DNA from: Candidatus Nealsonbacteria bacterium
GTDB taxonomy: Bacteria > Patescibacteriota > Minisyncoccia > Minisyncoccales > RBG-13-36-15
Reading direction: 5' to 3'
Length of the DNA: 64,000 nt
Assembly: GCA_011050465.1 (NCBI GenBank)
Contig: DRFQ01000009.1
Coordinates: 64,334-128,333 of the forward strand
Part shown: positions 1 through 64,000 of the stretch, in pieces
Numbering within the stretch: position 1 is the first letter of the stretch
Layout: each line of letters starts with the position of its first letter
Position numbers and translations under genes: made by a program
The notes under the pieces: model-generated
What the model was told of the DNA's origin: nothing
Seen by the model: the letters and a program-made list of their open reading frames with translations, nothing else
Database searches by the model: none

Positions 1-41
1 TAATAACCGAAGGGTTGATTCAATAAAATCAGATAGATGAA

Positions 42-72
42 AATCAAGCCCATTCTCGGGCTTGATTTTTTT
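42..72 (+). terminator. Intrinsic terminator for a gene ending upstream of the window
   Basis: Stem atcaagccc (43-51) pairs with gggcttgat (58-66) and is followed by a T-run. Confidence 0.6.
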
Positions 73-190
73 AGCAGAGAACTTGCTTTTTCAAAAGAAT
101 AAATGTATGATTAAAGTAGAGACTCTAAGGGTTTTGGACTACAAATAGTTTCCCAATCATCATAAAGGAAAATACTCAATAATACTATTT

Positions 191-454
191 ATGATACCAA
201 GATTCAAAAAAGCTCGAAAAATTATAAGCCCAAACTTCAAAAAAGAGCAGTTTTTGGAGGAACATAATAGGCTGTCTCCTGCGAATCTTAAGGCCACGCT
301 TCCTTTACTTTCTCGTTTTAGAATAGATAAAACATCACTCTTTAAAGATGATTACTGGCCCATAGATAAACTTCGGAGACCGTTTATTTTATGGCTTACT
401 TCTTTGCAATTAAGAGAAAAAGAAGATATCAATAAGAAAAAAAATATAAGCTGA
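191..454 (+). CDS. Hypothetical protein (87 aa, basic)
   Basis: ORF bracketed by two intrinsic terminators. No recognisable motif. Confidence 0.35.
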   Translation: MIPRFKKARKIISPNFKKEQFLEEHNRLSPANLKATLPLLSRFRIDKTSLFKDDYWPIDKLRRPFILWLTSLQLREKEDINKKKNIS

Positions 455-464
455 TTAAATAAAC

Positions 465-496
465 AAAAAACCCGCAATATTCTTGCGGGTTTTTTG
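465..496. terminator. Bidirectional-looking intrinsic terminator
   Basis: aaaaaacccgcaatattcttgcgggtttttt: stem cccgca/tgcggg with an A-run before and a T-run after. Confidence 0.7.
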
Positions 497-532
497 TTTT
501 AGTAGCGTCCGTTCCAATAAAAACTCGTTAGG

Positions 533-586
533 CCCTCCCAGCCGAAGCACCGAGCACATAACATTTATGTGCTCGGTTTAGGAGGG
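533..586 (+). repeat. Nested GC-rich hairpin
   Basis: Outer stem ccctcc (533-538)/ggaggg (581-586). Inner 11-bp stem accgagcacat (549-559)/atgtgctcggt (567-577). Confidence 0.5.
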
Positions 587-638
587 CAGGAAGGCGGCCC
601 CGCACAAAAGCTAAGCCCGGCGCCAGATCCGAGCCCAG

Positions 639-728
639 CACCAGAGCGAAGCTCGGTGCTGGACCAGTCCCGAACTGAACTTCGTTCTAGTTCGGGGCTT
701 TATGCGGGGTAAATTTTTTGGTAGAATC
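639..728 (+). repeat. Family B intergenic cassette, copy 1 (hairpin 669-696, then ttttttggtagaat)
   Basis: Near-identical to 15091-15168 and 18091-18180. It ends in a TGnTAGAAT extended -10-like box 25 nt before the ATG at 754. Confidence 0.8.
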
Positions 729-753
729 AAATAAAAGCCTCGAAAAAAAACTA

Positions 754-3700
754 ATGCAGCTAGACTTAAAAAAACTAAACAAAGAGCAAAAAGAGGCGGT
801 GATCCACAGCAAGGGGCCGCTTTTGATTGTGGCAGGATCTGGAACCGGGAAAACAACGGTGATTACCCAAAGGATTGCTTATTTGATTGAAAAGGGGATG
901 GCCAAACCGGAAGAAATTTTAGCTGTTACCTTTACTGAGAAAGCGGCCGAAGAAATGGAGGAAAGGATTGATAGGCTTTTACCATACGGTTACGTTGATT
1001 TATGGATTTTAACTTTCCATTCTTTTTGCGAAAGAGTTTTAAGAGACCACGCTCTGGACATTGGTCTACCGGCCGATTTCAAGATTTTGGAACCGACGGC
1101 GGGATGGCTTTTGGTGCGTCAGAACCTGGACAAGTTTGAACTTGATTATTACAAGCCCCTGGGCAATCCGACTAAATTCATTCAGGCTTTAATTTCTCAT
1201 TTTTCCCATTGCAAAGATCAGGAGATTTACCCCGAAGATTATTTGGAATACGCCGATAAATTAAAAACCAGAGACGATGTGCCGGAAACTCAAGAAACAG
1301 AAAGGATAAAGGAAGTGGCCAATGCCTTCCACGTTTATCAAAGATTGCTTCTGGAAAATAGCTCTTTAGACTTCGGAGATTTGATAAATTACTGTCTGAA
1401 GCTATTTAAAAAAAGGCCTTTGATTCTGAAAAAATACAGGGAAAAATTCAAATACATTTTAGTTGACGAATTTCAGGATACTAATTGGTCACAGTATGAA
1501 TTGATAAAGATTTTGGCGGCGCCCAAAAACAATCTGACCGTCTGCGCTGATGACGACCAGGCGATTTACCGCTGGAGGGGGGCGTCTTTTGCCAATATTA
1601 TCCAATTTATAAAGGATTTCCCGAAAGCAAAACAAATATCTTTGGTTAAAAATTACAGGTCTGCCCAGAATATCCTGGATTTGGCCTACAAATTTATAAA
1701 AGCCAACGATCCCGATCGGCTTGAATACGTGAATAAAATCAATAAAAAATTAATTGCAGACAATAAGGGGAAAGGAATAATTGAGCATATCCACGCCAAA
1801 AGTCTGGACGAGGAAGCCGGGAAAACAATCAGGAAAATCCTGGAAGTTTTAAAAAAAGATAAAGAGATAAATTACAATGATATTGCTATTTTAGTTAGGG
1901 CGAACAACGCGGCAAATTCTTTCACAAAAGCCCTGGAAAGAGCGGGTCTGCCCTATCAATTTTTGGCTTCAAAAGGGCTTTATGCAAAGCCCTGTGTTCT
2001 GGACGTTATTTCCTATTTCAAACTTTTGGACAATTACCACGAAAGCCCGGCGGTTTACAGGGTTCTGAATCTGCCCTTTTTGGGAATTCCCTACGATGAT
2101 ATAGTGAAGCTCACTCAATATGGCCACCGCAAAACAAAATCTCTTTACGAGGTGATGGAAGAGCTCCCTTTGGTTTCCGGGATATCTAAAAAAACGCAGA
2201 GAAAAACCGCTTTTATTCTGAGCTTGATTAAGAAACACATCGCCCTTTCGCGGGAGAAAGCGGTTTCGGAAATGCTGATAGCTTTTTTGAAAGATTCCGG
2301 CTATTTGAAATATCTGGTGGATAAAGACGATAAAGAGCAGATTGATATTCTCAACCAGTTCTACAAAAGAATAAAGAATTTTGAAGAAGCCGCGACAGAG
2401 CCAAATTTAAAGAATTTCATGGAAGAAATAACTTTTGAAATAGAATCGGGAGAAGAGGGGAAGCTTGAGTTTGATCCCAAACAGGGTCCGGATATGATAA
2501 AAGTGATGACCATTCACGGAGCCAAAGGTTTGGAGTTCAAATATGTCTTTTTGGTCAATATGGTGGACAAAAGATTCCCGACCATTGAAAGGAAAGATTT
2601 AATTGAGCTTCCCGAAGAATTGATTAAAGACATCAAGCCCGAGGGAGATGTCCATTTGCAGGAAGAAAGGAGGATTTGTTACGTGGCGATGACTAGGGCC
2701 AAAAAAGAGCTTTATTTCACTTCAGCCGAGGATTACGGCCTGGTGAGGAAAAAGAGATTGTCGCGATTTTTGATAGAAATGGGCTATAAAGATAAATCCG
2801 AAACCGACCGGACGCGAAACGGACTCCCCGGAGGGTTGCATTCGCCAGATCGAGCGAAGCGAGGGACTCCCCGGAGGGTTGCATCCAAAAACAGTTTGCT
2901 TGCGCCATCTTTCATTAAAACTGCCCCTTTCGCCGAAGTAGCTCTCGCCTCGCCGAAGCCTTCGGCGAAGCGCGGGTCGGCTACGAAGGGTAAAAGAAAA
3001 ACAGGATCAGACTATCTTCCCGGACATTTTTCTTTTTCCCAACTGGCCGCTTTTGAAAAATGTCCCCTGCAGTACAAATTAAATTTTATTTTAAAAGTTC
3101 CCATCAAAGGCAAGGCTGTGTTCTCGTTCGGAAAAACAATGCACAACACTTTTTATAATTTTTTGAAATACGTAAACGAAAACAATAAAAACAATCAAGG
3201 CAATTTGTTTGGTTTTGCCGCCTCTTCCGCGAAAGAGGCGAGCCTCGCCCTTTCGGGGCGGGAAGATAGGTTGAGATTAAATGATCTGATGGAAATTTAC
3301 GAAAAAAACTGGATTGATGAATGGTACGAAAATAAAAATCAAAAAGAAGAATACTACAAGCTCGGCAAGAAAATAGTTAAAGATTTTTACGAAGAATTTG
3401 TAAAAAATCCGCCGAAGATTTTAAAAATTGATAATACCCTTGCTTTAGAAATGCCGTTTAATTTGAAAATAGGAGGGCATACCTTATACGGCGTAATAGA
3501 TAGAATTGATGAAACGGAAGGGGGAGTGGCGATTATTGATTACAAAACAGGAAATTCGAAAGAAAAATTGGTCTTGAGCGACAAGGAACAATTATTAATT
3601 TATCAAATAGCGGTTGAGGAGATTTTTAAAATAAAACCGAAAGAACTAATTTATTATTATTTGAACGACGGCAAGAAAGCGTCTTTCCTGGGTTCGGATA

Positions 3701-3834
3701 AGGAAAAAGGTCGTCTTAAAGAAAAAATCATTCAGGAGATCGAAGAAATAAAAAAGAGCGATTTTAAGGCAACGCCCGGCTGGCAATGCGGATTTTGCGA
3801 CTTTAAAGATATCTGTGACTTCGCAGAAAGGTAA
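754..3834 (+). CDS. UvrD/PcrA-type superfamily 1 helicase fused to a C-terminal PD-(D/E)XK nuclease with a Cas4/AddB-like four-Cys cluster
   Basis: Walker A GSGTGKTT, DEFQDT, the VKNYRS and TIHGAKGLEF helicase motifs. C-terminal IIDYKTG plus Cys residues (EKCP ... WQCGFCDFKDIC). The start is moved to ATG 754 because the track start at 718 overlaps the -10-like box. Confidence 0.85.
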   Translation: MQLDLKKLNKEQKEAVIHSKGPLLIVAGSGTGKTTVITQRIAYLIEKGMAKPEEILAVTFTEKAAEEMEERIDRLLPYGYVDLWILTFHSFCERVLRDHALDIGLPADFKILEPTAGWLLVRQNLDKFELDYYKPLGNPTKFIQALISHFSHCKDQEIYPEDYLEYADKLKTRDDVPETQETERIKEVANAFHVYQRLLLENSSLDFGDLINYCLKLFKKRPLILKKYREKFKYILVDEFQDTNWSQYELIKILAAPKNNLTVCADDDQAIYRWRGASFANIIQFIKDFPKAKQISLVKNYRSAQNILDLAYKFIKANDPDRLEYVNKINKKLIADNKGKGIIEHIHAKSLDEEAGKTIRKILEVLKKDKEINYNDIAILVRANNAANSFTKALERAGLPYQFLASKGLYAKPCVLDVISYFKLLDNYHESPAVYRVLNLPFLGIPYDDIVKLTQYGHRKTKSLYEVMEELPLVSGISKKTQRKTAFILSLIKKHIALSREKAVSEMLIAFLKDSGYLKYLVDKDDKEQIDILNQFYKRIKNFEEAATEPNLKNFMEEITFEIESGEEGKLEFDPKQGPDMIKVMTIHGAKGLEFKYVFLVNMVDKRFPTIERKDLIELPEELIKDIKPEGDVHLQEERRICYVAMTRAKKELYFTSAEDYGLVRKKRLSRFLIEMGYKDKSETDRTRNGLPGGLHSPDRAKRGTPRRVASKNSLLAPSFIKTAPFAEVALASPKPSAKRGSATKGKRKTGSDYLPGHFSFSQLAAFEKCPLQYKLNFILKVPIKGKAVFSFGKTMHNTFYNFLKYVNENNKNNQGNLFGFAASSAKEASLALSGREDRLRLNDLMEIYEKNWIDEWYENKNQKEEYYKLGKKIVKDFYEEFVKNPPKILKIDNTLALEMPFNLKIGGHTLYGVIDRIDETEGGVAIIDYKTGNSKEKLVLSDKEQLLIYQIAVEEIFKIKPKELIYYYLNDGKKASFLGSDKEKGRLKEKIIQEIEEIKKSDFKATPGWQCGFCDFKDICDFAER
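2798..2990 (+). repeat. GC-rich repeat block embedded in frame in the helicase-nuclease linker
   Basis: A 21-nt perfect direct repeat ggactccccggagggttgcat lies at 2821-2841 and 2864-2884. The palindrome cgccgaagccttcggcg is also present. GC is far above the flanking coding sequence. Confidence 0.7.
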
Positions 3835-3931
3835 AATATTTATCCTAATCCAATAGATAAGATAAACTCCTTTAGAAATTATGAGAATAAAGAAAAAATT
3901 TAGAGAAAGCAAATTTCTAACGGGGTAAACC

Positions 3932-5122
3932 ATGGAATTGTTTGTTGATAAAATTTTTTCAGTGTCGGAGTTTATCGCCCTTCTTAATATTGGGCTGAAA
4001 AGCTCCAAAGCGAAGATTATAGGGGAGGTTGGGGAAGCAAAGGCTGGACCGACAGGTCATGTTTATTTTACTTTGAAGGATGAAAATGACCAAAGTATAA
4101 TGAAGTGTATAATCTGGAAATCAAGATATAATTTATATGACATAAAATTGCAAGAAGGGATGAAAATTATGGCTTACGGCTACCCCGAAATATATCCGCC
4201 TTCGGGAAGGTTGTCTTTTATAGCCGAAACGATTGAGCTGGCGGGGGAGGGCGGATTAAAAAAACAATACGACGAACTGAAGAAAAAACTGGAGAAAGAG
4301 GGTATTTTTGCCGAAGAGAAAAAGCGGCCCGTTCCAAGATACCCGCAGAGAATCGGAGTTATCACTTCTAAGCAGGGCGCGGTTATGGCCGATTTTCTTA
4401 ATAATATAGGGAAATTCGGTTTTAAGATCAAAATGATTGATTCCCGGGTTGAAGGCCAAACAGCTACCAGAGATTTATTGGCGTCAATAAAAACGTTCAG
4501 AAAACAAGATATAGATGTTCTTGTCATAATCCGCGGAGGGGGATCATTGGAGTCGTTGATGCCGTTTAATAATGAATTATTGGTCAGGGAAGTGGCTAAT
4601 TTCCCGGTTCCGGTAATCGCAGGCATCGGACACGACAAGGACGAGCCGCTTGTTGCCTTGGCGGCCGATGTTTCAGAATCCACCCCGACCGCCGCTGCCA
4701 ATCTGCTTAACGAATCATGGGAACAAGCTCTGCTATTCTTGGAAAGATACGAAAGAAATATTATTGATCGCTATGAAATGATCTTAGACAATTACAAGGC
4801 GATTGAAAACGAATTAAAGATTTCCCTACGTAATTTTAAAAACGCTTTATTAAATGCTAAAATCAGCTTGAGAGACTCGTTGAATAAATCTTTGTCCGGA
4901 TTCAGATCGTTATTATTGGCAGTTAATCAAAAGCTGGGACAGGCGGAAAAAGCTGTTTTTTTTAATAATCCGGAGCGCCAGATTCGTCTGGGATACAGCA
5001 TTGCCAGTTGCGACGGAAAAATAGTCAGACGAACGGGAGATGTCAAGATCGGGAAAAATATAGACATTAAAGTAATAGACGGGAAAATTATTTCAGAAGT
5101 TAAAAATATAAACAAAAATTAA
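3932..5122 (+). CDS. xseA: Exodeoxyribonuclease VII large subunit
   Basis: N-terminal OB-fold signature (GHVYFTLKD ... IIWKS). Length and the adjacent small subunit gene fit. Confidence 0.85.
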   Translation: MELFVDKIFSVSEFIALLNIGLKSSKAKIIGEVGEAKAGPTGHVYFTLKDENDQSIMKCIIWKSRYNLYDIKLQEGMKIMAYGYPEIYPPSGRLSFIAETIELAGEGGLKKQYDELKKKLEKEGIFAEEKKRPVPRYPQRIGVITSKQGAVMADFLNNIGKFGFKIKMIDSRVEGQTATRDLLASIKTFRKQDIDVLVIIRGGGSLESLMPFNNELLVREVANFPVPVIAGIGHDKDEPLVALAADVSESTPTAAANLLNESWEQALLFLERYERNIIDRYEMILDNYKAIENELKISLRNFKNALLNAKISLRDSLNKSLSGFRSLLLAVNQKLGQAEKAVFFNNPERQIRLGYSIASCDGKIVRRTGDVKIGKNIDIKVIDGKIISEVKNINKN

Positions 5123-5126
5123 GATT

Positions 5127-5369
5127 ATGGCTGCTAAAGAAAAATTAGATGCAAAAAATTTAAACAGCAACCTTAAACGTCTCGCCAAGATTACCGAGTG
5201 GTTTGACAATCAGGAGGAAATTGACGTTGAAGAAGGATTGAATAAAGTAAAAGAAGCGGTTGGGCTTATCAAAGTCAGCAAAGAAAGACTTAAAGCTATT
5301 GAAAACGAATTCGAGGAAATCAAAAAAGAGATAGATATTGAGGAGGAAGAAGAGAAAGAAAAACGTTAA
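5127..5369 (+). CDS. xseB: Exodeoxyribonuclease VII small subunit
   Basis: 80-aa helical acidic protein immediately after xseA, with the typical L..L..I...L......L..A layout. Confidence 0.75.
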   Translation: MAAKEKLDAKNLNSNLKRLAKITEWFDNQEEIDVEEGLNKVKEAVGLIKVSKERLKAIENEFEEIKKEIDIEEEEEKEKR

Positions 5370-5450
5370 ATCGGAAGTTGAACTTTCGACATTCCACAGG
5401 TTATTACTCAAACTTAAGGTGACTGTCACCCGGGAGCGTAATATGGATTT

Positions 5451-6008
5451 ATGGACTTAAAAGAAGAGAAAAAGCTCATTCAAAAAGCTAAGCAAAATCC
5501 AGAAGTTTTTGGTAGGCTTTACGAACAACATTATCCAAAGATTTTTGGCTATATTTTAAAAAGGACTGCCAATTTTGAAATTGCCCAGGATATAACTTCA
5601 GAGACGTTTTTTAAGGCCCTAAAAAAGCTCTGGCAGTTTCACTGGAAAAATATTCCATTTTCCTCTTGGCTTTATAGAATTGCCAACAATGAAATTGCTA
5701 ATTACTTTAGGAAAAATAAGCATAAACCAGTTCCATTAGAGAGCATCCCAGAGCCATTTTCTACTTCAAATTCAAATCCTTCAGCTGATATTCTTGAAGC
5801 TGAAGAAGAATTAAAAAAGCACCAAGATTTTTTAGTGCTTCAGAAAGAGATTTCCAAATTGTCCGCTAAATATCAAGAAGTAATCATCTTAAGATTTTTT
5901 GATAAAAAACAGATTAAAGAAATCGCAGAAATTTTAGGGAAAAGAGAAGGAACAATAAAATCTTTACTCCATCGAGGTTTAGAGAAATTAAGACAATCTG
6001 TGGAATAA
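5451..6008 (+). CDS. ECF-type RNA polymerase sigma-70 family factor
   Basis: Region 2 (FFKALKKLWQF ... WLYRIANNEIANYFRK) and a region 4 HTH (IKEIAEILGKREGTIKSLLHRGLEKLR). Confidence 0.85.
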   Translation: MDLKEEKKLIQKAKQNPEVFGRLYEQHYPKIFGYILKRTANFEIAQDITSETFFKALKKLWQFHWKNIPFSSWLYRIANNEIANYFRKNKHKPVPLESIPEPFSTSNSNPSADILEAEEELKKHQDFLVLQKEISKLSAKYQEVIILRFFDKKQIKEIAEILGKREGTIKSLLHRGLEKLRQSVE

Positions 6009-6110
6009 ATGCAACTTTTTTAGATCCGACGCGTTTTATTAAAGAGTATGGAAGAATACTCGTTAAAGGTCGGAAAATAAGAAGTTGTATTGCCTGAAGT
6101 ATTCGGGGTT

Positions 6111-7679
6111 ATGAAAAAAGAAGAATTAGAGAAAAAATTAGAAAATATTAATTTACCTCACATTGAGATTCAAAGCCATCAACAAAGGCTAAAAATGGCT
6201 TTGCTTAACTCTGGATATTTTAAGGAAAAAATTATTATGTCTTGGACTAAAAAATTAGTTCCCGCTGGAATTGTTCTGGCTTTAGTCGTAGTTTTAGGCG
6301 TTACCGTCGTTAACCCAAAACTAATAGAAGCTAAAGCAATGGCAATAGCCAAAAATGATCCCCAAATTCAGAAAATAATGAAAGAAACAGGAGCCGCTAT
6401 AAGAGAAGTTAAGATAAAAGAAGGTAAGGGTTATGTGCTGTTTACTCTCCCCGAGGATAGATTACCTTTATCTTTAGAAGAGGTAGCAATTAAAAGTGAG
6501 AAAGGTGAAATGGAATTTTTCGTTGGCACATTGGTTCTGGTAGACCTTAAAGAAAAAAGAGTAGACAACGTAGAGATACTTACGGAAAGCACTATTCACA
6601 GCGTTCAGCTAACAGACGAGGAAAAGGCAAAGGTAATTGGGATTGCGAAAAACGATCTTAATGTTCAGGAAATGATCGGTGAAATTACAAGTACCGACGT
6701 TGAGATAAATGTTAAGCCAACACAACTATCAAGACTCTTTCTAGAAGAATATGCCGATGGATTCAGGGTATCTTCATGGCTACAGGAGGAAAAGAAAGCA
6801 AATGTGGTTCTTAAGATCAGTGGACAAGAGGAACAAAAGGTAATCACAGTGAATCTTACTCAGGAAAAAGTAGAGAGTACAATGTCTATCGGTACAATTA
6901 GACCCATTATTAGAGAAATTGGAAAAATTCCTCCTTGCGGTCTTTCTTTAGGAGGTGTTGATATAGTTTTTGGGGACATTAATCTAGATGGATATATAAG
7001 CAAGGCGGATTCTCAGCTTATCTTGGAGTATGTTGTTGGAAAACAGACCTTGACCTGGGAACAATTAAAAAGAGCTGATGTAGATGGTAATAAAGATATA
7101 GACAGCGTGGATGCCATGTTTATCTTGCAGTATGCGCAAGGACTTAGAAAGACATTCCCTGTGTGTGAGGTTAAAGAAATAGTACCACAACCACTACCAC
7201 TACCACAACCACCAATAACCCGTAGAGTACCACCCTGCGGTTCTTTTGGAGACGTTGACAAAGATGGTTTTGTCACGGACAAAGACTCGAACTTAGTATT
7301 AAGTCATGTTGTTGGAGATGTAGAATTGACAGAGGACCAGAAAAAGAGAGCTGATGTAGACAACGATGGAAAGATAACCTCTGTAGACGCCCTCTTTATA
7401 TCGCAGTATATCAAAGGATTAAAAGATACTTTCCCGGTATGCAGCAAAAAACCCGTCTGTTCGGGTCTCGGAGATGTTGATAACGATGGTTTCATAACGG
7501 CCATAGGAGATTCTCAGTTAGTTTTGAAGTTTGATGTTGGGCTTGTTAGATTAACTGACGAGCAGAAAAGAAGAGCAGATGTTAATGGGGACGGAAACGT
7601 AAACAGCGTAGATGCTATGCTTATCTTGCGGTCTGCACAAGGAATGGGGGACGATTTATGGGTTTGTAAAAAATGGTAA
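6111..7679 (+). CDS. Single-pass membrane protein with two PepSY-like repeats and three Cys-bracketed dockerin-like modules; putative anti-sigma partner
   Basis: TM helix LVPAGIVLALVVVLGVTVV. Three modules of paired EF-hand-like loops (DINLDGYISKAD/DVDGNKDIDSVD, DVDKDGFVTDKD/DVDNDGKITSVD, DVDNDGFITAIGD/DVNGDGNVNSVD). It sits directly downstream of the ECF sigma gene. Start set at ATG 6111. Confidence 0.7.
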   Translation: MKKEELEKKLENINLPHIEIQSHQQRLKMALLNSGYFKEKIIMSWTKKLVPAGIVLALVVVLGVTVVNPKLIEAKAMAIAKNDPQIQKIMKETGAAIREVKIKEGKGYVLFTLPEDRLPLSLEEVAIKSEKGEMEFFVGTLVLVDLKEKRVDNVEILTESTIHSVQLTDEEKAKVIGIAKNDLNVQEMIGEITSTDVEINVKPTQLSRLFLEEYADGFRVSSWLQEEKKANVVLKISGQEEQKVITVNLTQEKVESTMSIGTIRPIIREIGKIPPCGLSLGGVDIVFGDINLDGYISKADSQLILEYVVGKQTLTWEQLKRADVDGNKDIDSVDAMFILQYAQGLRKTFPVCEVKEIVPQPLPLPQPPITRRVPPCGSFGDVDKDGFVTDKDSNLVLSHVVGDVELTEDQKKRADVDNDGKITSVDALFISQYIKGLKDTFPVCSKKPVCSGLGDVDNDGFITAIGDSQLVLKFDVGLVRLTDEQKRRADVNGDGNVNSVDAMLILRSAQGMGDDLWVCKKW

Positions 7680-7702
7680 GTATTTCCAGCTAGAAATATT
7701 GA

Positions 7703-7745
7703 AAAACCCAAAAGCCCGTGTCGAACGCGGGTTTTTGGGTACTTT
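7703..7745 (+). terminator. Intrinsic terminator
   Basis: Stem acccaaaagcccg (7706-7718)/cgcgggtttttgggt (7726-7740). Confidence 0.65.
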
Positions 7746-7778
7746 GCCCGGATTTTATTTCGGGAATTCTGAATTTTC

Positions 7779-7807
7779 TTGATTTATTTTTTAAACTATG
7801 CTACAAT
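7779..7807 (+). promoter_or_regulatory. Candidate sigma-70 promoter of the atp operon
   Basis: TTGATT (7779-7784), a 17-nt spacer, then TACAAT (7802-7807). Confidence 0.45.
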
Positions 7808-7926
7808 TCTTTTCTGAAGGGTAAAAATGTCCGAAAATAACAATAATATAGACAGTGATCATCTATTCGCTAACATAAAAAGTCTAAGCTTGAGGTTAAG
7901 TTTAGTTTTTTTATTATTCCATAGTT

Positions 7927-8178
7927 GTGAACCAAAAAAGAGAAAAAGATAAAAAAGAGAGAGCGATTTTTCTGAAAACCCTTAGCTTAGCCTGGGAATT
8001 GGGATATATTATTGTCATACCGCTTGTAATATTAGCTGCAGGTGGTCGGTTCTTGGATAATAAATATGACACTTCGCCGATTTTCTTAATGTCAGGTATT
8101 CTTTTGTCGATATTGGTTTCCGGGATATTAGTTTTTAAAAAAGCTAAAAGAATTTTAGAAGACATTTCGAATCAGTAA
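7927..8178 (+). CDS. atpZ: AtpZ/AtpI-like small membrane protein of the F-ATPase operon
   Basis: GTG start. Two TM helices with the LGY.IV.P...... G..LD motif. It is the first gene of the atp cluster. Confidence 0.6.
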   Translation: MNQKREKDKKERAIFLKTLSLAWELGYIIVIPLVILAAGGRFLDNKYDTSPIFLMSGILLSILVSGILVFKKAKRILEDISNQ

Positions 8179-8182
8179 AAAT

Positions 8183-8920
8183 ATGAATATTTCTTTTTTT
8201 CCTGAAAGTTTAATAAAAATTCAAGGATGGCCGATAACAAATACCTTAATAATGGCCTGGTTGGCCATGACGTTCTTGATTGTATTTAGTGGTTTTGTTA
8301 CCAGGAGATTAAGAGAGGTGCCGGGAAAAGTCCAATGTTTAGTGGAGGTGTTCATTGAGGAGATGGTGTCTTTTATGACAACCGTTACCGGAGATAAAGA
8401 GAAAACAAAAAGGTTCTTCCCTCTGGTGGTTACTTTTTTTCTCTTTATATTAATTTCAAACTGGATGGGAATCCTGCCAGGAGTTGGTTCGGTGGGTATC
8501 AAAGCAGTCCATGAACAACAAGAAACAATTATTCCATTATTGAGGTCAACGAACAGTGACCTCAATATGACTTTGGCCTTGGGGATTCTTTCTGTGATTG
8601 CCGTGCAAATTTTCGGGATTATAACGGTAGGGTTTTTCAAGCATGCTTCACATTTTATTTCTTTTAAAAGCCCTATTGATTTTTTTACCGGAATTCTAGA
8701 GATTATTTCCGAAATGGCGAAAATTATTTCTTTCTCTTTCCGTCTTTTTGGCAATATTTTTGCCGGAGAAGTTCTTATAACATCAATGTTTTTCTTAGTT
8801 CCCTTATTTGTTCCTCTGCCGTTTTTATTCCTTGAAATATTTGTCGGATTTATTCAAGCTCTTGTTTTTTCAATGTTAACACTGGTTTTTTTGACGGTCG
8901 CCACCAGCAAAAATCATTAA
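8183..8920 (+). CDS. atpB: ATP synthase F0 subunit a
   Basis: Conserved SFSFRLFGNIFAGE motif containing the essential Arg. Polytopic membrane protein. Confidence 0.9.
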   Translation: MNISFFPESLIKIQGWPITNTLIMAWLAMTFLIVFSGFVTRRLREVPGKVQCLVEVFIEEMVSFMTTVTGDKEKTKRFFPLVVTFFLFILISNWMGILPGVGSVGIKAVHEQQETIIPLLRSTNSDLNMTLALGILSVIAVQIFGIITVGFFKHASHFISFKSPIDFFTGILEIISEMAKIISFSFRLFGNIFAGEVLITSMFFLVPLFVPLPFLFLEIFVGFIQALVFSMLTLVFLTVATSKNH

Positions 8921-9002
8921 TAATTAATTAAAGTAAAGTTTTAATTTTATAAATAAGTTAGTTGTTCTTTAAAGAACCTATTTCAGAAAATTAAAACTAT
9001 AA

Positions 9003-9236
<234 letters not shown>

Positions 9237-9241
9237 TTTAA

Positions 9242-9748
9242 ATGGGAGATTTATTCGGTAAACTTGGCATTGATTGGAAACTGCTTTTATTCCAAGTGGT
9301 TAATTTTCTTATTTTACTTTTCCTTCTGAAGAAATTTCTATATAAACCGATTTTGAATCTTTTGGAAAAAAGACAAACAAAGATTCGAGATGGACTGAAA
9401 AAGGCCGAAGAATCTGAAAGAGAATGGCAGAAAATTAAGAAGATTAAAGAAAAAGAAACGATGAAGGCTGAAGAAAAAGCAGTCCAAATCATAGCAAAAG
9501 CAAGGCAAAGCGCCGAAGCAAAAGAAAAAGAAATTTTAGAGAATACCAGCTTGAAGACAGAAAAAATGATCGAAGAGGCAAAAATTAATATTTCTATGGA
9601 AAGAGAGAAGATAACGGATGAGATAAAAAAAGAGATGGCAAAATATATAATTTTAGCCGCAGGAAAAGTTTTGGGAAGAACATTAAAAGAAGAAGATGAG
9701 AAAAAAATAGCCGAAGAAACGCTAAATGCTTTAAACAAAAATGCCTAA
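9242..9748 (+). CDS. atpF: ATP synthase F0 subunit b
   Basis: N-terminal TM helix followed by a long charged coiled coil. Operon position fits. Confidence 0.8.
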   Translation: MGDLFGKLGIDWKLLLFQVVNFLILLFLLKKFLYKPILNLLEKRQTKIRDGLKKAEESEREWQKIKKIKEKETMKAEEKAVQIIAKARQSAEAKEKEILENTSLKTEKMIEEAKINISMEREKITDEIKKEMAKYIILAAGKVLGRTLKEEDEKKIAEETLNALNKNA

Positions 9749-10136
9749 TAAAATTATTCCAAAACAATACGCTGTTTTGCTTTATGAAATAACTAAAGAT
9801 TTAAGAAAAACTGAAATTAAGGAGAAAATTTCTAAATTCGTTGGATTTTTAGTTAAGAATAATCATTTAAGCTTGGTCGATAAAATAATCGGAGAATTCA
9901 AAACTTATACAAAAAAACAGGAAGGAGTTCAAGAAGTTGAACTGGTATCAGCAAGGCCAATAGGTATTAAAATTCGTCAGCGGTTAATAAATATTCTAAA
10001 CAGGGAAAACAAGATTGAGTTAAAAGAAAAGATAGATCCTGGATTATTGGGCGGAATGGTCATAAAAATCGGAGACACAATGATAGACGGCAGTATCAGG
10101 AGAAGATTAAGTATACTGAGCGATAAATTAAAATAA
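9741..10136 (+). CDS. atpH: ATP synthase F1 subunit delta (short, 131 aa)
   Basis: C-terminal IDPGLLGGMVIKIGDTMIDGSIRRRL signature. Overlaps the end of atpF by 8 nt. Confidence 0.75.
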   Translation: MPNKIIPKQYAVLLYEITKDLRKTEIKEKISKFVGFLVKNNHLSLVDKIIGEFKTYTKKQEGVQEVELVSARPIGIKIRQRLINILNRENKIELKEKIDPGLLGGMVIKIGDTMIDGSIRRRLSILSDKLK

Positions 10137-10142
10137 ATAATA

Positions 10143-11681
10143 ATGGATAAAAATTATATAATCGAAACATTAAAAAATCAGTTAGAGGGGTATAAGCCAA
10201 AAACCGAAGTGGCAAATATCGGGAATGTTATAAAGATAGGGGATGGGATAGCCACTGTTTCCGGGCTCTCTAACGTTATGGCGGCCGAAATGCTTGAGTT
10301 CGTAACAAAAGAAGGAAGCGTTTTTGGCATGGCTTTAAACCTTGAAGAAGATCAGGTTGGCGCAATGATTTTAGGTGACTTTAGTAAGATTAAAAATGGT
10401 GATTTGGTAAAAAGTACAGGTAGAGTTTTATCAGTTCCGGTAAATCGTTCACTCATCGGCAGAGTCATAAATCCTTTAGGAGAACCGGTTGATGAGAAAG
10501 GCCCCATTCCTTCAACTAATATTGAATATTATCCAATTGAAAGAAAAGCTTTTGGCATAGTCGAAAGAGAACCGGTAAACACTCCGATTCATACCGGCAT
10601 TAAGGCTATTGATTCAATGATTCCGATCGGAAGGGGACAGCGAGAATTGATTATCGGCGATAGACAGATTGGAAAAACAGCCCTTGTGGTTGATACGATT
10701 ACAAACCAGATTCAAGATACAAAATACAGAACTCCTATTTGTATTTATGTGGCTATCGGCCAGAAAGAATCTAAGGTTGTAAAAATTGTCGAAGAATTAA
10801 AGGCCAGAGGAGCCATGGATTATACAATAGTTATTTCGGCTCCAGCTTCTAGTCCAGCCGCTCTGTGGTTTATTGCTCCTTATGCCGGCTGCGCTATCGG
10901 CGAATACTTTATGGATAAAGGCGAAGATGCCCTGGTAATTTATGATGATTTAACAAAACATGCCTGGGCATACCGACAGATTTCATTGCTTTTAAGAAGA
11001 CCGCCCGGTAGAGAAGCTTATCCTGGAGATGTCTTTTATTTGCATTCAAGGTTATTAGAAAGAGCGGCTAAGCTTAACAAAAAACATGGAGGAGGGTCTT
11101 TAACTGCATTGCCGATAATCGAGACCCAGCTTGGCGATATCTCTTCTTATATTCCGACAAATGCTATTTCAATTACTGATGGCCAGATTTATCTGGAATC
11201 TGAGCTTTTCTATCACGGCATAAGGCCTGCTCTAAATGTTGGACTTTCTGTTTCTCGTGTGGGTTCTTCGGCTCAGACTAAAGCAATGAAGAAAGTATCT
11301 TCTAAGTTAAGGTTGGAACTTGCCCAGTTTAAAGAGCTTCAAGCCTTTGTTCGATTCGCGTCAGAACTTGATGAACCCACTAGAAAGAGAATCGAGAGAG
11401 GACAGCGACTGACAGAAATTCTAAAACAGCCTCAATATGCACCAGTTCCTTTTGAAAAGCAGGTTTGTCTAATATATGCGGGTGTCAACGGCTATTTAGA
11501 TATTCTTCCTTTAGAGAAAATAAAAGATTTTGAAGACAAATTATTTCGCTATCTCGAAGATCGTCATCAGCAGGATATTTTAGATAAAATTAGAGAGACG
11601 TCTGATTTATCAGAGGAGGTAGAGAGCAAGCTTAAAGAAGCAATTCAATTTCAAGTTAATGAATTAATAAAAACAGGGTAA
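10143..11681 (+). CDS. atpA: ATP synthase F1 subunit alpha
   Basis: Walker A GDRQIGKT plus [12 protein letters not shown] and [21 protein letters not shown]. Confidence 0.95.
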
Positions 11682-11685
11682 ATTA

Positions 11686-14009
<2,324 letters not shown>

Positions 14010-14012
14010 TTT

Positions 14013-14252
14013 ATGTTCCCATTGTTCATTATTGCTTTAGATAAAGTCTTATTTGAGGGAAAAACCAACTCTGTAACTCTTCCCGGTTCAGAGGGGGAAT
14101 TAACTATTCTAAAAAATCATATACCGTTAATTACTCCATTAAAGAAAGGTAATATTAAACTCAAAACCAAGAAAGAAGAATTGAATTTTAGAATCAACGG
14201 TGGCGTCCTTGAGGTTAAACCCGAAAAAGTAGTAGTTTTAACAATTCCTTAA
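14013..14252 (+). CDS. atpC: ATP synthase F1 subunit epsilon, N-terminal beta-sandwich domain only (79 aa)
   Basis: The sequence VTLPGSEGELTILKNHIPLIT..K.G is typical of the epsilon N-domain. The ORF stops before the usual C-terminal helical hairpin. Confidence 0.75.
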   Translation: MFPLFIIALDKVLFEGKTNSVTLPGSEGELTILKNHIPLITPLKKGNIKLKTKKEELNFRINGGVLEVKPEKVVVLTIP

Positions 14253-14262
14253 AAAATCAGAC

Positions 14263-14288
14263 AGGTTCGAGTCCTACCACTGGAACCA
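14263..14288 (+). other. Orphan tRNA 3'-end fragment (T-loop, T-stem 3' strand, acceptor 3' strand, CCA)
   Basis: AGGTTCGAGTCCTACCACTGGAACCA. The T-loop TTCGAGT is identical to that of the intact tRNA-Lys at 59129. No matching 5' half lies upstream. Confidence 0.55.
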
Positions 14289-14333
14289 TTTTCAGTTGTT
14301 AGTAGATAGTTTTTAGTTGTTAGTTAACTTTGT

Positions 14334-14378
14334 TAATCGCCAACCTGTCCGTCTATGGAGGAGAAGGCTGTTTTTTGC
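14334..14378 (+). repeat. Family C repeat copy (atcgccaacctgtccgtYtRtggaggagaa)
   Basis: Matches 17573-17603. A weaker relative occurs at 16137-16190. Confidence 0.6.
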
Positions 14379-14485
14379 TAAGATTAAGTTATAAACAAGA
14401 AGAAAATTATTGAAAATATTAGAAGCTATAAAAGAAAACGATAATCTTTATTTAAGCTGCCTTAAAAGTGTATCGGAAGTAAAAT

Positions 14486-15091
14486 ATGAATAAAATCTAT
14501 ATTTTTTTTATATTAATAATTTTAATTTTGGGGGGTTATTTTTTCATTGTCCAAAATAGGGGAGAGGAATCCATGGACCGTAATATTATAACTCCGCTCG
14601 ACACTAATATGATTGCGACAATGCAGACTAATTTTGGTGAGATTAAATTAGAGCTTTTCTCGTCTGATGCGCCAAAAACAGTCGAGAATTTCATTAAGCT
14701 TGCTGAGTCAGGTTTTTATGATGGCGTAAAATTCCACCGAGTGATTAAAGGGTTTATGATTCAAGGTGGCGATCCTCTCAGTAAAGACAATGCTTTGAAA
14801 GATAGATGGGGAACAGGGGGGCCCGGCTATACTTTCTCAGATGAAATCCACTCAAAGAACCGTAATGTTGTAGGCACCATTTCCATGGCCAATGCTGGAC
14901 CAAACACAAATGGCAGTCAGTTTTTTATCAATACTAATGATAATAACAGTCTCGATAACAAGCATACTGTTTTCGGTAAAGTAATAACAGGGATTGATAT
15001 CGTTGAAAATATTGAAAATGTAGCCACAGAAGGTCCGGACCGTCCGGTCGATGATGTAATTATCGAAAGTATTAAGATAACAAGCAACTAA
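14486..15091 (+). CDS. ppiB: Cyclophilin-type peptidyl-prolyl cis-trans isomerase with an N-terminal membrane anchor
   Basis: FHRVIKGFMIQGGDP, SMANAGPNTNGSQFFI and HTVFGKV motifs. N-terminal hydrophobic helix. Confidence 0.9.
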   Translation: MNKIYIFFILIILILGGYFFIVQNRGEESMDRNIITPLDTNMIATMQTNFGEIKLELFSSDAPKTVENFIKLAESGFYDGVKFHRVIKGFMIQGGDPLSKDNALKDRWGTGGPGYTFSDEIHSKNRNVVGTISMANAGPNTNGSQFFINTNDNNSLDNKHTVFGKVITGIDIVENIENVATEGPDRPVDDVIIESIKITSN

Positions 15092-15168
15092 GCACGGTGC
15101 TGAACCAGCCCCGAACTAGAACGAAGTTCAGTTCGGGGCTTTATGCGGGGTAAAGTTTTTGGTAAGAT
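15091..15168 (+). repeat. Family B intergenic cassette, copy 2 (hairpin 15109-15138 is inverted relative to copy 1)
   Basis: The flanks are colinear with copies 1 and 3. The central hairpin is the exact reverse complement of 669-696. The copy ends in tttttggtaagat, 23 nt before the ATG at 15192. Confidence 0.8.
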
Positions 15169-15191
15169 AGAAAGCAAAATTTTATTCTAAT

Positions 15192-15902
15192 ATGAATCAG
15201 AGAAAAAAAAGAAAATTTATTATTGCTTTGGGTGGATCAATTGCCTTTCCGGAAAAAATAAATACTTCCTTTCTTCGGAAGTTTTATCTGTTTATAAAAA
15301 AAGAAATTAAAAAAGGTAATAAATTTATTATTGTGTGCGGAGGAGGGAAGATTACCAGAAAATATCAGAAGGCTGCTTCAAACATAACGAAAGTTTTAGA
15401 TGAGGACAAGGATTGGCTGGGAATTCATGCTACTCGCCTCAATGCCCATTTTTTAAGAACATTATTTAGAAAGGAAAGTAATGAGGTTGTTTTTGACAAT
15501 CGCTTTAAGCTTAAAGGGTTCGGAAGATACTCAATAATAATTGGATCTGGGTGGGAGCCAGGTTGGTCAACTGATTTTGTTGCTATTCAAATTGCCGGAG
15601 ATTTTAAGATTGACCATGTTATAATTTTAGGGAAACCCGCCTATGTTTACACCGCTGATTTTGAAAAAGACAGGAAAGCACGACCTATTAAGAGATTGAC
15701 CTGGAAAGATTATTGTCAACTTATTCCTTCTGACTGGAAGCCGGGCCTTAATACTCCGGTTGATCCTATGGCAGCAAGGCTGGCGGAGAGAAAAAATATT
15801 AAGGTTATTGTGGCCAATGGGAAAGATTTAAATAATCTGGGAAAGATTTTAAAAGGCGAGGAATTCGAAGGAACTATTTTATCTCGGCAGTCAGATATAT
15901 AA
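15192..15902 (+). CDS. pyrH: Amino-acid-kinase-fold UMP kinase, archaeal-like type
   Basis: The sequence IIALGGSI ... IVCGGG ... G.EPGWSTD is typical of the short archaeal-type uridylate kinase. Confidence 0.65.
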   Translation: MNQRKKRKFIIALGGSIAFPEKINTSFLRKFYLFIKKEIKKGNKFIIVCGGGKITRKYQKAASNITKVLDEDKDWLGIHATRLNAHFLRTLFRKESNEVVFDNRFKLKGFGRYSIIIGSGWEPGWSTDFVAIQIAGDFKIDHVIILGKPAYVYTADFEKDRKARPIKRLTWKDYCQLIPSDWKPGLNTPVDPMAARLAERKNIKVIVANGKDLNNLGKILKGEEFEGTILSRQSDI

Positions 15903-15925
15903 AAAAATTAAAACCAAATAAGTCT

Positions 15926-16123
15926 ATGGATATTTTTGACATCATTTTGATTGGCTTAATTATTAGCCTGTTCATATTTCCTAAATTTATTTGTGAGATA
16001 TATTATAAACTTTGGAGCAGGATCCCGCTTGTTAGAAAATTTTATAATAGAAAGACTTGTATTCTGTGTTTTAGAATAGAAGGGATAATTCTCTCAATTA
16101 TTTTGTTGTTTAAATCGTTATAA
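15926..16123 (+). CDS. Small two-TM membrane protein, hypothetical
   Basis: ORF with two hydrophobic segments. No recognisable family. Confidence 0.35.
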   Translation: MDIFDIILIGLIISLFIFPKFICEIYYKLWSRIPLVRKFYNRKTCILCFRIEGIILSIILLFKSL

Positions 16124-16203
16124 ATAAATCCATTCCAAATCGCCAAGAGGGCCTCGCCCGTAGGGCTATGGCTGAGAGCGGTTTTTTGATACAGTAAATT
16201 AAT

Positions 16204-17466
16204 ATGAAATACGACGTGGCAGTGATTGGAGGAGGTCCTGCCGGGATGATTGCGGCAGGAAGAGCAGGCGAGACAGGAGCCCGCGTTATTATAATTGAAA
16301 AAAATAATATTTTAGGCAAAAAACTTTTAATTACCGGAAAGGGCAGGTGCAACATCACTCAAGCCAAATTTGATGGCAAGGATTTAGCTGATAAATTTGG
16401 AAGAGAGGGCAGGTTTTTATTGTATGGATTTTCTGTTTTTGGGCCCAAACAAGTTGTTGATTTTTTTGAAAATTTAAAACTGAAAACAAAAATAGAAAGG
16501 GGTGGAAGAATTTTTCCAAAAAGCGACAAAGCGAGTGATGTTTTGCAGGTCTTGAGAAGCCGTCTGATTAAAAACGGAGTCAAAATATTAGCGGGCAAAA
16601 CGGTTAAAAAAATTATTAAAAAGAATAATAAAATAGGAGCTATTGTTTTAGAGAACGGAGAAGAAATTACTGCTGATAAATATATTATTGCAACCGGAGG
16701 AAAGTCATATCCAACCCTCGGATCTAGCGGAAACGGCTTTGGGTGGGCAGAAGATTTGGGACATACAATCGTAGAATTAAAGCCGGCATTGACTCCAATA
16801 AAAATAAAAGAAAGATGGCCGAAGCAGGCGCAGGGATTAAGTTTAAAAAATGTTTTAATAATCGTTTATCAAAACAATAAAAAGCAGGATAGTAGATTTG
16901 GAGAATTGCTTTTTGCTCATTTTGGAATAACCGGCCCGATTATTTTGGATGTCAGTAAAAAAGTTGGAGAGCTTTTAAATCCGCCGGCAGCCAGAGGAAA
17001 AGTTAAGATGACCCTGGATTTAAAACCAGCATTGGATTTTGAAAAACTAGACAAGAGATTGCAAAGAGATTTTATAAAATTTAAAAAGAAATTATTCAAG
17101 AATTCTTTGAATGATTTGCTTCCGAAAAAGCTTATAAATATTATCGTGAAGCTGTCTGGTATTGATGAAAATAAATTAGTTGATGAAATCACAAAAAACG
17201 AACGCCATAAATTAGTAAAATTACTAAAAGGAATGGAAATGACACCTGTGGAATTATTAGGATTTGATAAAGCAATAATCACTTCCGGGGGAGTTTCTTT
17301 AAAGGAAGTAGACGCTAAAACAATGAAATCCAAAATAATCGATAATTTATATTTTGCAGGCGAAATACTTAATCTTGATGGGCCTACGGGAGGGTATAAT
17401 TTGCAGGTTTGTTGGAGTACGGGATATGTTGCAGGGAATTCCGCAACCAAGTTCTCTCGGCCGTAG
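16204..17466 (+). CDS. HI0933/YhiN-family NAD(FAD)-utilising flavoprotein
   Basis: N-terminal DVAVIGGGPAGMIAA dinucleotide fold, GKGRCN, and the C-terminal FAGEILNLDGPTGGYNLQ.CWSTG signature. Confidence 0.8.
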   Translation: MKYDVAVIGGGPAGMIAAGRAGETGARVIIIEKNNILGKKLLITGKGRCNITQAKFDGKDLADKFGREGRFLLYGFSVFGPKQVVDFFENLKLKTKIERGGRIFPKSDKASDVLQVLRSRLIKNGVKILAGKTVKKIIKKNNKIGAIVLENGEEITADKYIIATGGKSYPTLGSSGNGFGWAEDLGHTIVELKPALTPIKIKERWPKQAQGLSLKNVLIIVYQNNKKQDSRFGELLFAHFGITGPIILDVSKKVGELLNPPAARGKVKMTLDLKPALDFEKLDKRLQRDFIKFKKKLFKNSLNDLLPKKLINIIVKLSGIDENKLVDEITKNERHKLVKLLKGMEMTPVELLGFDKAIITSGGVSLKEVDAKTMKSKIIDNLYFAGEILNLDGPTGGYNLQVCWSTGYVAGNSATKFSRP

Positions 17467-17512
17467 GCCTATGGGCAAGGCGGACGGATACAGTAACTTT
17501 ATTCAAGGTCCC

Positions 17513-17548
17513 TAGTCAGCGTAGTATTGAGGCCGACCGAGAGGCCTA
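17513..17548 (+). repeat. Family D repeat copy (ctagtcagcgYagtatYgaggccgaccgagaggcc)
   Basis: Second copy at 23226-23262. Contains an aggcc/ggcct hairpin. Confidence 0.6.
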
Positions 17549-17659
17549 ATTGATAGAATAGCAGACACAAAAATCGCCAACCTGTCCGTTTGTGGAGGAG
17601 AATGTTTTCTCCGCCGTAACGCTATGAAGGCGGGTGGTTTTTTAGTATAATAAGGGAAT

Positions 17660-18067
17660 ATGGAAGAGAAAGAATCTTTAAAAATTATAGAGCCAAACCC
17701 CAAGCCCATTCGTTTATTTTTCTTTTGGGCCGGAATAATCGCCACCATCGCATATAGAATAATTATTATATTAAATTTGTATAGTCCTCTGTGGGTAAAG
17801 ATTGCCTGGTATATTGGCACCATTGGCTTTATTCTTTATTTTGGCCATCGTTTTAATATTGCCAGGAAAAAGGCAAAATTGATTCAAGATTATAAGCTGG
17901 TTGAAGCTATAGATAATTCTGATATTGATCCGCAAAAGAAGCTAGCCCTTCATTATCTGGCCAAAACCACGGTAACCTCAAAATCAAGATGGAACGCAGG
18001 AATTATCTTCATCTTCTCTTTTATAGCTTTACTCATAGGTATTTTCATGGATATCTATGGTATTTAA
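17660..18067 (+). CDS. Hypothetical integral membrane protein (135 aa)
   Basis: Three hydrophobic helices in a clean ORF preceded by tagtataat. Confidence 0.5.
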   Translation: MEEKESLKIIEPNPKPIRLFFFWAGIIATIAYRIIIILNLYSPLWVKIAWYIGTIGFILYFGHRFNIARKKAKLIQDYKLVEAIDNSDIDPQKKLALHYLAKTTVTSKSRWNAGIIFIFSFIALLIGIFMDIYGI

Positions 18068-18090
18068 ATGAACAATCTTCTAATTTTGTC

Positions 18091-18180
18091 GCACCAGAGC
18101 TGAGCACGGTGCTGGACCAGTCCCGAACTGAACTTCGTTCTAATCCGGGGCTTTATGCGGGGTAAATTTTTTGGTATAAT
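18091..18180 (+). repeat. Family B intergenic cassette, copy 3 (ends in ttttttggtataat)
   Basis: Near-identical to 639-728. The right arm of the hairpin is mutated (aatccgggg). A TGGTATAAT extended -10 lies 32 nt before the ATG at 18213. Confidence 0.8.
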
Positions 18181-18212
18181 GCAATAATGAAGCAAACAAG
18201 ATAAAAACAAAT

Positions 18213-18560
18213 ATGAAATTTTCTCTTAAAACAACCAATTTAGAATTAACTCCTGATCTTTCCAGTCATATTGAGACAACGATGAACAGTTTGGATAAAT
18301 TTATTGAGAATGCGGATTCAGTTGTCCGGGCCTGGGTGGAGATTGGTCGAATTTCTCAACACCATAGATCGGGAAAAATCTATCGAGCTGAAGTTCAGGT
18401 TCATTTACTCGGAAAATCAGTGCGTTCCGAAGCAGTAGCAAAGACAATTTTCCAGGCCATTAATGAGGTGAAAGACGAATTGCAGCGGGAATTAAAACAA
18501 TATAAAGGAAAAAAAATAGCCGAACGAAAAAGAGGAGGCAGAAGAAATTTAAAAAAGTAA
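18213..18560 (+). CDS. hpf: Ribosome hibernation-promoting factor / RaiA family
   Basis: The 115-aa sequence has the typical pattern MK....TNLELTP.L..HIE..... L.KF.. and ..AEV.V. Confidence 0.8.
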   Translation: MKFSLKTTNLELTPDLSSHIETTMNSLDKFIENADSVVRAWVEIGRISQHHRSGKIYRAEVQVHLLGKSVRSEAVAKTIFQAINEVKDELQRELKQYKGKKIAERKRGGRRNLKK

Positions 18561-18575
18561 TTAAAGGAAGAATTC

Positions 18576-18722
18576 ATGGGCAATAAAACAATTCAAAAAT
18601 TTAAAAAGCCAGGTAAACGACCAATTATTAAACGCTTAATGCCTCGACGTAAGCCCTCTCGGCTCAAAGGAAAAGTGCAGAACGTTGGCATTAAACCGGT
18701 TCAGAAAAAGAAAAAAAGATAA
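18576..18722 (+). CDS. Candidate 48-aa lysine/arginine-rich small protein (not in the ORF track)
   Basis: ATG is preceded by aaggaag at 5-nt spacing and lies 16 nt after the hpf stop. The ORF is followed by a terminator. Translation: MGNKTIQKFKKPGKRPIIKRLMPRRKPSRLKGKVQNVGIKPVQKKKKR. Confidence 0.4.
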   Translation: MGNKTIQKFKKPGKRPIIKRLMPRRKPSRLKGKVQNVGIKPVQKKKKR

Positions 18723-18749
18723 AGCTTATAAAATGAAAAGCCCATCGCT

Positions 18750-18800
18750 GGGACGTAAAGTGCCCCGTGGGGACCACGTCCCTTTACGGGGCATTTTTTA
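18750..18800 (+). terminator. Intrinsic terminator with interleaved (pseudoknot-topology) stems
   Basis: Stem gccccgt (18762-18768)/acggggc (18786-18792) is followed by a T-run. A second stem gggacgt (18750-18756)/acgtccc (18776-18782) interleaves with it. Confidence 0.55.
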
Positions 18801-18988
18801 TTTCAGATTGATGAACTATTTCCAATCCCTATTTGAGCGCGGTCTACTCCGAGTTTACCTGTGGTGAGCTTGTGGAATCCATCGGAGGGTTCGGAGAGAC
18901 TGAGCCGGGTCAGTCGACATTGAATCAATCTAGAGCCACCGCCCGAGAGCTGTCAGCCTTGGGTTTTGCTATTCTGATTTTAATAAAT

Positions 18989-19061
18989 AAGAGGATGGCT
19001 AAGGCCAAACCTCTTTTTTGTTTGTCTTGAGGCGGAAAGAATAGTAAAATAGTAGAAAGAT
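18989..19061 (+). promoter_or_regulatory. Family E terminator-plus-promoter module, copy 1
   Basis: Hairpin aagagg..cctctt plus a T-run, then TTGTCT (19022-19027), a 17-nt spacer and TAAAAT (19045-19050). Repeated at 31890-31963; the promoter half also occurs at 20678-20720. Confidence 0.6.
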
Positions 19062-19083
19062 ATAAAGACCAAGCAGATTTAAA

Positions 19084-20121
19084 ATGTCCTCTAATTTTAA
19101 AAAAGAAAAATTAAAATTAATTTTACTCAAAATGTCAAAGTTGGTTGAACCGACAATCAGAGAGCTTTTATCTTCCCGTCTTGATAAGAAAACTCAAGAG
19201 ATCTCTAATTATCAAATTTTGACTGGTGGGAAGAGATTAAGGCCAGCCCTAGCAATAATATCCTGCCAATTACTTGGCGGAAAGGTAAAAGACGTTTTAT
19301 ATCCGGCAGCCAGCTTGGAAATTCTCCACAATTATACTTTAATTGTTGATGATATGATAGATAATGGTGTTTTAAGAAGGGGAAGACCTACACTTTGGGT
19401 AAAATTTGGGCAATCTATTGCTCAATGTATAACCATCGATTATGCAGCCTTTCTCTTTCAAGGAGCAATAAGGTCAAGAGAGCCAATTAAAATTTCTGAG
19501 CTTTTAGCTGAGACAATACAAAAACTGGTAGATGGTGAAATTTTAGATATTTTATTTGAGCAGACAGGGAGAACTGAAGAGCCATATGTGGCAAAGAACA
19601 GATATAAAAAAATCACTGAAAAAGATTATTTAAAGATGGTCAGCAATAAAACAGCTTCTTTATTCCAGACCAGCTGTGAGATAGGTGGAATTTGCGCTGG
19701 GGCTAAAAAAGAAAAGATAAATGCACTCAAAAAATACGGATTTAATTTAGGGATGGCTTTTCAAATTCAAGATGATATTTTAGATATCTTTGGAGAAGAA
19801 AAAGCTTTTGGCAAAAAAGTAGGTAAGGACATTGAAGAAAGAAAAGGAGGAAACATAATCATTCTCTTTACATTAAAAGAGTTAAATTCGATTAATAAAA
19901 AGAAACTCTTAAAAATATTAAGAAAAAAAGGCAAAATAACTAAAAGAGATATCAAAGAAACGATAAGCTTAATTAAAAAAACTAATAGTTATCAAAAAGC
20001 CTCTTCTTTAGGAATAAGCTTCTCTCAAAGAGCTAAAAATGCTTTGAGAAATTTGCCTCAAAATGAATGGAATATTATCTTAAAGAACCTGGCAGATTTT
20101 ACTGTTGTGAGAGAAAAATAA
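19084..20121 (+). CDS. Polyprenyl diphosphate synthase (GGPP/short-chain type)
   Basis: First Asp-rich motif LIVDDMIDN and second FQIQDDILD, plus GKRLRP. Confidence 0.9.
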   Translation: MSSNFKKEKLKLILLKMSKLVEPTIRELLSSRLDKKTQEISNYQILTGGKRLRPALAIISCQLLGGKVKDVLYPAASLEILHNYTLIVDDMIDNGVLRRGRPTLWVKFGQSIAQCITIDYAAFLFQGAIRSREPIKISELLAETIQKLVDGEILDILFEQTGRTEEPYVAKNRYKKITEKDYLKMVSNKTASLFQTSCEIGGICAGAKKEKINALKKYGFNLGMAFQIQDDILDIFGEEKAFGKKVGKDIEERKGGNIIILFTLKELNSINKKKLLKILRKKGKITKRDIKETISLIKKTNSYQKASSLGISFSQRAKNALRNLPQNEWNIILKNLADFTVVREK

Positions 20122-20129
20122 ATTAAATT

Positions 20130-20591
20130 GTGTTCAAATATAGTATTATGAAGACTGCCCATAAAACAATTGAATACCAAACCAAAGGCCTATTTGATTT
20201 TATTGATATCACCGATGAAGTAAAAACCTTTCTAAAAGAAAGCGAAATTAAAAATGGCCTTATTAATATCCAAACCCTTCATACTACGGTTGGCCTCATC
20301 CTTAATGAAAACGAACCCCTGTTAATTGAAGATATCAAAGCCCATTTAGAAAGAATCGCTCCCACTACCTTAAAATATAATCACGATGACTTCGGCAGAA
20401 GGACAGTAAATATATGTGATGATGAATGTATTAATGGCCATTCTCACTGCAAAGCCATTCATTTGCCGGTTAATCTCACTTTAAACCTTATTAATGGAGA
20501 AATTCAGCTTGGCCAATGGCAGAGAATTTTATTCGTTGAGCTGGATAAAGCTAGAAAAAGAAAAGTCCAAATTCAGATTATGGGAGAGTAA
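20130..20591 (+). CDS. yjbQ: YjbQ/UPF0047 family protein (secondary thiamine-phosphate synthase-like)
   Basis: The motifs NIQTLHTT.GL.LNENEP and HDDF ... NGHSHCKA are typical of the family. An alternative ATG start lies at 20148. Confidence 0.75.
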   Translation: MFKYSIMKTAHKTIEYQTKGLFDFIDITDEVKTFLKESEIKNGLINIQTLHTTVGLILNENEPLLIEDIKAHLERIAPTTLKYNHDDFGRRTVNICDDECINGHSHCKAIHLPVNLTLNLINGEIQLGQWQRILFVELDKARKRKVQIQIMGE

Positions 20592-20614
20592 AGAATAGAT
20601 ATTATTACGATTTT

Positions 20615-20647
20615 CCGCCCCGGCTTCGCCGGGGCGGGTTTATTTTT
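20615..20647 (+). terminator. GC-rich intrinsic terminator
   Basis: Stem ccgcccc (20615-20621)/ggggcgg (20631-20637) followed by tttattttt. Confidence 0.7.
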
Positions 20648-20677
20648 AATGATTTTTGGTGCCTTTGGCGAAGCTTT

Positions 20678-20720
20678 ATTTGTCTTAAACCGAAAATGGT
20701 AGTAAAATAGTAGAAAGATT
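20678..20720 (+). promoter_or_regulatory. Family E promoter half, copy 3
   Basis: TTGTCT (20680-20685), a 17-nt spacer, TAAAAT (20703-20708), then agtagaaagatt directly abutting the ATG, as at 31964. Confidence 0.55.
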
Positions 20721-20939
20721 ATGGATTTCCAAGAAATTCAAAAAAAAGTTGTTGAGAACGTTTTCAATTATGGTAAAAAATACAATGTTGAGATTGACGA
20801 GGACTTTGTATTATTTAAGCTATATGAAGAAGTAGGGGAGTTGGCACAGTCCGTTTTAATCCACAGAAAGAAGTGTAGGCCCGAGAAATACCTTTCAGAT
20901 GAAAAATCAAAAGAAGAATTAGCACACTGTTTAATTTAG
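20721..20939 (+). pseudogene. MazG-like nucleotide pyrophosphohydrolase, C-terminally truncated fragment
   Basis: The KLYEEVGELAQ motif (the EExxE metal site of MazG-type all-alpha NTP-PPases) is present. The ORF stops at ELAHCLI, where the second helix pair should continue. Confidence 0.5.
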
Positions 20940-20962
20940 CAGTAAGATATAGCGAATATTGG

Positions 20963-21406
20963 TTGGACGGAAATTCTAATAAGGTTGCGGAACAAAATAC
21001 TTTTTTTGACGCAACCCCGGCCCCAGTCATAGTAAATTTTAACGATCTTTGGGAGACATTTAAAAGGATATATTCGAAAAACAGATCCGTTTATAAAAAA
21101 GTATTTAAAAATAATGTATTTAAAAAATTGGAAATTCTATACCACACAAATGAAAAAAATGTGAACTTTGACATAAAATTATGGGTGCTAATTTTATCAA
21201 CCTATCTTTATGCTTATAAAAATGCGAACGCTCAATCAAGGAAAAGGCTGATAGATTCTCTGCCGGCTCTTTATTTAGGCAGAATCTCTTGCTTTGTTTT
21301 AGAAACTTCATCTATGAACAAAAATCAAGTTGAGAAAAAAATTATTAATGATCTTAAATATTTTAAAAACGAAAAAGAAAAATTGAGAACGCTCTGGATT
21401 AAATAA
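20963..21406 (+). pseudogene. 3' remnant of a GT-A glycosyltransferase paralogous to the C-terminus of the 24450-26183 product
   Basis: Only the C-terminal helical domain is present (LWVLILSTYLYAYKN ... LPALYLGRISCFVLET). It is colinear with HWTTALSLFLKYCYKR ... in the full-length gene. No catalytic domain lies upstream. Confidence 0.5.
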
Positions 21407-21872
21407 ATTTAATCACGTTAAGCGGATAACTCACGTTTTTTGAGAGATCTTCTAGTATTTGATAGGTAGCTTTTGATCTTAGCTTCTTATGATTTGCAAG
21501 TTTTTGAATTTCCTCGAGACTCAACCAATTGACCCTAAGCACATCTTTTGCAAATTTCCCCTTTTTCCCCGAAGTTAATTTCCCTAAAAAATTAAATCGA
21601 ACTGTCAACCCAGGCATATCGTCCCAATAAAAATAATATATATTTATAAGACTTTCTATTTGGCAATCATATCCGGTCTCTTCTTTTGTTTCTCTGACAG
21701 CAGCATCAAGAAGATTCTCGTTTAACATGACTTTTCCTGAGGGAAAATTCCAAAGATTTCTTACTTCCTTTTTCGCCTCTTTGATTAATGCATATTTACC
21801 GTCTTTCTGGATAGCGACAGAGCATATAATATTAACTATTTTTGATTGGTTTAAGATAGATCTTTTTTCCAT
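21399..21872 (-). CDS. NUDIX hydrolase
   Basis: Nudix box GKVMLNENLLDAAVRETKEETGY. The start is moved to ATG 21872 because the track GTG at 21890 lies inside the IS terminal repeat. Confidence 0.8.
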   Translation of the reverse strand: MEKRSILNQSKIVNIICSVAIQKDGKYALIKEAKKEVRNLWNFPSGKVMLNENLLDAAVRETKEETGYDCQIESLINIYYFYWDDMPGLTVRFNFLGKLTSGKKGKFAKDVLRVNWLSLEEIQKLANHKKLRSKATYQILEDLSKNVSYPLNVIKFI

Positions 21873-21884
21873 TTTTTGTTTTAG

Positions 21885-22885
21885 ATACACACTTTTGGCG
21901 GTTTGGTTAGTTAATAATTTTAAGCATTTGATTCGGCGTCTTTCCGTTAAGTCCGCAATGTTTTGTGTCGTTGTATTCCATATTCCACAATCTTAATTTG
22001 TATCTTAGATCTTCGAAAGATTTAAATTCAGTTTCATCATAGAATTTCTCTTGATCTTCTCTGTGAGATCTCTCTACAAAACTGTTCTGCCGGGGTTTGC
22101 CCGGGTCAATCAAATGGTGGGGTATGCCCAATTCCTGGCAGAGTATATCGAAGGGGTGCAGCCTCGGGTTTAAAGGGTCTGTGCTTTTATTATATCCTGT
22201 ATACCTGTTGGTGAAACAAGAAGTATTATCTGTCTTAATTGCTTTAATTTCAAAGTTGGCAATGGCTATTAGTTCTCTCAAAAACCTTATCGCGCTGAGA
22301 TTGGAAGCATCCTCGTATGCTTGCAAATACCTCCACCTTGAGCCGCAATCTATGGCTGTAAATTGATAATATCTCTGCCCTTTTATCTTATCTGGAACAT
22401 ATTTTACATCAATCTTTACCAGCTCACCCTTCTTTAAAGGAATTCTAACATATTTGTATTTAATCTTCCTTGTCCTGTATTTTCTGGTCAGTCCTTCATT
22501 TTTAATTATCTTCTGGATAGTTTGGTAATGTATGTTTATTCCTTCTTCCCCTAAGTCTCACTGCACTTTCAAGGCGCATTGCTTTTTCTCTTTTCTCAAT
22601 TCAATAATTCTTTCCTTTATCCTGATGGGCGTTTCTTTGGGATTTGTTTTGGGCCTTGTAGATTTCGGTTCCAATCCCTCCTCTCCGTATATCTTGTAGT
22701 TATGCAGCCACCTTTCTAATGTTCTTTTAGCGGTAGGGACACATTTTGGCGGCGTTCGTAATGCTTACTTCTTTGTTCAAAATGGGCAATATCCATCTTA
22801 ACCGTTTCTCTTTAATTGTTTTGGCCATATTTACACACATATACCGAAACTATATCAGCTTCGGTAAAACCCGCCATATGTGTAT
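21885..22885 (-). mobile_element. Decayed IS481-family-like insertion sequence (about 1 kb)
   Basis: Imperfect terminal inverted repeats: atacacacttttggcggttt (21885-21904) versus the reverse complement of aaacccgccatatgtgtat (22867-22885). They enclose an rve-type transposase reading frame. Confidence 0.6.
21907..22828 (-). pseudogene. IS481-like DDE (rve) transposase, disrupted
   Basis: The N-terminal HTH part MAKTIKEKRLRWILPILNKEVSITNAAKMCPY is followed by a frameshift. An in-frame TGA follows (ALKVQ*DLGEEG). The frame then continues YYQFTAIDCGSRWRYLQAYEDAS into the 139-aa ORF, which carries IKTDN and VERSHRED. Confidence 0.7.
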
Positions 22886-22970
22886 ATACATTACCATATT
22901 CTCTTGAAGAATAACATTTATTGTGATATAACCTTTAAAAACTTAGATGTATTATAAACCAAACTGATGA

Positions 22971-23180
22971 ATAGTCAAAATATCTGTTGCTTTTATAGAA
23001 AAGAAATATCAACGCTTAGGAATAGGAAAGGAGATGGCTAATAACTTAACGGATTGGTTTAAAAAAAATAAGACAAGTTACATAAAGATTTCAGTTCATG
23101 TAAAGAATAAAGTGGGTGAAAGCTTTTGGAGAAAAATTGGATTTAAAGATTTTATGAGATCAATGAATTTAAAAATATAA
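22971..23180 (+). pseudogene. GNAT acetyltransferase C-terminal remnant
   Basis: The frame reads SVAFIEKKYQRLGIGKEMANNLTDWFKK ... FWRKIGFKDF, which contains the acetyl-CoA motif Q/RxxGxG. No N-terminal half is present, and the fragment lies next to the IS end. Confidence 0.5.
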
Positions 23181-23225
23181 AAGAGGATCTAGATTTTCTA
23201 GTTTCCAAGTACTTAATCCCCGGTA

Positions 23226-23262
23226 CTAGTCAGCGCAGTATCGAGGCCGACCGAGAGGCCTT
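23226..23262 (+). repeat. Family D repeat copy
   Basis: tagtcagcgcagtatcgaggccgaccgagaggcc matches 17513-17548. Confidence 0.6.
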
Positions 23263-23355
23263 CGATTTGAGTCTTATCCCTGAAGGCTAAATTTGACAAA
23301 ATTACAACGAAACGATATAATTATGGCAGTTCATCGAAAAAAAGGAGGTGTAAGA

Positions 23356-24141
23356 ATGGAAAAGGGTATGTACCGTGTAACGTTTACGGCAATACCGGGA
23401 ATTCCTCTAATTCAAGAAAGAGATGATCTTGGTAGTATTATCGTAGAATGTGCGAAATCAGCGGGACTGAAGTTTCAGGACAAAGACATTTTAGTCGTGA
23501 CTTCAAAAATTGTTTCGAAAGCAGAGAATAGACTGATTTCTTTGAAAACCGTCCAACCCTCAAGGAGAGCACATAGGGTAGCAGAAATCAGCGGTAAAGA
23601 TCCGAAAATCGTTGAGCTGATGATGAAAGAAGGGAATTTCTTAGAGGTCAGGCACGGTGTAATTGTAACAGTTCATCGTCTCGGATTTATCTGCACGAGT
23701 GCCGGCATTGATAAAGCAAATACTGGTTATCCAGAAGAAGAGCTTGTCAGTATGCTCCCAGAGAATCCTGATAAGAGCGCAGGGAGAATACGAAAGAAAA
23801 TCGAAGAACTAACTGGTAAAAAGATTGGAGTCTTAATTAATGATTCCCTTGGTGTGCAGTATCGAAATGGCTCCATTGGGATGACGGTAGGACTTTCCGG
23901 GTTTCCTGCCCTTCTAAGAAGTAGTTCAGGTAAAGACCTCTATCAAAAAAAACGAAATATATGTATCTCGTTTGCCGATGAGATTGCTGCTGCCGCCTCG
24001 CTTCTTATGGGACAGGGCAATGTCGGTATACCGGTAGTACTAGCGAGGGGGTTAAGGTATCCAAGGAAAAGCGGACATCTCAGAGACCTTATTGCTGCCG
24101 AGCAGATTAAGAATGGTCTAAAAAAGAAAAAGGGCGTCTGA
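23356..24141 (+). CDS. CofE-like F420-0:gamma-glutamyl ligase family protein
   Basis: Motifs ILVVTSKIVSKAE, GFICTSAGID.AN, LINDS.G...R.G..G...G.SG, and EIAAAASLLMGQG..G.PVV..RG. Start chosen at ATG 23356, behind AGGAGG. Confidence 0.7.
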   Translation: MEKGMYRVTFTAIPGIPLIQERDDLGSIIVECAKSAGLKFQDKDILVVTSKIVSKAENRLISLKTVQPSRRAHRVAEISGKDPKIVELMMKEGNFLEVRHGVIVTVHRLGFICTSAGIDKANTGYPEEELVSMLPENPDKSAGRIRKKIEELTGKKIGVLINDSLGVQYRNGSIGMTVGLSGFPALLRSSSGKDLYQKKRNICISFADEIAAAASLLMGQGNVGIPVVLARGLRYPRKSGHLRDLIAAEQIKNGLKKKKGV

Positions 24142-24232
24142 AAATTGTAAGATGCCCTCTTTTTATTCTTATTTATAGAATGGATGCGGTTTGAGTTGAA
24201 CTCAGATAATATGCCCCTGGCTTGCTCCTTTG

Positions 24233-24261
24233 TTGACATAGATTTTTAACCATTTTATAAT
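24233..24261 (+). promoter_or_regulatory. Consensus sigma-70 promoter
   Basis: TTGACA (24233-24238), a 17-nt spacer, then TATAAT (24256-24261). Confidence 0.65.
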
Positions 24262-24351
24262 AAAAAAGACATCTCTGGAAGAAATTGATAGGGCAGAAAT
24301 TTCTTATGGTTTATATAGGAAGCAATAAAACCGAATAAGTGGTCTAACTTT

Positions 24352-24453
24352 ATGTATTATTTTGCTAAGATGAAAATACAAATTAAACGGATCGACATAG
24401 CGCCCAAAGGGGCGTTTTATACTATTATCAGCAATTTGGATAAAAGTTTATGA
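24352..24453 (+). CDS. Candidate 33-aa upstream ORF translationally coupled (ATGA) to the next gene
   Basis: The ATG at 24352 is in frame to a TGA at 24451-24453, which overlaps the ATG at 24450. The ORF spans the gcgccc/ggggcg hairpin. Confidence 0.25.
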   Translation: MYYFAKMKIQIKRIDIAPKGAFYTIISNLDKSL

Positions 24454-26183
24454 GACTCTACTTAGTCCGCCATGGACAAACAATCGAAAATATAAAAAAA
24501 ATAACCATGGGCCAAAAACATGGTAAACTTACTTATACTGGGATTAAACAAGCAGAGCTTTTAGGAAAGCAATTAAAAGGTTATGATTTTGACATTATAT
24601 ACTGCTCTGATTTAAAAAGAGCTTCTGACACTCTAAAGAGAGTAAAAAAATATCTACCCAAAATACCGGTGATTTATACGAAAGATTTAAGAGAAACAAA
24701 ATTGGGTGAACTTGAGGGAAAAAGATGGGATAAAATTTCTATGGAAGATATCCCCGGAGATTTCATGACCAGAAAAGCTAAGGGGGGAGAATCGCTTCAA
24801 GGGGTTAAAAAGAGGATAAATAGGTTTATAAATCTGCTGAACAAAAATCATGCCAATGATAAAGTTTTAATCGTTACCCATGCAGGTACAATAAAGATGT
24901 TTTTATCCATCTTGCAAAAAATTCCAGTTAAGAAAATTTTTAAGACAGTTGATTTAAAAAATACAAGCATTTGTGAAATAGAAGTAACTCCTAGTGAAAC
25001 TAAAGTTTACTATATAAACAAGACAGATCATCTAAACAACAAAAAAATAGATATCATTGTTGGGTTACCTTCGTACAACGAGGAAGATTCTATTAGAAAG
25101 GTTTTAGAAACCATTGATAAAGGGTTAAAAAAGTTCTATGATCCGCACAAATGCTTAATTGTAAATTTCGATAGTGGTAGTAAAGATGATACTAAATCTG
25201 TTTTTTTGAATACAGAAACAACTTGTCTAAAAAAGTATTATAATACCGGCAGAAGATCTCGCGGAAAAGGCATAAATCTTATCAAACTGTTTAATCTCTG
25301 TGTGGAGTTAGATGCAGAATATATAGCTACTATTGACAGTGATATATACACAATAAATGAAAACTGGCCGAGACTTCTCTTGCAGCCATTGATAAAAAAG
25401 AAGTGTGATTATGTTGTGCCAGTCTATACCCGTAATAGATTTGAGGGTAGTAACACCAACCACTTAACTTATCCTTTGATCTACGCCATATTCGGAGTTA
25501 AGATTAGGCAGCCCATAGGGGGTGATTTTGGATTAAGTAAAAAATTTTGTAAATTTTTATTAAAACAGCCATTAATAGAATCAACCCTAAAATATGGTAT
25601 AGATATCTTTATGACCTGCCATGCTGTCGGTGGAGGATTCAAAATAGCAGAATCTTATCTAGGGAGAAAATTTCATAAACAAAGTTTTCCTAAAATAGTG
25701 CCAATGTCTAAACAAATATTATCCTCAGCAATACATACAACCAAGATTTATCAAAGTAAAAAGAGAAAAGCCAAACCTGAAATAATTAAAAGTAGAAGAA
25801 GAATAAATATTGATCGACTAAGTATGTATTCTCACAAAAGAAAAGTTCCCACATTATTAAAACGAATGAAATTTGAATTTATTAAAAATGAAAAAGATTA
25901 TCAAAAACTTCTGGGTAATTCTTTTGTACCCATATCTGAAGTGATAAGAAGTGGAAAACCTATTATATCGGATAAACATTGGACTACAGCCTTATCGCTA
26001 TTTTTAAAATATTGCTATAAAAGGAATTTTGACGAGAAGTTAATTCCTTATATTACTAATTTAGTAATACCAATTTTTATTTGGCGTGTAATATCGTTTT
26101 GGGTAAAAATTGAAAAAGAAAAGCCACAAAAGATTGAGGCTATGATAGAAAAACAAGCTGAATTATTAAAACGCAAACTTTAA
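24450..26183 (+). CDS. Fusion protein: histidine phosphatase (PGAM-like) domain plus GT-A fold glycosyltransferase with a helical C-terminal domain
   Basis: N-terminal LVRHGQT ... THAGTI (RHG/H catalytic pattern). From about residue 200: IVGLPSYNEEDSI ... NFDSGSKDDT ... TIDSDI ... QPIGGDFG. Confidence 0.75.
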   Translation: MRLYLVRHGQTIENIKKITMGQKHGKLTYTGIKQAELLGKQLKGYDFDIIYCSDLKRASDTLKRVKKYLPKIPVIYTKDLRETKLGELEGKRWDKISMEDIPGDFMTRKAKGGESLQGVKKRINRFINLLNKNHANDKVLIVTHAGTIKMFLSILQKIPVKKIFKTVDLKNTSICEIEVTPSETKVYYINKTDHLNNKKIDIIVGLPSYNEEDSIRKVLETIDKGLKKFYDPHKCLIVNFDSGSKDDTKSVFLNTETTCLKKYYNTGRRSRGKGINLIKLFNLCVELDAEYIATIDSDIYTINENWPRLLLQPLIKKKCDYVVPVYTRNRFEGSNTNHLTYPLIYAIFGVKIRQPIGGDFGLSKKFCKFLLKQPLIESTLKYGIDIFMTCHAVGGGFKIAESYLGRKFHKQSFPKIVPMSKQILSSAIHTTKIYQSKKRKAKPEIIKSRRRINIDRLSMYSHKRKVPTLLKRMKFEFIKNEKDYQKLLGNSFVPISEVIRSGKPIISDKHWTTALSLFLKYCYKRNFDEKLIPYITNLVIPIFIWRVISFWVKIEKEKPQKIEAMIEKQAELLKRKL

Positions 26184-26242
26184 AATTAAAATTTTTTTAA
26201 AAATGTATTTTACTAATGGGCTTATGCCCGTTTTTTATTACA

Positions 26243-28066
26243 TTATATATTTTTATATTTAATCTCTTTAGCTGTTTTGTATAGCTGATTTATAAAAACA
26301 GTTCTCTTATAAGCTTCTTCAAAGCTAACTAAATTAATATCTTTTTTACCCGTCAGTAAATATTCAGAAAGTTTTTTGATTAAAATATTGTGACCATTAC
26401 CGTAAACTGGAGAATTTTTGACTTCGGGTTTAAAATCTACATCACATTTATCTTTGAAAGAAGAATAAAGTAATTCATTTAAAGCAACACCCCCAATTTT
26501 AATAGATCCCCGTTCAAAAATGACAAAAATACTACTCTCTAAATTGCGAGGCACCGACGAAACAACTACTTCCAGATTGAAAATAGTATCACCTGATTTG
26601 AATTGTGCTAAAAACAAATCCTCGGTATTGATTTTTTTGTGATAAATTTTCTTCCTAAATGAGTTAATTACTTTCACTGTTGATTTGGGAGAAAAATTTT
26701 CCATCATAATATCAATTATATGTATTCCTTGGTTAAACAATATCCCACCTTCAAGTTTTTTCTTGCCTCGCCAAGACTTTTTGTAATAATCTTTATCTCT
26801 AAACCATCTGACATTACCAAAAATATATAAAATCTTACCCGTTTTTTTACTATTGATTAATTTTTTTAAAAATAAAATTGGAGGGTTAAAACGGTTCTGA
26901 AAAACTACGAAGATATTTTTATCATAATTTTTAATTTTTCTAATTTCGTTCGCTTCTTTTTCATTTAAACAAACGGGCTTTTCGCATAAACATTTCTTAT
27001 TAGAACGCAAAGCTTTAATTATCATATCCTTATGTGTATGATGGGGAGTACAAATATCTACAACATCAACATTTTCAATCAGCTCCCCTAAATTACGAAA
27101 ATGTTCTTCACCGACTGAGTTCATTTTCTTTTTATCTATATCAAATACTCCTCCTAATTCTGAATTTTTATCAGCCTTAATTGCTAGTAAATGTTTCTTT
27201 AATATTCTTCCGCAACCGACTATCCCATATCGTATTTTTTTATTACTTAAAATCTCTTTCAATTCATTTATTGAATTACCCGAATCACGATATCTATTCT
27301 TTTTATTAGTATGAGTTTCAATAGAAAAAATTAAGTCTTTATCAGCAAACTTTTTAATTGAGGAAAGGTGTTTTTTGTAGTTAATATCACCCGCGCCCAC
27401 AGGAACGTATTCTTTTTTCGTTTGCGAATAGTCTTTAATGTGTACATACCGGATATATTTACCTAGTTTTACAATATCTTTATCCTGGAGTTTTTTTCCT
27501 TGTTTATAAAGATTACCTATGTCCAACAATACTCTCAAATGTTTAGAATTGTATCTTTTGACAGCTTTATACAAACTATCTACTGAATCAATATTGCAAG
27601 CAGGTTCATTTTCTAAAAGCAATATTTTATTTTTCTTTTTAGCTAAATCTAACAGTTTTTCTATTTCTTTATCAAGATGTTTTATTTTAAAGTCTTTGTA
27701 TTTTAAGAAAGAAAAAACCCTAATATATTTTGTTTTAAAAATATCAGCGATAATAAAGACTTTCTCATAGTCAGCTTTACTTTTATTATTAAAGCCAAAG
27801 CTATCAATTTTAATATTGCCTACCTTTTTAGCTTTTATTCCTGAAGGATACCACTTCAAAATAGGAGAAGCTATACATGTTACCTTAATACCATTCCTAT
27901 TTAAGTAAATCGCCAATTTTCTTAGTACTGGCAAGGGTATATCTAAGACATTTTTACCGTTAATTGATCTCAAGTCGACATTCTTTATTTTGTGGAGTTT
28001 TAAAAACAGAACAACCCGTTTTGGGTCATCACTTATTTCATCATTAATTATTGAAATTCTCTTCAT
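26243..28066 (-). CDS. Fusion protein: xylose-isomerase-like TIM-barrel (sugar-phosphate isomerase/epimerase or dehydratase type) plus Gfo/Idh/MocA oxidoreductase
   Basis: The N-terminal half has the barrel pattern (LENEP ... DIGN ... HIKD ... SIETH). The C-terminal half begins IRYGIVGCGRI (Rossmann fold) and carries the EKP motif (CLCEKPV). Confidence 0.7.
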   Translation of the reverse strand: MKRISIINDEISDDPKRVVLFLKLHKIKNVDLRSINGKNVLDIPLPVLRKLAIYLNRNGIKVTCIASPILKWYPSGIKAKKVGNIKIDSFGFNNKSKADYEKVFIIADIFKTKYIRVFSFLKYKDFKIKHLDKEIEKLLDLAKKKNKILLLENEPACNIDSVDSLYKAVKRYNSKHLRVLLDIGNLYKQGKKLQDKDIVKLGKYIRYVHIKDYSQTKKEYVPVGAGDINYKKHLSSIKKFADKDLIFSIETHTNKKNRYRDSGNSINELKEILSNKKIRYGIVGCGRILKKHLLAIKADKNSELGGVFDIDKKKMNSVGEEHFRNLGELIENVDVVDICTPHHTHKDMIIKALRSNKKCLCEKPVCLNEKEANEIRKIKNYDKNIFVVFQNRFNPPILFLKKLINSKKTGKILYIFGNVRWFRDKDYYKKSWRGKKKLEGGILFNQGIHIIDIMMENFSPKSTVKVINSFRKKIYHKKINTEDLFLAQFKSGDTIFNLEVVVSSVPRNLESSIFVIFERGSIKIGGVALNELLYSSFKDKCDVDFKPEVKNSPVYGNGHNILIKKLSEYLLTGKKDINLVSFEEAYKRTVFINQLYKTAKEIKYKNI

Positions 28067-28070
28067 GTTA

Positions 28071-28940
28071 TCAAAATTTTTGTAGAATCTTTATTAGCCT
28101 TTTCTCTATAAGTTTTATATTGACTTTTTTTAAATCGTGACCAACCCATAATTTAAAAGCACTGATTGCTTGGTAAATCATCATATCAAGACCAGAGCAA
28201 ACTTTGCCCCCTTTTTTTTCGGCATCCAATAGAAATTTTGTCTTATAAGGATTAAATATAGCATCAAAGAAATATTTACCCTTTAAATCACCGATTTTGT
28301 TAAAAATTTTCTGGTTAACTATTTCTTCATTTGACTTTGGGAACATTCCAACAGGAGTGGCATTTATAATAATATTTGATTTTCTTAAAAATTTCTCTAT
28401 ATTTTCATTATTTAACTTCACCGCATTGATTTTTTTATTTGATTTTACTGAAATGTCATCGGAGACTTTATTTGCCTGTTTTATATTAATATTGAGAATA
28501 GTAATATTTTTACATCTTTTATATAGCTTATATATGATAGCTCTAGCGGCTCCTCCCGCACCAAGGACAACTATTTTGTCATTTCCCCCAACTTTTTTTA
28601 ATTTTTTTTCTATGGCTAATATTGCTCCCTTTGCATCGGTATTGTGGCCAATGAATTTGTTATTTTTAAAAACAACGGTGTTGACTGCCCCAATTTTTCG
28701 AGCTGCGCCGTCTATCTTGTCCAAATATTTAATAACGCTTATCTTATAGGGTAGTGTTATGTTTACACCCCTGAATTTAAGATTATTTAAAGAACTAAGA
28801 GAGGTTTTTAGCTCGGATAATGACTCTACTTCGATTTTTAGATGAGCATACTCTAAACTAGCAGTTTCGGCCAACATTTCAAATAATGCTGGTGATATAC
28901 TGTGATCTACTGGCTTACCTAATAATGCAGAATAATACAT
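28071..28940 (-). CDS. aroE: Shikimate/quinate 5-dehydrogenase family protein
   Basis: Motifs GKPVDHSISP, GVNITLPYK, GAVNT, NTD and LGAGGAARA. Confidence 0.8.
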   Translation of the reverse strand: MYYSALLGKPVDHSISPALFEMLAETASLEYAHLKIEVESLSELKTSLSSLNNLKFRGVNITLPYKISVIKYLDKIDGAARKIGAVNTVVFKNNKFIGHNTDAKGAILAIEKKLKKVGGNDKIVVLGAGGAARAIIYKLYKRCKNITILNINIKQANKVSDDISVKSNKKINAVKLNNENIEKFLRKSNIIINATPVGMFPKSNEEIVNQKIFNKIGDLKGKYFFDAIFNPYKTKFLLDAEKKGGKVCSGLDMMIYQAISAFKLWVGHDLKKVNIKLIEKRLIKILQKF

Positions 28941-29091
28941 AGTATTTAGCTATTAATTTAAAATTATTATGTTAAAATATAGCATTTTTAGATCAAAAAG
29001 TCAACTAACCAACTATTGACAATAGGGGCTTTAATGTGCTATTAATTATTTAGGATGAACCTTAAAAATCAAACATAGAGGAGGTATAACA

Positions 29092-30300
29092 GTGCTACAG
29101 ATAACGGTTACTAACAGTAATTTCAGCATGGACAGATGTAAAGTCGAAATAGTTGAAAGGAAAGGCATCGGTCACCCTGATTGCCTCGCAGATGGAGTGG
29201 CGGAGGCCATTTCTGCGGAATATTCTCGCTATTGTCTGGATCAATTTGGCGCTGTCTTGCATCATAACGTTGATAAAATAGCTTTTATCGGCGGTGAAGC
29301 GAGTGTTGGCTTTGGGGAGGGCGAAATGATTACTCCGGTAAAGTTAATACTCAATGGAAGAATGAGCGTGAGTTTTGGTGGGAAAACAATTGACTATGTT
29401 GAAATACAGAAAAAAGCCGCTAAAGAATATCTTCAGTCGGTTCTTCCTCATTTCAACGTAGAAGAATGGTTAGGGTTTATTACTCTGACTAATTCTTTTT
29501 CCCATCTTTCAACTTGGTTCAAGCCGATGTCATTAGATGATATTCCAGATTACAAAAAGCCACATGCAAATGACACAGCATGCTGCGTTGGCTACTGGCC
29601 ACTATCATTGACCGAAACTTTGGTCCTCGAACTGGAAAATTTCTTTTATTCTGAAACCGGAGAACCCCACTTTAACTTTATTGGACAAGATATCAAGATT
29701 ATGGCGACAAGAAGAGGTCGCCGTATTGATGTCACGATGTGTATACCATTCATATCTCTTGAGACACCGAACCTTAACTTTTATAAGGAGCAATTAACAG
29801 AGATAAAGACCATGCTTCTAGATAAAAGCCGTGAGGTGTTGGGTGACGAGTATGAGGCATCTTTGGAGATCAATACAGCAGATAATCTAATCGAAGGTGA
29901 CTACTACTTGTTACTTTCTGGAACCGCCTTGGAGGGTGGCGAAGAAGGGGCTGTGGGTCGAGGAAATAGGATTAATGGCCTTATTCCTTGTATGAGACCC
30001 TATACAATGGAGTCTCCTTTCGGCAAGAACCCGAATTACCATGTCGGTAAAGTTTATGGATATCTAGCTAACCAAGCGGCGAAAGCAATTGCTGAGGAGC
30101 TAGAATGTGAGTGCTGCGTTTACATTGTTACAGTAAACGGAGATTCATTGAAGCCACCAAGGCATCTCATCGTGGACCTTGATCAGCCGCGTGATTCTTC
30201 CGCGGTTAATCGAATACTTGAAAGAGAAATTTTGGAGGCCGACTATCTTTCAGCCCTTGTTCGTAAACAGGCGATATCTCCGAGATTAAGGAGGCGATAA
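29092..30300 (+). CDS. Archaeal-type S-adenosylmethionine synthetase family protein
   Basis: ERKGIGHPDCLADGVAEAIS ... LHHNVDK resembles the N-terminus of archaeal MAT. Length is about 400 aa. GTG start behind GGAGG. Confidence 0.7.
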   Translation: MLQITVTNSNFSMDRCKVEIVERKGIGHPDCLADGVAEAISAEYSRYCLDQFGAVLHHNVDKIAFIGGEASVGFGEGEMITPVKLILNGRMSVSFGGKTIDYVEIQKKAAKEYLQSVLPHFNVEEWLGFITLTNSFSHLSTWFKPMSLDDIPDYKKPHANDTACCVGYWPLSLTETLVLELENFFYSETGEPHFNFIGQDIKIMATRRGRRIDVTMCIPFISLETPNLNFYKEQLTEIKTMLLDKSREVLGDEYEASLEINTADNLIEGDYYLLLSGTALEGGEEGAVGRGNRINGLIPCMRPYTMESPFGKNPNYHVGKVYGYLANQAAKAIAEELECECCVYIVTVNGDSLKPPRHLIVDLDQPRDSSAVNRILEREILEADYLSALVRKQAISPRLRRR

Positions 30301-30302
30301 TT

Positions 30303-31265
30303 ATGAGTAGCCAAGCAAAGTTTCTCTGCAGTTTATGGCAAGGAAAACACGGTGTAGATATCTACAGTAGCACACAGAGGATACTTCCTTCGTTAAAAAA
30401 TGCCGACTTAGTGGCGTTTATTCCTGGCTATACCTGTAAGCAAGATCTAATTAATGCTGGCTACTCGATTTGCTACTACGACCAGGAAAAATTTTCATTA
30501 ACCTGCTCAGCAGATAACAAATCGGTTGTAGTCACTGGAGACCTTGAGCTGATCGTGAATGGCGAGGTCATTCCGTATCTTGCTTACGCCCTCTTAGAGA
30601 TGCAAAGACAGGCAGCAGGACAGACTAGCGTACATACGGCAGCTGTGTCACTAAATGGGCGAGGTGTGCTCCTTATGGGTAAAGAAGGGGCAGGCAAGAC
30701 GTCGATGGCTCTTCATCTCTGTTGCGAATACGGATACAAGCTAGTAGCAAACGATATTGCGATTATCGGCTATGATAGAGGCCAAACCTTCATTTATGAG
30801 GGAACCAAATTCTTCTGGTTGAGGCTTGATCCAATGGAAAAGCATCATCCAGATCTCGTTAAATTCTTCCTTTCTTCCGGTGATAGAGACCCATGGACAA
30901 ACCGAACTATTGTGCACCCCCATCAAATAGGAGTGGAGATTGAGACCGAAACAGTACCTATCGCTGCCGTATTCTTCTTACATGTTTACGAATCGGCGGC
31001 GAAGTTACACGTTGAAAGATCGCTGAATAGGTGGCCCCATTTGTATTTGTATGAGAATTTCTCGAGATATATCCGTCGAACTTGTTCGCCAATGATGGGC
31101 GGAAAAGACTTTCACTACCTTGCTTATTTACCCTCACTAGATACTCCCGACTTTCATGCCAACCGTGTAAAGATCATAGACCATTTCATTGAAGATATTG
31201 GTATTTACTATGTGGCTGGGCAATTAAAGGACATTGGAAGTACAATTAACCAAGCGATTTCCTAA
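30303..31265 (+). CDS. HPr-kinase-C-terminal-like P-loop protein
   Basis: HTAAVSLNGRGVLLMGKEGAGKTSMALHLC..GYKLVANDIAII matches the HprK-like pattern H.S.V...G.G.L..G.SG.GKS..A..L...G..L..DD. AGGAGG SD. Starts 2 nt after the preceding stop. Confidence 0.6.
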   Translation: MSSQAKFLCSLWQGKHGVDIYSSTQRILPSLKNADLVAFIPGYTCKQDLINAGYSICYYDQEKFSLTCSADNKSVVVTGDLELIVNGEVIPYLAYALLEMQRQAAGQTSVHTAAVSLNGRGVLLMGKEGAGKTSMALHLCCEYGYKLVANDIAIIGYDRGQTFIYEGTKFFWLRLDPMEKHHPDLVKFFLSSGDRDPWTNRTIVHPHQIGVEIETETVPIAAVFFLHVYESAAKLHVERSLNRWPHLYLYENFSRYIRRTCSPMMGGKDFHYLAYLPSLDTPDFHANRVKIIDHFIEDIGIYYVAGQLKDIGSTINQAIS

Positions 31266-31390
31266 CCATAAGAAGGGACACTAAGATGGTTAATGCCGAC
31301 AGACAAAAAAGTAGACAAATAGATGGTTGAAAAAATTGACATCAAACCACAAAGTTCAGTTGTACCTACAACAACTGATCACTTCTTAAA

Positions 31391-31425
31391 GGGTAGTCGT
31401 CTTTGAACGATTACCCCTTTTTATT
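31391..31425 (+). terminator. Intrinsic terminator
   Basis: Stem gggtagtcg/cgattaccc followed by ctttttatttt. Confidence 0.65.
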
Positions 31426-31451
31426 TTGTAAATTTCTGATATAATTTGGTT

Positions 31452-31853
31452 ATGAGATGCTTGTTTTGCAACATAATTAAAGGTCAGAAGGAAGCGTTCA
31501 AGGTTTGGGAAAACCGTGATTTTATATTGTTTCTTGATGTAAAACCAATCAATCCTGGCCACGTCATTCTTATTACCAAAAAATACATAAGGGATGTATT
31601 TTCTGTACCAGAACCGTTGTACGGCAGAATGTTTCAAACAGTGAAGAGAATTGCTCGAGTGTTGAAAAAACTCACATCAGCGAAACGCATCGGGCTAGCA
31701 ATTGAGGGTTTTGGAGCTCCACACGTCCACATCCACTTGGTACCTGTCAATAAAGGAAACGAACTTAACCCATTAAGAGCAAGGAAGGTTGCGGAGAAAA
31801 AGCTACGGAGTATGCAAAGTGAATTTGCCAGCCGCTTCAAAAGATTAAAGTAA
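31452..31853 (+). CDS. HIT (histidine triad) family nucleotide hydrolase/transferase
   Basis: HVHIHLVP triad and the N-terminal CLFCNII motif. The ATG lies only 6 nt after a TATAAT box (31440-31445), so the mRNA may be leaderless. Confidence 0.85.
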   Translation: MRCLFCNIIKGQKEAFKVWENRDFILFLDVKPINPGHVILITKKYIRDVFSVPEPLYGRMFQTVKRIARVLKKLTSAKRIGLAIEGFGAPHVHIHLVPVNKGNELNPLRARKVAEKKLRSMQSEFASRFKRLK

Positions 31854-31889
31854 AGACTTAGTTTTTCTTATTGGCGGATTTGTATAGAT

Positions 31890-31963
31890 AAGAGGATGGC
31901 TAAGGCCAAACCTCTTTTTTGTTTGTCTTGAAACGGGAATAGTAGTAAAATAGTAGAAAGATT
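31890..31963 (+). promoter_or_regulatory. Family E terminator-plus-promoter module, copy 2
   Basis: Same hairpin and T-run as 18989. TTGTCT (31923-31928), a 17-nt spacer, TAAAAT (31946-31951), with the leader agtagaaagatt abutting the ATG at 31964. Confidence 0.6.
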
Positions 31964-32947
31964 ATGATAATCAATAAAATCTTAAAACAACTTACGCCGG
32001 AGAGGGTGAAAAAAGAGGTTGAGGCAATTCAGAAAATTAAGCTGCCGCCGAAGCTTCAAAAATGGGTAAAGGAATACGAAAAAGTAGGGGATAGGGATGA
32101 GTTTATTTGGAAGTGGACATATAGGATTGTTCAAATAATTACTTTACCTACTATAATTAGAAAATATCAGAAATCTGTATGGGAGATTAAAACCTTAATT
32201 TTGATTATGTTTGCAGTTCTCTTAAATGATGCTGCTGATAAATTGCAAAATAAAGTTCTTTTAAATGAATTAATGAAAATTCCATTTTTGGAAAACTGTA
32301 TAAAATTTGGCTATTTAAATCAAAAAGAGAAAAAATACCTTTTTTTTACTAAAAAATTGTGGAATTATATATCGCATACAATAAAAAGATACCCGCGATA
32401 TAAAGAATTTAAAGATATTTTCAATTTTGACATCGTTCAAGTCCTCAGCGGCTCCCAGCACGACTATCTTATTACAAAAAATTATTATTTTATTAATAAA
32501 ACGGAGTATTGGCTGTACCCACCTCACACCATGGTGGCTATAGTCAGTGGCATGCTTGATTTAATGTGTTCTTCTAAGTTCAATATTCAAGAGTTGAGAA
32601 TAATAAGAGAAGTTCTCTGGCAAGCTCAAAAAATGGCAAGAATTGGTAATTGGCTCAGTAGCTGGAAAAAAGAAATAGAAGAGGAAGATTTTACTAGCGG
32701 GGTTTTTGCTTATGCAATAGATTCTGGTGCGTTGTCTGTTAATGATTTCAAAAAGGAGAATAAATTAGAAATTATAAAAAAGATTGAAAGTTCAAAAATT
32801 GAAAAAAAATTATTAAAAGAGTGGGCACAGTGTTACGATGAGATCAATAATCTCAATAAAAAAATAAAGTCAGTTGATGTTGAAAGATTTCTTTTTGGAT
32901 TAAAGAAATTACTTGTTTCAGAATTAAGTTGCCAAGTATATAAGTAA
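31964..32947 (+). CDS. Hypothetical protein with class I terpenoid-synthase-like motif pair
   Basis: N88-D-A-A-D92 follows a hydrophobic helix. N229-W-L-S-S-W-K-K-E237 fits the N/D-x-x-x-S/T-x-x-x-E pattern 141 residues downstream. Confidence 0.35.
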
Positions 32948-32956
32948 ATTTTTTTT

Positions 32957-34567
32957 ATGTTTGAATTTACTTTAATCAACAAAGCTGTTCTCCTTTTAGT
33001 CAATACTATTGGCCTTGGGATGGCTTTTTGGATTTATTTTACTAATCGGAAAGCAAGGATTAATCAACTATTCTTTTTAATGACAATTTTTGCTCTCCTA
33101 TGGATTACTTTAGTGTACTTTGCGAGTATTTCAACTAACTCATATCAAGCTATTATTTTATCGAGATTATCTTTCGTGCCAGTATATTTATGTTTGGGTA
33201 GTATGTACTTTTTTACAATTTTTTTTCCAAGGAAAGAAAAAAGATCTCTTTTTTTAGATGTAATTGTTTTAGCTGGGCTAATTGGTCTTTCCTTTATTAC
33301 AGTTTTTACTAACCTCCACGTTAAAAATGTTGTGTTTAAGGCATGGGGAGTTTCTCCTGTGTTAGGAGAAGGAAATATTCTCGTATATTCAACAATATTC
33401 TTGATAATCGTTTTATTTTCGGGAATACTTTTTCAAAAATATTTTAGGCTCTCAACAGAAGAAAAATTTAGGACTCAATATTTCTTCTTTGGCTTCTTTA
33501 TTTTTGTTATAATGAACCTTATTTTTAATGTATTTTTAGCTTCGAAATATACAGATTTTCCTTATTATCTTTTTGGTAACTATTCTGTAATTTTTCTCCT
33601 AGGCTTTACTGCATATGCTATCGTGACCAGAGAACTTTTTGGTATCCGCGTAATTTTAACGCAAGCATTAGTAGGAATAATCGCTGTTTTACTTTTGGCG
33701 CAGGCAGTAACTGCGACCGAATGGTTAGAGTTTTCCTGGAAATTCGCTCTGTTTTTGTTATTCATAGTATTCGGTTATTTCTTGATTCAGAGTGTTATTC
33801 GAGAAATCCAGCGGAGGGCGGAGTTGCAGAAGCTTTATGAACAGGTTGATAAATTATCGCGGGCGAAATCCGAGTTTATTTCCATTGCCTCCCATCAATT
33901 AAGAACACCTTTAACCGCTATTAAGGGTTATATTTCAATGCTGATTGAAGGAACTTATGGTAAATTGACAGGGAGAACCATTCCTCCTATGGAAAAAGTT
34001 TATCAGAGCAATGAAAGATTAATCAAATTAGTCAATGATTTGTTGCATGTCTCAAGGATTGAAAGCGGAACATTGAGAATAGACCTTCAGAAAATCTCGC
34101 TGGAGGACATAATTTCTTCGGTTGTAGATGAATTAAAAATTAGGGCTGACGAAAGAAAAATTTATCTGAAATGGGAAAAACCTTCAAAACCCTTGCCTGA
34201 GATTACGGTGGATGCAGATAAATTCAGGCAGGTTATTTTAAATATCATTGATAATTGCATAAAATATACAGAAAAAGGCGGAATAACGGTAGAAACTGAA
34301 CAGAAAAAATCTTCTGTGAAACTTCCTCAGGGTTCAATTCTCACTGTGATTAAAGATACCGGAGAAGGAATGACCGAAGAGGAGATAGAAAAGATGTTTG
34401 AGAGTTTTTCTCGCGGCAAGGCTGGAGCAAAACACTGGACTGCCGGAACAGGCCTTGGCCTCTATATCGCCAGGAAATTCACTGAAGTCCATGGCGGCCG
34501 AGTTTGGGCTGAGTCTCCAGGCGAAGGCAAGGGCTCAACCTTTTATATTGAACTGCCGGTGAAATAA
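32957..34567 (+). CDS. Sensor histidine kinase with a multi-TM N-terminal domain
   Basis: About seven or eight TM helices, H-box SIASHQLRTPLTAIKG, N-box IIDNCIKYT, and G-boxes DTGEGM and GTGLGLYI. Confidence 0.9.
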   Translation: MFEFTLINKAVLLLVNTIGLGMAFWIYFTNRKARINQLFFLMTIFALLWITLVYFASISTNSYQAIILSRLSFVPVYLCLGSMYFFTIFFPRKEKRSLFLDVIVLAGLIGLSFITVFTNLHVKNVVFKAWGVSPVLGEGNILVYSTIFLIIVLFSGILFQKYFRLSTEEKFRTQYFFFGFFIFVIMNLIFNVFLASKYTDFPYYLFGNYSVIFLLGFTAYAIVTRELFGIRVILTQALVGIIAVLLLAQAVTATEWLEFSWKFALFLLFIVFGYFLIQSVIREIQRRAELQKLYEQVDKLSRAKSEFISIASHQLRTPLTAIKGYISMLIEGTYGKLTGRTIPPMEKVYQSNERLIKLVNDLLHVSRIESGTLRIDLQKISLEDIISSVVDELKIRADERKIYLKWEKPSKPLPEITVDADKFRQVILNIIDNCIKYTEKGGITVETEQKKSSVKLPQGSILTVIKDTGEGMTEEEIEKMFESFSRGKAGAKHWTAGTGLGLYIARKFTEVHGGRVWAESPGEGKGSTFYIELPVK

Positions 34568-34588
34568 ACAAGTAAATATTTTCAAACA

Positions 34589-34616
34589 AAAAGGAGCGGC
34601 CGAAGGCCGCTCTTTA
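34589..34616. terminator. Bidirectional terminator between convergent genes
   Basis: 8-bp GC stem gagcggcc/ggccgctc with a gaa loop, flanked by A-rich and T-rich runs. Confidence 0.7.
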
Positions 34617-34617
34617 G

Positions 34618-36270
34618 TTAGTGTTGAATTGGTTGCCAAGCCGGTCTGCTTCCCGACTCGACAATATTCCTTAAATCGGTGCCGTCAATGTTAACCGCAT
34701 AAAGCGGGGGATTACCCGAGAAAACAAGAGAGGTTCCATCTGGAGAGATATCTATGCCATTGTAGCCGGAAAATTTGGATATAAGTTTAGGTTCTTTTCT
34801 TTCTTCCAATAACCAGAGGCCAGAACTGCTGAGAGTAGGTTCTACTTCAACGATAGATGAAGTAAGTCTCCAGCAATCCTCTGGAAAAGAGAGAATTACC
34901 TTTGCACTCTCTTTGGTCCAATACACATCCATTAATTTTGGTAATATGCCCCCACACCATCTTGGCTCATAAGATATGTCGAGTATGGTTTGAGAGGATT
35001 TTGAACCGAGATCGAAAAGCTCATAAGTAAGCTTACCTAATCCTTGTCTGACGAGAACGCGAGCTAATCCTATTTTCTGACCATCTGGTGACCAACTCAG
35101 AAAGATAGGATTTGCTACTGCCCCGAGTGTATTTGACCAAATTAATTCTTTTTCGAGAGCGTCAATATTCATCATCCAAACAGCGGTACCTCTCATTCCT
35201 GTTTGGATATCAATGAAGTTATCATCGATATAAGCTATTTTTTTGCCATCCGGGCTCCAGATCAATGCATTGACTTCAAGTGAGACTCCCAGCTCTAATC
35301 TTTGATATGTCTGCTGAATTGGAAGAGTCTTTGAAGAACTGTTCTCAAGATCAAAGATTGCGAGACTCAGGTTGGAAAATTCACCCTCCCAATAGAGGAA
35401 CTGCTTTCCATCTGGAGATAGTTCCATAAAAGGTTCCTGTTTTATCTGTGTTTCTTCGCCTGTTTTAATATTAATAAGAAACACTCCTTCTGAATCCATG
35501 CCACCGCGATTGTAGAGAATTCGTTTACCATCCGGTAGCCATTCAAATGTCATAACTGATCCAGTAAGGAGTTTTCTCTGCCCAGTGCCGTCACTATTTA
35601 TAAGATACAAATTTGAATCCTGGCCAATATAAGCAATTCTTTCACCTGAAACTTTTGGCAGCAGGGCATTATCTGAGACATAGCTTTCACCTTCGATTGG
35701 AACACCATCCGGCGTTTTAGCTAAAACATCAGCATCAGAAAAAGAAATCTGGATAGATTGGGTATACCAATGCCATTTATCTTGAGGAGTTTCCTGGACT
35801 TGGAAATGCAAATGGGCACCACAGACATAGCCTGTACTATCAGCTCGGGCAATTTCTTGCCCTTGTTCAATTAATTCACCTTCCTTAACTGTTACTGAGT
35901 TGTACTGGAGATGAAGGTAAAGAGCAGACGTTCCATCGCCGTGATCAATAATTACATAATTAACATGACCGATGGAACTTTCATCACAGCCTCCTGTATT
36001 TGAATTATCCTTGACAGCGAAAACTGTACCTGCTCGACTGGCGACCATGGGGTCTCCATCCGTTAGAGTAAAATCAAAGGCATATATTCCATATCCTCTG
36101 AAATGCTGTTTACCATGAGAAAAAGAGCCGAAATTTCCTTGACGTACTGTATATTCCTTTCCCGCCGGATAAGGAAGTTTGTGAGGACTTTCTTGGGCAA
36201 AGCTTAGAGTTGAGCTGGTGAAAAAGAAATGAAGTACTATCACTACTGCTAGCGTTAATTCTCGGATCAC
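34618..36270 (-). CDS. Secreted M23 (LytM-type) metallopeptidase fused to a TolB-like beta-propeller
   Basis: Signal peptide; HxxxD (HGDGTSALYLH) and HLHFQV motifs. The C-terminal part has repeated SPDG/LPDGK..I.Y propeller blades. GTG start behind GGAGG. Confidence 0.8.
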   Translation of the reverse strand: MIRELTLAVVIVLHFFFTSSTLSFAQESPHKLPYPAGKEYTVRQGNFGSFSHGKQHFRGYGIYAFDFTLTDGDPMVASRAGTVFAVKDNSNTGGCDESSIGHVNYVIIDHGDGTSALYLHLQYNSVTVKEGELIEQGQEIARADSTGYVCGAHLHFQVQETPQDKWHWYTQSIQISFSDADVLAKTPDGVPIEGESYVSDNALLPKVSGERIAYIGQDSNLYLINSDGTGQRKLLTGSVMTFEWLPDGKRILYNRGGMDSEGVFLINIKTGEETQIKQEPFMELSPDGKQFLYWEGEFSNLSLAIFDLENSSSKTLPIQQTYQRLELGVSLEVNALIWSPDGKKIAYIDDNFIDIQTGMRGTAVWMMNIDALEKELIWSNTLGAVANPIFLSWSPDGQKIGLARVLVRQGLGKLTYELFDLGSKSSQTILDISYEPRWCGGILPKLMDVYWTKESAKVILSFPEDCWRLTSSIVEVEPTLSSSGLWLLEERKEPKLISKFSGYNGIDISPDGTSLVFSGNPPLYAVNIDGTDLRNIVESGSRPAWQPIQH

Positions 36271-36287
36271 CTTCCTTACCTCCTCTT

Positions 36288-36824
36288 TTAATCTTTTGTA
36301 CAGAACATCTGATAGAATTCTTTATTTTTCTGTGAAATCAGAGTATCAGGTACTAAAAGAAGCCATTGGCAGAATCTTTCATCACCCTCCCAAGCTATCT
36401 CCCAGGCTTGATTCATTCTTCGAAACAGAAAAGCCACACCTTCAGTGCCTATATATTCCCGCGTGCTTTCGAAACGAGCTGCGGTTCCGATGACTGCCCA
36501 TTCTTCTGTCATATTCAACTGTTCAATGCTCACAAATTGACCCTTCTCTTTAAGGGCGTTGCCCATTGAAATGAAATCCTCATTATTATAAATTGCTTCT
36601 TTAATTTCTTTTTCCACTTCAGGATCAATTTTCCCCGCAGGTACATTCCAGATAATTCCGGGTGGGGGAGTGATTTCTTCTTCAGCAGGCGTTACTTCAG
36701 GAGCATTAATTTCTTCAGAAATTTCTTCTTTTTCCGGCCAGGCGAAAAAGATGGCCAGGCCAACAACTATCAAAATAGTAACTATCGCTGGAATCCAGAT
36801 TTTTGGTGAAATTTTCCTCATCAT
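36288..36824 (-). CDS. Membrane-anchored hypothetical protein
   Basis: N-terminal TM helix and an acidic linker. The ORF ends 17 nt upstream of the M23 gene start, with similarly elevated GC. Confidence 0.5.
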   Translation of the reverse strand: MMRKISPKIWIPAIVTILIVVGLAIFFAWPEKEEISEEINAPEVTPAEEEITPPPGIIWNVPAGKIDPEVEKEIKEAIYNNEDFISMGNALKEKGQFVSIEQLNMTEEWAVIGTAARFESTREYIGTEGVAFLFRRMNQAWEIAWEGDERFCQWLLLVPDTLISQKNKEFYQMFCTKD

Positions 36825-37263
36825 TTTCTTATTCTACCTCCTTTCAGGGTTTCGAACAATCCATATTCAGTTTTTGAAGAGCTGATTTATTTATAACTTG
36901 TTCGCCAGTATTTGTAAACGAAAGAAGCTTTCAAATAAAGAAAAATCTATTACAATAAGTCCAATGAAAAGAATTCTCAACAAAGAAACTCCAAAATACT
37001 TAGAGAAAAAAGTGAAAACCCGAACAATTAGAGATTTTTTCAAAAGCTAAAACCTTACCTTTTTCCATTGAAACTTCTGGTTATGAAGGGTAAATTGACT
37101 TTTATTTTTAAAAGAATTAAAATTAAGAACAACATGAGAAAAAGTAAAAAAGACAGAAGAAAACAGAGACTTAAAAAAAGATTGCCTAAAAATATCTTCA
37201 AAACAAAAAGATAATGTTTTTTTTGAGTTTCAAGAACTGCCTTAAGAAGGCGGTTTTTTGATA

Positions 37264-37345
37264 TTCGCCCGAGGATTACTTGTCCTGCCGCCCCTGGTAG
37301 TAGGGGCGGGAGTTTATCGAAGGATTGTCTCGGGTTTTTTGTTGT
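37264..37345 (+). other. Long GC-rich compound hairpin ending in a T-run
   Basis: Outer stem cccgag/ctcggg and inner stem ccgcccct/aggggcgg, followed by tttttt. Confidence 0.4.
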
Positions 37346-37415
37346 GTTAAAGTAAACCCAGTAGAAGAATTTCGAATGAAAAATTTAGAAATTTCTTTAC
37401 TGGGTGAATATAAAT

Positions 37416-37622
37416 ATGAGAAAACTTTACAAAAGTAAAGAGAATAAGATTCTCGCTGGAATTATTGGTGGCATCGGAGAGTATTTGAATGTGGACCCTG
37501 TTATTCTGAGGGTTGTTTGGATTGTAATAGTTGTCTTTACCGGCTTTGTACCAGGCATTATTGTCTATCTGGTTGCTGGTTTTGTTGTGTCCGATAAGCC
37601 AAAAGAAATAACGAGTAAATAA
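37416..37622 (+). CDS. PspC-domain membrane protein
   Basis: LYKSKENKILAGIIGGIGEYLNVDPVILRVVWIV is the PspC domain signature. Confidence 0.8.
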   Translation: MRKLYKSKENKILAGIIGGIGEYLNVDPVILRVVWIVIVVFTGFVPGIIVYLVAGFVVSDKPKEITSK

Positions 37623-37686
37623 GATAAAAGACAGTTAGGTAGTTCAATAAAGGTCTTTTATTAAAGAAAACCTTAGATTTATAATA

Positions 37687-38973
37687 ATGAGACTATCATT
37701 CATTATTTTTATATTAATTGCTGTTTTTTTTATAGCTGTTTATCCTTCAATGGCTTTGGCTTTATCTCAGGAAGAGCAAACAAAATTAGACGAATTACTC
37801 GATAAACTAATTGATATTTCTTTAGCCCTTTCTTTGCTTCAGAAACAAGTTGAAGAACTGATCAATTCTTCCCAACCCTTATACCATTTAAATTTGGGCG
37901 ACTATTTAGAAGATTTCTTTAATGACCAGGGAATTATTTTAAATGAAAATGACTTTCTAGAATCTACAGAAGATCCTTATCTTGATTTCGCCAAAATATT
38001 AAATCTAGTTTCTTCTTCTTACCGAAGCAATGAAAAAATAACCCAAAGGAAAGCTGGGCAAATATCAGAACAGTTTTTTTTGATTAAAGATAAATTACTT
38101 CTTGATGGGCTTTATGGAAAAATTGACATGCACGAACATTATCGGTCTGGCGGCGATATAGGAGAGTTTTTGAGGGCGGCGGGAAGCCTGGGGATTTCCA
38201 AAATAATTTTTGTGCCAACGGGTATGGGACCGGATAATCAAGGCTATAAAATACACCAAAGCTTTTTAATTAGATATATTAAAAAATTATATCCTGAAAA
38301 GATTATTCCTTTTTGTACTATTGACGAAGCAGATCCTAAAGCTGCAGAAGTCTTTGAGGAATGTCTTAAAAGTGGGGGAGAGGGCTTAAAACTCCTTGGC
38401 GGTCATCCCAGTTTTTATGATGAACCTCTTAATTCAGAGAATATGTATAAGGTTTACCAAATAGCAGCCGAATATCAGGTCCCGATTTTGGTTCACGGAA
38501 GCATTATCAATGTTCCAGAGACAAAGAGTCAGCTTGAACAAGTTTATTCAGATTTCCCCGAAGTAACCTTTATCCATGCCCATTATTGCTCTGCAATTTT
38601 TAAAGGTATTAATCTCGATCAATGCGCTCGGCTTTTAGACAAATACCCTAATTTATATATTGATCTTTCAATGGGCGGGGGTATTAAAAGATATCACCGT
38701 TATTTGAGAGAAGACTTACCCAAAATAAAAGACTTTATCTTAACCTATCAAGATCGAATTTTGTTTGGTTCAGATATTATTTTAGATCAAGCCCGCTATA
38801 AAGATCAAGATTGGCTTTACCAAAGAATAAGCTGTGATCTTAATTTGCACCAACTGAAAGAATATACTTGTGATTTTGGCGAAAAAGATATTTTGCACCA
38901 AGGATTCAATCTGGAAGAGCAGGTGCTTAGAAAACTCTATTTTGAAAACCCCAAAAAAATCCTTAATTTTTAA
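37687..38973 (+). CDS. Membrane-anchored or secreted metal-dependent amidohydrolase-fold protein
   Basis: N-terminal hydrophobic helix; DMHEHY, LVHG, HAHYCS and GSD motifs spaced as in TIM-barrel amidohydrolases. Confidence 0.6.
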   Translation: MRLSFIIFILIAVFFIAVYPSMALALSQEEQTKLDELLDKLIDISLALSLLQKQVEELINSSQPLYHLNLGDYLEDFFNDQGIILNENDFLESTEDPYLDFAKILNLVSSSYRSNEKITQRKAGQISEQFFLIKDKLLLDGLYGKIDMHEHYRSGGDIGEFLRAAGSLGISKIIFVPTGMGPDNQGYKIHQSFLIRYIKKLYPEKIIPFCTIDEADPKAAEVFEECLKSGGEGLKLLGGHPSFYDEPLNSENMYKVYQIAAEYQVPILVHGSIINVPETKSQLEQVYSDFPEVTFIHAHYCSAIFKGINLDQCARLLDKYPNLYIDLSMGGGIKRYHRYLREDLPKIKDFILTYQDRILFGSDIILDQARYKDQDWLYQRISCDLNLHQLKEYTCDFGEKDILHQGFNLEEQVLRKLYFENPKKILNF

Positions 38974-39012
38974 TTGCCAACCGAAAAGGAGCCGGAAAAA
39001 GATTATTTTATC

Positions 39013-39207
39013 TATACCCCGTAGGAAGACGCAAGGATTTTCGTGAATAACAATAAAGGTAAAGAATTCAAGATTAGTTTCCCAGAAAGAATAGCTGAAA
39101 TATTTTCTACTGAAAATCCAATATTATCTTTTAAACCGTGAATTATATAATTATCTAATGGTTAAACATAATAACAACGGAAAATATTTAACTTCCTACG
39201 GGGTATA
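39013..39207. repeat. MITE-like unit bounded by 16-bp perfect inverted repeats
   Basis: tataccccgtaggaag (39013-39028) is the exact reverse complement of cttcctacggggtata (39192-39207). The AT-rich interior is 163 nt. Confidence 0.6.
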
Positions 39208-39995
39208 TGAAAATTTCTCTAAAAAGAAATAAAATTCCGATCATAATTATTGGAATTTTAATCATTATTAGTTTAAATTTTTATCAGGGAGGAATTAAAA
39301 GTTTCTTCTATTCATTTTCATCACCCATTCAACAATTTTTTTGGCAAAAAGGAAAAGGAATATCTAATTTCTTTGAGACAATTATTCGAATAAACACAAT
39401 CAAGAAGGAGATGGAGAGTCTTAAATTAGACAATCGAAGCCTACTTTCTGAGATTGCTTCTTTAAAAGAGATTGAAAAAGAGAATAAAATACTAAGAAAG
39501 GCCTTAGAGATTGGTCTCCAGGAAGAATATAGTCTTGTGTTTGCTGAAATCATTAGTAAGGATTTTAATGAAGATTATATTCTAATTGATGAAGGATCCA
39601 CAGCCGGTATTGTTGAGGGGCAGCCTATAATTACCGAGTCTAAAATTGTTTTAGGAAGAATCAGTGAAGTTTATGAAGGTTTTGCAAGAGTGATGCTTAT
39701 TTCTAATAAAAAAAGTTTCCTGGATGCTAAAATTCAAGACAAAGAAATCCGGGGAGTTGTAGGAGGTAAGGGGAACCTTAGCTTGTCTCTAAGCCACGTT
39801 CTCCGAGATCAAGAGATTCAAGAAGGAGATTTTGTTGTAACAACTTCTTTGGGGGAAATTTTCCCAAAGGGACTTCTGGTGGGAAAGGTTGGAGAAATAA
39901 AAAGGAGCGATATTGAACCTGTCCAAGAAGCTAGTCTTGCGCCTTTTTTTGACTTAACTCAACTAGAAAATGTTTTTATTATCTCAAAGTTCTAA
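39207..39995 (+). CDS. mreC: Rod shape-determining protein MreC
   Basis: N-terminal TM helix, a coiled coil, C-terminal beta domains (GIVG.V ... GG.FP.G..VG.V), followed by mreD and a PBP2 gene. Confidence 0.85.
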   Translation: MKISLKRNKIPIIIIGILIIISLNFYQGGIKSFFYSFSSPIQQFFWQKGKGISNFFETIIRINTIKKEMESLKLDNRSLLSEIASLKEIEKENKILRKALEIGLQEEYSLVFAEIISKDFNEDYILIDEGSTAGIVEGQPIITESKIVLGRISEVYEGFARVMLISNKKSFLDAKIQDKEIRGVVGGKGNLSLSLSHVLRDQEIQEGDFVVTTSLGEIFPKGLLVGKVGEIKRSDIEPVQEASLAPFFDLTQLENVFIISKF

Positions 39996-40001
39996 AAGAT
40001 A

Positions 40002-40523
40002 ATGAAAAAATTTCTGTTTTTAATTCTAATTTTATATGTTATATCTTTAGCCCAGACAAGTTTTTTTGTCCCTTTTTCTATATCTGGGGAATTACCAAAT
40101 CTTATTCTAATTTTTGTTATCTTTTTTGTTCTCTTGGAAGATCCGAAAGAAAATCTTGGTTTTTTCGTATCCCTTTTTGGGGGATTATTTATTGATATTT
40201 TTTCTAGCCATCTTTTAGGCACAACAACTATTTTGCTATTAATCACGGCCTTTCTTTTGAAAAAATTAAGTTATTCTTTAAAGAAAATGACTTTTTTTTG
40301 GTTTTCTCTTTTATCTCTGGCCGCCTTAATTTTTTATAAATTATTTTTGGATTTTATTCTTTATTTCATACAGGAACCCGCTTTAAAAATTGATTATTTT
40401 AGAATTAGCCCCGGAACGTTATTGTCAGTTGAGTTAATCTATAGTTTTGTCTTACTTTTAGTTGGTTTTCACCTCATTGATTTCTTTAAAAAATATGTCC
40501 GCTTTTTATCCAAAAAAACCTGA
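40002..40523 (+). CDS. mreD: Rod shape-determining protein MreD
   Basis: Polytopic small membrane protein between mreC and PBP2. Confidence 0.7.
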   Translation: MKKFLFLILILYVISLAQTSFFVPFSISGELPNLILIFVIFFVLLEDPKENLGFFVSLFGGLFIDIFSSHLLGTTTILLLITAFLLKKLSYSLKKMTFFWFSLLSLAALIFYKLFLDFILYFIQEPALKIDYFRISPGTLLSVELIYSFVLLLVGFHLIDFFKKYVRFLSKKT

Positions 40524-42486
40524 TTCTTCTTCCCAGAGCTTTCTTAAGAACAAGAAAGTAAAAATATCTTCCAGCGAAGAAATTGAGCCTCAGGAAATTT
40601 TTTTAGACAGCTTAGCCAAAAAAAGAGAGGAGGAACTAGATATATCTGAGAAGAAATTTGAAATCCCTCTTTCAAGAAAAATTATTCTGGGGTGTTATTT
40701 TTCTTTCTTGCTGCTAATCTTGGTTTTTCTTGCCCAGACCTTTTATCTTCAAGTTGTAAAAAATGAGGATTTATCTCTTTTAGCTCAAGATAACAAGACA
40801 AGATTTTTTTTAATTAGGCCCAATAGAGGAGTAATTTATGATAAAGTTGGCTATCAACTTGTTTTCAATCAGCCAAGTTTTGATTTGGTCTGCGACAAAA
40901 GGGATTTTCCATGGAAGGAAGAAGAAAGGTCCAAGATTTTAACTAAGCTTTCGCAGATTATCAATAAAGACATAGAAGACTTAAGAAGCCAGATTGAAAC
41001 CTCAGAATTGCTCCAAGTTTTAATTACCGAAAACTTAGACCAGGCAACCTTAATTTTGTTAGAAACAAATCCAATTTTTTCTGGGAAAGAGAAGAATTCT
41101 GTCTGCCGGGTAGAGATGAATACGATAAGAGATTATATCTCAGGGACCGATTTTGCTCATTTGATCGGCTATGTTGGAAGAGTGAGCAGTAAGGAAGAAA
41201 TTGAGAACTTAACAGATTATTCAATTGCAGATTATATAGGGAAAACCGGCCTAGAAAAATCCTACGAAAAGGTCCTCCGAGGAAATCCTGGAAAGCGGGA
41301 AATTGAAAAAAATGTTCTGGGACAGACTCAATTAGAAAATCTAATTTCAGAACCAGAAGATGGAAAAAGTCTAGTTCTTTGGTTAGATTCTGATTTACAA
41401 AAAAAAATTACAGCAGAGCTTAATTCTATGCTTAAACAAAGCGGGGCGAAAGCAGGAGTGGGGGTAGCCATTGATCCGAAAACCGGAGGAATTCTGTCCT
41501 TAGTCAGTCTTCCGGGCTTTGATAATAATCTTTTCAGCAGGGGAATAGACATAGAAACCTGGCAAGATCTTTATAATAATCCCTATAAACCTTTTTTTAA
41601 TCGGGTAATTAGCGGGGAATATCTTACAGGTTCGACCATCAAACCCTTAATTGCGGCGGCTGCCCTAGAAGAAAATTTAATTGACCCTCAAAAACAAATT
41701 TTAGCCCAAGGTTATATTCAGGTTCCTCATCAATACAACCCTGAGATTATCTACACCTATAAGGACTGGAAGGTTCACGGCTGGACAGATATGAGAAAGG
41801 CCATTGCTGATTCGGTTAATGTTTATTTCTATACTATCGGGGGTGGATACGAAAATCAGGCAGGACTGGGGCCCACAAGAATAAAAAAATATTTAGAGCT
41901 TTTTAGCTGGGGCCAGAAAACAGGGGTTGATCTTCCCGGAGAAAAAGAAGGTTTAATTCCTGATCCTGCCTGGAAGGAAAGAGTTATTAATGAGAACTGG
42001 TACGACGGGAATACCTATCATCTTTCGATTGGTCAGGGTTATCTTCGTATTACTCCCTTACAAGTTGTCACAGCTTTTGCGGCTATTGCTAACGGTGGAA
42101 CCATTTATCGGCCTCAGGCTGTCCAGAGAATTGTTGTGGGTTCGGCAGATTCACCTCAAGCAGCTGAAGAAGTTAAGCCGGAGATTATTAGAAATAACTT
42201 TATTAGTTCTGAGAATCTTGAAATTGTCAGAGAGGGGATGCGGGAAGCAGTTACTTACGGATCTTCGGTGATTTTAAACGCTTTGCCAGTCAAAGTTGCA
42301 GCAAAAACCGGGACAGCTGAAACTGACAAAGAAGGTTATTATCATAACTGGGTAACAGTCTTTGCCCCGTATGAAGACCCTCAGATAGTCTTAACAATTA
42401 TGGTTGAAAATGTTCAAGAGGGTATGGTGGTGGCCCTACCCGTTGCCAGAGAAATCTTAAAGTGGTATTTCACCCCCGCACCATAA
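40495..42486 (+). CDS. mrdA: Penicillin-binding protein 2 (class B transpeptidase)
   Basis: SxxK (GSTIKP), the SxN region and KTGTA. TM anchor. Start set at ATG 40495, overlapping the end of mreD. Confidence 0.9.
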   Translation: MSAFYPKKPDSSSQSFLKNKKVKISSSEEIEPQEIFLDSLAKKREEELDISEKKFEIPLSRKIILGCYFSFLLLILVFLAQTFYLQVVKNEDLSLLAQDNKTRFFLIRPNRGVIYDKVGYQLVFNQPSFDLVCDKRDFPWKEEERSKILTKLSQIINKDIEDLRSQIETSELLQVLITENLDQATLILLETNPIFSGKEKNSVCRVEMNTIRDYISGTDFAHLIGYVGRVSSKEEIENLTDYSIADYIGKTGLEKSYEKVLRGNPGKREIEKNVLGQTQLENLISEPEDGKSLVLWLDSDLQKKITAELNSMLKQSGAKAGVGVAIDPKTGGILSLVSLPGFDNNLFSRGIDIETWQDLYNNPYKPFFNRVISGEYLTGSTIKPLIAAAALEENLIDPQKQILAQGYIQVPHQYNPEIIYTYKDWKVHGWTDMRKAIADSVNVYFYTIGGGYENQAGLGPTRIKKYLELFSWGQKTGVDLPGEKEGLIPDPAWKERVINENWYDGNTYHLSIGQGYLRITPLQVVTAFAAIANGGTIYRPQAVQRIVVGSADSPQAAEEVKPEIIRNNFISSENLEIVREGMREAVTYGSSVILNALPVKVAAKTGTAETDKEGYYHNWVTVFAPYEDPQIVLTIMVENVQEGMVVALPVAREILKWYFTPAP

Positions 42487-42706
42487 CGAGGATTTTCGCT
42501 AAACCATTAAGGGCTTGACGACGAGAGGATGCGTTTCATGAATTCGCATATCCTCGTTTGGTGTGGAGGTTCACCAGATAATAATTTTTAGTATTTTATT
42601 GACAAAAAACCATCCTAAAAGGAGGTTTTTTATTTTGACCACGTAGAAAAATTTTGACGGGGTTTTGACCCAAGAGGTAAAATCAGTTAAAATACAGAAT
42701 AAGAAC

Positions 42707-44173
42707 ATGGGACATCTTGGAGATATCAAAAAAACTCGTTTAAGGAAGTTAGAAGCCATGAAAAAAGCTGGGATTTTAGCTTACCCAGAGAAAACCAAAA
42801 GAACTCATACAATAAGAGATAGCTTAGAAAGCTTTGCCACGATCTCCCGTTCAAAAAAAGAAATAGTTTTGGTGGGTCGTATTAGAAGCATTAGAAAGCA
42901 TGGGGGATCTACTTTTTGCCATATTGAAGATGGTACAGGAAGAATCCAGGGTTTTTTCAGGAAAGACAGATTGGGCGAGAAGGGCTATCAGTTCTTTCTG
43001 GATAATTTCGATATCGGCGACTTCATTGAAGTGAGAGGAGTTTTATTTAAGACCAAAAAAGGAGAAAGAACCATCGAAACTAAAGATTTTAAAAATTTGG
43101 CAAAGACCCTTCTACCTTTACCTGAAAAATGGCATGGATTGCGAGATATTGAGGAAAGATATAGAAAAAGATATTTGGATTTAATCTTTAACAAAGAAGT
43201 TAGAACAAAGTTCGAACTCCGCTCAAGAATCATTCAGACAATCAGAGAGTTTTTAGAAAAAGAAGGATTTTTGGAGGTAGAAACTCCTATTTTACAGCCA
43301 ATTTATGGAGGAGCTAAAGCCAAGCCCTTTAAAACCCGCCTTAACGCCTTAAATCTTGATTTATATCTGAGAATTTCTCCCGAACTTTATCTGAAAAGGT
43401 TGATAATTGGCGGCTTTGAAAAAATTTATGAGATTGGCAAGTGTTTTAGGAATGAAGGAATGGATAAATCTCACAATCCAGACTTTACCATGTTAGAATT
43501 TTATTCAGCTTACGCTGATTACAAAGATTTAATGAAGTTAACAGAAAGAATGTTCGAGTTTTTACTTAAAAAGACGTTTGGAAGTTTAAAAATTAAATAT
43601 GGGACCAAGGTGATAAATTTTAAAAACCCTTGGCCAAGAGTTGAATTTTCTCAAATACTAAGAAGATATACAAAAATTAATATAGAAGAAATTCATCCAG
43701 AAGCCCTTAAAAAAGAAGCAAAAAATTTTGGCATTGAGATTGAAGAAGGGGAACAAAAAGCAGAAATTGCAGATAAAATTTACAAAAAATTCTGCCTGCC
43801 AAAAATCTGGCAGCCAACTTTTATCATTCATCATCCCCTGGGAACTTTTCCTCTAGCTAAACAATTACCGAATAATCCTTCAAAACTGGCTAATTTCCAA
43901 TTGGTGGCTGCCAACTGGGAATTAATCAATGCTTTTTCAGAACTTAATGATCCGATAGAACAGAAAAAAAGATTTGAAGAACAAGAGAAATTTTACAGGA
44001 AAGGGCTCGAGGAAGCTCAGAGGCAGGATCCAGACTTTTTAGAGGCTTTAGAATATGGCATGCCGCCTACTGCCGGTTTTGGAATGGGCATTGACAGGCT
44101 GGTAGCTCTACTTACAAATTCTTATTCTCTTCGGGAAGTTATTTTATTTCCGACAATGAAACCTAAGCAATAA
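42707..44173 (+). CDS. lysS: Lysyl-tRNA synthetase, class II
   Basis: OB-fold N-domain and class II motifs (FLEVETP, FRNEG, GMGIDRL). Start set at ATG 42707. Confidence 0.95.
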   Translation: MGHLGDIKKTRLRKLEAMKKAGILAYPEKTKRTHTIRDSLESFATISRSKKEIVLVGRIRSIRKHGGSTFCHIEDGTGRIQGFFRKDRLGEKGYQFFLDNFDIGDFIEVRGVLFKTKKGERTIETKDFKNLAKTLLPLPEKWHGLRDIEERYRKRYLDLIFNKEVRTKFELRSRIIQTIREFLEKEGFLEVETPILQPIYGGAKAKPFKTRLNALNLDLYLRISPELYLKRLIIGGFEKIYEIGKCFRNEGMDKSHNPDFTMLEFYSAYADYKDLMKLTERMFEFLLKKTFGSLKIKYGTKVINFKNPWPRVEFSQILRRYTKINIEEIHPEALKKEAKNFGIEIEEGEQKAEIADKIYKKFCLPKIWQPTFIIHHPLGTFPLAKQLPNNPSKLANFQLVAANWELINAFSELNDPIEQKKRFEEQEKFYRKGLEEAQRQDPDFLEALEYGMPPTAGFGMGIDRLVALLTNSYSLREVILFPTMKPKQ

Positions 44174-44251
44174 ATTGCTCAATTGTTATATTGTCAAATT
44201 GTTATATTGTTCATTAAATCAATTCAGTTCAGCAATGTAGCAATGTAATTC

Positions 44252-45499
44252 ATGCTAGACATAAAGTTCATTCGAAAAAGTCCACAAATTGTCAAAGAAG
44301 GCTGTCGCAAAAAACATGTCAAAGTTGATATTGATAAGCTTTTGGCAATTGATAAATATATAAGAAGATATCGCCAAGAATATGAAGGCTGGAAATCACA
44401 AATAAATAAACTAAGCAGATCTAAACCAGATGGCAAAGAAATAAAAGAAGCAAAAAATTTAAAATCTAAAATTAAGGGTCACGAAACCAAAATAAAAGGC
44501 TTAGAAAAAGAATTTCAGAACTTAATGCTTCAGATTCCAAATTTACCACTCGAGGATATTCCTGTTGGAAAAGATGAAAAAGACAATGTAGTCGTGAAAG
44601 AAGTGGGGGAGAAGACGAAATTTAATTTCAATCCCAAAGACCATTTAGAAATCTCTGAAAAATTAGATTTAATTGACATAAAAAGGGCAGCTAAGGTTTC
44701 CGGGACCAGATTTGGTTTCCTGAAAAAAGAGGCAGCTCTACTTGAATTTGCTTTAATAAATCTTGCTTTTGATACTTTAATTAAAGAGGGCTTTATACCA
44801 ATTGTTCCGCCAGTCATGTTAAGGCCGGAAATGGCTCAGGGTATGGGTTATTTAGAGCAAACCGACGATGAAGAAGCTTATTTTCTACCAAAAGACAAAT
44901 TATATTTAACCGGAACTTCAGAACAATCAATTGGAGCAATGTATGCAGATGAAACTTTTCAAGAAAAAGATTTACCGAAAAGATACGTTGGTTTTTCTAC
45001 TTGTTTTCGAAGAGAAGCCGGGGCTTATGGAAAAGACACTAAGGGAATTATGCGGGTTCATCAATTTGATAAAGTTGAGATGTTGAGCTTTTGTCATCCG
45101 GAGAAATCTCGTAAAGAGCATCAATTTTTATTATCTTTAGAAGAAAAATTGATGAAATCTTTAAAAATTCCTTATAGGGTCTTACAAATGTGCACAGGAG
45201 AATTGGGGATGCCGGCTGCTGCAAAATACGACATTGAAGCCTGGATGCCATCTGAAGGTCGCTATAGAGAAACTCATTCTACTTCAAACTGCACCGATTT
45301 TCAGGCGAGACGTTTAAACATTCGCTATCGAAATTCCAGAACCAAAAAATTAGAATTTATTCATACCTTAAACGGTACTGCCTTTGCTATCCCGCGTACC
45401 CTGATTACCATCATTGAAAACTATCAGCAAAAAGACGGAAGCATCAATATCCCTAAGGCTCTCCAGAAATATTTGAAGTTCAATAAGATTGGGAGATGA
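44252..45499 (+). CDS. serS: Seryl-tRNA synthetase
   Basis: N-terminal coiled coil MLDIKFIR, motifs FRRE.G..G.DT.G..R.HQF.K.E, and TLNGT..A..R. Confidence 0.95.
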   Translation: MLDIKFIRKSPQIVKEGCRKKHVKVDIDKLLAIDKYIRRYRQEYEGWKSQINKLSRSKPDGKEIKEAKNLKSKIKGHETKIKGLEKEFQNLMLQIPNLPLEDIPVGKDEKDNVVVKEVGEKTKFNFNPKDHLEISEKLDLIDIKRAAKVSGTRFGFLKKEAALLEFALINLAFDTLIKEGFIPIVPPVMLRPEMAQGMGYLEQTDDEEAYFLPKDKLYLTGTSEQSIGAMYADETFQEKDLPKRYVGFSTCFRREAGAYGKDTKGIMRVHQFDKVEMLSFCHPEKSRKEHQFLLSLEEKLMKSLKIPYRVLQMCTGELGMPAAAKYDIEAWMPSEGRYRETHSTSNCTDFQARRLNIRYRNSRTKKLEFIHTLNGTAFAIPRTLITIIENYQQKDGSINIPKALQKYLKFNKIGR

Positions 45500-46272
45500 C
45501 AGAAAAAAAACTCTTAATCAATGATTTGGAAGCTAATTATAAAATATCTGGCGAAGGCCAGTTAGTTTTAATTTTACACGGCTGGGGAGGATCTTCTGTG
45601 TCCTGGCTTTTAGTTCAAAAAATATTAACTGAAAAAGGATTTAAAGTGATTATTCCCGATTTCCCGGGTTTTGGTAAAAGCACAACTCCTCAAAAACCCT
45701 GGACAGTAGATGATTATGTTCGGTGGTTTAAAGATTTTATTGAAGAGATGAAAATTAGAGAACCTTTTTTCTTGTTGGGCCATTCTTTTGGAGGAAGAGT
45801 AGCAATAAAATTTGCTGTGGATTACCAAGAAAAAATAAAGTCTTTGATTTTATGTTCTTCAGCCGGTATCAAACCAGATAAAAATTTTAAAATTAAAATG
45901 TTCTATTTTTTCGGTCGAGTAGGGGATTATTTATTTTCTAAAGGGCCTTTTCTGAAATTTAAAGACAGAGCCAGAGATGCTTTTTATCAAATCATTCGCC
46001 AAAAAGATTATCTTAAAGTTAAGGGAACTATGAGAGAAACCATTAAAAAAATTCTAGCTGAAGACCTTTTTGGCTATCTTGCTCAAATTAAAACTAAAAC
46101 CTTAATTCTTTGGGGCAAAACAGACAAAATAGTGCCTGTAAAATATGCTTATATTATGAAAGAAAAAATTTCTAATTCGAAGTTGATCATTTTACCTAAG
46201 ATTGGCCACAGTCCTCATTTAGAAACCCCGGAAAAATTTACTAAGGAAATTTTACAGTTTATTAAATTCTAA
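45496..46272 (+). CDS. Alpha/beta-fold hydrolase
   Basis: HGWGG oxyanion region, nucleophile elbow GHSFGG and a C-terminal GHSPH. ATGA overlap with serS. Confidence 0.8.
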   Translation: MTEKKLLINDLEANYKISGEGQLVLILHGWGGSSVSWLLVQKILTEKGFKVIIPDFPGFGKSTTPQKPWTVDDYVRWFKDFIEEMKIREPFFLLGHSFGGRVAIKFAVDYQEKIKSLILCSSAGIKPDKNFKIKMFYFFGRVGDYLFSKGPFLKFKDRARDAFYQIIRQKDYLKVKGTMRETIKKILAEDLFGYLAQIKTKTLILWGKTDKIVPVKYAYIMKEKISNSKLIILPKIGHSPHLETPEKFTKEILQFIKF

Positions 46273-46278
46273 TCAGAC

Positions 46279-47976
46279 ATGTCATTCAATATTTTTCATA
46301 TTTTAGCGATCTTTTGGCTGATTCGTACTGTCAAAATTATTCTCTTTTATCTTTATCTTTGGCAGCTGAAAGAATATCACATTGGCAGATTTTTCGATCA
46401 CTTCCGAACCGAGAAAGGAAAGAAGACTCTTTTTCATAAATTGAATTTTTCGAAAATTCTCCTTCTTTTCTATTTTCTTTCTTTTCCTTATTTCCTGATT
46501 TATCTAACCAATTTTCCTTCGTTGAATCTTATTCCTTTTATTTCCCCTAAAATTATTTTTTTAGTTTTATATTATCTTTTCCCCTTTTTACTTCTAGTTC
46601 TTTATCTTTTCGAAGGACTAAGAACTTTTTTAGATTTTGCTAAAAAGAGAATAAAAATTCCCGTTATAACGAAAAAGATGATTTTTCTGATATTTTCTGT
46701 AATAATTTTCGAAGTCGGTGTAATTTTCTCTCTTCTTTATTTCGAGAAAGATTTAAATTTTTTCGTTTTCTGGTTATTAATTTTTGACCTATCTTTACCT
46801 TTAATTATTACAGTAATTGTCTTAATTTTTCAGCCCTTTGCAGTCCTTTCAAAATGTCTAATTATCAGAAAGGCAAAAAGAAAAAGAGAGATCTTTAAAA
46901 ATCTTCTGGTGATCGGTATTACTGGTAGCTATGGCAAAACTTCGACTAAAGAATTTTTATATACAATTTTGTCTCGAAAATTCAATGTTTTAAAAACAAA
47001 AGAGCACCAAAATTCAGAAATTGGAATTTCCCAATGTATTTTAAAAGATTTGAAGCCCGAGCACGAGATTTTTATTGTTGAGATGGGAGCCTATGGCCGG
47101 GGAGGAATTAAATTACTTTGTGATATTGTCAAACCAAAAATTGGAATTTTAACCGGAATAAATGAACAGCACCTTGCCCTTTTCGGTTCTCAAAAAAATA
47201 TAATTAGAGCAAAATATGAATTAATTGAGGCTTTGCCCGACAATGGTTTAGCAATTTTTAATGGAGACAATAAATACTGCTTAGACCTTTATAATAAGAC
47301 GGAGAAACCAAAGAAAATTTCCAGTTCTCGGCCAAAACCATCTAATTTTATCCCCGGTATCTGGGCAGAAAATGTTATTGTTCAAAGAAATTATGTCTTT
47401 TTTAAAGCTTGTACCCCAGAGGAATGTATCAACCTTAAGGTATATTTATCTGGAGACCATTTTATATCTAATTTATTAGCTACAATTTATGTAGCTCAAG
47501 AGTTGGGGATGAAGACTGAAAAAATTGTCGAAGGTTGTTTTAAAATTGAACCAGCCAAGAATACAATGAATCTTTTTAAGGGAATAAACGGCCTAATAAT
47601 AATTGATGATTCTTATTCGGCTAATCCAGAAGGAGTGATTGCTGCTTTAGATTACCTAAAGGTTTATGGAGGCAGAAAAATGATTATCATGCCCTGTTTG
47701 ATTGAATTAGGCAGAACGGCAAAGGAGATGCATAAGAAAATCGGGGAGAAAATTGGAGAAACTTGCGATGCGGTCATTGTGACAACCAAAGATTATTTTC
47801 GGGAAATTGGAGAAGGATTCCTGGAAAAAGGGAAAAAAGAAGAAAATGTTTTGTTTAGCGAAGACCCAAAAGAGATTTTCGAAATAATAAAAAAATTTTG
47901 GGGTCCCGGCGATATTGTTCTTTTAGAAGGCAGAGTACCGAAAAAATTAATTGACTTTTTAGTCAATAGTAAATAA
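46279..47976 (+). CDS. murF: MurF-type Mur ligase with an N-terminal polytopic membrane domain of about 190 aa
   Basis: GITGSYGKTSTKE P-loop, EMGA and DDSYSANP. Residues 1 to about 190 form five or six hydrophobic helices. Confidence 0.8.
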   Translation: MSFNIFHILAIFWLIRTVKIILFYLYLWQLKEYHIGRFFDHFRTEKGKKTLFHKLNFSKILLLFYFLSFPYFLIYLTNFPSLNLIPFISPKIIFLVLYYLFPFLLLVLYLFEGLRTFLDFAKKRIKIPVITKKMIFLIFSVIIFEVGVIFSLLYFEKDLNFFVFWLLIFDLSLPLIITVIVLIFQPFAVLSKCLIIRKAKRKREIFKNLLVIGITGSYGKTSTKEFLYTILSRKFNVLKTKEHQNSEIGISQCILKDLKPEHEIFIVEMGAYGRGGIKLLCDIVKPKIGILTGINEQHLALFGSQKNIIRAKYELIEALPDNGLAIFNGDNKYCLDLYNKTEKPKKISSSRPKPSNFIPGIWAENVIVQRNYVFFKACTPEECINLKVYLSGDHFISNLLATIYVAQELGMKTEKIVEGCFKIEPAKNTMNLFKGINGLIIIDDSYSANPEGVIAALDYLKVYGGRKMIIMPCLIELGRTAKEMHKKIGEKIGETCDAVIVTTKDYFREIGEGFLEKGKKEENVLFSEDPKEIFEIIKKFWGPGDIVLLEGRVPKKLIDFLVNSK

Positions 47977-47977
47977 T

Positions 47978-49237
47978 ATGATTGGTAATTTTCGACCAAT
48001 TTCTATATCGCTTTCGCCAAACACCGAAAAAGATGATATTGACTTAGCTTTAAAATTAATCTTCCAACCTTGGCGGTGGAAAGAAGGAAAAGACATTGGA
48101 ATATTAGAGAAAGAGTTTAAAAAACATTTTGGAACAAAACATGCTGTCTCTTTTAATAGTGGCCGCTCGGCTTTTTTAGCAATTTTAAAGTCACTTGGTT
48201 TACAGGAAAATACCGAGGTTTTACTTCAGGCTTTTACTTGTAATGCAGCCGTAAGTCCTATTTTGTGGGCTAATTTAAAGCCAGCTTATGTTGATTGCAA
48301 GAAAGAAACTTTCAATATTGACACAGAAAATTTACAAAAAAAAGTTACTCAGGCAAGTAAAATTTTAGTAATTCAGCATACTTTTGGTTTGGCAGCCGAA
48401 ATGGAAAAGATTTTAGAAATTTGCCAAAGGAATAATCTAATTTTAATTGAAGATTGTGCTCATTCTTTAGGAACTAGTTATCGGGGGAAAAAAGTAGGCA
48501 CCTTTGGCAAGGCTGCTTTTTTTAGTTTTTCTCGAGATAAAATTATATCCTCAGTCTACGGCGGAATGGTGATAACTGATGATGATATTCTGGCTAAAAA
48601 ACTTAAAGAATTTCAAGAAAAAGTAAGTTATCCCTCAAATTTTTGGATCTTTCAGCAGTTACTTCATCCAGTTCTGATGAGTTTTTTAATTTTGCCTACC
48701 TATTCTTTTTTAAGGCTTGGCAAAACATTATTGAGCGTTTTTCAGTGGCTCCAGATTTTGTCAAAAGCTGTTCATTGGACAGAAAAAAAAGGAAAAAAAC
48801 CAGGTTATTTTCCAAAAAAAATGCCAAATGTTCTCTCTTTTCTTGCCTTAAATCAACTAAGAAAACTTGAGAGATTTAATAACCATAGACGCAAAATAGC
48901 TAATTTTTATTACAATAATTTAAGAAATACTTCTTTCGAGTTGTTAGAAAAAAGTGAGGGCCAAGTTTTTTTAAGATTTACAATAAAACACTCAAAAGCT
49001 CATCAAATTATTAAAAAAGCTTGGCAGGAAAACATTTTAATAGGGGACTGGTACACAACTCCTATTGCCCCTCATGATACCAATCTGGAGAAAATGAAAT
49101 ATATTTCTGGAAGTTGTCCAAGAGCTGAAAAATTAGCCAAAGAAACTCTAAATTTACCAACCCATATTAATATTTCGCAAGAGGAGGCTAAAAAGATTGT
49201 AGATTTTCTGATTCGAGTCACTCATCTTTATTTTTAA
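47978..49237 (+). CDS. DegT/DnrJ/EryC1-family PLP-dependent aminotransferase
   Basis: FSFSRDKIISS (PLP lysine) and DCAHSLG. A hydrophobic insertion is present (FWIFQQLLHPVLMSFLILPTYSF). Confidence 0.75.
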   Translation: MIGNFRPISISLSPNTEKDDIDLALKLIFQPWRWKEGKDIGILEKEFKKHFGTKHAVSFNSGRSAFLAILKSLGLQENTEVLLQAFTCNAAVSPILWANLKPAYVDCKKETFNIDTENLQKKVTQASKILVIQHTFGLAAEMEKILEICQRNNLILIEDCAHSLGTSYRGKKVGTFGKAAFFSFSRDKIISSVYGGMVITDDDILAKKLKEFQEKVSYPSNFWIFQQLLHPVLMSFLILPTYSFLRLGKTLLSVFQWLQILSKAVHWTEKKGKKPGYFPKKMPNVLSFLALNQLRKLERFNNHRRKIANFYYNNLRNTSFELLEKSEGQVFLRFTIKHSKAHQIIKKAWQENILIGDWYTTPIAPHDTNLEKMKYISGSCPRAEKLAKETLNLPTHINISQEEAKKIVDFLIRVTHLYF

Positions 49238-49242
49238 TTCTT

Positions 49243-49274
49243 AACACATTTATGACGGCCGTCATAAATGTGTT
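49243..49274. repeat. 32-bp perfect palindrome
   Basis: aacacatttatgacgg is followed directly by its reverse complement ccgtcataaatgtgtt. Confidence 0.8.
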
Positions 49275-49289
49275 ATATGTCTATGGGTT

Positions 49290-50324
49290 ATGGGCTTTAA
49301 AATTAGAGAAATAAATAATAAAAAAGTCTGGGAAGAATTTTTATCGAGGACTAATGAAAAGACCTTTCTACAATCTTGGAACTGGGGGGAATTTCAGAAA
49401 GTAACGGGAAATAAGATTTGGAGATTGGGGGTTTATACAGAAGATAATTTATTGGGCTTAACTTTGGTTATTAAGATTACAGCTAGGAGGGGAGTTTTTT
49501 TGTTTTGTCCGCACGGGCCAGTTATCAAAGAACAAAAAACAGAGAACAGAAAACAAATTTTAAGAGAGTTTATCAATGTATTGAAAGAAATTGCCGGGGA
49601 AGAAGGGGCGAGCTTTATCAGAATTGCTCCGATTTGGGAAAGAAACCGAGAAAACATTAAAATCTTCAAAACTCTGGGATTCAGGGAAGCCCCTATTCAT
49701 ATGCATCCTGAGTTAACCTGGATGTTAGATATTACGCCGGACGAAGAGCAACTTTTAATGCAAATGCGCAAAACCACTCGTTATTTAATTCGCCAGGCCC
49801 AGAAGAACCCAGATGTTATAATTAGCAACAGTCAGAAGTTAGACAATGTTGAAAAATTTAATGAACTTTATCAAATAACAGTTGATCGACACAATTTTAT
49901 TCCTTTTTCGTTAGACTACCTCAAAAATGAAGTCTCAGCATTTTTATCAGATAATCAGGTAGTAATATTTTTAGGTAGATATAAAGAAGAAATATTAGGT
50001 TCTGCTATTGTAATCTATTGGCAGGGAACTGCTTTCTATCATCAAGGAGCTTCATCTTTAAAATATCCGAAAATTCCCGTATCTTACCTTTTACAATGGG
50101 AAGCCATTAAAGAAGCCAAAAAAAGAGGTTGCAAAATTTATAACTTCTGGGGGATTGCTTCAACTGATTCTTCAAGGCATCCCTGGGCGGGTCTTACTTT
50201 ATTTAAGAAAGGCTTTGGCGGATATGAAAAAGAATATGTTAAAACTCAGGATTTACCACTATCGAAAAAATATTGGCTAAATTATTTTGTCGAGAAATTA
50301 AGAAAAACCAGAAGGGGATTATAA
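49290..50324 (+). CDS. FemAB/FemX-family peptidoglycan branch aminoacyl-transferase
   Basis: FLQSWNWGEFQ, RKTTRYLIRQAQK and YHQGAS, plus the C-terminal L..FK.GFGG. Confidence 0.8.
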   Translation: MGFKIREINNKKVWEEFLSRTNEKTFLQSWNWGEFQKVTGNKIWRLGVYTEDNLLGLTLVIKITARRGVFLFCPHGPVIKEQKTENRKQILREFINVLKEIAGEEGASFIRIAPIWERNRENIKIFKTLGFREAPIHMHPELTWMLDITPDEEQLLMQMRKTTRYLIRQAQKNPDVIISNSQKLDNVEKFNELYQITVDRHNFIPFSLDYLKNEVSAFLSDNQVVIFLGRYKEEILGSAIVIYWQGTAFYHQGASSLKYPKIPVSYLLQWEAIKEAKKRGCKIYNFWGIASTDSSRHPWAGLTLFKKGFGGYEKEYVKTQDLPLSKKYWLNYFVEKLRKTRRGL

Positions 50325-50401
50325 ATGTTAAAAGTGGAAGTTTAAACATTTATAAATTAAAGGTTGGAAAAGAATAAGCGACAAAAGAGGTTCTAATTTC
50401 A

Positions 50402-51238
50402 ATGATTACCAGGAGATTTAGAAAACCTTACCGGATTAGAAAGAAAAAATCGATTTTACGCAATCGATTTTTTTGGCTAGGCATTATAATCATTATTATT
50501 GCCGGAGCTATTTTTTATTTTTTATTTTTTTCAAAGACTTTCCAGATTAAACAAACTATTGTTACCGGCGAAGAAAAGGTCTCAGAAGAAAGTCTTAAAT
50601 TATTAATAGAAAAAAGGTTAGAAAATAGAATATTGTTTTTTAAGACAAGAAGCCTTTTCTTGGTTAACTTAAATGGAATAAAAGATGATATTTTAGATAA
50701 CTTTCCCCAGATAGCAGAAGTTAAAGTCAGTCAAAGTTTCCCTGATACTATTAATATTATTGTAGTAGAAAGATTGGATTTGGCAATTTGGTGCCAAACA
50801 GAACATTGTTTTTTACTTGATAGAAAAGGAATAATTTTTGACTTAGTTAGAAATGACATTTCTACTGAATCTGAGAAGGTTCCGGGCGAAATTGTTTTGA
50901 CAAAGATTATAGACAGAAGAGATATAAGTTCTTTTAATTTGGGAGATCAAATCATTGAAGAAGATGTTTTAGTATCGATTCTCGACATTAAAAAACACAT
51001 AAAAGGAAATCTTGAAATAGAAATAGAAGAGTTTGTTATTCTTAATCCAGGAAGGTTGAACGTTAAAACCGCCGAAGGCTGGGAGATTTATTTTGATCTT
51101 CAAAAGGATATCTCCTGGCAGCTGACAAAATTAAATTTGGTTTTAAAAGAAGAAATCCCCCCGGAAGAAAGAGGGAATTTAGATTATATCGAGCTAAGGT
51201 TCACCAGGGTCTACTATAAATATAAAGCAGGAGATTAA
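50402..51238 (+). CDS. ftsQ: Cell division protein FtsQ/DivIB
   Basis: Basic N-terminus, TM helix, POTRA (I..I.V.G......I), and position after the mur/fem genes. Confidence 0.75.
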   Translation: MITRRFRKPYRIRKKKSILRNRFFWLGIIIIIIAGAIFYFLFFSKTFQIKQTIVTGEEKVSEESLKLLIEKRLENRILFFKTRSLFLVNLNGIKDDILDNFPQIAEVKVSQSFPDTINIIVVERLDLAIWCQTEHCFLLDRKGIIFDLVRNDISTESEKVPGEIVLTKIIDRRDISSFNLGDQIIEEDVLVSILDIKKHIKGNLEIEIEEFVILNPGRLNVKTAEGWEIYFDLQKDISWQLTKLNLVLKEEIPPEERGNLDYIELRFTRVYYKYKAGD

Positions 51239-53118
51239 TCAATATAATATACGAAAATTGAGTAGCCGATTTTTTTTATAAGTTTGTATTTATCAAGCCA
51301 GAGATAATATCCTACAGGTTGGTCAAAGCCATAAGCTGGTTGGCCTTTTCCTCCCTGCAAAAGAGTAACAGATACCGCCAGATAGCTTCCCTTGGGAAGC
51401 TTTTTTGGATTCCACCTCCCCTGCCAGGGCCTAAATCTTTTGCCCAAATAATACGTTGTATCTCCTCCACCGAAATAATCAACGTAAATTTCATTAATTC
51501 CTTCTTTTTCTATCCACGTTTTTAATCTCTTTAAATCCTGGCCCCAGTCTAGATTGGAATCAACAGCATAAGTATGGCCATTATTTGGCCCGCCGACTGT
51601 TTCATTGAAATAAGAAAGAAAATGAGGATAAGTTTTTATAACCGAAACAGCCTGCCAGAGAATTAAAATAATTAAAATTGAGTATTTAATAAGTTTGAAC
51701 AGGCGATTTCTTTCTGTTTTTAATAAAACAATGATCCCGCCGCCGACCAGAATATAAACAAAAGGAAAGGTGGGAAGCAGGTGTCGGACGCCAATGTTTA
51801 AGTTGCTGCTTAAACTTGTTCCCCAATATATCAGAAGCCAAACCAAGAAAACAAATTCAGTGAAGTGATCTTTTATCCAATTTCTAAGACGGGAAAGAGT
51901 TTGCCTCCAGGACATTCGGCTGAGCCCTTCGGCAGTGAGCTCAGGACGAACCTGCTCAGTCGAAGCCAAAAGCCTCTTTATTGAGTAAGCGACGAAAAGC
52001 AAAGTTATCAAAGTTAAAATATGAAAAGCCAAGGGTTCCTTAATAATATAAACAATAGGGAAGTATTGAATCCAGCCTGCAGCTGAAATTTCTCCTAAAA
52101 AGTAAGTAGTATTACCGCCGGCCGCCCTTCCTGTAGCCATAAAAACACCTAAAAAATAATGACTCCAAGGCTTTAGAATCGGACGTTCTGCCATCCAACC
52201 GACAATTTCTGCGGGAGTCCCCAGTTTCAAGGGAAGATTAGGCAAAATATTATTAAGGGGATGGTCTTTTAAAAACTCTTGAGCATAATCTTCTATCTTT
52301 TCTGTGGGTAAGTTTAAAACATGATATTGGTATACAGGCCAGATTAAAAGAAAAGCAATGATAAAAACCAGAATAATCTTTACACCATAAGAGAAAAATT
52401 GTTTAATTTTTTCTTTCTCAACTTTAAATATTATCCAAAGAAAGAAGATAATGATAAAAAGAGGAAAGAGAAGGATTAAAGAGAATTTTAAAAGTTGAGC
52501 TATTGCAAAAGCAATACCAGCTAAAATAATATTCTTATAAGTAGGGGTTTTTAAGAATTTTAGAAAGTAGTAAATACCCAGAACTGCTCCGGCCGCCGCG
52601 GCGACATCTGTGGTGACCAATCTGCCGTGAGCGAGAAAATTAGGTGAGAAAACAAACAGAAACAAGGACAGAAGCGCAGCCTTGTTTCCAAAAAGTTTTC
52701 TTGTCCAGAGGAAGATAAACCATCCTAAAAATATCAATAATAAAATCATGGGCAGCCTCGACCAGAATAAGATTTGGTCAGGATCGTTGCCTGAACGGTA
52801 TAAAAATTGATAGGCAAAATCGAATTGATGCCACCAGACAGGTTTCTCGTCTTGAATCCAAGATGAATCATCTTTTGGGAAATTAAGATTTAGAAACAGA
52901 AGCGGGATAGCAGCAAGGTCTTTGATTAATGGGGGATGCTCCGGATTAAGCCTCATATCCTTTTGAGTTAGATAGGAATAGCCAGCTGAGACATGGGCAG
53001 TTTCGTCAAAAGTAAAAGAATCCTCGAGTATACTGAAAATAGCCATCAAGAACATAGATAGAAGCAATATTCCAGCGATAATATAGGTCAAGTCATTTGG
53101 AGACCTCAATTTTGACAT
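51235..53118 (-). CDS. GT39/PMT_2-type phospholipid-carrier-dependent glycosyltransferase
   Basis: FDETAHVSAGYSY ... NPEHPPLIKDL loop-1 motif in a polytopic membrane protein. Confidence 0.8.
   Translation of the reverse strand: MSKLRSPNDLTYIIAGILLLSMFLMAIFSILEDSFTFDETAHVSAGYSYLTQKDMRLNPEHPPLIKDLAAIPLLFLNLNFPKDDSSWIQDEKPVWWHQFDFAYQFLYRSGNDPDQILFWSRLPMILLLIFLGWFIFLWTRKLFGNKAALLSLFLFVFSPNFLAHGRLVTTDVAAAAGAVLGIYYFLKFLKTPTYKNIILAGIAFAIAQLLKFSLILLFPLFIIIFFLWIIFKVEKEKIKQFFSYGVKIILVFIIAFLLIWPVYQYHVLNLPTEKIEDYAQEFLKDHPLNNILPNLPLKLGTPAEIVGWMAERPILKPWSHYFLGVFMATGRAAGGNTTYFLGEISAAGWIQYFPIVYIIKEPLAFHILTLITLLFVAYSIKRLLASTEQVRPELTAEGLSRMSWRQTLSRLRNWIKDHFTEFVFLVWLLIYWGTSLSSNLNIGVRHLLPTFPFVYILVGGGIIVLLKTERNRLFKLIKYSILIILILWQAVSVIKTYPHFLSYFNETVGGPNNGHTYAVDSNLDWGQDLKRLKTWIEKEGINEIYVDYFGGGDTTYYLGKRFRPWQGRWNPKKLPKGSYLAVSVTLLQGGKGQPAYGFDQPVGYYLWLDKYKLIKKIGYSIFVYYID
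51907..51967 (+). repeat. Family A GC-rich element, in-frame intragenic copy
   Basis: The 61 nt are identical to 61325-61385. On the minus strand they encode ASTEQVRPELTAEGLSRMSW within the GT39 protein. Confidence 0.85.
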
Positions 53119-53123
53119 AGAAT

Positions 53124-53255
53124 TTAGAAAATTAAAATAAAGATTAAAGCAAAAATTAAGTCCAAGACTTTAGAAAAGATAATAATAAGAAGAATTCCTC
53201 CTAAAATTATTAATAGTATTCTTAGTTTATTACCCATTTCTGTTTTCATTTTCAT
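53124..53255 (-). CDS. Candidate 43-aa single-TM protein between the two GT39 genes (not in the ORF track)
   Basis: Its ATG (53255-53253) overlaps the upstream TGA stop as ATGA. Its stop lies 5 nt before the next ATG. Translation: MKMKTEMGNKLRILLIILGGILLIIIFSKVLDLIFALIFILIF. Confidence 0.4.
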   Translation of the reverse strand: MKMKTEMGNKLRILLIILGGILLIIIFSKVLDLIFALIFILIF

Positions 53256-54865
53256 TCTATTCTGTAAAGATAAAAGCTGTTTGTTTCTATAACTTTTCCT
53301 TGGGGAAATTTCTTCCGAAGCTCATCAAATAGTTTTCCGTCATATAATGGTACAATTATAGTTTCTTTTTGATCCGTTTCAATTTTATTTAAATCCTCAG
53401 CTTTTACATAGATTGAACGTGGCTGATTGAATTTAGCAGCTTCAATGAATATAACGGTTTGAGCCGGGATCGAAATTCCATAGAGAGGTACTCCGGGTTC
53501 GTTTACTATTACATACTTTTTAATTTTAGAAGGTAGAGAATTAAGGTAGTTTCCGATTGTTACATAATTCTTAGAAAAAGCCTTTTCTACTTCTGAGTTT
53601 TTGGCCCAGTTATAAAAATATTTATTAAATTCAGAATAGCCAGTAAAAACAATGAACAGTAAACAAAGAACAAAAAGCAACTTCGGCTTTTTGATTATAT
53701 TTTTTAACCATCCATAGATTACTAAACCTCCGATTGCGGCAAAAATATAGACTACCGGTATTACTCCAATTACTCTTAGAGCATGAGGAACCCCTTCATA
53801 GGTTAAAACGCCAGGCAAAAGCATAGCAAAGAACCAAATGAACAGTAAACAATAAACAGTAAACAGCGGGTAATTTTTAGTTTTGATTGATTGAATTAAG
53901 TGTCTGATTGATAAAACAATACCAATTAGAAATAAGATTCCTATTGGCCAGAAGAGCATGGGGGATCCTGCAAAATTATGACGCCAATTTGGATCACCGT
54001 AAAAATTGAACATTCCCAAATGCTTAACAAGGCTTTCTCCAAAAGCCATAACTGGACTTTGTTGAGAAAAAATAGAAACTCCAGTGGCCCGACCAATAAA
54101 ATCTCCAGGATTCTGTAAAAAATAAATCCCAATCGGCAGAGCTATTAAAATAATTACGACTAAAAAAACATTAACCTTCCACCAGCCGTCTCGTAAATAT
54201 ATTTTTTTCCAGAGAATCCTGCCCCAGCCAATTTCAGACCTTTCTTTTTTTAAATATTCTATAAATTTTAATATTAGAATTATAATTATGATAATGACAG
54301 CCATTCGAAAAGAAATATAAGTATAGAAACCTATTCCCCAGAAAATACCAGAAAAAATAAAGTTTGAAAGCTTCTTGGTCCGGAAGGCCTTCATTAGAAA
54401 ATATAAGCCAAAAACCAAGACGAAGGGAACTAAAATTCCCCGGAAGCCAATTCTGGAAAAATTAGTGTGCCAGAAAGAAATAGCCAGGAAAAAAGAAGCT
54501 AAAAGGGCAATAGCCGAATGATTAAATGGTTTTATGGCTAAATGACTAAATAGTTCCTTGGTTAGTAAATATAGACCAAGGACAGTGAGTATCCCAATGA
54601 TTGCAGTAACGATTTTTAATGACCAGACAGAAGCTCCAAAGACAGCAAAAGATAAGGCAACTAAATTAATAAAAAGGCCTTCGCGGCCGTTATTGTCCGG
54701 ATAAAAAACTTTAAGATTGCCGGTTCTCAAAACTTCTAAAGCATTATTTCCATTGATAGCCTCATCGGGATAGAGCCCTGGTGGAATAGAATCTAACTGC
54801 CAGAGTCTAAAAAAAGAGGCGATAACCAGAATAAGCAACAAAAATAATAATCCTTTATTCTTCAT
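53252..54865 (-). CDS. GT39/ArnT-like membrane glycosyltransferase
   Basis: PPGLYPDEAINGNNAL N-terminal loop motif and more than 10 TM helices. Confidence 0.8.
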   Translation of the reverse strand: MKNKGLLFLLLILVIASFFRLWQLDSIPPGLYPDEAINGNNALEVLRTGNLKVFYPDNNGREGLFINLVALSFAVFGASVWSLKIVTAIIGILTVLGLYLLTKELFSHLAIKPFNHSAIALLASFFLAISFWHTNFSRIGFRGILVPFVLVFGLYFLMKAFRTKKLSNFIFSGIFWGIGFYTYISFRMAVIIIIIILILKFIEYLKKERSEIGWGRILWKKIYLRDGWWKVNVFLVVIILIALPIGIYFLQNPGDFIGRATGVSIFSQQSPVMAFGESLVKHLGMFNFYGDPNWRHNFAGSPMLFWPIGILFLIGIVLSIRHLIQSIKTKNYPLFTVYCLLFIWFFAMLLPGVLTYEGVPHALRVIGVIPVVYIFAAIGGLVIYGWLKNIIKKPKLLFVLCLLFIVFTGYSEFNKYFYNWAKNSEVEKAFSKNYVTIGNYLNSLPSKIKKYVIVNEPGVPLYGISIPAQTVIFIEAAKFNQPRSIYVKAEDLNKIETDQKETIIVPLYDGKLFDELRKKFPQGKVIETNSFYLYRIE

Positions 54866-54914
54866 TAAAGTATTCTAACAAATATGGATTAAAAAATATA
54901 GTGAATTTGTTTTC

Positions 54915-54944
54915 TTGACAAATTATTATGGACGTTTATATAAT
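54915..54944 (+). promoter_or_regulatory. Near-consensus sigma-70 promoter with no obvious gene directly behind it
   Basis: TTGACA (54915-54920), an 18-nt spacer, then TATAAT (54939-54944). Confidence 0.5.
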
Positions 54945-55229
54945 AAACTATCTGGCAGCGGAAAGACTCGGGAATGGAAAGTACAACGGAAAAAACAGTT
55001 CCTTTTTTCTGAAAGGCTTCGCCATGATTCTTGGGTGGAGTTTTTTGTTATTAATCATCGATGCGGGAGGTTGACGGTTAATTTTTATTCGTGTAAAATA
55101 AAATGAGTATTCTTGACTTTTACTCCTAAATAAACAACATAATCGCTTAAAATAAAAAGTTTAAAGTTTGGCAATTAACCCGTTCGATAGGCTCAGGGCT
55201 AATCTTGAGTGTAATCGAAGGATTGAAAA

Positions 55230-55784
55230 ATGGAAGGGAACACCGAAGAAAAAAATAAAAGAGAAGACAATAAAAAAGAAAAAAAATTAAGCGTTGATGA
55301 ACCGAAAGAAAAATTGAAAGAATTTCAAAGACTAGCCGGTGAGTATTTGGCTGGTTGGAAGCGTTCGAGAGCCGACCTATTGAATTACAAAAAAGAGGAA
55401 ATGAACAGGATTTCAGAGGCTCTAAAATATGCCAATAAGGAGTTAATCTTAAAAATATTATCAGTCTTAGACACTTTTGATTTAGCAGAAAAGAGACTAC
55501 CGGCAAATTTAAATAATAACGAACATATCAAGGGAATTTTTCAAATAAGAAATCAACTGCAAGATCTTCTAAAAAATCAAAAAGTAGAAGAGATAAAGGT
55601 ACTGGGGGAAAAATTTGATCCAAATTTCCAGGAAGTCATAGAAGAAGTAGCAGTAAAACCCTTCTCCTCTGAAGCTTCGGAGGGCAGGGATAAAGAATCA
55701 GGTCTTGTCATTGAGGAAGTTCAGAAAGGATATTTATTACACGGCAAAATTTTGAGGCCAGCTAAAGTGAAAGTTTCAAAATAA
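55230..55784 (+). CDS. grpE: Nucleotide exchange factor GrpE
   Basis: Motifs YLAGWKRSRADLLNYKKE, DTFDLA, FDPNFQEV and QKGY, upstream of dnaK. Confidence 0.9.
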   Translation: MEGNTEEKNKREDNKKEKKLSVDEPKEKLKEFQRLAGEYLAGWKRSRADLLNYKKEEMNRISEALKYANKELILKILSVLDTFDLAEKRLPANLNNNEHIKGIFQIRNQLQDLLKNQKVEEIKVLGEKFDPNFQEVIEEVAVKPFSSEASEGRDKESGLVIEEVQKGYLLHGKILRPAKVKVSK

Positions 55785-55821
55785 ACAAAGTATATAAAAT
55801 TTTAAAGATAAAATAAATTAT

Positions 55822-57744
55822 ATGGCAAAAATATTAGGCATTGATTTAGGAACCACTTTTTCAGCTATGGCCGTGATAGAAAGTGGAGAACCTAAAATTG
55901 TTGAAAATAAAGAAGGAGCCAGGACAACTCCTTCAGTTGTAGCTATTACTAAAACCGGCGAGAGATTAGTAGGAGTGGTAGCTAAAAGACAGCAGATTAC
56001 TAATCCCCAAAACACAATTTTTTCAATAAAAAGGTTGATGGGACGACGATTTTCAGATTTAGTGATTCAGCAGGACAAAAAGCTCTTGCCTTATGAAATA
56101 AGAGAAAGAGAAGACGGGGGAGTTGAGGTAAGGATAGGAGATAAATGGTACACTCCTCCTGAAGTCTCAGCTATGATTTTGCAGAAGTTAAAGCACGATG
56201 CTGAGGAAAAATTAGGAGAGAAAATTATCGATGCTATCATTACCTGCCCTGCTTATTTCGATGATTCGCAGAGAAAAGCAACAAAAGTGGCGGGAGAAAT
56301 CGCAGGATTCAACGTTAAAAGAGTGATCAACGAACCCACCGCCGCCGCTTTGGCTTATGGGTTAACAAGAAAGAAAGAAGAACAAATTGTTGTCTATGAC
56401 TTTGGGGGAGGAACTTTTGATATTTCAATTTTAGACGTTGGGACAGATACGGTGGAAGTTAAGGCAACCGGCGGCGATACGCACCTGGGTGGAGATGACT
56501 TTGACCAAAAAATAATGGACTGGGTGGTAACCGAATTTAAAAAAGACCAAGGGATTGATTTATCGAAAGACTCTTTGGCTCTACAACGGATTAAAGAGGC
56601 TGCCGAGAAAGCTAAGATTGAATTATCAACAACCCTGGAAACAGAGGTCAACATTCCGTTTGTCACTTCAGACGCCTCAGGTCCTAAACATCTTTATTAT
56701 AAACTAACAAGGGCTCAACTTGAGAATTTGGTCAAAGATTATATTGAACAATCCATTGATCTTGTCAAAAAAACCCTAAAAGAGTCAAAACTTGACGTTA
56801 AAGATATTGATGAAATAGTTTTAGTGGGTGGTCAAACCAGAATGCCAAAAATTCAGCAAGAGCTTAAAGATTTTTTCGGCAAAGAAGCCCATAAAGGAAT
56901 TAATCCCGACGAAGTGGTAGCAATTGGAGCTGCAGCCGAAGGAGGAATTTTGGGGGGAGAAATTAAAGAAGTATTGCTTCTGGATGTTACCCCTCTTTCT
57001 TTAGGTATTGAAACCATGGGACAAATCAGTACAGTTTTAATCCAAAAAAATACAACCATTCCCACTTCTAAAACTCAAATTTTTTCTACCGCCTCCGATA
57101 GTCAAACCACAGTCGAAGTCCGTGTTTTACAAGGAGAAAGGTCAATGGCTACTGACAACAAAACCTTGGGAAGATTTATTTTAGATGGTATTCCTTCTGC
57201 TCCTCGGGGAATTCCCCAAATTGAAGTTACCTTTGATATTGATGCAGACGGTCTATTAAATGTTTCAGCTAAGGATAAAGCCAGCGGCAAAACGCAGTCA
57301 GTAAGAATTGAGGGTTCTTCCGGTCTTTCAAAAGAAGAGATAGAAAAAATGAAAAAAGAGGCAGAAGCACATACAGCCGAAGATCAGAAGAAACGAGAAT
57401 TAGTAGAAGTGAGAAATTCAGCCGATAATTTAATCTACACCACAGAAAAAACCTTGAAAGAATCAGGTTCTAAGATGAATCAAGATTTAAAAAAAGAGAT
57501 TGAAGGAAAAATAGAAAATTTGAAAAAAATAAAAGAGGGTGATACTATAGAGGAAACAAAAAGCAAGATCGCAGAATTATCTCAGGCTATTCAAAAGGCA
57601 GGAGCTGAATTATACCGTCAGACCAAGGAAGAGAAGTCAGCCCCAAAAGACGATGGCTCCGACTCGGAGACGGGGCAAGAGCCTCGCCAAGGGCGGGATG
57701 AGAAAAAGCCAGAAGCTGAGGAGGGGGAGTATAAAGAGAAGTAG
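55822..57744 (+). CDS. dnaK: Chaperone DnaK (Hsp70)
   Basis: Motifs GIDLGTTFS, DFGGGTFDIS, VLVGGQTRMP and DVTPLSLGIET. Confidence 0.97.
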   Translation: MAKILGIDLGTTFSAMAVIESGEPKIVENKEGARTTPSVVAITKTGERLVGVVAKRQQITNPQNTIFSIKRLMGRRFSDLVIQQDKKLLPYEIREREDGGVEVRIGDKWYTPPEVSAMILQKLKHDAEEKLGEKIIDAIITCPAYFDDSQRKATKVAGEIAGFNVKRVINEPTAAALAYGLTRKKEEQIVVYDFGGGTFDISILDVGTDTVEVKATGGDTHLGGDDFDQKIMDWVVTEFKKDQGIDLSKDSLALQRIKEAAEKAKIELSTTLETEVNIPFVTSDASGPKHLYYKLTRAQLENLVKDYIEQSIDLVKKTLKESKLDVKDIDEIVLVGGQTRMPKIQQELKDFFGKEAHKGINPDEVVAIGAAAEGGILGGEIKEVLLLDVTPLSLGIETMGQISTVLIQKNTTIPTSKTQIFSTASDSQTTVEVRVLQGERSMATDNKTLGRFILDGIPSAPRGIPQIEVTFDIDADGLLNVSAKDKASGKTQSVRIEGSSGLSKEEIEKMKKEAEAHTAEDQKKRELVEVRNSADNLIYTTEKTLKESGSKMNQDLKKEIEGKIENLKKIKEGDTIEETKSKIAELSQAIQKAGAELYRQTKEEKSAPKDDGSDSETGQEPRQGRDEKKPEAEEGEYKEK

Positions 57745-57768
57745 CGCTCAGCAACGAAGTCTCAAAGT

Positions 57769-57830
57769 ACCGACCCTCAAAATCCCAGGACATTCGGCTG
57801 AGCTCAGTCGAAGCCCGAGATTTTGGGGTC
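57769..57830 (+). repeat. Family A GC-rich element, short intergenic variant
   Basis: accgaccctcaaaatcccaggacattcggCTGAGCTCAGtcgaagcccgagatt. Stem gaccctcaaaatc/gattttggggtc. Confidence 0.8.
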
Positions 57831-57957
57831 TGCGTTCTCGGCTTCTCGTCCGCCTTCGGCGGAACCATGCCGATGAGCCTGCGAAAGCTACTTTAAAACT
57901 TGTTGCCTCGCTTAGAGATTATTCGTATATGCGTAATAATTCGTAATTCGTAGGGAT

Positions 57958-59019
57958 ATGAAAGACTACTATCAAATTTTAGGTGTTTCTCGGGGCGCTT
58001 CTCAAGACGAGATTAAAAAGGCTTATCGAAAGTTGGCCCATAAACACCATCCCGACAAAGGCGGGGATGAAAGAAAGTTTAAAGAAATAAACGAAGCTTA
58101 TCAGATTCTTTCTGATAAAGAAAAGAGGAATCAGTATGATAGATTTGACCGAGTCTTTGAAGGGGCTGGAGTAGGTCCAGATTTTGATTTTGGAAATGTT
58201 TGGGGCAGATCTGGAGAGGGAGTCGAGTTTGATTTAGGAGAAATGTTTGAAGAATTTTTTGGATTTACAAAGACGCGAGGAGATTTAAGAAAAGGCAGAG
58301 ATATTGAGATGAATCTTGAAATTCCTTTAGAATATACTCTTTTGGGACAAGAGAAAAAAATTTCTTTATATAAAATGCTTTCCTGTTCAAGGTGTCAAGG
58401 ATCAGGAGCTGAACCTGGTACGCCTGTTAAGGAGTGTTTCTCCTGTCGGGGAGCGGGTGAAGTTCAACAGATAAGAAGAACTTTTTTTGGCTCTTTCACT
58501 AAACATATTATTTGTCCTGAGTGCAATGGTGAAGGGCAAAAACCGGAAAGGCCCTGCAATGTCTGTAAAGGAGAGGGAAGAATTAAAGGAAATGATAATA
58601 TTAAAGTATTTATTCCGGCTGGCGTAGATTCAAATCAGGTAATTAAAATTAACGGTAAAGGAGAAGCTGGAAGAAGAGGAGCAAAATCCGGAAATTTATA
58701 TGTCAGAATTTTGATTAAACCACATTCAATCTTTCAAAGGAAAGGAGATAACCTATATCTGAAAATCCCTGTTTCTTTTTCTCAGGCCGCTCTAGGAGAT
58801 GAAATTGAAATTTCTACTTTAGAAGGAAGAAAAATTTTATTAAAAATCCCACGAGGCACAGAGTCAGGAAACATTTTAAGAATTTCTCAAAAAGGAATTC
58901 CTCGTTTTTCTGGCCATGGGAGAGGTGATCTTTATATTGAGCTTAGCATTAGAACCCCAAGAAAATTAACAAGAAAGCAAAAGGAATTATTAGAAAAATT
59001 GAAAGAAGAAGGAATATAA
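57958..59019 (+). CDS. dnaJ: Co-chaperone DnaJ
   Basis: J-domain DYYQILGV ... HHPDK and four CxxCxGxG zinc-finger repeats. Confidence 0.95.
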
Positions 59020-59128
59020 CTATTGTTTCTCAACGGAAGTGCTAAATCCTAATTTTTAAATCCTGATGCCACAAATCCTTCGGATTAGGGTACGAGGCAG
59101 ACACATCCCAATGACTAAAATTTTAAGA

Positions 59129-59201
59129 GCCCCGCTAACTCAACTGGTAGAGTATCTGCCTTTTAAGCAGGAAGTTGGAGGTTCGAGTCCTCCGCGGGGC
59201 A
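59129..59201 (+). tRNA. tRNA-Lys (anticodon TTT), CCA not encoded
   Basis: Hand-folded cloverleaf: acceptor GCCCCGC/GCGGGGC, D-arm ACTC/GAGT, anticodon stem TCTGC/GCAGG, loop CTTTTAA, T-arm GGAGG-TTCGAGT-CCTCC, discriminator A. Confidence 0.9.
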
Positions 59202-59265
59202 CATAAAAAACAGCACTTTCACAAAAAGACAATAGTACCTTTACGAGAAAGGAGGTAAGACAAGG

Positions 59266-59937
59266 ATGAGACTACAAGATGCTGTACTTTTTCCTAAAGA
59301 TCCCGTAATTTGGCCTGATGGTTTTCTTCCCATTCAAGGATGGGACCAAAGAATACAGATAAGGCTGCCGGTCGCTATTGGCAGTTTTGATGAAATACGG
59401 GTCGCACAAGCCATGTCTCAGAAAACTATCGAAATGATGACGAACTCGGGAAGTCAGCTTCTCTTTAAAAAAATCAAAATAGAAATTCGGGAAAGGACGT
59501 ATTGGCTTGCTTTACAAATTGAACCACAAGGATTTATTATTTTTGACCCGCCATTAGAATCGAGATCTAAAAAGCAGAAATCCAATGCCGTTTATTACGC
59601 TGCTAGCGAGAAGTGGGGATTATTGGTTCAATATATCCCTCCTGACTCTAGGACATCTTCTCATGACCATTCAAAGTCAAGATGGATCGAAACAAATCAT
59701 CCTCTTATCGGCGGGGCAAAATTGTGTACCTCCGAGAATCGACAGCAACAATTGACGTACCATTTAACAATGGCTAATCCGATCAGCCCGGTGATAACAC
59801 CAAGAGTTATTCATCAGATATCGACAGATGACCAACCCCTTTTGAATATCATAGAAATCACAGGAGATCCAGACTGGTTCAAAAAATGGAAAAACGGAGG
59901 AGGGCATACCTTCGAAACGTTCCCGCAACAGCCTTAA
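59266..59937 (+). CDS. Hypothetical protein, possibly cupin-like
   Basis: Strong AAGGAGG SD and its own terminator (59953-59987). The C-terminal half has H-D-H ... E and P...H spacings reminiscent of cupin motifs. Confidence 0.4.
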   Translation: MRLQDAVLFPKDPVIWPDGFLPIQGWDQRIQIRLPVAIGSFDEIRVAQAMSQKTIEMMTNSGSQLLFKKIKIEIRERTYWLALQIEPQGFIIFDPPLESRSKKQKSNAVYYAASEKWGLLVQYIPPDSRTSSHDHSKSRWIETNHPLIGGAKLCTSENRQQQLTYHLTMANPISPVITPRVIHQISTDDQPLLNIIEITGDPDWFKKWKNGGGHTFETFPQQP

Positions 59938-60050
59938 CATCTTGTCGAAAAAAATACCTGAGTTATTCCTAACGGAATAACCAGGTTTTTTTGTAATATA
60001 ATATGAGAAAGTATAGACGTCGCCTCTTAATTTTGTTATAAATAATTACA

Positions 60051-61277
60051 ATGCAAAAGCGAATATTTTTTGGTTTTTTAATTTTGGCTTCATTGACAAG
60101 TTTTAGCTTTGGAATTTTAGTTGGCAGGACAACAGTCGAACCAAAGATAATTTTTGGAGTCATAAACCCTGAGGAAGGAAAATCTCAAGAAGTCGATTTC
60201 TCTCTTTTTTGGAGGGTTTGGGCAAGTATTCAAGAAAAATTTGTTGACGAAGAAAAATTTGACTATCAAGTAATGCTTTACGGTGCTATTTCCGGAATGG
60301 TAAATGCCTTGGATGATCCATATACTGTTTTTTTTAATCCCGAAGAGGCCAAAAAGTTCAAAGAAGATGTTTCTGGAAAATTTGAAGGAGTCGGCATGGA
60401 GGTCGGAATAAGAAAAAACGAATTAACAGTTATTGCTCCTTTAGAAGGAACACCGGCTCAAAAAGCGGGACTAAGGGCTGGAGATAAAATTATAAAAATT
60501 GGAGACACGATTACAGGTGAGCTGACAATTGATGAAGCGGTTAGTTTCATTAGAGGGCCAAAAGGAACAGAAGTAACTTTAACAATTTTTCGAGAAGATT
60601 GGGGAATACCAAGAGAAATTACGTTAATTAGAGAAGTAATTGAAATACCTTCATTAAAATGGGAATTACTCGCCTCGCCAGGCGAAGCCGGTGGGAAAGA
60701 ACCCGATATAGCCTATATAAAGCTTTATCATTTTCATGAAAAGGCTGGAGTTGATTTCAAAAAAGCAGCTTTTGACATTTTAGAAAGCCCAGCCAAAAAA
60801 ATAATTTTAGATTTAAGAAATAATCCAGGAGGTTATTTAGAGATATCTCAAGATATTGCTGGTTGGTTTTTAGAAAGAGGCCAAGTTGTGGTCATTGAAG
60901 ATTTTGGCGAAGGCAAAGAGAAAAAAGACTACAAAGCCGGGGGGAATGAACTATTCTTAGAATATCCCATGGTAATTTTAATCAATCAGGGATCGGCTTC
61001 AGCCTCTGAAATTTTAGCTGCTGCTCTTCGAGATAACCGTGGCATTAAAATCATTGGAGAAACTTCTTTTGGAAAAGGCTCTGTCCAGGAATTAGAAGAT
61101 TTACCAGAAGGATCATCTTTAAAGGTTACAATAGCCAAATGGTTAACTCCAAAAGGTGATATTTTGACTGATGTTGGTTTGGAACCAGACATCAAAATAG
61201 ATATGACCGAGAAAGATTACGAAGAAGAGAAAGACCCTCAGCTTGAAAAAGCTATAGAGATAATTGAACAATTATAA
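60051..61277 (+). CDS. ctpA: S41 carboxy-terminal processing peptidase with a PDZ domain
   Basis: PDZ region (GTPAQKAGLRAGDKII), catalytic GSASASEI, and LRNNPGG. Confidence 0.9.
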   Translation: MQKRIFFGFLILASLTSFSFGILVGRTTVEPKIIFGVINPEEGKSQEVDFSLFWRVWASIQEKFVDEEKFDYQVMLYGAISGMVNALDDPYTVFFNPEEAKKFKEDVSGKFEGVGMEVGIRKNELTVIAPLEGTPAQKAGLRAGDKIIKIGDTITGELTIDEAVSFIRGPKGTEVTLTIFREDWGIPREITLIREVIEIPSLKWELLASPGEAGGKEPDIAYIKLYHFHEKAGVDFKKAAFDILESPAKKIILDLRNNPGGYLEISQDIAGWFLERGQVVVIEDFGEGKEKKDYKAGGNELFLEYPMVILINQGSASASEILAAALRDNRGIKIIGETSFGKGSVQELEDLPEGSSLKVTIAKWLTPKGDILTDVGLEPDIKIDMTEKDYEEEKDPQLEKAIEIIEQL

Positions 61278-61308
61278 AGTTTATCGTTCGGTTGCCGAGC
61301 CGCAAATC

Positions 61309-61393
61309 ACCGACCCTCAAAATCCCAGGACATTCGGCTGAGCCCTTCGGCAGTGAGCTCAGGACGAACCTGCTCAGTCGAAGCCCGAGATTT
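61309..61393 (+). repeat. Family A GC-rich element, long intergenic variant
   Basis: Its ends match 57769-57822, with 30 extra nt between CTGAGC and TCAGTCGA. The core is identical to 51907-51967. Confidence 0.85.
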
Positions 61394-61445
61394 ACAAACC
61401 GGTCGCTCAGCTCCCTGTAATTGCTGAGCAATTAAGCATAGGGTT

Positions 61446-61721
61446 ATGAGAAAAAGAGTTATTATTTTAGTATCAGGGTTAGTACAAGGAATATTTTATC
61501 GATCTAATACTCTGGAAAAGGCTAAAGAGTTAAATTTGACAGGTTGGGTGAAAAATGAGTTTTCAAGTTCTGTGAAAATTGTGGCCGAAGGGGAAGAAGA
61601 AAATTTAGAAAAATTAATTGAATGGACAAAACAGGGCCCCGCTCTTGCGAAGGTTGATAAAATTGAGGTAGAATGGGAAAGAGACAGGGGAAAATTTAAG
61701 GATTTCGAAATTAGATATTGA
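61446..61721 (+). CDS. acyP: Acylphosphatase
   Basis: 91 aa with VSGLVQGIFYR and GWVKN motifs. Confidence 0.85.
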   Translation: MRKRVIILVSGLVQGIFYRSNTLEKAKELNLTGWVKNEFSSSVKIVAEGEEENLEKLIEWTKQGPALAKVDKIEVEWERDRGKFKDFEIRY

Positions 61722-61731
61722 ATTAAGAATT

Positions 61732-62178
61732 ATGAAAATCATATTACTAAAAGACGTTGAAAATTTAGGAAAGAAATATGAAGTAAGAAATGTTAAGGCA
61801 GGCCATGCCAGAAACTTTTTAATTCCAGAAAAATTGGCAAAACCAGCGACAAAAGAAGCCCTCAAATGGTTAGAAGTCCAAAAACAGATTTCAACAAAAA
61901 AAGTTGAAGAAGAATTAAAAGGAGTTCAGGAATTAGCTTCTAGTATTGACGGGCAAGAAATAATGATTAAGGTTAAAGTTGGCGAGAAAGATCAGCTTTT
62001 TGAGTCAATTACTCCTCAAAAGATTTCAGAAAAATTAAAAGAATTGGGCTTCGAAATTAAGAAGAATAAAATCTTACTTGAAGAACCTATTAAAGAACTG
62101 GGTGAATTTCCGGTCAAAATTAGACTTGAACACAATTTAGAATCTGAAATAAGAGTAATTTTAATCCAAGAAGAATAA
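61732..62178 (+). CDS. rplI: Ribosomal protein L9
   Basis: MKIILLKDVENLGKKYEVRNVKAGHARNFLIP. Confidence 0.9.
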   Translation: MKIILLKDVENLGKKYEVRNVKAGHARNFLIPEKLAKPATKEALKWLEVQKQISTKKVEEELKGVQELASSIDGQEIMIKVKVGEKDQLFESITPQKISEKLKELGFEIKKNKILLEEPIKELGEFPVKIRLEHNLESEIRVILIQEE

Positions 62179-62184
62179 TAGCCC

Positions 62185-62276
62185 CACGAATTACCGATCA
62201 GTGCGAATATACGAAGCAACCCTACGGAGAGTTGCTTTAAGTAACAGCGTAGATTCGTAGATATTCGTAATTTGTG
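62185..62276 (+). other. About 90-nt imperfect compound hairpin in the pyrG leader
   Basis: Outer stem cacgaattac (62185-62194)/gtaatttgtg (62267-62276). Inner pairings cgaatat/atattcg and gcaac/gttgc. Confidence 0.5.
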
Positions 62277-63933
62277 GAGGAGAATACTTATAACACGATT
62301 TATTTTTATATCGGGGGGGGTAATGTCGGGTATCGGCAAAGGAATAACAACGGCCTCAATTGGAAAAATCCTTCAGAGTAAAGGGTTCAAGGTTACGGCT
62401 GTTAAGATTGATCCTTATATTAATGTCGATGCCGGAACAATGAATCCCATTGAACACGGAGAGATTTTTGTAACCGAAGATGGAATAGAGTGTGATCAGG
62501 ATATTGGGAATTATGAAAGATTTTTAGATTTGGACTTAACCACCGACAACTACATTACTACGGGTAGAGTCTATCAAGCCGTGATAAACCGGGAAAGAAA
62601 TCTCGGTTACGGAGGAAGATGCGTTGAAGTTGTTCCCCATATCCCCCTGGAGGTAATCTCCAGAATTAACAGAGTAGCCAAAAGAGATAAAGCCGAAATT
62701 GTTCTAATCGAAATCGGAGGCACAGTGGGGGAATATCAAAATATGTTATTTTTGGAAGCAGCTCGTATGATGAAACTCTCTCAACCAAGAGGGGTTCTTT
62801 TTATATTGGTAAGTTATTTGCCTATACCCAAAATTATAGGAGAAATGAAAACAAAACCCACACAATACGCTGTAAGATCTTTGAATATGGCCGGTATTCA
62901 GCCAGATATCATTATCGCCCGCTCTCAGATTTCTGTTGATGAACCAAGAAAAAGAAAAATTTCTCTTTTTTGTAATGTAGCGTTAGAAGACGTTATCTCC
63001 GCTCCCGACATTGAATCGATCTACCAGGTACCTGTTAATTTTGAGAAAGATCAATTGGGTAATCGAATTCTAAAAAAGTTTGGGCTAAGAGCAAGAAAAA
63101 ACAACCTAAAAGATTGGGCCAATTTAGTTAAGACTATAAAAAGAGCAAAAAAGCCGGTAAAAATTGGTATAGTTGGAAAGTACTTTGAAACAGGCAAATT
63201 TACCCTTATGGATTCTTATATTTCGATAATTGAAGCAGTAAAGCAGTCCTGTTGGTTTCACAAACGGAAGCCTGAAATTCATTGGTTAGGATCAGAAACA
63301 TACGAAAAAAATTCTCAATCAGTAAAGAAATTGAAAGATTATGATGGAATTATTGTGCCAGGTGGGTTTGGAGACAGGGGAATAGAAGGAAAAATAAAAG
63401 CTATTGAATATTGCAGAAAAAATAAAATTCCCTTTTTTGGTCTTTGCCTGGGAATGCAGTTGGCAGTAGTAGAATTTGCCAGAAATGTCTGTAAAATTAA
63501 GAAAGCTTGTTCGGTTGAATTTTCCAAAAATTGTAAGTCTCCGGTGATTGATGTAATGCCGGAGCAAAAAGCTCTAATATCAGGAAAAAGATATGGCGGA
63601 ACAATGAGGTTAGGAATCTATAAATGTAAAATAAAGCCCGGAACAATAAGTTTTAGAGCTTACAGCACTAATCCGGAGTTGAAAAGCATAACAGTCTCTG
63701 AACGCCACAGGCATCGATACGAACTGAATAATAACTTCAGAAAGGTCTTGGAATCCAAAGGAATGATAATGGCCGGCATCAATCCAAAAAGGAATCTTGT
63801 TGAAATTATTGAAATATCAAATCATCCTTTTTTTGTGGGCACTCAATTTCATCCTGAGTTTAAATCGAGGCCGTTAAACCCCCACCCTTTATTCAAAGAA
63901 TTTATAAAAGCCTGCCTCAAAAAATCAAGCTAG
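62272..63933 (+). CDS. pyrG: CTP synthase
   Basis: FIFISGGVMSGIGKGI, a glutamine amidotransferase domain (GLCLGMQ, HRHRYE). No in-frame ATG precedes the conserved N-terminus, so the start is TTG 62272 or a non-canonical codon near 62290. Confidence 0.9.
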   Translation: MWRRILITRFIFISGGVMSGIGKGITTASIGKILQSKGFKVTAVKIDPYINVDAGTMNPIEHGEIFVTEDGIECDQDIGNYERFLDLDLTTDNYITTGRVYQAVINRERNLGYGGRCVEVVPHIPLEVISRINRVAKRDKAEIVLIEIGGTVGEYQNMLFLEAARMMKLSQPRGVLFILVSYLPIPKIIGEMKTKPTQYAVRSLNMAGIQPDIIIARSQISVDEPRKRKISLFCNVALEDVISAPDIESIYQVPVNFEKDQLGNRILKKFGLRARKNNLKDWANLVKTIKRAKKPVKIGIVGKYFETGKFTLMDSYISIIEAVKQSCWFHKRKPEIHWLGSETYEKNSQSVKKLKDYDGIIVPGGFGDRGIEGKIKAIEYCRKNKIPFFGLCLGMQLAVVEFARNVCKIKKACSVEFSKNCKSPVIDVMPEQKALISGKRYGGTMRLGIYKCKIKPGTISFRAYSTNPELKSITVSERHRHRYELNNNFRKVLESKGMIMAGINPKRNLVEIIEISNHPFFVGTQFHPEFKSRPLNPHPLFKEFIKACLKKSS

Positions 63934-64000
63934 TCGTCTTTCACTTCTCCTCTTAATTATGAAATAATTGCCTACTGTTCACATACAGCAAGAGGGCTGA

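Follow-up and report, generated by a model that had tools for sequence, protein, structure and literature searches.

Promoter-coupled terminators place a terminator stem-loop and its T-tract against the -10 element between tandem genes, with the stem overlapping the -35 region and a termination site ~10 bp upstream of the start site. A T-tract abutting the -10 hexamer is common in diverse bacteria, and both the T-tract, which enhances the promoter, and the stem DNA contribute to promoter activity (Fletcher, Grainger et al., bioRxiv 10.64898/2026.08.19.745784). Here, we describe a GC-rich intergenic cassette with this layout, for which a T-tract is present upstream of the -10 box between tandem genes in all copies. 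Copy 1, with its outer helix, TAAA, T6, and TGGTAGAAT, shares the promoter-coupled terminator geometry, which also recurs in many intergenic regions that are not repeated, both in this genome and in those of its relatives. Promoter-coupled terminators are, however, an architecture and not a repeat family, whereas here one instance appears to have been copied to three genes. The cassette also differs in that two copies have a stem lacking its 5' arm, and the stem of copy 1 is multi-branched and separated by 4 nt from the T-tract; a stem-loop adjacent to the T-tract is seen in copy 1 and in a metagenomic relative (L009), and copies 2 and 3 are without the partner strand. The reading we favor, with a probability of about 0.55, is that a single intergenic cassette of a Parcubacteria (CPR) genome was duplicated to give three paralogous copies, in which the promoter is the part under selection and the hairpins are relics.

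Several families of small intergenic repeats share some of these features. Correia elements of Neisseria are 100- to 200-nt intergenic repeats lying upstream of genes, with sigma-70-type promoters, inversion, and RNA hairpins, but they carry terminal inverted repeats of 26 nt, duplicate a TA target, and exceed 100 copies per genome, features not seen here, and their sequences are unrelated to the cassette (PMC10969869). REP and BIME sequences of enterobacteria and pseudomonads (reviewed in PMC3184786) are GC-rich extragenic palindromes of 20 to 40 nt that occur in both orientations at gene ends, are clustered and modular, and sometimes act as terminators or mRNA stabilizers; REPs differ in that they number in the hundreds per genome, are linked to RAYT transposases, and lack a promoter, and no such copy number or gene is seen here. 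The palindromes of the cassette are GC-rich and found in both orientations (flipped in copy 2 and inverted in a second relative, L022), and the copy number within the ~84 kb searched is low. SPRITE elements are likewise low-copy, interspersed, and terminator-like (a long duplex plus a U-rich tract), lie near gene ends, and are nested with other repeats, but they are AT-rich, enriched between convergent genes, and devoid of a promoter, whereas the cassette is GC-rich despite the AT-rich background of the genome and is located between tandem genes, upstream of their starts. With regard to MITEs, the ends of the cassette (GCACCAG... and ...GGTAGAAT) are not inverted repeats and the flanks of the copies share nothing; three copies are present in the ~84 kb searched, and they are identical in strains that are themselves 99% identical.

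Copies, neighboring genes, and relatives

The window, by which we mean the whole 64,000-nt stretch of DNA analyzed, is 33 to 40% G+C with nearly all genes on the plus strand, and GC-rich intergenic hairpins stand out because the DNA is so low in G+C. Three plus-strand copies of the repeat are present, at 638-735 (copy 1), 15090-15175 (copy 2), and 18091-18188 (copy 3). The initial annotation had proposed such a three-copy repeat, and the copies are indeed alignable, on the same strand and where it had placed them, and constitute the top repeat family in the window (97 nt). The features of the three copies and of the DNA upstream of copy 1 are as follows.

463-497, plus strand: canonical intrinsic terminator of the 87-aa open reading frame, AAAAAACCCGCAA-tattc-TTGCGGGTTTTTT; fold -22.8 kcal/mol, found by pattern search
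534-590, plus strand: GC-rich hairpin domain upstream of copy 1, GGCCCTCC..CCGAGCACAT-loop-ATGTGCTCGG..GGAGGGC, aligning loosely with L009
598-611, plus strand: copy 1, 5' arm of the outer helix (CCCCGCACAAAAGC), paired with GCTTTATGCGGGG (697-709) in the minimum free energy structure
635-662, plus strand: copy 1, hairpin 1, CCAGCACC-A-GAGC gaa GCTC GGTGCTGG; -21.1 kcal/mol, intact here and in L022
666-699, plus strand: copy 1, hairpin 2, with an 11-bp lower stem, a 4-bp upper stem, and a bulged U; -20.6 kcal/mol
694-713, plus strand: copy 1, invariant 20-mer GGGGCTTTATGCGGGGTAAA, exact in all three window copies and in L009
714-719 and 719-727, plus strand: copy 1, T6 tract and then box TGGTAGAAT; helicase ATG at 754
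15090-15106, plus strand: copy 2, what is left of the 3' half of hairpin 1 (AAGCACGGTGCTGAACC), starting inside the cyclophilin stop codon; no hairpin possible
15107-15140, plus strand: copy 2, flipped hairpin 2, the reverse complement of 666-699, with a perfect 11-bp stem; -23.3 kcal/mol
15135-15154, 15156-15160, and 15160-15168, plus strand: copy 2, 20-mer, T5 tract, and box TGGTAAGAT; pyrH ATG at 15192
18091-18115, plus strand: copy 3, hairpin 1, 5'-truncated and starting GCACC, with a weakened inner stem; -9.3 kcal/mol
18119-18152, plus strand: copy 3, hairpin 2, with two mismatches in the 3' arm (AATCCGGGGCT); -12.3 kcal/mol
18147-18166, 18167-18172, and 18172-18180, plus strand: copy 3, 20-mer, T6 tract, and box TGGTATAAT; hpf ATG at 18213

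The 20-mer GGGGCTTTATGCGGGGTAAA occurs exactly at 694, 15135, and 18147, where shuffles of the 64-kb window lead us to expect 0.00 occurrences, and there is no further site with three or fewer mismatches in the 64 kb. Copies 1 and 3 are 92 to 94% identical across 86 to 97 nt, with few positions differing; copy 2 is only 69% identical in register because its 34-nt hairpin is flipped. A 98-nt HMM finds no fourth copy in the remainder of the window or in 10 kb of flanking DNA on each side, and the wider search that had been recommended, at this reach, returns the same three copies, all on the plus strand and upstream of starts, at a density of three per ~84 kb and all within 18 kb. Strains that are 99% identical overall carry identical copies, with no difference inside any of them, and this is uninformative because the divergence is too small. 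Unitig assemblies stop at window position 658, within the repeat. The window belongs to a 258,698-bp contig (JGI 3300005663 Ga0073582_100029), and its sequence is also present in GCA_011049515.1 and in marine-sediment assemblies.

The genes flanking all of the copies are tandem. Downstream are a UvrD/PD-(D/E)XK helicase-nuclease described as AddA-like (ATG 754), the amino-acid-kinase family UMP kinase encoded by pyrH (ATG 15192), and the S30AE/HPF protein encoded by hpf (ATG 18213), as assigned by Pfam, and their starts are 26, 23, and 32 nt past the box, in agreement with the 23- to 32-nt spacing reported previously for all three copies. We prefer ATG 754 as the helicase start, and not the TTG at 718 chosen by some gene callers, because in the protein that starts at this ATG the Pfam helicase domain already begins at residue 8. 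The copies had also been described as starting at or close to the stop codon of the upstream gene, and this is true of copy 2, which overlaps the cyclophilin stop (TAA, 15089-15091) as reported, and of copy 3, which begins 23 nt past the stop at 18065-18067, but not of copy 1, which lies 184 nt past the stop at 454. That stop belongs to an 87-aa open reading frame and is followed by the terminator at 463-497 and then by ~140 nt of GC-rich structured DNA. The closest named relatives of the UMP kinase are from Patescibacteria/Parcubacteria (67 to 74% identity). We also note an rve fragment near 21.9 kb, with no link to the repeat seen.

A metagenome scan yields three matches, of which only L009 is related; the other two are chance matches without hairpin and promoter context. 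L009 has the same layout before a different gene, with the -10 box TGATAGAAT, and its box, like those of the window copies (23 to 32 nt before the ATG), is on the sense strand, 20 nt before the ATG. It aligns with copy 1 well upstream of the points at which copies 2 and 3 start (AGGCGGCCCCGYACARAAGC, AGCCCAGCACCAGAGC) and, like copy 1, sits behind a separate canonical terminator. L022 was found through a protein search with the translated open antisense frame of the element, the match being a mis-called open reading frame (P0125). Its hairpin 1 is identical to that of copy 1 over 31 nt. Next come a second hairpin, TCCCGCACC-loop-GGTGCGGGG, and, immediately after it, a T-tract (AAATTTTTGGTA), with no -10 box (GGTAAAGCT). 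This second hairpin resembles hairpin 2, with a lower stem, an upper stem of 4 to 5 bp, and a bulged U on the 3' side. The L022 unit is oriented opposite to both flanking genes, and part of it encodes the C terminus of a small open reading frame. Random orientation of copies elsewhere had been named as the observation that would speak against a fixed terminator-plus-promoter cassette; the window copies and L009 are all in the sense orientation, but L022, inverted and boxless, does argue against such a fixed cassette.

Other searches yield no further relatives. A marginal protein-search match (L023, E = 9.7) was not accepted, and the only three matches to the 19-mer among 185,579 species genomes, all in Bacteroidota, were rejected because they are without hairpin context and ~4 are expected by chance. 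Two scans of viral contigs gave 0 matches. The orthologous pyrH loci of relatives are not syntenic and the element is absent from them, and the orthologous DUF218 locus of an 81%-identical relative (L018) has a plain terminator and no element; the closest relative of the DUF218 gene beside the L009 copy is present only on broken contigs.

Hairpins, nesting, and termination

The region 498-735 folds with -101.9 kcal/mol (z = -6.4). In copy 1, two hairpins lie within the outer helix, after which come T6 and then the -10 box. Its duplex energy of -21.6 kcal/mol is reached by 4 of 1,000 shuffles, and that of the corresponding helix in L009 (-20.5 kcal/mol) is matched by 6 of 1,000; both L009 changes in this helix convert a Watson-Crick pair to G.U on the plus strand. 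In copies 2 and 3 there is no partner for the outer-helix arm, with values of -8.5 and -9.0 kcal/mol that are within the shuffle range. The stem of the outer helix, CCCGCA/TGCGGG, is also that of the terminator at 463-497 (positions 471-489) and of the second hairpin of L022. The domain at 534-590 is less readily placed, and its inclusion in the repeat is uncertain; L009 does not share the structure of the 5' domain (z = -1.7).

Hairpin 2, initially given as 28 to 30 nt, is 34 nt long in copy 1 (666-699). The versions in copies 1 and 2 form an inverted pair of 34 nt with 97% complementarity, and both orientations yield the same two-part stem. In L009, hairpin 1 is gone and one arm of hairpin 2 is truncated. 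As to covariation, which the initial annotation had proposed as a check, hairpin 2 has, compared with L022, two compensatory pairs (A-U to C-G and U-A to C-G), and two pairs changed on both sides are reached by 15 of 500 shuffles. There is also a G.U-compatible change at 668/697 on the plus strand.

Copies 2 and 3 are 5'-truncated, the unit in copy 1 is longer than first described, and copies 2 and 3 probably descend from a nested full-length form because both keep an orphan 3' arm of the outer helix. We suggest that the basic unit, in the form seen in L022, would consist of hairpin 1, the terminator-type hairpin 2, and a T-tract, and that 598-719 would represent one such unit within the loop of a second hairpin-2-type stem (598-611 with 697-709). 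The T-tract after this outer stem would then run directly into the TGn-extended -10 hexamer, and the pyrH and hpf copies would derive from the nested form by loss of its 5' part. The combination of variable 5' ends and a common 3' end leads us to conjecture that copying occurs from a short shared promoter sequence, for example by ectopic gene conversion. The description of the repeat as duplicated is well founded, and 'portable' is fair in that same sense. That it is mobile is only suggested, by the varied gene contexts, the nesting, and the presence of both orientations, and against it are the lack of inverted ends and target duplications; neither these nor same-species empty sites were found.

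The terminator half of the proposed terminator-plus-promoter unit is weak, being plausible for copy 1, in which the outer helix lies near T6, but not for copies 2 and 3. The 34-nt hairpin 2 is followed by CTTTATG (CUUUAUG) and not by a U-tract, and T6 begins 14 nt past the 3' end of the hairpin; an intrinsic terminator, a stem-loop with a U-tract within 0 to 2 nt, is therefore not formed by hairpin 2. The outer helix, which only copy 1 and L009 have, fits this definition in part, stopping 4 nt short of T6, and together with the T-tract it would give copy 1 the geometry of a promoter-coupled terminator. A terminator role is nonetheless weakened for copy 1 and L009 because both are already behind a canonical terminator. 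Apart from the element, nothing between the preceding stop and the following promoter is structured in copies 2 and 3; the hairpin that is left there, without a U-tract, may slow read-through, although it falls outside the definition of an intrinsic terminator.

Promoter conservation and the wider intergenic architecture

The 3' ends of the copies had been read as TGn extended -10 elements, which consist of TG at -15/-14, one base, and a TAnnnT hexamer, and, as far as sequence can tell, this is supported: TGGTAGAAT, TGGTAAGAT, and TGGTATAAT all match TGnTAnnnT. Among the four homologous copies (the three in the window plus L009), the TG, the TA, and the final T are invariant, and the four substitutions in the 9-mer box are only at positions 3, 6, and 7. 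Sigma-70 promoters tolerate changes at the n positions of TGnTAnnnT, and by our own calculation the chance that all four substitutions fall at tolerated positions is ~(4/9)^4 = 0.04. The ~22 nt upstream (CGGGG through TAAA) do not differ among the four copies, and the T5-6 tract, which abuts TGnTAnnnT in all of them, has one change in copy 2 and one in L009. Hairpin 2 meanwhile decays from -20.6 and -23.3 kcal/mol in copies 1 and 2 to -12.3 kcal/mol in copy 3 and -8.5 kcal/mol in L009. Because the block and the box are kept while the hairpins decay, the promoter is presumably the selected part, and the conservation pattern appears to fit a promoter under selection and not a hairpin-dependent function.

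With the start site taken as 7 nt after the hexamer, the invariant block spans ~-41 to -21, TTTATG occupies -35 to -30, and the T-tract covers -20 to -15; the 20-mer of copy 1 (694-713), which takes in the 3' outer-helix arm (697-709), corresponds to ~-40 to -21 of the inferred promoter. As a -35 region, TTTATG agrees with TTGACA at only three of six positions, and extended -10 promoters usually need no -35 element. A housekeeping sigma-70-type RNA polymerase would start ~7 nt past the box, with upstream contacts supplied by the invariant block and the T-tract, and the predicted leaders are SD-less and ~17 to 26 nt long. The promoter would be the part kept by selection, and the upstream hairpins would be relics that at most dampen read-through from the preceding gene. 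Judged on sequence, the promoter reading appears well supported. The cassette may also, as initially proposed, put unrelated genes under a common signal. An extended -10 promoter would not need the invariance at -41 to -21, however, and this segment may have another function, such as that of a site for a bound protein.

Identity among the copies drops inside the -10 hexamer, so the box could be the resident promoter of each gene, with the repeat ending at the T-tract. In three Parcubacteria relatives (74 to 79% protein identity), pyrH is preceded by GGCGGTTTTTTGATAGAAT, GGTAGAAT, and GGCTTTTTGGTAGGAT, with unrelated upstream DNA and different neighbors, and each has a small GC hairpin, a T-tract, and TG(G/A)TAG(A/G)AT located 11 to 21 nt before the ATG. 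The same arrangement is present elsewhere in the window, as in GGTTTTTTGATACAGT at 16183 and GGTTTTTTAGTATAAT before 17660, and TTTTTGNTANNNT is found 11 times in the window versus 4.4 expected. Since this layout recurs at non-homologous sites and coupled terminators are common, the cassette is plausibly a copied instance of the normal intergenic architecture of the organism. Cassette copying is also not unique to this element, because a second repeated terminator-promoter-RBS cassette is present in the same window, at 18976-19061, 20675-20750, and 31877-31962. A scan with consensus promoters and terminators was uninformative (56 promoter-like sites versus 52 expected and 16 terminator-like sites versus 18 expected) and missed the boxes, the hairpins, and even the obvious terminator at 463-497.

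Alternative explanations and significance

It is possible, but unlikely, that the cassette is one of the small, selfish palindromic repeats, similar to REP, MITE, or SPRITE elements, and invades terminator hairpins and the ends of genes; the box would then be the resident promoter of each target gene or an accident, and the element would have no host function. The modular nested structure, with one unit within the loop of another, is consistent with this, as are the flipped hairpin of copy 2 and the range of contexts in both orientations: helicase, pyrH, hpf, the L009 gene, and, for L022, a small open reading frame plus a further gene. Copy 2 also supplies the cyclophilin stop, and the L022 unit forms the 3' end of the small open reading frame. 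Other GC-rich hairpin repeat families in the window, the plain terminator at the DUF218 locus of the 81%-identical relative, and the breaking of unitig assemblies at the repeat all point the same way. However, no terminal inverted repeats, target duplications, or linked transposase were seen, the copy number is very low (three in ~84 kb), and copies 2 and 3 did not insert independently but derive by truncation from one nested copy. Moreover, the promoter block is the best-kept part while the palindromes decay, the opposite of what hairpin-dependent transposition predicts.

A more ambitious proposal, which we regard as quite doubtful, and which the nested form of copy 1 and L009 and the simple form of L022 would suggest, is that of a CPR-specific self-propagating terminator-hairpin element that inserts into terminator loops, creates or carries promoter-coupled terminators because the upstream half of a promoter is formed by its T-tract and 3' arm, and spreads a promoter to hpf, pyrH, and the helicase-nuclease gene by 5'-truncated copying, possibly also carrying a regulator site (CGGGG-N7-CGGGG). 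If this were true, the second cassette (18976, 20675, and 31877) would be a product of the same process, and promoter dissemination by repeat duplication would be general in these streamlined genomes.

A shared operator is improbable. In this explanation, a regulator would bind either the invariant block, with its two CGGGG motifs 12 bp apart at ~-41 to -25, or the 11-bp arms of hairpin 2, and the helicase-nuclease, pyrH, and hpf genes would form one regulon. All four copies keep the 20- to 22-nt block unchanged even though a promoter of the extended -10 class should have no need of it, CGGGG-N7-CGGGG is found only at the three copies (3 versus 0.6 expected), and the hairpin flip leaves the palindromic arms unchanged; the preprint on promoter-coupled terminators also reports that terminator palindromes double as transcription factor sites (bioRxiv 10.64898/2026.08.19.745784). 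But the three copies are duplicates and hence not independent evidence, a stretch of 90 nt at more than 90% identity is far longer than a binding site would require, both copy 3 and L009 carry damage in the hairpin arms, and no regulator emerged as a candidate.

It is very unlikely that the cassette acts as a cis-acting RNA leader or attenuator transcribed from upstream, with the 5' arm CCCG(A/C)AC choosing as its partner either the near CGGGG, which gives a stable hairpin lacking a U-tract, or the far GCGGGG by the U-tract, which gives a terminator. The two alternative 3' partners followed by U6 would suit such a switch, and the plus-strand changes in the L009 outer helix and at 668/697 are G.U-compatible, but the near hairpin is much the more stable and no switch is apparent. 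Copies 2 and 3 are without the outer helix, the loop is reversed in copy 2, and the downstream genes are unrelated; little read-through RNA is expected at copy 1 and L009, since both are behind a canonical terminator. A 10-codon open reading frame (ATG 703 to TAA 735, MRGKFFGRIK*) might aid the choice, and its frame and stop are kept in copy 1, copy 3, and L009, with the copy 2 version ending 1 nt before the pyrH ATG. Its changes are, however, almost all non-synonymous (F to V/L, G to D, R to I/K, and K to Q/E/R), which makes a functional peptide unlikely as well. There is no Rfam match at gathering or permissive thresholds.

We give very little credence to the idea that copy 1 (~530-720) is a small RNA gene whose 3' part and terminator were duplicated by chance before two genes: the strong fold of 498-735 (z = -6.4), the closing helix followed by a U-run, and the location between a terminator and the next gene would be in keeping with it, but neither strand shows a promoter upstream of 530, no Rfam family corresponds to it, the 5' domain structure is not conserved in L009 (z = -1.7), and the truncated copies retain only the 3' end. 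Riboswitches, leaders, and small RNAs are as a class unlikely here. For the whole window, Rfam at gathering score returns only a tRNA-Lys, a permissive search of 440-780 gives only sub-threshold matches driven by the terminator at 463-497, and ARAGORN finds nothing at the copies. A group II intron domain V, SRP RNA, 6S RNA, an integron attC site, and an ECF-sigma promoter were considered and set aside, as their defining motifs or context are absent.

The repeat is real, and it is a fairly ordinary small intergenic repeat with regulatory signals, built on the promoter-coupled terminator layout, and not a new kind of system. To our knowledge, almost nothing is known experimentally about transcription signals in the Patescibacteria (CPR). 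The cassette copies, taken with the non-homologous pyrH look-alikes, suggest a promoter model for these bacteria, in which a T-tract and TGnTAnAAT are followed by a very short or SD-less leader, and the recently described coupling of promoters to terminators would extend to streamlined genomes. Whole promoter cassettes have evidently been copied between housekeeping genes. Were the copies inactive, they would be one more small intergenic repeat; if they are active, they would provide ready-made parts for CPR genetic tools.

A second cassette and other repeats

Besides the main repeat, the ~90-nt hairpin and extended -10 cassette, the window carries a second repeated cassette, in which a hairpin (AGAGG..CCTCT) is followed by T6, TTGTCT-17 nt-TAAAAT and then AGAAAGAT(T)ATG. 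This second cassette is a predicted terminator, promoter and ribosome-binding site, copied ahead of three unrelated genes. Two GC-rich repeats are also present.

18976-19061 and 31877-31962, second cassette, 86 nt, 91% identity; genes start at 19084 and 31964
20675-20750, third copy of the second cassette, 76% identity; gene starts at 20721
51907-51967 and 61325-61385, GC-rich long-hairpin repeat, 61 nt, 100% identical
57758-57823, third long-hairpin copy, without a 31-nt internal piece
17512-17547 and 23226-23261, 36-nt GC-rich repeat (CTAGTCAGCGYAGTATYGAGGCCGACCGAGAGGCCT), 94% identity

The long-hairpin repeat appears to be embedded in coding sequence, because its copy at 51907 falls within an intact 627-aa PMT-family ORF (51235-53118, minus strand). 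An extended -10 box, TGATAGAAT (17551-17559), lies 3 nt past the first copy of the 36-nt repeat, whereas none stands behind the copy at 23226-23261.

We note also that the minus strand carries a gene for an rve-family integrase (about 21900-22540; 13695-14495 in L002), called as 124 aa or 210 aa depending on the assembly and possibly a degraded IS. No link between this gene and the main repeat was found.

A short ORF and assembly breaks at the main repeat

A short ORF begins within the invariant block of the main repeat (ATGCGGGGTAAA...), its copy 1 product being MRGKFFGRIK*, and it is also present in L009, a metagenome contig with a related copy of the repeat.

703-735, copy 1
15144-15191, copy 2
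18156-18188, copy 3
L009 about 409-377, minus strand

Length and stop are equal in copy 1, copy 3 and L009, and the copy 2 ORF has 15 codons and ends 1 nt ahead of the pyrH ATG. Substitutions between copies are for the most part non-synonymous.

Four independent Logan unitigs carrying the 87-aa gene upstream of copy 1 (L029-L032) end at one common base, window 658, 20 nt into copy 1; it is the main repeat that breaks the assembly at this point. In the closest relative of the L009 locus (L019, L020 and L021), CCAATCCATTCGATAAACTYAGGATTG is tandemly duplicated past the DUF218 terminator (L019 800-934), and all three contigs stop in this region, which suggests that the spacer there is repeat-rich and variable.

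Predicted terminators and promoters close to start codons

An identical 22-nt stretch (AGGCGGTTTTTTGATAGA...), composed of a terminator arm, T-tract and extended -10 box, occurs in two different organisms with different genes behind it (L009 1906-1927 and L010 9959-9980), and the promoter-coupled terminator sequence itself seems to recur across the lineage. Many promoter boxes, in the window and in L010, L011 and L012, lie just 6-11 nt upstream of an ATG, as in TGATATAAT-ttggtt-ATG at window 31437.

Window 16150-16204, 17600-17660 and 31400-31452
L010 9950-10003
L011 1740-1803
L012 365-409

These short spacings suggest that leaderless or nearly leaderless mRNAs, together with terminator T-tracts abutting the -10 box, are common in this lineage of Parcubacteria.

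Follow-up and report, generated by a model that had tools for sequence, protein, structure and literature searches.

A 34-nt GC-rich core in a helicase–nuclease linker of a Nealsonbacteria genome recurs in frame in unrelated genes of other Patescibacteria

CPR/Patescibacteria have some of the smallest and most streamlined genomes known, and these are thought to be poor in selfish DNA. REP/BIME sequences, which are mobilized by RAYT transposases (IS200/IS605-like), are extragenic and highly abundant; they carry a GTAG-type tetranucleotide conserved at the 5′ side and are found together with a RAYT gene. Rickettsia palindromic elements (RPEs), at ~100–150 bp, have a long palindromic structure and one conserved peptide and frame per family, while the byps of Magnusiomyces capitatus mitochondria interrupt the reading frame and are skipped by the ribosome. 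RPEs are short non-coding repeats of a reduced, AT-rich genome that lie in frame in unrelated housekeeping genes and are translated (PMC10969869), and byps, which are short and GC-rich, are inserted into the protein-coding genes of a genome that is itself AT-rich (PMC8811140). Yeast mitochondrial GC clusters, which are 30–50 nt long, GC-rich and hairpin-forming, occur in a very AT-rich genome, mostly between genes but also inside a protein gene (var1), where the insertions are in frame and polymorphic, and carry short terminal direct repeats (AG/TAG) that have been read as target duplications (PMC8811140).

We analysed a GC-rich block in a helicase–nuclease gene within a 64,000-nt stretch of Candidatus Nealsonbacteria bacterium DNA (the window), and found that it contains two copies of a 34-nt core. 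Like RPEs, the core lies in frame in at least 11 unrelated gene families, with the ORF open through the coding copies; unlike them, it is only 34 nt long, has two 3-bp mini-hairpins, is read in three frames, is associated with heptanucleotide arrays and occurs in Patescibacteria, and the likeness drawn here is one of description. With GC clusters the core shares a GC-rich, hairpin-forming make-up, short flanking direct repeats (3 nt in the core) and a polymorphic presence, here among orthologues, a functional resemblance rather than homology, whereas GC clusters are organellar, belong to different sequence families and are more fully palindromic. We know of no description of GC clusters in association with 7-nt arrays. 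The core falls in the size class of REP/BIME (20–40 nt) and resembles them in its small hairpin, its occurrence as singletons and pairs and its lack of coding capacity, but it is mostly intragenic and low in copy number, its hairpin has 3–4 bp and it lacks a GTAG-type head. A ribosomal bypass element was rejected, since the frame, unlike that of byps, is continuous and stop-free in every coding copy of the core, which makes translation through it a simpler reading than bypass. In the literature searched, neither elements of this kind nor heptanucleotide arrays were found described for CPR.

Pfam assigned residues 8–290 of the encoded protein to UvrD-helicase, 295–659 to UvrD_C and 758–1022 to PDDEXK_1, which places the block in the interdomain linker, where a reading of the letters alone (hereafter the sequence-only reading) had put it (Table 1). 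That reading had also described one GC-rich block of about 190 nt. The elevated GC content stood (0.55–0.60 over 2801–3000, compared to 0.36 window-wide), but the single unit did not: the block is made of two separate insertions, insA (2806/2818–2883) and insB, with native linker sequence between them. InsA adds 66 nt net (22 aa) and is a tandem pair of the core, while insB adds 60 nt (20 aa); both lengths are multiples of 3 nt, and ORF translation confirmed that the frame stays open across the whole block.

Table 1 Positions of the host gene, the parts of its GC-rich block and related features in the window
Positions	Strand	Feature	Description	Basis
754–3834	+	Host gene	UvrD-type SF1 helicase + PD-(D/E)XK (Cas4/AddB-like) nuclease fusion, 1026 aa	ORF, Pfam
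2731–3024	+	Interdomain linker	aa 660–757; hypervariable in orthologues, partly heptanucleotide-array-encoded	Pfam limits, orthologue alignment
2794–2807	+	Heptad-array remnant left of insertion	AAATCCG AAACCGA; AAATCCGAAACC common to the empty site of orthologue L022	
2808–2841	+	Core copy 1	34 nt, CCGGACGCGAAACGGACTCCCCGGAGGGTTGCAT; read RTRNGLPGGLH; mini-hairpin weakened (GCGAAAC)	Covariance model, alignment with family
2842–2849	+	Spacer separating the two cores	TCGCCAGA	
2850–2884	+	Core copy 2	Right 21 nt as in copy 1; left half diverged, 3 extra nt (TCGAGCGAAGCGAG)	Covariance model
2885–2919	+	Native linker between insA and insB	35 nt, SKNSLLAPSFIK; conserved in orthologues	
2920–2979	+	insB	60 nt, GC-rich, in-frame, TAPFAEVALASPKPSAKRGS; with palindrome and TCGCCGAAG repeats	Missing from all orthologues examined
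3240–3263	+	Family 2 GC-rich mini-element	GAGCCTCGCC-loop-GGGCGGGA; variable nuclease-domain loop of the same gene	Dispersed copies
62214–62247	−	Possible decayed core copy	22/34 identical, intergenic, flanked by ATTCGTA heptads; weak	Covariance model, blastn

Both insertions were missing from ~120 helicase–nuclease orthologues (109 aligned, intein-free sequences among 120 listed orthologues, the window's own strain excepted). These proteins are 960–1010 aa long and their linkers are 42 aa shorter, and no repeat-free orthologue had a homologous linker of equal length. The closest orthologues, which lack both segments, share ~86% amino acid identity with the window's protein; L001, 92% identical at the nucleotide level in the flanks, has an array of GAAATCA (×3.6) at the same linker position, and the empty site of L022 has 12 nt compared to 78 nt in the window. 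The linker is predicted as coil (pLDDT 24–34), and AlphaFold supports no more than this because the model of the whole protein is poor (mean pLDDT 58, pTM 0.34). Inteins are present in some of the orthologues, elsewhere in the protein, and an intein was rejected on that ground.

Within insA, the 21-mer GGACTCCCCGGAGGGTTGCAT occurs exactly at 2821–2841 and 2864–2884 on the + strand, at a spacing of 43 nt, and the ORF reads it in two frames, as GLPGGLH and (G)TPRRVAS, all as first proposed from the letters. A 43-nt deletion between these direct repeats would frameshift the helicase gene and remove the nuclease domain. The 21-mer is the constant right part of the core, preceded by a constant left end, CTGGAC, and a 3–4-bp mini-hairpin with an A-rich triloop. 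Copy 1 scored 55.4 bits with the covariance model (E = 3e-14) and copy 2, matched over 2845–2884 and read as RAKRGTPRRVA(S) in the other frame, 30.4 bits (E = 2e-6). GC content of the core is 0.65–0.68, compared to 0.36 in the background. The predicted secondary structure consists of two 3-bp mini-hairpins, with a 4-bp variant of the mini-hairpin in L016; hairpin pair 7–13 is GC in four copies, CG in three, UA in one and unpaired in none, and this one base pair in 8–10 sequences suggests that the mini-hairpin changes by compensatory substitution. Folding stability by itself is not enough to define the element, because neither the core nor the pair nor the block as a whole had a better folding energy than shuffles (z −1.0 to +1.2). 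Unlike MITEs, the core has no terminal inverted repeats, and its ends (CTGGAC and TTGCAT) are not mutual reverse complements. Surface loops and linkers would tolerate the core because it is free of stop codons in all six frames, which holds for 0.5% of random 34-mers of the genome's composition, and encodes flexible peptides rich in Gly, Pro, Arg and Ser; peptides predicted from 2808–2979 include NGLPGGLHSPDR, GTPRR/VASK and TAPFAEVALASPK.

InsB differs in make-up. Its palindrome, CGCCTCGCCGAAGCCTTCGGCGAAGCG, contains the shorter cgccgaagccttcggcg recognized earlier at 2951–2967, with 13-nt arms that extend over 2946–2958 and 2960–2972, and the cgccgaag-type repeats (TCGCCGAAG) were likewise recovered, at 2930, 2950 and 2962. 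The RNA fold of insB has an energy of −27.6 kcal/mol (z = −2.5). Only 13-nt matches at chance level were found for insB in the window and 187 kb of related DNA, and its palindrome had 0 matches in viral contigs. Since relatives of insB were not found, we treat it as an orphan palindrome and call it an element by analogy only.

The 21-mer had no further match in the 64 kb at up to three mismatches (0 expected, 100 shuffles), whereas the 34-nt core was found at at least 14 further distinct loci in other CPR/Patescibacteria genomes. Exact copies of the 21-mer occurred at four loci in GTDB species genomes and on 15 metagenome contigs, each within a 34-nt core, and all of these genomes and contigs were CPR-like with 34–40% GC. 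Eleven of the 15 distinct loci were intragenic (12/16 when a reversed relative in L027 is included), and Pfam identified the hosts as PolX (twice), MurC, RsmH, FemAB, a TPP enzyme, Fmt, RpoC, UvrA and two class-I aaRS (IleS-like and ValS-like). Every coding copy left the ORF open and stop-free throughout, with frames F1, F2 and F3 as well as the reverse orientation in use, and the three frames yield three different peptides. The sequence-only reading had proposed that the repeat is kept as nucleotide rather than protein sequence, and this spread of one 21-mer over all forward frames, the reverse orientation and unrelated proteins gives the proposal much stronger support than the letters alone could offer. 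Because all family members were retrieved by exact 21-mer search, ascertainment accounts in part for the invariance of the right half.

Two PolX genes (L004 and L011) with 67% nucleotide identity have the core in a common position, with 31 of its 34 nt identical; the two cores differ by hairpin changes alone and lie in different frames. The reversed relative in L027 sits at this PolX site as well, and no forward core was found in the best 120 PolX orthologues. Judged from these sequences, the shared site, the reversed relative and the absence from PolX orthologues may be counted as signs of recency. Near-identity of a 34-nt element across lineages whose genes are ~67% identical, in essential genes (those for RNA polymerase, tRNA synthetases, UvrA, MurC, PolX and the helicase–nuclease) and in whichever frame it landed, makes the core a searchable marker of recent movements of DNA inside these uncultured organisms and from one to another. 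Within the window, the copy number amounts to one locus and one weak match (14.4 bits, E = 0.15 with the covariance model; 17/20 with blastn), and a DNA uptake sequence was rejected because copy number is far too low. The 21-mer had 0 matches in viral contigs. When the core was translated in six frames and compared with an index of 5.8 billion proteins, no candidate shared three words with it, and phmmer with the 30-aa insA peptide gave 0 matches against 1.84 billion representatives, a query too short for significance. Rfam reported one tRNA only in the window at gathering thresholds, with noise only over 2740–3320 at E ≤ 10, and no family matching the core.

Nearly every core copy is flanked by AAAN-YYN-type heptanucleotide arrays, and orthologues that lack the core have heptad-coded sequence at these sites. 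In 12 of 16 copies one and the same trinucleotide flanks the core on the left and on the right, forming a locus-specific direct repeat, although the periodicity of the arrays confounds its reading as a duplication. The composite nature of the block (tandem cores plus an unrelated palindromic insertion) and the heptanucleotide array as target are points beyond the sequence-only reading.

We consider it probable, at roughly 0.7, that the GC-rich block consists of nucleotide-level, probably selfish mini-elements in a dispensable linker, retained only through preservation of the frame; a benefit to the helicase would not be implied. The core may spread by inserting itself, much as in transposition, where heptad arrays offer a fixed phase, generating a 3-nt target duplication and possibly passing through a single-stranded hairpin intermediate, while heptad-guided template switching or gene conversion appears a less likely route. 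An insertion of 34 + 3 nt would shift the frame by +1, such that in genes only length-corrected copies would survive, and the reading frame could be restored by slippage, in which each 7-nt unit counts for ±1 frame. A scan of 30 of the 51 window ORFs, with ~10 more annotated on the near-identical contig L002, turned up neither a transposase nor another partner: only decayed rve_3 fragments (21907–22840) were seen, with no RAYT, Y1 or other HUH enzyme and no link to the core. Some odd low-complexity insertions that enlarge proteins and upset alignments and domain annotation are accounted for by the core, and segments of this type should not be taken for functional linkers in annotation.

The core could instead be a selected cis-acting site for a host function, for example one to which a DNA- or RNA-binding protein attaches, or a structured DNA or mRNA signal, located in coding sequence merely because non-coding space is scarce in tiny genomes. 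We regard this as unlikely. Identity of the right 21 nt between host genes that are themselves 67% identical would fit such a site, but it follows in part from having searched for exact matches, and the co-orientation of core and gene at 11 of 13 coding loci is explicable by the peptides of the flanking heptads, which encode Lys, Asn, Ser and Gln on the A-rich strand and Phe, Leu and Trp on the T-rich strand. The compensatory changes in the mini-hairpin and the few copies per genome, as for parS- or matS-type sites, also speak for it. Against it are the sporadic occurrence among orthologues (1/120 helicases and ~3/~122 PolX, with differing frames and orientations), the arbitrary loop positions in unrelated host genes and the existence of degenerate copies (window copy 2, the weak window match and L020b). 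An internal Shine-Dalgarno role of GGAGGG was rejected, as the element also occurs reversed.

Selection at the protein level, for a longer, basic and DNA-contacting tether between the two domains, is very improbable: the inserted peptides are indeed rich in Arg, Lys, Gly and Pro, lie in the interdomain linker and keep the frame in both insertions, but the two cores of the helicase gene are in different frames, other hosts use all three frames and the reverse orientation of the same DNA, with unrelated peptides as the outcome, and ~120 orthologues function with the shorter linker. We give slightly less credit still to an origin of the 21-nt repeat in situ, from a 43-nt unit that slipped or was duplicated in tandem. 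Two perfect copies within a short region, at a distance of 43 nt, would be expected from such an event, yet the sequences to their left differ (CCGGACGCGAAAC vs. TCGAGCGAAGCGAG), no spacer repeat follows copy 2, and the core is single in many other genes and genomes, while UvrA (L020) has a similar tandem pair whose members are diverged and which matches the helicase pair in frame order and resembles it in its flanks. A simple tandem duplication or minisatellite was rejected on the same features, with TRF reporting no array and the copies being dispersed, and a CRISPR mini-array was rejected with only two copies, inside an open ORF, of a unit that is single in other genes. Assemblers can be misled by short direct repeats and palindromes, but an artefact or chimera at the repeat can be practically dismissed because L002, a contig of 99.7% identity that belongs to a separate assembly record, reproduces the two insertions to the base, in addition to the intact ORF and the insertion lengths in multiples of 3 nt.

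Beyond the selfish-element reading of the block, the heptanucleotide arrays, which are indicated as hotspots for protein-length change, might serve as frame-buffering landing pads for the 34-nt core, family 2, L028-type palindromes and insB alike, through an undescribed mechanism that combines single-stranded DNA hairpins with heptad phase, slippage rescuing the frame. We hold this broader idea to be doubtful; if true, it would be an unrecognized route by which loops are gained and lost in essential proteins of ultra-small genomes. Matches to the family 2 pattern in viral contigs, all in phage contigs of 61–68% GC, were rejected as chance. Family 2 has three copies in 187 kb compared to none in shuffles, its patch in the nuclease domain folds into two hairpins (z = −2.35) in a loop that varies among orthologues, and a perfect palindrome is found at the L028 PolX site.

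Both exact copies of the 21-mer GGACTCCCCGGAGGGTTGCAT that the sequence-only reading had reported in the linker of the helicase-nuclease gene were recovered (2821-2841 and 2864-2884, period 43 nt), and they are read in different frames, the first as GLPGGLH and the second as (G)TPRRVAS. The accompanying TCGCCGAAG repeats and the palindrome (arms 2946-2958 and 2960-2972) were likewise present, and GC content of the block is 0.55-0.60 compared to 0.36 window-wide. No third copy of GGACTCCCCGGAGGGTTGCAT with up to three mismatches occurs in the 64-kb window, and shuffles expect none. Pfam domain limits (UvrD-helicase and UvrD_C at residues 8-659, PDDEXK_1 at residues 758-1022) place the block between helicase and nuclease domains, aa 660-757, as had been claimed. 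AlphaFold predicted residues 676-760 as coil (pLDDT 24-34, in a poor model with pLDDT 58 overall), a prediction that fits a flexible linker, if weakly.

The 120 best homologues of the host protein belong to Parcubacteria, Nealsonbacteria and other Patescibacteria and, intein-containing ones aside, are typically 960-1010 aa long. Alignment of the 109 intein-free sequences among them upheld the GC-rich block but not its unity, as it consists of two insertions, residues 689-710 (nt 2818-2883) and 723-742 (nt 2920-2979), each found in this protein only and separated by the conserved stretch SKNSLLAPSFIK. Among the 120 orthologues, the inserted peptides occurred in the window's own strain only. DNA of three related contigs (L001, L022 and L023) agrees with these limits: L001 is the closest insertion-free orthologue at the DNA level, with flanks 92% identical, and relative to L022, 12 nt are replaced by 78 nt (2806-2883, net +66 nt) and a further 60 nt are gained at 2920-2979. 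Misassembly is excluded because L002, a 99.7% identical ENA scaffold that belongs to a separate assembly record, matches both insertions at every base. The earlier observation is real, and its interpretation was right yet incomplete. Recombination between the 21-nt direct repeats (2821-2884) would remove 43 nt and bring a TAG at 2939-2941 into frame, with a helicase lacking its nuclease domain as the predicted outcome; no such deletion variant was seen in L002. A subset of orthologues of about 1350 aa (P0014, P0020, P0026, P0032, P0057 and others) contains an intein (Pfam PF14890, some with PF01079), which is absent from the window's gene.

Further copies of the 21-mer were found in other genomes, with exact-match scans locating it at four loci in GTDB species genomes and on 15 metagenome contigs, and giving no match in viral contigs. 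All hits have 34-40% GC, and the named ones are Nealsonbacteria or 'Saccharibacteria' MAGs. Every match extends to a 34-nt core composed of CTGGAC, a mini-hairpin and then GGACTCCCCGGAGGGTTGCAT, so that the 21-mer forms its right part. With same-locus duplicates removed, 15 copies at 14 distinct loci were present beyond the window, all ascertained via the exact 21-mer; peptide-based searches gave no more copies, and no Rfam family covers the region. Eleven of the 15 distinct loci, window counted, are inside long ORFs, with hosts assigned by Pfam as PolX (L004, L011), MurC (L005), RsmH/MraW (L007), FemAB (L008), a POR/IOR-type TPP enzyme (L012), Fmt (L019), class-I aminoacyl-tRNA synthetases (L006, L010), RpoC (L017) and UvrA (L020). 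The ORF stays open across every coding copy; according to frame, the core yields LDAKRTPRRVA, WTRxGLPGGLH or GREADSPEGC, and in MurC, where it is read in reverse, MQPSGESALRP. This is direct evidence that the conserved entity is DNA and not peptide, in line with the initial claim. The core is co-oriented with the host gene at 11 of 13 coding loci, which can be explained by the peptides that flanking 7-nt tandem repeats (heptads) encode, A-rich strands giving Lys/Asn/Ser/Gln and T-rich strands Phe/Leu/Trp. A His_Phos_1 (histidine-phosphatase) domain appears embedded in the L006 IleS-like synthetase frame (residues 344-509), and L027 has a separate His_Phos_1 gene directly upstream of its IleS-like gene.

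The left mini-hairpin varies among copies (GCGAAGC, GCAAAGC, CCAAAGG, CCAAGGG, CCAGAGG, TCGAAGA and the 4-bp form GCCCGCAGGC), and its changes are compensatory. The middle pair is GC in four, CG in three, UA in one and unpaired in none of eight distinct sequences, and the covariation score was matched by 5 of 500 shuffles, a suggestive result for a single base pair. Predicted stability of the core was no better than that of shuffles. The core is stop-free in six frames; this holds for 20% of composition-matched shuffles, whereas for random 34-mers drawn at genome composition the share falls to 0.5%. Clean in-situ duplication is ruled out as the origin of the two window copies, because the left half of copy 2 has diverged and contains three extra bases. 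Heptad repeats flank nearly all copies (e.g., AAATTCC, AAATCCG, AAATCCA, AAATCCC, GAAACCT), and the 3 nt before CTGGAC equal the 3 nt after GCAT in 12 of 16 copies (TCC/TCC, CCG/CCG, CCA/CCA, CCC/CCC, CTG/CTG).

Coordinates of the host gene, the inserted elements and heptad arrays (window unless another contig is named)
Feature	Location	Description
Host ORF	754-3834 (+)	1026-aa protein
Core copy 1	2808-2841	55 bits, covariance model
Core copy 2	2850-2884	30 bits, covariance model; right half intact, left half diverged with three extra bases
Second insertion (insB)	2920-2979	60 nt, 13-nt-arm palindrome inside
Family 2 copy	3240-3263	nuclease-domain loop of the same helicase gene, read ASLALSGRE
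Family 2 copy	57679-57698	C-terminal tail of DnaK, read EPRQGRD
Family 2 copy	L009 1356-1377 (-)	small zinc-ribbon ORF of another genome, read RASPEGRE
Heptad arrays	L006 5243, 5784, 6160, 6225, 7042, 7861, 7878	IleS-like ORF 4861-7998
Heptad array	L001 2222-2246

Arrays of 7-nt repeats (AAATTCC, TTTCGAA, TTTTTGA etc.) are pervasive in these CPR genomes, within long ORFs and between genes. As 7 is not divisible by three, successive units inside an ORF pass through each of the three frames, and the arrays yield 7-aa periodic K/N/S/Q/F/I peptides. Linkers of helicase orthologues are themselves heptad-encoded (GAAATCG GAAATTC GAAATCA GAAAAC in L001; typical peptides KSEIRNPKSEN and KFQISNFKFQN), so the array predates the insertion. 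The PolX genes of L004 and L011 share 67% nucleotide identity over 1283 nt and carry the core at the same site, with 31 of 34 positions identical, differences confined to the hairpin, and different reading frames. At this site, L027 has a reverse-oriented relative, L011 two additional AAA-triloop hairpins (CGATTGCAAAGCAATCG and CCTCGACAAAGTCGGG; 4880-4945), and L028 an unrelated perfect 20-nt-arm palindrome translated in frame (AGAGAACGGGTCTCGGACAG GA CTGTCCGAGACCCGTTCTCT; about 11300-11400). The forward core occurred in none of the 120 closest PolX homologues, most of which have plain heptad-coded peptides (e.g., SKFEIRNSKF, YKLQIVNSKF); in PolX, as in the helicase, the array came first. In UvrA of L020, a tandem core pair follows the frame order seen in the window (F2 then F1), and the two pairs also agree in the left flank AAATCCGAAA, in the 'TCG' that follows core 1 and in the 'CCAAAA' that follows core 2. 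Comparisons of this kind are evidence that insertion into heptad arrays is recent and repeated. Arrays of the heptad ATTCGTA directly precede the dnaJ start (57920-57957) and the gene starting at 62272 (62250-62275), and the motif recurs in L011 (3613-3649); the dnaK-dnaJ spacer (57745-57900) is GC-rich and hairpin-rich.

The 34-nt core is an element at the level of nucleotides: it is dispersed, occurs sporadically, joins heptad arrays at a fixed phase and is tolerated when translated. We infer that it is mobile. We favor transposition-like insertion at AAAN-YYN|AAA with a 3-nt target duplication, because the adjacent trinucleotide varies between loci yet matches left and right at each, and because constant ends with a covarying hairpin point to a protein that recognizes the element, perhaps in single-stranded DNA. 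The alternative, that heptad-guided template switching or gene conversion spreads the core, is less favored. Under transposition-like insertion, a 37-nt gain would shift the frame by +1, and heptad gain or loss could restore it because 7 is congruent to 1 mod 3; such frame rescue may explain why coding copies were found only in arrays. Neither a mobilizing enzyme nor an HUH transposase was identified among the window ORFs scanned. The only mobile-enzyme remains in the window are decayed rve_3 fragments, from an IS481/IS3-like transposase at 21907-22840 (-) with a 139-aa integrase-core ORF and upstream HTH-like fragments in other frames. The nearest published parallels are Rickettsia palindromic elements (PMC10969869) and the GC clusters of yeast mitochondria, including in-frame var1 insertions and bypassed 'byps' (PMC8811140). 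In the literature searched, neither such elements nor heptanucleotide arrays were described for CPR bacteria. The family, tiny GC-rich elements that colonize heptanucleotide arrays in essential Patescibacteria genes, is a version of the already known 'selfish repeat inserted in frame into protein genes'.

The second insertion, insB, is a lineage-specific palindromic insertion (fold -27.6 kcal/mol, z=-2.5) with no second copy in the window, 187 kb of related DNA or viral contigs. Its 3' end (GCGAAGCGCGGG) is similar to the left part of core copy 2 (GCGAAGCGAGGG), and with the palindrome in PolX of L028 as an analogue, insB is probably one more insertion of the GC-rich palindromic type.

Family 2 (GAGCCTCGCC-[2-7 nt]-GGGCGGGA), another dispersed mini-element rich in GC, had three copies in 187 kb compared to none in shuffles, and its first block is translated in a different frame in each of the three. 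The GC-rich intergenic region that precedes the helicase gene (500-715) has a far more stable fold than its shuffles (-100.7 kcal/mol, z=-7.7) and has no Rfam family; L001 lacks the inner ~80 nt (two hairpins), but its outer stem is preserved through a compensatory change (CCCCGCA/TGCGGGG vs. CCCCGTA/TACGGGG). A cassette of a GC-rich hairpin (CCCGAACT...AGTTCGGGG) followed by the extended -10-like TGGTAGAAT is repeated at 636-730 and 15076-15175, upstream of two different genes, with the hairpin loop inverted between copies. In the intergenic region before the sigma-factor gene, L002 (5353-5543) has a ~110-nt partial tandem duplication relative to the window (5369-5451), with ACTCAAACTTAAGGTGACTGTCACCCGGGAGCGTA repeated.

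Follow-up and report, generated by a model that had tools for sequence, protein, structure and literature searches.

A hairpin core turned around in place within a repeated intergenic cassette of Candidatus Nealsonbacteria, probably by a replication template switch

One of three copies of an intergenic cassette in a Candidatus Nealsonbacteria genome carries a hairpin whose core has been turned around in place. The 28-nt core of copy 2 (15110-15137) is the exact reverse complement of the cores of copy 1 (669-696) and copy 3 (18122-18149), and the flanks, GGTGCTG(G/A)ACCAG and GCTTTATGCGGGGTAAA, are colinear across the flip. The flip is real and fixed; it appears to be a neutral scar of a known mutation type, probably left when replication switched templates at a near-palindrome, and is no working genetic switch.

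The DNA analyzed (here called the window) is a 64-kb stretch of the genome of this member of the Patescibacteria/CPR, which comes from marine sediment; it has ~36% GC, and most of its genes lie on the plus strand. It holds three copies of the cassette, at 638-734, 15079-15175, and 18091-18187, all within 17.5 kb (Table 1), and a scan of the window for the hairpin pattern returned three matches where 0.01 would be expected by chance. Copies 2 and 3 are 5'-truncated versions of a long form that is carried by copy 1 and by L009, the sole outside relative found. The long form (598-713) is strongly structured (z = -8.95) and is closed by inverted termini, CCCCGCAcAAAAGC (598-611) and GCTTTAtGCGGGG (697-709). 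It is flanked by GGCGG on one side and by a T-run and the extended -10 element TGGTAGAAT (719-727) on the other, and the gene that follows encodes a UvrD-like helicase. The hairpin of copy 2 begins 16 nt past the PPIase stop codon, and the 3' boundary of that cassette lies at 15155, where homology with a ~95% relative (L010) takes over at 15156; downstream come the native T-run and the extended -10 element TGGTAAGAT (15160-15168) of the UMP kinase gene (15192-15902). Copy 3 is followed by the extended -10 element TGGTATAAT and then by a ribosome hibernation factor gene (18213-18560).

Table 1. Cassette copies and their hairpins in the window
Feature	Position	Strand	Remarks
Cassette copy 1, long form	598..713	+	116-nt GC-rich multi-hairpin module
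Copy 1 hairpin, orientation A	666..699	+	T·G at stem base, 668/697
Cassette copy 2, short form	15079..15175	+	Starts directly after PPIase stop codon (15089-15091)
Copy 2 hairpin, orientation B	15107..15140	+	Arms AGCCCCGAACT / AGTTCGGGGCT, 11 bp, perfect
Cassette copy 3, short form, orientation A	18091..18187	+	Core 18122-18149, 3' arm decayed to TAATCCGGG

The core of copy 1 is CCCGAAC T GAAC TTC GTTC TA GTTCGGG, with 669-696 reading CCCGAACTGAACTTCGTTCTAGTTCGGG. That of copy 2 is CCCGAAC TA GAAC GAA GTTC A GTTCGGG (CCCGAACTAGAACGAAGTTCAGTTCGGG), and its hairpin has a 1-nt bulge (A, on the 5' side), an inner stem GAAC/GTTC, and a GAA triloop. The palindromic arms are 11 nt long (AGYCCCGAACT / AGTTCGGGGCT), and the true asymmetry comes down to one bulged base and the triloop, TTC or GAA. 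Read as they stand, copies 1 and 2 are identical at 57 of 72 positions; with the 28-nt core flipped, the count rises to 67 of 72. All 10 of the asymmetric core positions agree with the flip, and the inverted match between the two copies has 34-nt arms that are 97% complementary. A systematic scan of the 64-kb window for further reverse-complement cores within colinear flanks found none besides copy 2.

The preliminary description had reported the turned core and the colinear flanks, and direct reading, the 10 asymmetric positions, and the gain in identity all confirm that observation. Its argument that simple duplication cannot yield a flipped core in fixed flanks is likewise supported, and the explanation it proposed is of the right class: the palindrome was inverted where it stood, through template switching or recombination between its arms. 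Several of its details need correction. The two strings it quoted as strict reverse complements differ in length (29 versus 30 nt) and at the stem base, where copy 1 has T at 668 and copy 2 has C at 15109; the stem arms, given as 8 bp, are 11 nt long; and to the two copies it described must be added the third, which has the copy 1 orientation.

The template switch that we favor would have run as follows. In the lineage of copy 2, the nascent strand would have left its template just ahead of the stem, re-annealed through the 11-nt arm onto the complementary strand, copied the hairpin backwards, and then, within the 3' arm, switched back to the template it had left. A single interstrand switch of this kind would both flip the bulge and the triloop and turn the stem-base T·G into C-G, a structurally neutral change that then became fixed. 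When copy 2 flanks were combined with a copy 1-type core (T at the stem base) and one switch was simulated, with the template left before the stem-base T and resumed at the last G of the 3' arm, the observed copy 2 was obtained base for base. A simulated reciprocal inversion inside the perfect arms left one mismatch. With the same flanks, the predicted RNA fold has an energy of -27.0 kcal/mol in either orientation and the DNA folds have -15.3 and -15.6 kcal/mol; because stability is unchanged, the flip is expected to be neutral.

Two features of copy 2 are those by which template switches are recognized: its changed bases are the reverse complement of local sequence, and inverted arms are present at both switch points. 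A template switch between strands "inverts the loop sequence," and examples of loop inversion, some of them in bacterial rRNA, have been described (PMC8794818). Mönttinen & Löytynoja (2022, PMC8794818) report that a compensatory mutation combined with a loop inversion, the pattern that copy 2 appears to match, is extremely rare in large rRNA surveys. The presence of orientation A in copy 1, copy 3, and L009 suggests that A is ancestral and B derived. Copy 2 is, however, also the most divergent copy elsewhere, with further flank differences that set it apart from copies 1 and 3. The C at its stem base could therefore be the older state and the T in copies 1 and 3 the younger one; template switching would then no longer have the edge over arm recombination of explaining the sequence by one event. 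The A-to-B polarity is drawn from only four copies, neither the rooting nor the one-event argument that depends on it is secure, and the replication mechanism itself is inferred.

The main rival to template switching is an exchange between the short arms, either by recombination within the molecule or by cutting and rejoining of a cruciform, and static sequence cannot separate these processes from a template switch. Inversion by this route would also leave a fixed, passive state and would require a separate T/C substitution, hence two events where one template switch suffices. We consider it rather unlikely. The 11-nt inverted arms do bracket the flipped segment, and one more substitution is not costly in a copy that has other independent ones; against this, a loop of ~8 to 14 nt is very tight for reciprocal exchange. 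Homology of 7 to 11 bp is, moreover, far below the usual requirement of RecA-type recombination, which counts against arm recombination. In plastomes, inversions of 5 to 50 bp between stem-loop inverted repeats of 11 to 24 bp are said to be widespread (Kim & Lee 2005, as cited in PMC12928735), and exchange between the arms is the model put forward for them; the flip in copy 2 is likewise a 5- to 50-bp segment inverted between short stem-loop inverted repeats.

All three copies lie between co-directional genes, directly 5' of an extended -10-like element. This design recurs in relatives (L010-L012 and L023-L026), where a small GC hairpin ending in GGCGG precedes TTTTTTG(G)-TAnAAT, and relatives at orthologous positions have a GC hairpin, then TTTTTTGG, then TAnAAT. 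We also noted a hairpin (often AATCGCCAA…GGCGG) followed by TTTTTTGG and TAnAAT at 14335-14384, 16150-16195, and 17600-17651 of the window, at ~6840-6865 of L023, and at ~295-325 of L024. The arrangement recurs across the clade, with a terminator-like T-run that overlaps a putative extended -10 promoter. Relatives join GGCGG directly to TTTTTTG(G)TAnAAT, and the long-form cassette stands between GGCGG and TTTTTTG (junctions at 598-713 of the window, ~400-500 of L009 on the minus strand, ~940-975 of L010, ~9955-9985 of L011, ~1750-1800 of L012, and ~280-310 of L025); in this respect, the long form has the look of a sequence inserted where terminator and promoter meet. In the ~95% relative, homology to the window starts exactly at 15156, that is, at the T-run. 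The cassette thus ends at ...GCGGGGTAAA(K) and is a fast-turnover module, not conserved sequence. This GC-rich hairpin module is specific to the lineage and evolves fast; it sits where the upstream transcript ends and abuts the T-run and putative extended -10 promoter of the next gene.

The terminator and promoter roles of the cassette are putative. The stem is strong, with a predicted RNA stability of -24 to -27 kcal/mol; the tail right after it is UUUAU, a weak U-tract at which a consensus scan called no terminator, and the T-run TTTTTT comes 14 to 15 nt further on. The copy 3 hairpin, with its decaying arm, reaches -5.1 kcal/mol (z = -1.0). Wobble positions in the stem (T·G on the plus strand) would fit an RNA-level role in the upstream transcript. 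We considered the cassette as a known RNA family and set this aside: Rfam at the gathering threshold gave no match to it and, over the whole window, returned one tRNA only, and a permissive Rfam scan of 440-760 gave sub-threshold matches only, the majority of which fall on a canonical terminator (461-500). A LexA/Cheo-box was also set aside as unsupported. The hairpin has GAAC/GTTC half-sites, and copy 1 precedes the UvrD-like gene, but the half-sites are separated by N3 or N14 where N4 would be needed; every near-match to CGAAC-N4-GTTCG that the window contains is off-register and falls inside one of the three hairpins; and the genes after copies 2 and 3 are not of SOS type, with LexA not seen among the ORFs checked.

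It is improbable that the hairpin is a palindromic module in its own right, REP/BIME-like or RPE-like and free to lie either way round, or that copy 2 was converted from an opposite-strand cassette elsewhere in the genome. The genome does contain several GC-rich palindromic repeat families, some nested or within ORFs, and the insertion-like long form just described would suit such a module. However, the pattern scan of the window found the hairpin solely inside the cassette and at a constant position. The ~18 kb past the window ends added no further copy, leaving just three clustered copies, all on the plus strand, in the ~82 kb examined. Neither many dispersed copies nor a RAYT was found: no HUH/RAYT-type gene and no Y1/HUH domain was seen among the ORFs scanned in the window. 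Searches of public genomes and metagenomes yielded one real relative. The 20-mer GGGGCTTTATGCGGGGTAAA matched GTDB genomes once, a chance match in coding sequence (L001), and its one real relative in metagenomes was L009, in orientation A; a 17-mer search of viral contigs found nothing. The low, clustered copy number points to local duplication or conversion and would not suit a dispersed mobile family.

Other repeats of the region were recorded along the way. A second GC-rich palindromic repeat family occupies 51907-51967, 57758-57823, and 61298-61393; a 61-nt stretch shows 100% identity between 51907 and 61325, the first of these copies falls within a PMT_2 glycosyltransferase ORF (51235-53118, minus strand), and, compared with the copy at 57803, 61343-61372 is a nested insert of 30 nt. 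The UvrD-like ORF (718-3834) has, at ~2790-3000, a GC-rich stretch (up to 72%) with a duplicated GGGACTCCCCGGAGGGTTGCAT motif in frame. A 36-nt GC-rich direct repeat, 94% identical, stands at 17512-17547 and 23226-23261, 5.7 kb apart. A second repeated upstream cassette, 76 to 91% identical among its copies at 18976-19061, 20675-20750, and 31877-31962, comprises a terminator-like hairpin, TTGTCT-17-TAAAAT, and a common GTAGAAAGAT leader. Within the cassette of copy 1, the hairpin upstream of the flipped one (641-666) has three clustered differences, GAGCGAAGCTC versus GAGCTGAGCAC in copy 3, the same site reading GAGCCGAGCAC in L009 and AACTAAGCAC in copy 2; these differences create a perfect inner stem, GAGC/GCTC, and may be another palindrome-perfecting event.

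We give little credence to a broader reading in which the cassette is a mobile or conversion-prone "terminator-promoter" module of CPR bacteria and its palindrome a recurrent, recombinase-independent flip hotspot. If this were true, orientation would vary among copies and lineages, perhaps tuning read-through into the downstream gene.

The states of the individual loci bear on the idea, raised in the preliminary description, that the segment may still be invertible. Orientation was read in assembled contigs, which can hide a rare minority orientation. Locus 2 is flipped in ENA assembly ERZ940451, in the Logan contigs of SRR7787142, SRR1555743, SRR1555744, and SRR1555748, and in ERZ23486227, and locus 1 is in orientation A in five assemblies from three projects. 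ERZ23486227 represents a strain that is ~99% identical (44 mismatches in 4.5 kb) and shares the orientation states at all three loci, with B at locus 2 and a decayed A at locus 3; no recurrent (homoplasious) flips were seen. The ~95% relative was dropped as an informant on orientation: the cassette is absent from its orthologous locus 2, which has a different set of GC-rich hairpins instead. One fixed orientation per locus in all assemblies checked and in the ~99% strain thus speaks, at the assembly level, against continuing inversion.

A live switch, by which inversion of the hairpin between a terminator and a promoter would alter termination or promoter coupling (phase variation), is very unlikely and, at the assembly level, effectively refuted. 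The hairpin does lie directly 5' of a promoter-like extended -10 element, and the paralogues do show two orientation states. Contrary to what had been proposed, no separate terminator-like structure lies ahead of the hairpin in copy 2; the hairpin is itself the terminator-like element. The ~8 to 14 nt between the arms are far too short for a recombinase synapse, the promoter-like -10 element lies outside the arms, fold energy is equal in both orientations, and the arm of copy 3 is decaying. Recombinase genes were absent from positions 1 to 18.9 kb of the window (Pfam tables). Of the ORFs scanned from 19 to 55.8 kb (100 aa or longer), the one match of this kind was an rve_3 fragment (21907-22326, minus strand), a 139-aa ORF with the rve_3 integrase-core domain only, an IS remnant. 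The only tyrosine recombinase seen in the ~82 kb examined is a 318-aa Phage_integrase-family (Xer-like) protein encoded at 19184-20140 of L027, ~7 kb past the 3' end of the window and ~56 kb from the flip. In these assemblies, then, we found at the locus no nearby serine or tyrosine recombinase, no second orientation, and neither the length for synapsis nor a promoter within the segment.

Contigs assembled at k=31 (L003, L004, L006-L008, L018-L021, Logan) end in or at the hairpin of locus 2 and, at locus 1, a short way upstream of the hairpin. These breaks were discounted as a sign of heterogeneity, because copy 2 has a 31-mer in common with copy 1 read in reverse complement and because of the identity between copies 1 and 3. 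The breaks and the shared 31-mer are also what could suggest an assembly artefact at a palindrome that matches copy 1 in reverse complement. In three runs (SRR7787142, SRR1555744, and SRR1555748), Logan contigs nevertheless extend from the copy 2-specific left flank through the B-type loop, and those from two runs (SRR7787142 and SRR1555743) extend from the B-type loop into the colinear right flank; the MEGAHIT assembly (k=127) links the B-type core to copy 2-specific flank bases, and the assembly of a separate project is identical to it at locus 2. These independent assemblies refute the artefact.

We conclude that the flip adds a new example to a mutational process already known; its host is unusual and its configuration unusually clean, and it reveals no new regulatory or recombination system. 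Judged by its sequence, copy 2 appears to have the features of a template-switch mutation and none of the inverton or REP/BIME features that we looked for. As a natural case it is a clean one: a hairpin of an uncultivated CPR bacterium has been turned around in place, possibly with a compensatory correction of its arm. It illustrates how template switching may remodel terminator-like hairpins without damaging them. Such clusters of changes mimic many independent mutations in ordinary alignments, and the palindromes that produce them break de Bruijn assemblies.

Several known systems resemble this configuration in part. In the Hin/Gin, FimB/E, and Bacteroides-type invertons, inverted repeats bracket a segment beside a promoter, as here; in contrast, the segment described here is tens of times too short, lacks a promoter and a recombinase, and has one orientation per locus. 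REP/BIME mosaic elements are GC-rich, imperfect, intergenic 3' palindromes that occur in either orientation within a mosaic, a likeness offset by the very low and local copy number found here, the absence of a RAYT among the genes seen, and the confinement of the hairpin to the cassette. Small hairpin-associated inversions in chloroplast noncoding DNA were reportedly described by Kelchner and Wendel in 1996. Chloroplast hairpin inversions (Kim & Lee 2005, as cited in PMC12928735) flip a few to tens of nucleotides of noncoding DNA near gene 3' ends and leave the flanks unchanged, as in copy 2; they recur homoplasiously among close lineages ("flip-flop"), whereas the state here is fixed in the assemblies and the ~99% strain and lies in a bacterial chromosome. 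In the short-range template switches at quasi-palindromes (the Ripley model and the four-point model of Löytynoja & Goldman; PMC8794818), the mutation cluster is a local reverse complement bordered by inverted arms, the loop ends up reversed at its original site, an arm mismatch is corrected in the same event, and secondary structure is kept. Those cases were seen in rRNA and miRNA phylogenies, and the present one lies between paralogous intergenic repeats of a CPR bacterium.

Follow-up and report, generated by a model that had tools for sequence, protein, structure and literature searches.

A small palindromic element inserted in frame in a GT39 glycosyltransferase gene of a Candidatus Nealsonbacteria genome

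How does one and the same GC-rich sequence come to lie both between two genes and, without breaking the frame, inside a third? The question is raised by a 64-kb stretch of Candidatus Nealsonbacteria DNA (the window), in which a 61-nt sequence occurs exactly twice, at 51907-51967 and 61325-61385, both times on the + strand and with 0 mismatches between the copies. The expectation for such a match in shuffled sequence is 0. An earlier note, made from the sequence alone, had placed the first occurrence in frame within a minus-strand GT39 gene and the second between ctp (60051-61277) and acyP (61446-61721); both placements were confirmed.

The insert in the GT39 gene

The host gene (51235-53118, - strand) encodes an intact GT39/PMT_2-type (GT-C) membrane glycosyltransferase of 627 aa (HDZ54540.1) that matches Pfam PMT_2 and PMT. 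The 57-nt element within it (copy A; 51911-51967, + strand) is antisense to the gene and is preceded by the tetranucleotide CCAG at 51907-51910. Translation across the site is stop-free and reads ...SIKRL-LASTEQVRPELTAEGLSRMS-WRQ.... The 20 residues noted earlier are indeed read in frame, but they stand in place of one Phe codon that was split by the insert, and the net gain is 19 residues. Removal of 51911-51967 in silico gave a 608-aa ORF that is colinear with the orthologue and reads SIKRLFWRQ, the reconstructed pre-insertion allele being AGG CTT TTC TGG AGG. On the coding strand the CCAG motif is part of the codons TT^C TGG (Phe-Trp); the orthologue has CCAA (TTT TGG) at this position.

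The segment is missing from all 23 aligned homologues, every one of which shares the motif R-P/S-F-W. The closest of them (92-95% identity) reads SIKRPFWRQ, and loci L001-L005 likewise lack the segment. The AlphaFold model places the 20 residues in a loop of low confidence (pLDDT ~50) that joins two helices, in agreement with the earlier expectation of a loop site. A hydropathy scan of a simple kind did not resolve on which side of the membrane this loop lies. Between two insert-bearing strains the GT39 gene shows 4 synonymous differences and 1 non-synonymous difference (pN/pS 0.07). GT39 with the insert is thus still under purifying selection, and the insert is tolerated in a basic inter-helix loop. 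The inserted residues are presumably translated. The insertion had been called recent; it does postdate the split from the ~5%-diverged relative, but it predates the divergence of two strains that are 99% identical.

Structure, boundaries and target of the element

The intergenic copy (copy B; 61329-61385, + strand) is identical to copy A over 57 nt. It lies in the loop of an older host hairpin module (ACCGACCCTCAAAATC...GAGATTT; 61298-61400, + strand), which is also found in a close relative without the element (L061/L062). In that relative the exact empty site is ...AAAATCCCAG^CGAGATT..., and the CCAG that precedes copy B (61325-61328, + strand) is already present. The leading CCAG was in place before insertion at the sites of both copies. 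Hence, although 61 nt are identical, the inserted unit is 57 nt long and its first four apparent bases are pre-existing target. Two other accounts of the GT39 junction, a 61-nt insertion with a 4-nt deletion and a duplication of TGG, were dropped because an insert of 57 nt follows from the empty site in the spacer and because the ORF is restored when exactly these bases are excised. The orthologue without the segment, the empty site of copy B and the restored ORF together bear out the suggestion that a mobile palindromic element was inserted in frame, and make insertion of such an element into GT39 highly probable.

A third copy, of 27 nt (copy C; 57789-57815, + strand), has the sequence GACA-TTCGGCTGAGCTCAGTCGAA-GCC and lies in the dnaK-dnaJ spacer. 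With the CCAG that precedes it at 57785-57788 it spans 31 nt (57785-57815), and it lacks the central 30 nt of the long form. It is set in a host hairpin of the copy B type within a GC-rich composite of ~145 nt. The whole composite is missing from the relative, whose dnaK-dnaJ spacer is AT-rich and 70 nt long. This short form is the basic unit of the element. It is a hairpin whose 20-nt palindrome is near-perfect, with a single G.T irregularity, and which has tails of 4 nt on the 5' side and 3 nt on the 3' side. In one variant a C-G pair is replaced by T-A, a compensatory change that leaves the G.T irregularity in place. The apical 30-nt module in the loop of copy A (51926-51955, + strand, placement ambiguous by 2 nt) aligns to the 27-mer with a score reached by 1 of 2000 shuffles; as judged by this alignment, the module belongs to the same hairpin family, from which it has diverged, and is nested in the loop of the long form. 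The lengths 27, 30 and 57 are all divisible by three, and stop codons are absent from four of the element's six frames; a gene that receives the element therefore just gains 9 or 19 residues.

All copies are single, with no inverted pairs (BIME/REPIN) in the ~400 kb of loci covered. A fuzzy search of the same ~400 kb for diverged copies returned none beyond those already known, its minus-strand matches being the palindrome matching itself. The strand carrying CCAG is the + strand for all three window copies (n = 3), and the GC skew of this strand is positive throughout. Copies B and C follow ctp and dnaK directly, in the sense orientation, and form stable folds together with their flanks (z -3 to -3.8). 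Searches at Rfam gathering thresholds detected only a tRNA-Lys and gave no match for the element, which is thus not a known RNA family. A role of the hairpins as intrinsic terminators was ruled out, as no T-run follows them. In-frame insertions of GC-rich palindromes are also seen elsewhere in the window: a gene for a UvrD/PD-(D/E)XK helicase-nuclease has two and ctp has one.

A further resolved case comes from planctomycete-like contigs, where a REP hairpin exists in an empty state, CAYGGGC-TTCCAG-CCYGTG, and in a filled state, ...TTCCAG-(27 nt)-CCCGTG. In all, three independent empty/filled pairs place the insertion 3' of CCAG with no target duplication. All but one of the collection scans used queries starting with CCAG, so the target rule rests on these three pairs; the sole copy found with a query free of this bias (L067) follows CGAG. 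Insertion is precise: the element directly follows the 3' end of a C(C/G)AG that was already there, no base of the target is lost, and the site is usually the loop of a further hairpin. At its right boundary (...GAAGCC) the element shares no homology with the target, and yet this boundary falls at the same base in every context and phylum.

Occurrence in other genomes and relation to known elements

Identical 27-mers were found in the Patescibacteria MAG H41-bin092_1, in five Pirellulales-labelled MAGs, in metagenome contigs and in one viral contig; the apical 30-mer was not found in viral contigs. The same 27/31-mer ends recur in at least 8 different flanking contexts, Nealsonbacteria included. 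In the Pirellulales-labelled MAGs the 27-mer is nested in the loops of GTAG-type REPs and lies in frame in the genes for ValRS and NadE. The ValRS with the in-frame copy has a 56-aa gap against 1GAX; in NadE the copy is in a linker. Other long ORFs also carry in-frame copies, and three different reading frames are used. Many of the filled REPs on the planctomycete-like contigs may have spread as REP passengers and not as independent insertions. Matches to a 19-mer (L015, L018, L019/40/51, L022, L029-31, L038, L049 and L050/59) were discarded as chance matches in GC-rich contigs because the similarity ends at the 19-mer. A gap at 9.6 kb in L006/L060 consists of scaffold Ns and is not biological.

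The earlier note had likened the element to the Rickettsia palindromic elements (RPEs). As summarised in PMC10969869 and PMC3733652, RPEs (Ogata et al. 2000, 2002) are about 100-150 bp long, have a CGTC tag and occur in Rickettsia only. Like the present element they are selfish palindromic DNA that lies in frame in functional, often essential genes and has intergenic copies in the same genome, and an RPE is translated as an extra surface segment, as copy A presumably is. However, the present unit is 27 nt (57 nt when nested), has the flank CCAG and the ends GACA.../...GCC, and lacks CGTC. The RPE palindrome encodes a conserved peptide, whereas the core of this element is read in three frames, and this element is common to Patescibacteria, Pirellulales-labelled MAGs and a viral contig. 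As neither the length nor the tag that defines RPEs is found here, the resemblance is one of behaviour, namely in-frame insertion into genes. That behaviour is itself not unique to Rickettsia, since REPs within genes of other bacteria have been published (Di Nocera 2013, PMC3733652). No description of such elements in CPR/Patescibacteria was found in the literature searched, as the earlier note had supposed.

Like REPs, the element is an imperfect palindrome in the range of 20-40 nt; in both, a tetranucleotide is conserved 5' of the palindrome and an irregular stem makes the structure strand-specific. REPs, too, are nested in other palindromes and occur inside genes for replication, repair and aminoacyl-tRNA synthesis, and on planctomycete-like contigs the element is found beside a RAYT domain, in the loops of true GT[AG]G REPs. 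Nevertheless, CCAG belongs to the target and not to the element, there is neither a GTAG nor a CGTC tag, no inverted-pair (BIME/REPIN) arrangement is seen and the window holds no RAYT. Judged by length and tag the element is not an RPE; nor is it a GTAG-REP or a classical MITE. Short mobile repeats of similar size exist among the cyanobacteria: in 2008 Elhai et al. reportedly described SDRs of about 21-27 nt that are mobile, nested in one another or in larger repeats, and sometimes located within genes. The 30-mer nested in the 27-mer, and the 27-mer nested in REPs and other hairpins, resemble SDRs in this respect; the sequences and the phylum are different.

In the IS200/IS605 family the left end is inserted 3' of a tetra- or pentanucleotide which is specific to the element and stays in the flank, and no duplication arises (PMC5027513). 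The present element likewise retains a left-flank tetranucleotide, shows no target duplication and has an irregular hairpin that is likely to be the recognition structure. The strand of its window copies (n = 3) may be the one expected for a lagging-strand template. In contrast to the single 20-nt hairpin with 3-4-nt tails seen here, IS200/IS605 elements have two distinct subterminal hairpins, located tens of nt from the cleavage sites.

Mobilisation of the element and alternative explanations

The best explanation, to which we assign an overall probability of about 0.6, is that the 57 nt in GT39 are a copy of a very small non-autonomous mobile element. A diverged 30-nt family member would first have entered the loop of a 27-nt unit to form the 57-nt composite, and this composite would then have moved as a single piece, to be found now in the ctp-acyP spacer and in GT39. 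An HUH/Y1 transposase, either a TnpA of the IS200/IS605 type or a REP-associated RAYT, could have acted in trans by 'peel-and-paste' single-strand transposition. We infer this mechanism from the strand-specific hairpin with its stem irregularity, the retained left-flank tetranucleotide that serves as target and the lack of duplication; taken by itself, Y1-type single-strand transposition has slightly worse than even odds.

Neither the 64-kb window nor the other Patescibacteria loci yielded a Y1/HUH gene, and Pfam scans of 30 further window ORFs, which detected housekeeping genes and one rve_3 fragment, gave no candidate for Y1 or HNH. One element-carrying planctomycete-like contig (L053), on which the host hairpins start with GT[AG]G, does have a RAYT domain (NF047646, E 4e-19); in a tblastn search of the window and all loci this RAYT segment matched only itself. 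The structure of the element also counts against these enzymes. It has one hairpin where the ends of IS200/IS605 have two different ones, and it lacks the GTAG tag: for RAYT a GT[AG]G sequence must be conserved on the 5' side of the palindrome (Corneloup 2021, PMC8266576).

The same features lend some weight to mobility by a route other than HUH, such as a loop-targeting nuclease/ligase, a phage-borne system or an RNA intermediate. The single hairpin without GTAG, the lack of a nearby Y1 gene, the copy in a viral contig and the identity of sequence across phyla, which suggests a horizontally moving agent, would all fit such a route. Nothing points positively to another enzyme class, however, and all resolved features are compatible with Y1 chemistry, which leaves this alternative unlikely, though the strongest of those considered. 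An origin without a dedicated enzyme, in which the ctp-acyP spacer served as the source and the hairpin reached GT39 through a replication template switch or gene conversion at the CCAG microhomology, is improbable. Hairpins do favour template switching, the shared flank is just 4 nt (CCAG) and no transposase was found in the window; but a right end that is constant across contexts and phyla without homology to the target fits defined ends better than accidental switching.

The copies might instead be retained for their usefulness: those in the spacers could act as RNA stem-loops that stabilise or punctuate transcripts, or the one in GT39 could give the protein a new functional loop. The position, orientation and stable fold of copies B and C would suit the former, and an influence of REPs on the stability of mRNA is established (PMC3733652). 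Against this stand the absence of an Rfam match and of a T-run, the antisense orientation of the GT39 copy relative to the mRNA, and the reading of the core in three frames in different proteins, which argues against a conserved peptide function; we consider the idea very unlikely. A classical MITE moved by a DDE transposase, for example of an IS3-like element, has barely any credibility: a DDE integrase-core fragment does exist in the window (rve_3, 21907-22326), but the unit ends in GACA and GCC and not in terminal inverted repeats, none of the three resolved sites has a target-site duplication, and 27 nt is far below MITE size.

The last two alternatives are negligible. Repeats can produce mis-joins and copies A and B are identical, so a contig chimeric or mis-joined at the repeat, with the element not truly within GT39, had to be considered; the flanks on both sides are, however, continuous GT39 coding sequence colinear with the orthologue, the 627-aa protein is encoded on 6 contigs (of 258 and 362 kb among others) from several samples and assemblies (JGI 3300005663 and the separately deposited NCBI MAG GCA_011049515.1), and a 99%-identical strain from a different project (ERZ23486227) has the same insert-bearing gene, which together exclude an assembly chimera. 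That GT39 had the 19-20 residues ancestrally and that relatives have lost them by deletion, the intergenic copy being a gene-derived fragment, could draw on the variable length of this loop, at which several distant homologues have unrelated insertions, but is contradicted by the 23 homologues without the segment, by the same 57 nt in a spacer whose empty state exists in a relative, and by the 27-nt core in unrelated contexts in other phyla.

A small mobile element in GT39 thus remains the preferred reading. We raise tentatively, and as less likely than the Y1 mechanism itself, that it represents a previously undescribed class of minimal single-hairpin single-strand transposon that passes horizontally between phyla (Patescibacteria and Planctomycetota, possibly via viruses) and in which length and open frames have been selected for survival within genes. 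If so, it would be a general cross-phylum source of short protein-loop insertions, including those in the essential ValRS and NadE.

The 27-nt unit with its 4-nt target offers a very small defined substrate for the study of HUH/Y1 or other hairpin-moving enzymes, and the identity of sequence across phyla makes the horizontal spread of mini-elements directly testable. For annotation, GC-rich inserts of 9-20 residues in AT-rich genomes may be mobile DNA. The empty and filled sites document, to the exact base pair, the in-frame colonisation of genes by palindromic selfish DNA in the reduced genomes of the CPR, and provide a concrete source for many short lineage-specific loop insertions in Patescibacteria proteins. 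The same 27-nt unit also colonises genes in a distant phylum, and because the identical 27-nt sequence is met again in unrelated bacteria, both within genes and between them, genic selfish DNA in the style of Rickettsia extends well beyond Rickettsia.

Boundaries of the inserted unit

The window contains the 61-nt sequence CCAGGACATTCGGCTGAGCCCTTCGGCAGTGAGCTCAGGACGAACCTGCTCAGTCGAAGCC exactly twice, both times on the + strand, and none would be expected by chance. The first copy (51907-51967) lies, as the earlier note had claimed of this identical pair, inside a GT39 gene, an intact minus-strand ORF (51235-53118) of 627 aa with the Pfam domains PMT_2 and PMT that the public record names a Candidatus Nealsonbacteria glycosyltransferase. 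The second (61325-61385) lies in the spacer between ctp and acyP. Between dnaK and dnaJ (57785-57815) is a third copy, of only 31 nt because the central 30 nt are missing. The element is conspicuous because its G+C content is ~60% compared with 36% for the window.

A close relative with 98% identical Ctp has an empty site for the intergenic copy, reading ...CTCAAAATCCCAG^CGAGATT..., where the window reads ...CCCAG[GACATT...57 nt...GAAGCC]CGAGATTT.... The boundary rule taken from this spacer site was then applied to GT39. In-silico deletion of 51911-51967 gave a 608-aa ORF that is colinear with the orthologue (581/608 residues identical) and reads SIKRLFWRQ, with the pre-insertion codons AGG CTT TT^C TGG AGG. 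Hence 57 nt were inserted, and the first four bases of the 61-mer are pre-existing CCAG. The earlier note's mobile insertion is supported, but not the 61-nt length it gave to the element. Insertion caused neither target duplication nor deletion.

The basic unit, defined by the short copy, is the 27-nt GACA-TTCGGCTGAGCTCAGTCGAA-GCC; its 20-nt palindrome has one irregularity, a G.T pair. In the variant TTCGGTTGAGCTCAATCGAA a C-G pair is replaced by T-A, a compensatory change that leaves the G.T pair in place. The additional 30 nt of the long form occupy the loop of the hairpin and belong, as a diverged member, to this hairpin family too (an equally good alignment came from 1 of 2000 shuffles). 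GT39 and the spacer carry the 57-nt composite without any difference, and the older hairpin surrounding it in the spacer was not copied along; the mobile unit is therefore bounded by the ends of the 27-mer, whatever its loop holds. This nesting habit recalls the small dispersed repeats of cyanobacteria.

Other intergenic repeats were also seen. The dnaK-dnaJ spacer (213 nt) contains a ~145-nt GC-rich composite of nested hairpins (57745-57890), whereas that of the close relative is 70 nt and AT-rich (L061:1211-1280). In the relative's ctp-acyP spacer a ~45-nt module, CAAAYCGGTCGCTYARCTCCCTGTAATTGCTGAGCAATTAAR, is tandemly duplicated (L061:4605-4756 / L062:3986-4137); it is single in the window. 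A ~97-nt GC-rich element carrying a 34-nt palindrome (AGTCCCGAACTGAAC...GTTCGGGGCT) occurs between genes in both orientations (638-734, 15079-15175, and 18091-18187). A 36-nt GC-rich repeat (17512-17547 and 23226-23261) and an 86-nt repeat with a promoter-like AT-rich end (18976-19061 and 31877-31962) are intergenic as well.

Insertions within coding sequences

The GT39 segment is an insertion and not an artefact. Where the window reads SIKRL-LASTEQVRPELTAEGLSRMS-WRQ, 23 GT39 homologues, the nearest with 92-95% identity and conserved synteny, read SIKRPFWRQ. A chimeric contig is contradicted by the recovery of the exact insert-bearing protein from several samples and assemblies (six contigs), and by a strain from another project (99.2-99.9% identical) in which all three element copies are present and unchanged. 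An AlphaFold model of GT39 (mean pLDDT 78, pTM 0.83) places the insert in a loop of low confidence (pLDDT ~50) between helices 363-385 and 404-417. The loop is probably cytoplasmic by the positive-inside rule, because it is rich in Lys and Arg. Of the 5 differences in GT39 between the two insert-bearing strains, 4 are synonymous and 1 is non-synonymous (pN/pS = 0.07; binomial P ~0.01 against neutrality), and the gene has therefore been constrained since insertion. The same loop (columns 407-495 of GT39 alignment A1) holds unrelated insertions of 5-45 residues in the distant Patescibacteria homologues P0016, P0017, P0026, P0082, and P0087, and is a hot spot for tolerated insertions.

Each insert length (27, 30, or 57) is divisible by three, and the element has no stop in four of its six frames. 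In other genomes it lies well inside long ORFs, which read it in three different frames. Its hosts include a valine-tRNA ligase, whose alignment to 1GAX continues unbroken across 56 residues without counterpart, and NAD synthetase, where it occupies the interdomain linker. It is also present in an FG-GAP-like protein and just behind a lipoprotein signal peptide. The presence of REPs within genes outside Rickettsia has been published (PMC3733652). Our literature search for such elements in CPR/Patescibacteria found nothing.

Other GC-rich palindromes in the window also make clean, lineage-specific in-frame insertions. A UvrD/PD-(D/E)XK helicase-nuclease (ORF 718-3834, + strand) has inserts of 22 and 20 residues (2818-2883 and 2923-2982) in its linker when compared with orthologues of 86-90% identity. 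Both inserts consist of GC-rich palindromic DNA: GGACTCCCCGGAGGGTTGCAT occurs twice in the first, and the second, with GTAGC...GCTAC inside it, is a nested palindrome. Another GC island of this ORF (3211-3275) falls in a variable region. Several orthologues (P0134, P0140, P0146, P0152, P0177, and others) are ~370 aa longer and have intein domains (PF14890), so what this gene carries differs by lineage: inteins in some, palindromic inserts in that of the window.

The ctp gene (+ strand) contains a 27-nt insert (~60669-60695; nine residues, LASPGEAGG) that forms a GC-rich hairpin, the loop of which includes CCAG. Its distribution is patchy: orthologues of 98, 95, 79, and 69% identity carry the insert, and others of 85, 78, 76, 73, and 69% lack it. 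FemAB has a 57-nt in-frame segment in a second, 99%-identical strain (363 aa; L060:13520-13647) that is absent from the window strain (344 aa; ~49529-49599). Within the segment lies, as its reverse complement, the 21-mer that the helicase insert repeats, and ~70 nt on each side are strongly diverged between the strains, which suggests a recombination patch. The second strain's scaffold (L060:17808-17911) also lacks ~650 nt of part of a seryl-tRNA synthetase gene (L006:17751-18505), through a scaffold gap or deletion.

Distribution and target

Exact-match scans with a 31-mer (CCAG + 27-mer) found the element in another Patescibacteria MAG in two contexts, in five Pirellulales-labelled MAGs, and in ~30 metagenome contigs of 44-54% G+C. 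On planctomycete-like contigs it lies mostly in the loop of a hairpin starting GT[AG]GCACGGGC, a start that is a published mark of GTAG-type REPs (PMC3733652). This hairpin is seen empty (CAYGGGC-TTCCAG-CCYGTG) in 8-9 instances and filled (...TTCCAG-27 nt-CCCGTG) in ~23, the latter from partly redundant loci. The pair is a third independent insertion 3' of CCAG without duplication.

Because all these scans started with CCAG, viral contigs were also scanned with the 27-mer alone. The single match is preceded by CGAG and lies at the centre of a flanking palindrome. The target, from three CCAG sites and this one CGAG match, is therefore best written, provisionally, as C(C/G)AG. The viral copy is non-coding and lies among repeated ~45-nt units, each containing GGCTCGCTC (L067:13028-13430; IMGVR_UViG_3300012926_000010). 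The array may be an origin or iteron-like region.

Mobilisation

Single-strand transposition of the IS200/IS605 type is marked by a strand-specific irregular hairpin, insertion 3' of a specific tetranucleotide kept in the left flank, and no duplication (PMC5027513, PMC8266576). The element shows the same three traits, which also bring it close to the REP/RAYT system (PMC5027513, PMC8266576). A planctomycete-like contig carrying the element, L053, has a RAYT domain (NF047646, E 4e-19; HUH motif NHVHVV) that lies in frame inside valS, with translated REPs on either side. The ~280-aa in-frame insert of this 1280-aa valine-tRNA ligase ORF (L053:5278-9120, minus strand) comprises a translated REP hairpin, the RAYT domain, and five tandem 27-nt hairpin repeats (HGQDARATD x5); as read from the ORF, it would in effect be a REPtron translated as part of an essential gene. 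In the window the CCAG strand of all three copies is the + strand, whose GC skew is positive all along; this fits a lagging-strand-template preference, at n = 3 too few to weigh.

Against a Y1-type transposase, no Y1 gene was found in the 64-kb window or the Patescibacteria loci searched, and the element has one hairpin only and no GTAG tag. The sole transposase-like gene in the window is a 139-aa ORF (21907-22326, minus strand) with an rve_3 integrase-core domain, a truncated DDE transposase. We put mobile-element insertion at about 0.9 and, weighing the mechanistic likeness against these absences, give Y1-type mobilisation in trans slightly less than an even chance.

The element does not qualify as a TIR/TSD MITE. 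Its target logic is that of IS200/IS605, yet it forms only one hairpin. It resembles REPs but is without GTAG and their paired arrangement, and behaves like RPEs but differs from them in defining size and in having no CGTC tag. The empty site, the absence from 23 homologues, and the restored ORF support the earlier note's reading of a mobile palindromic insertion with the frame kept. Insertion of the 27-nt element follows CCAG and is compatible with coding sequence; the element occurs in more than one phylum.
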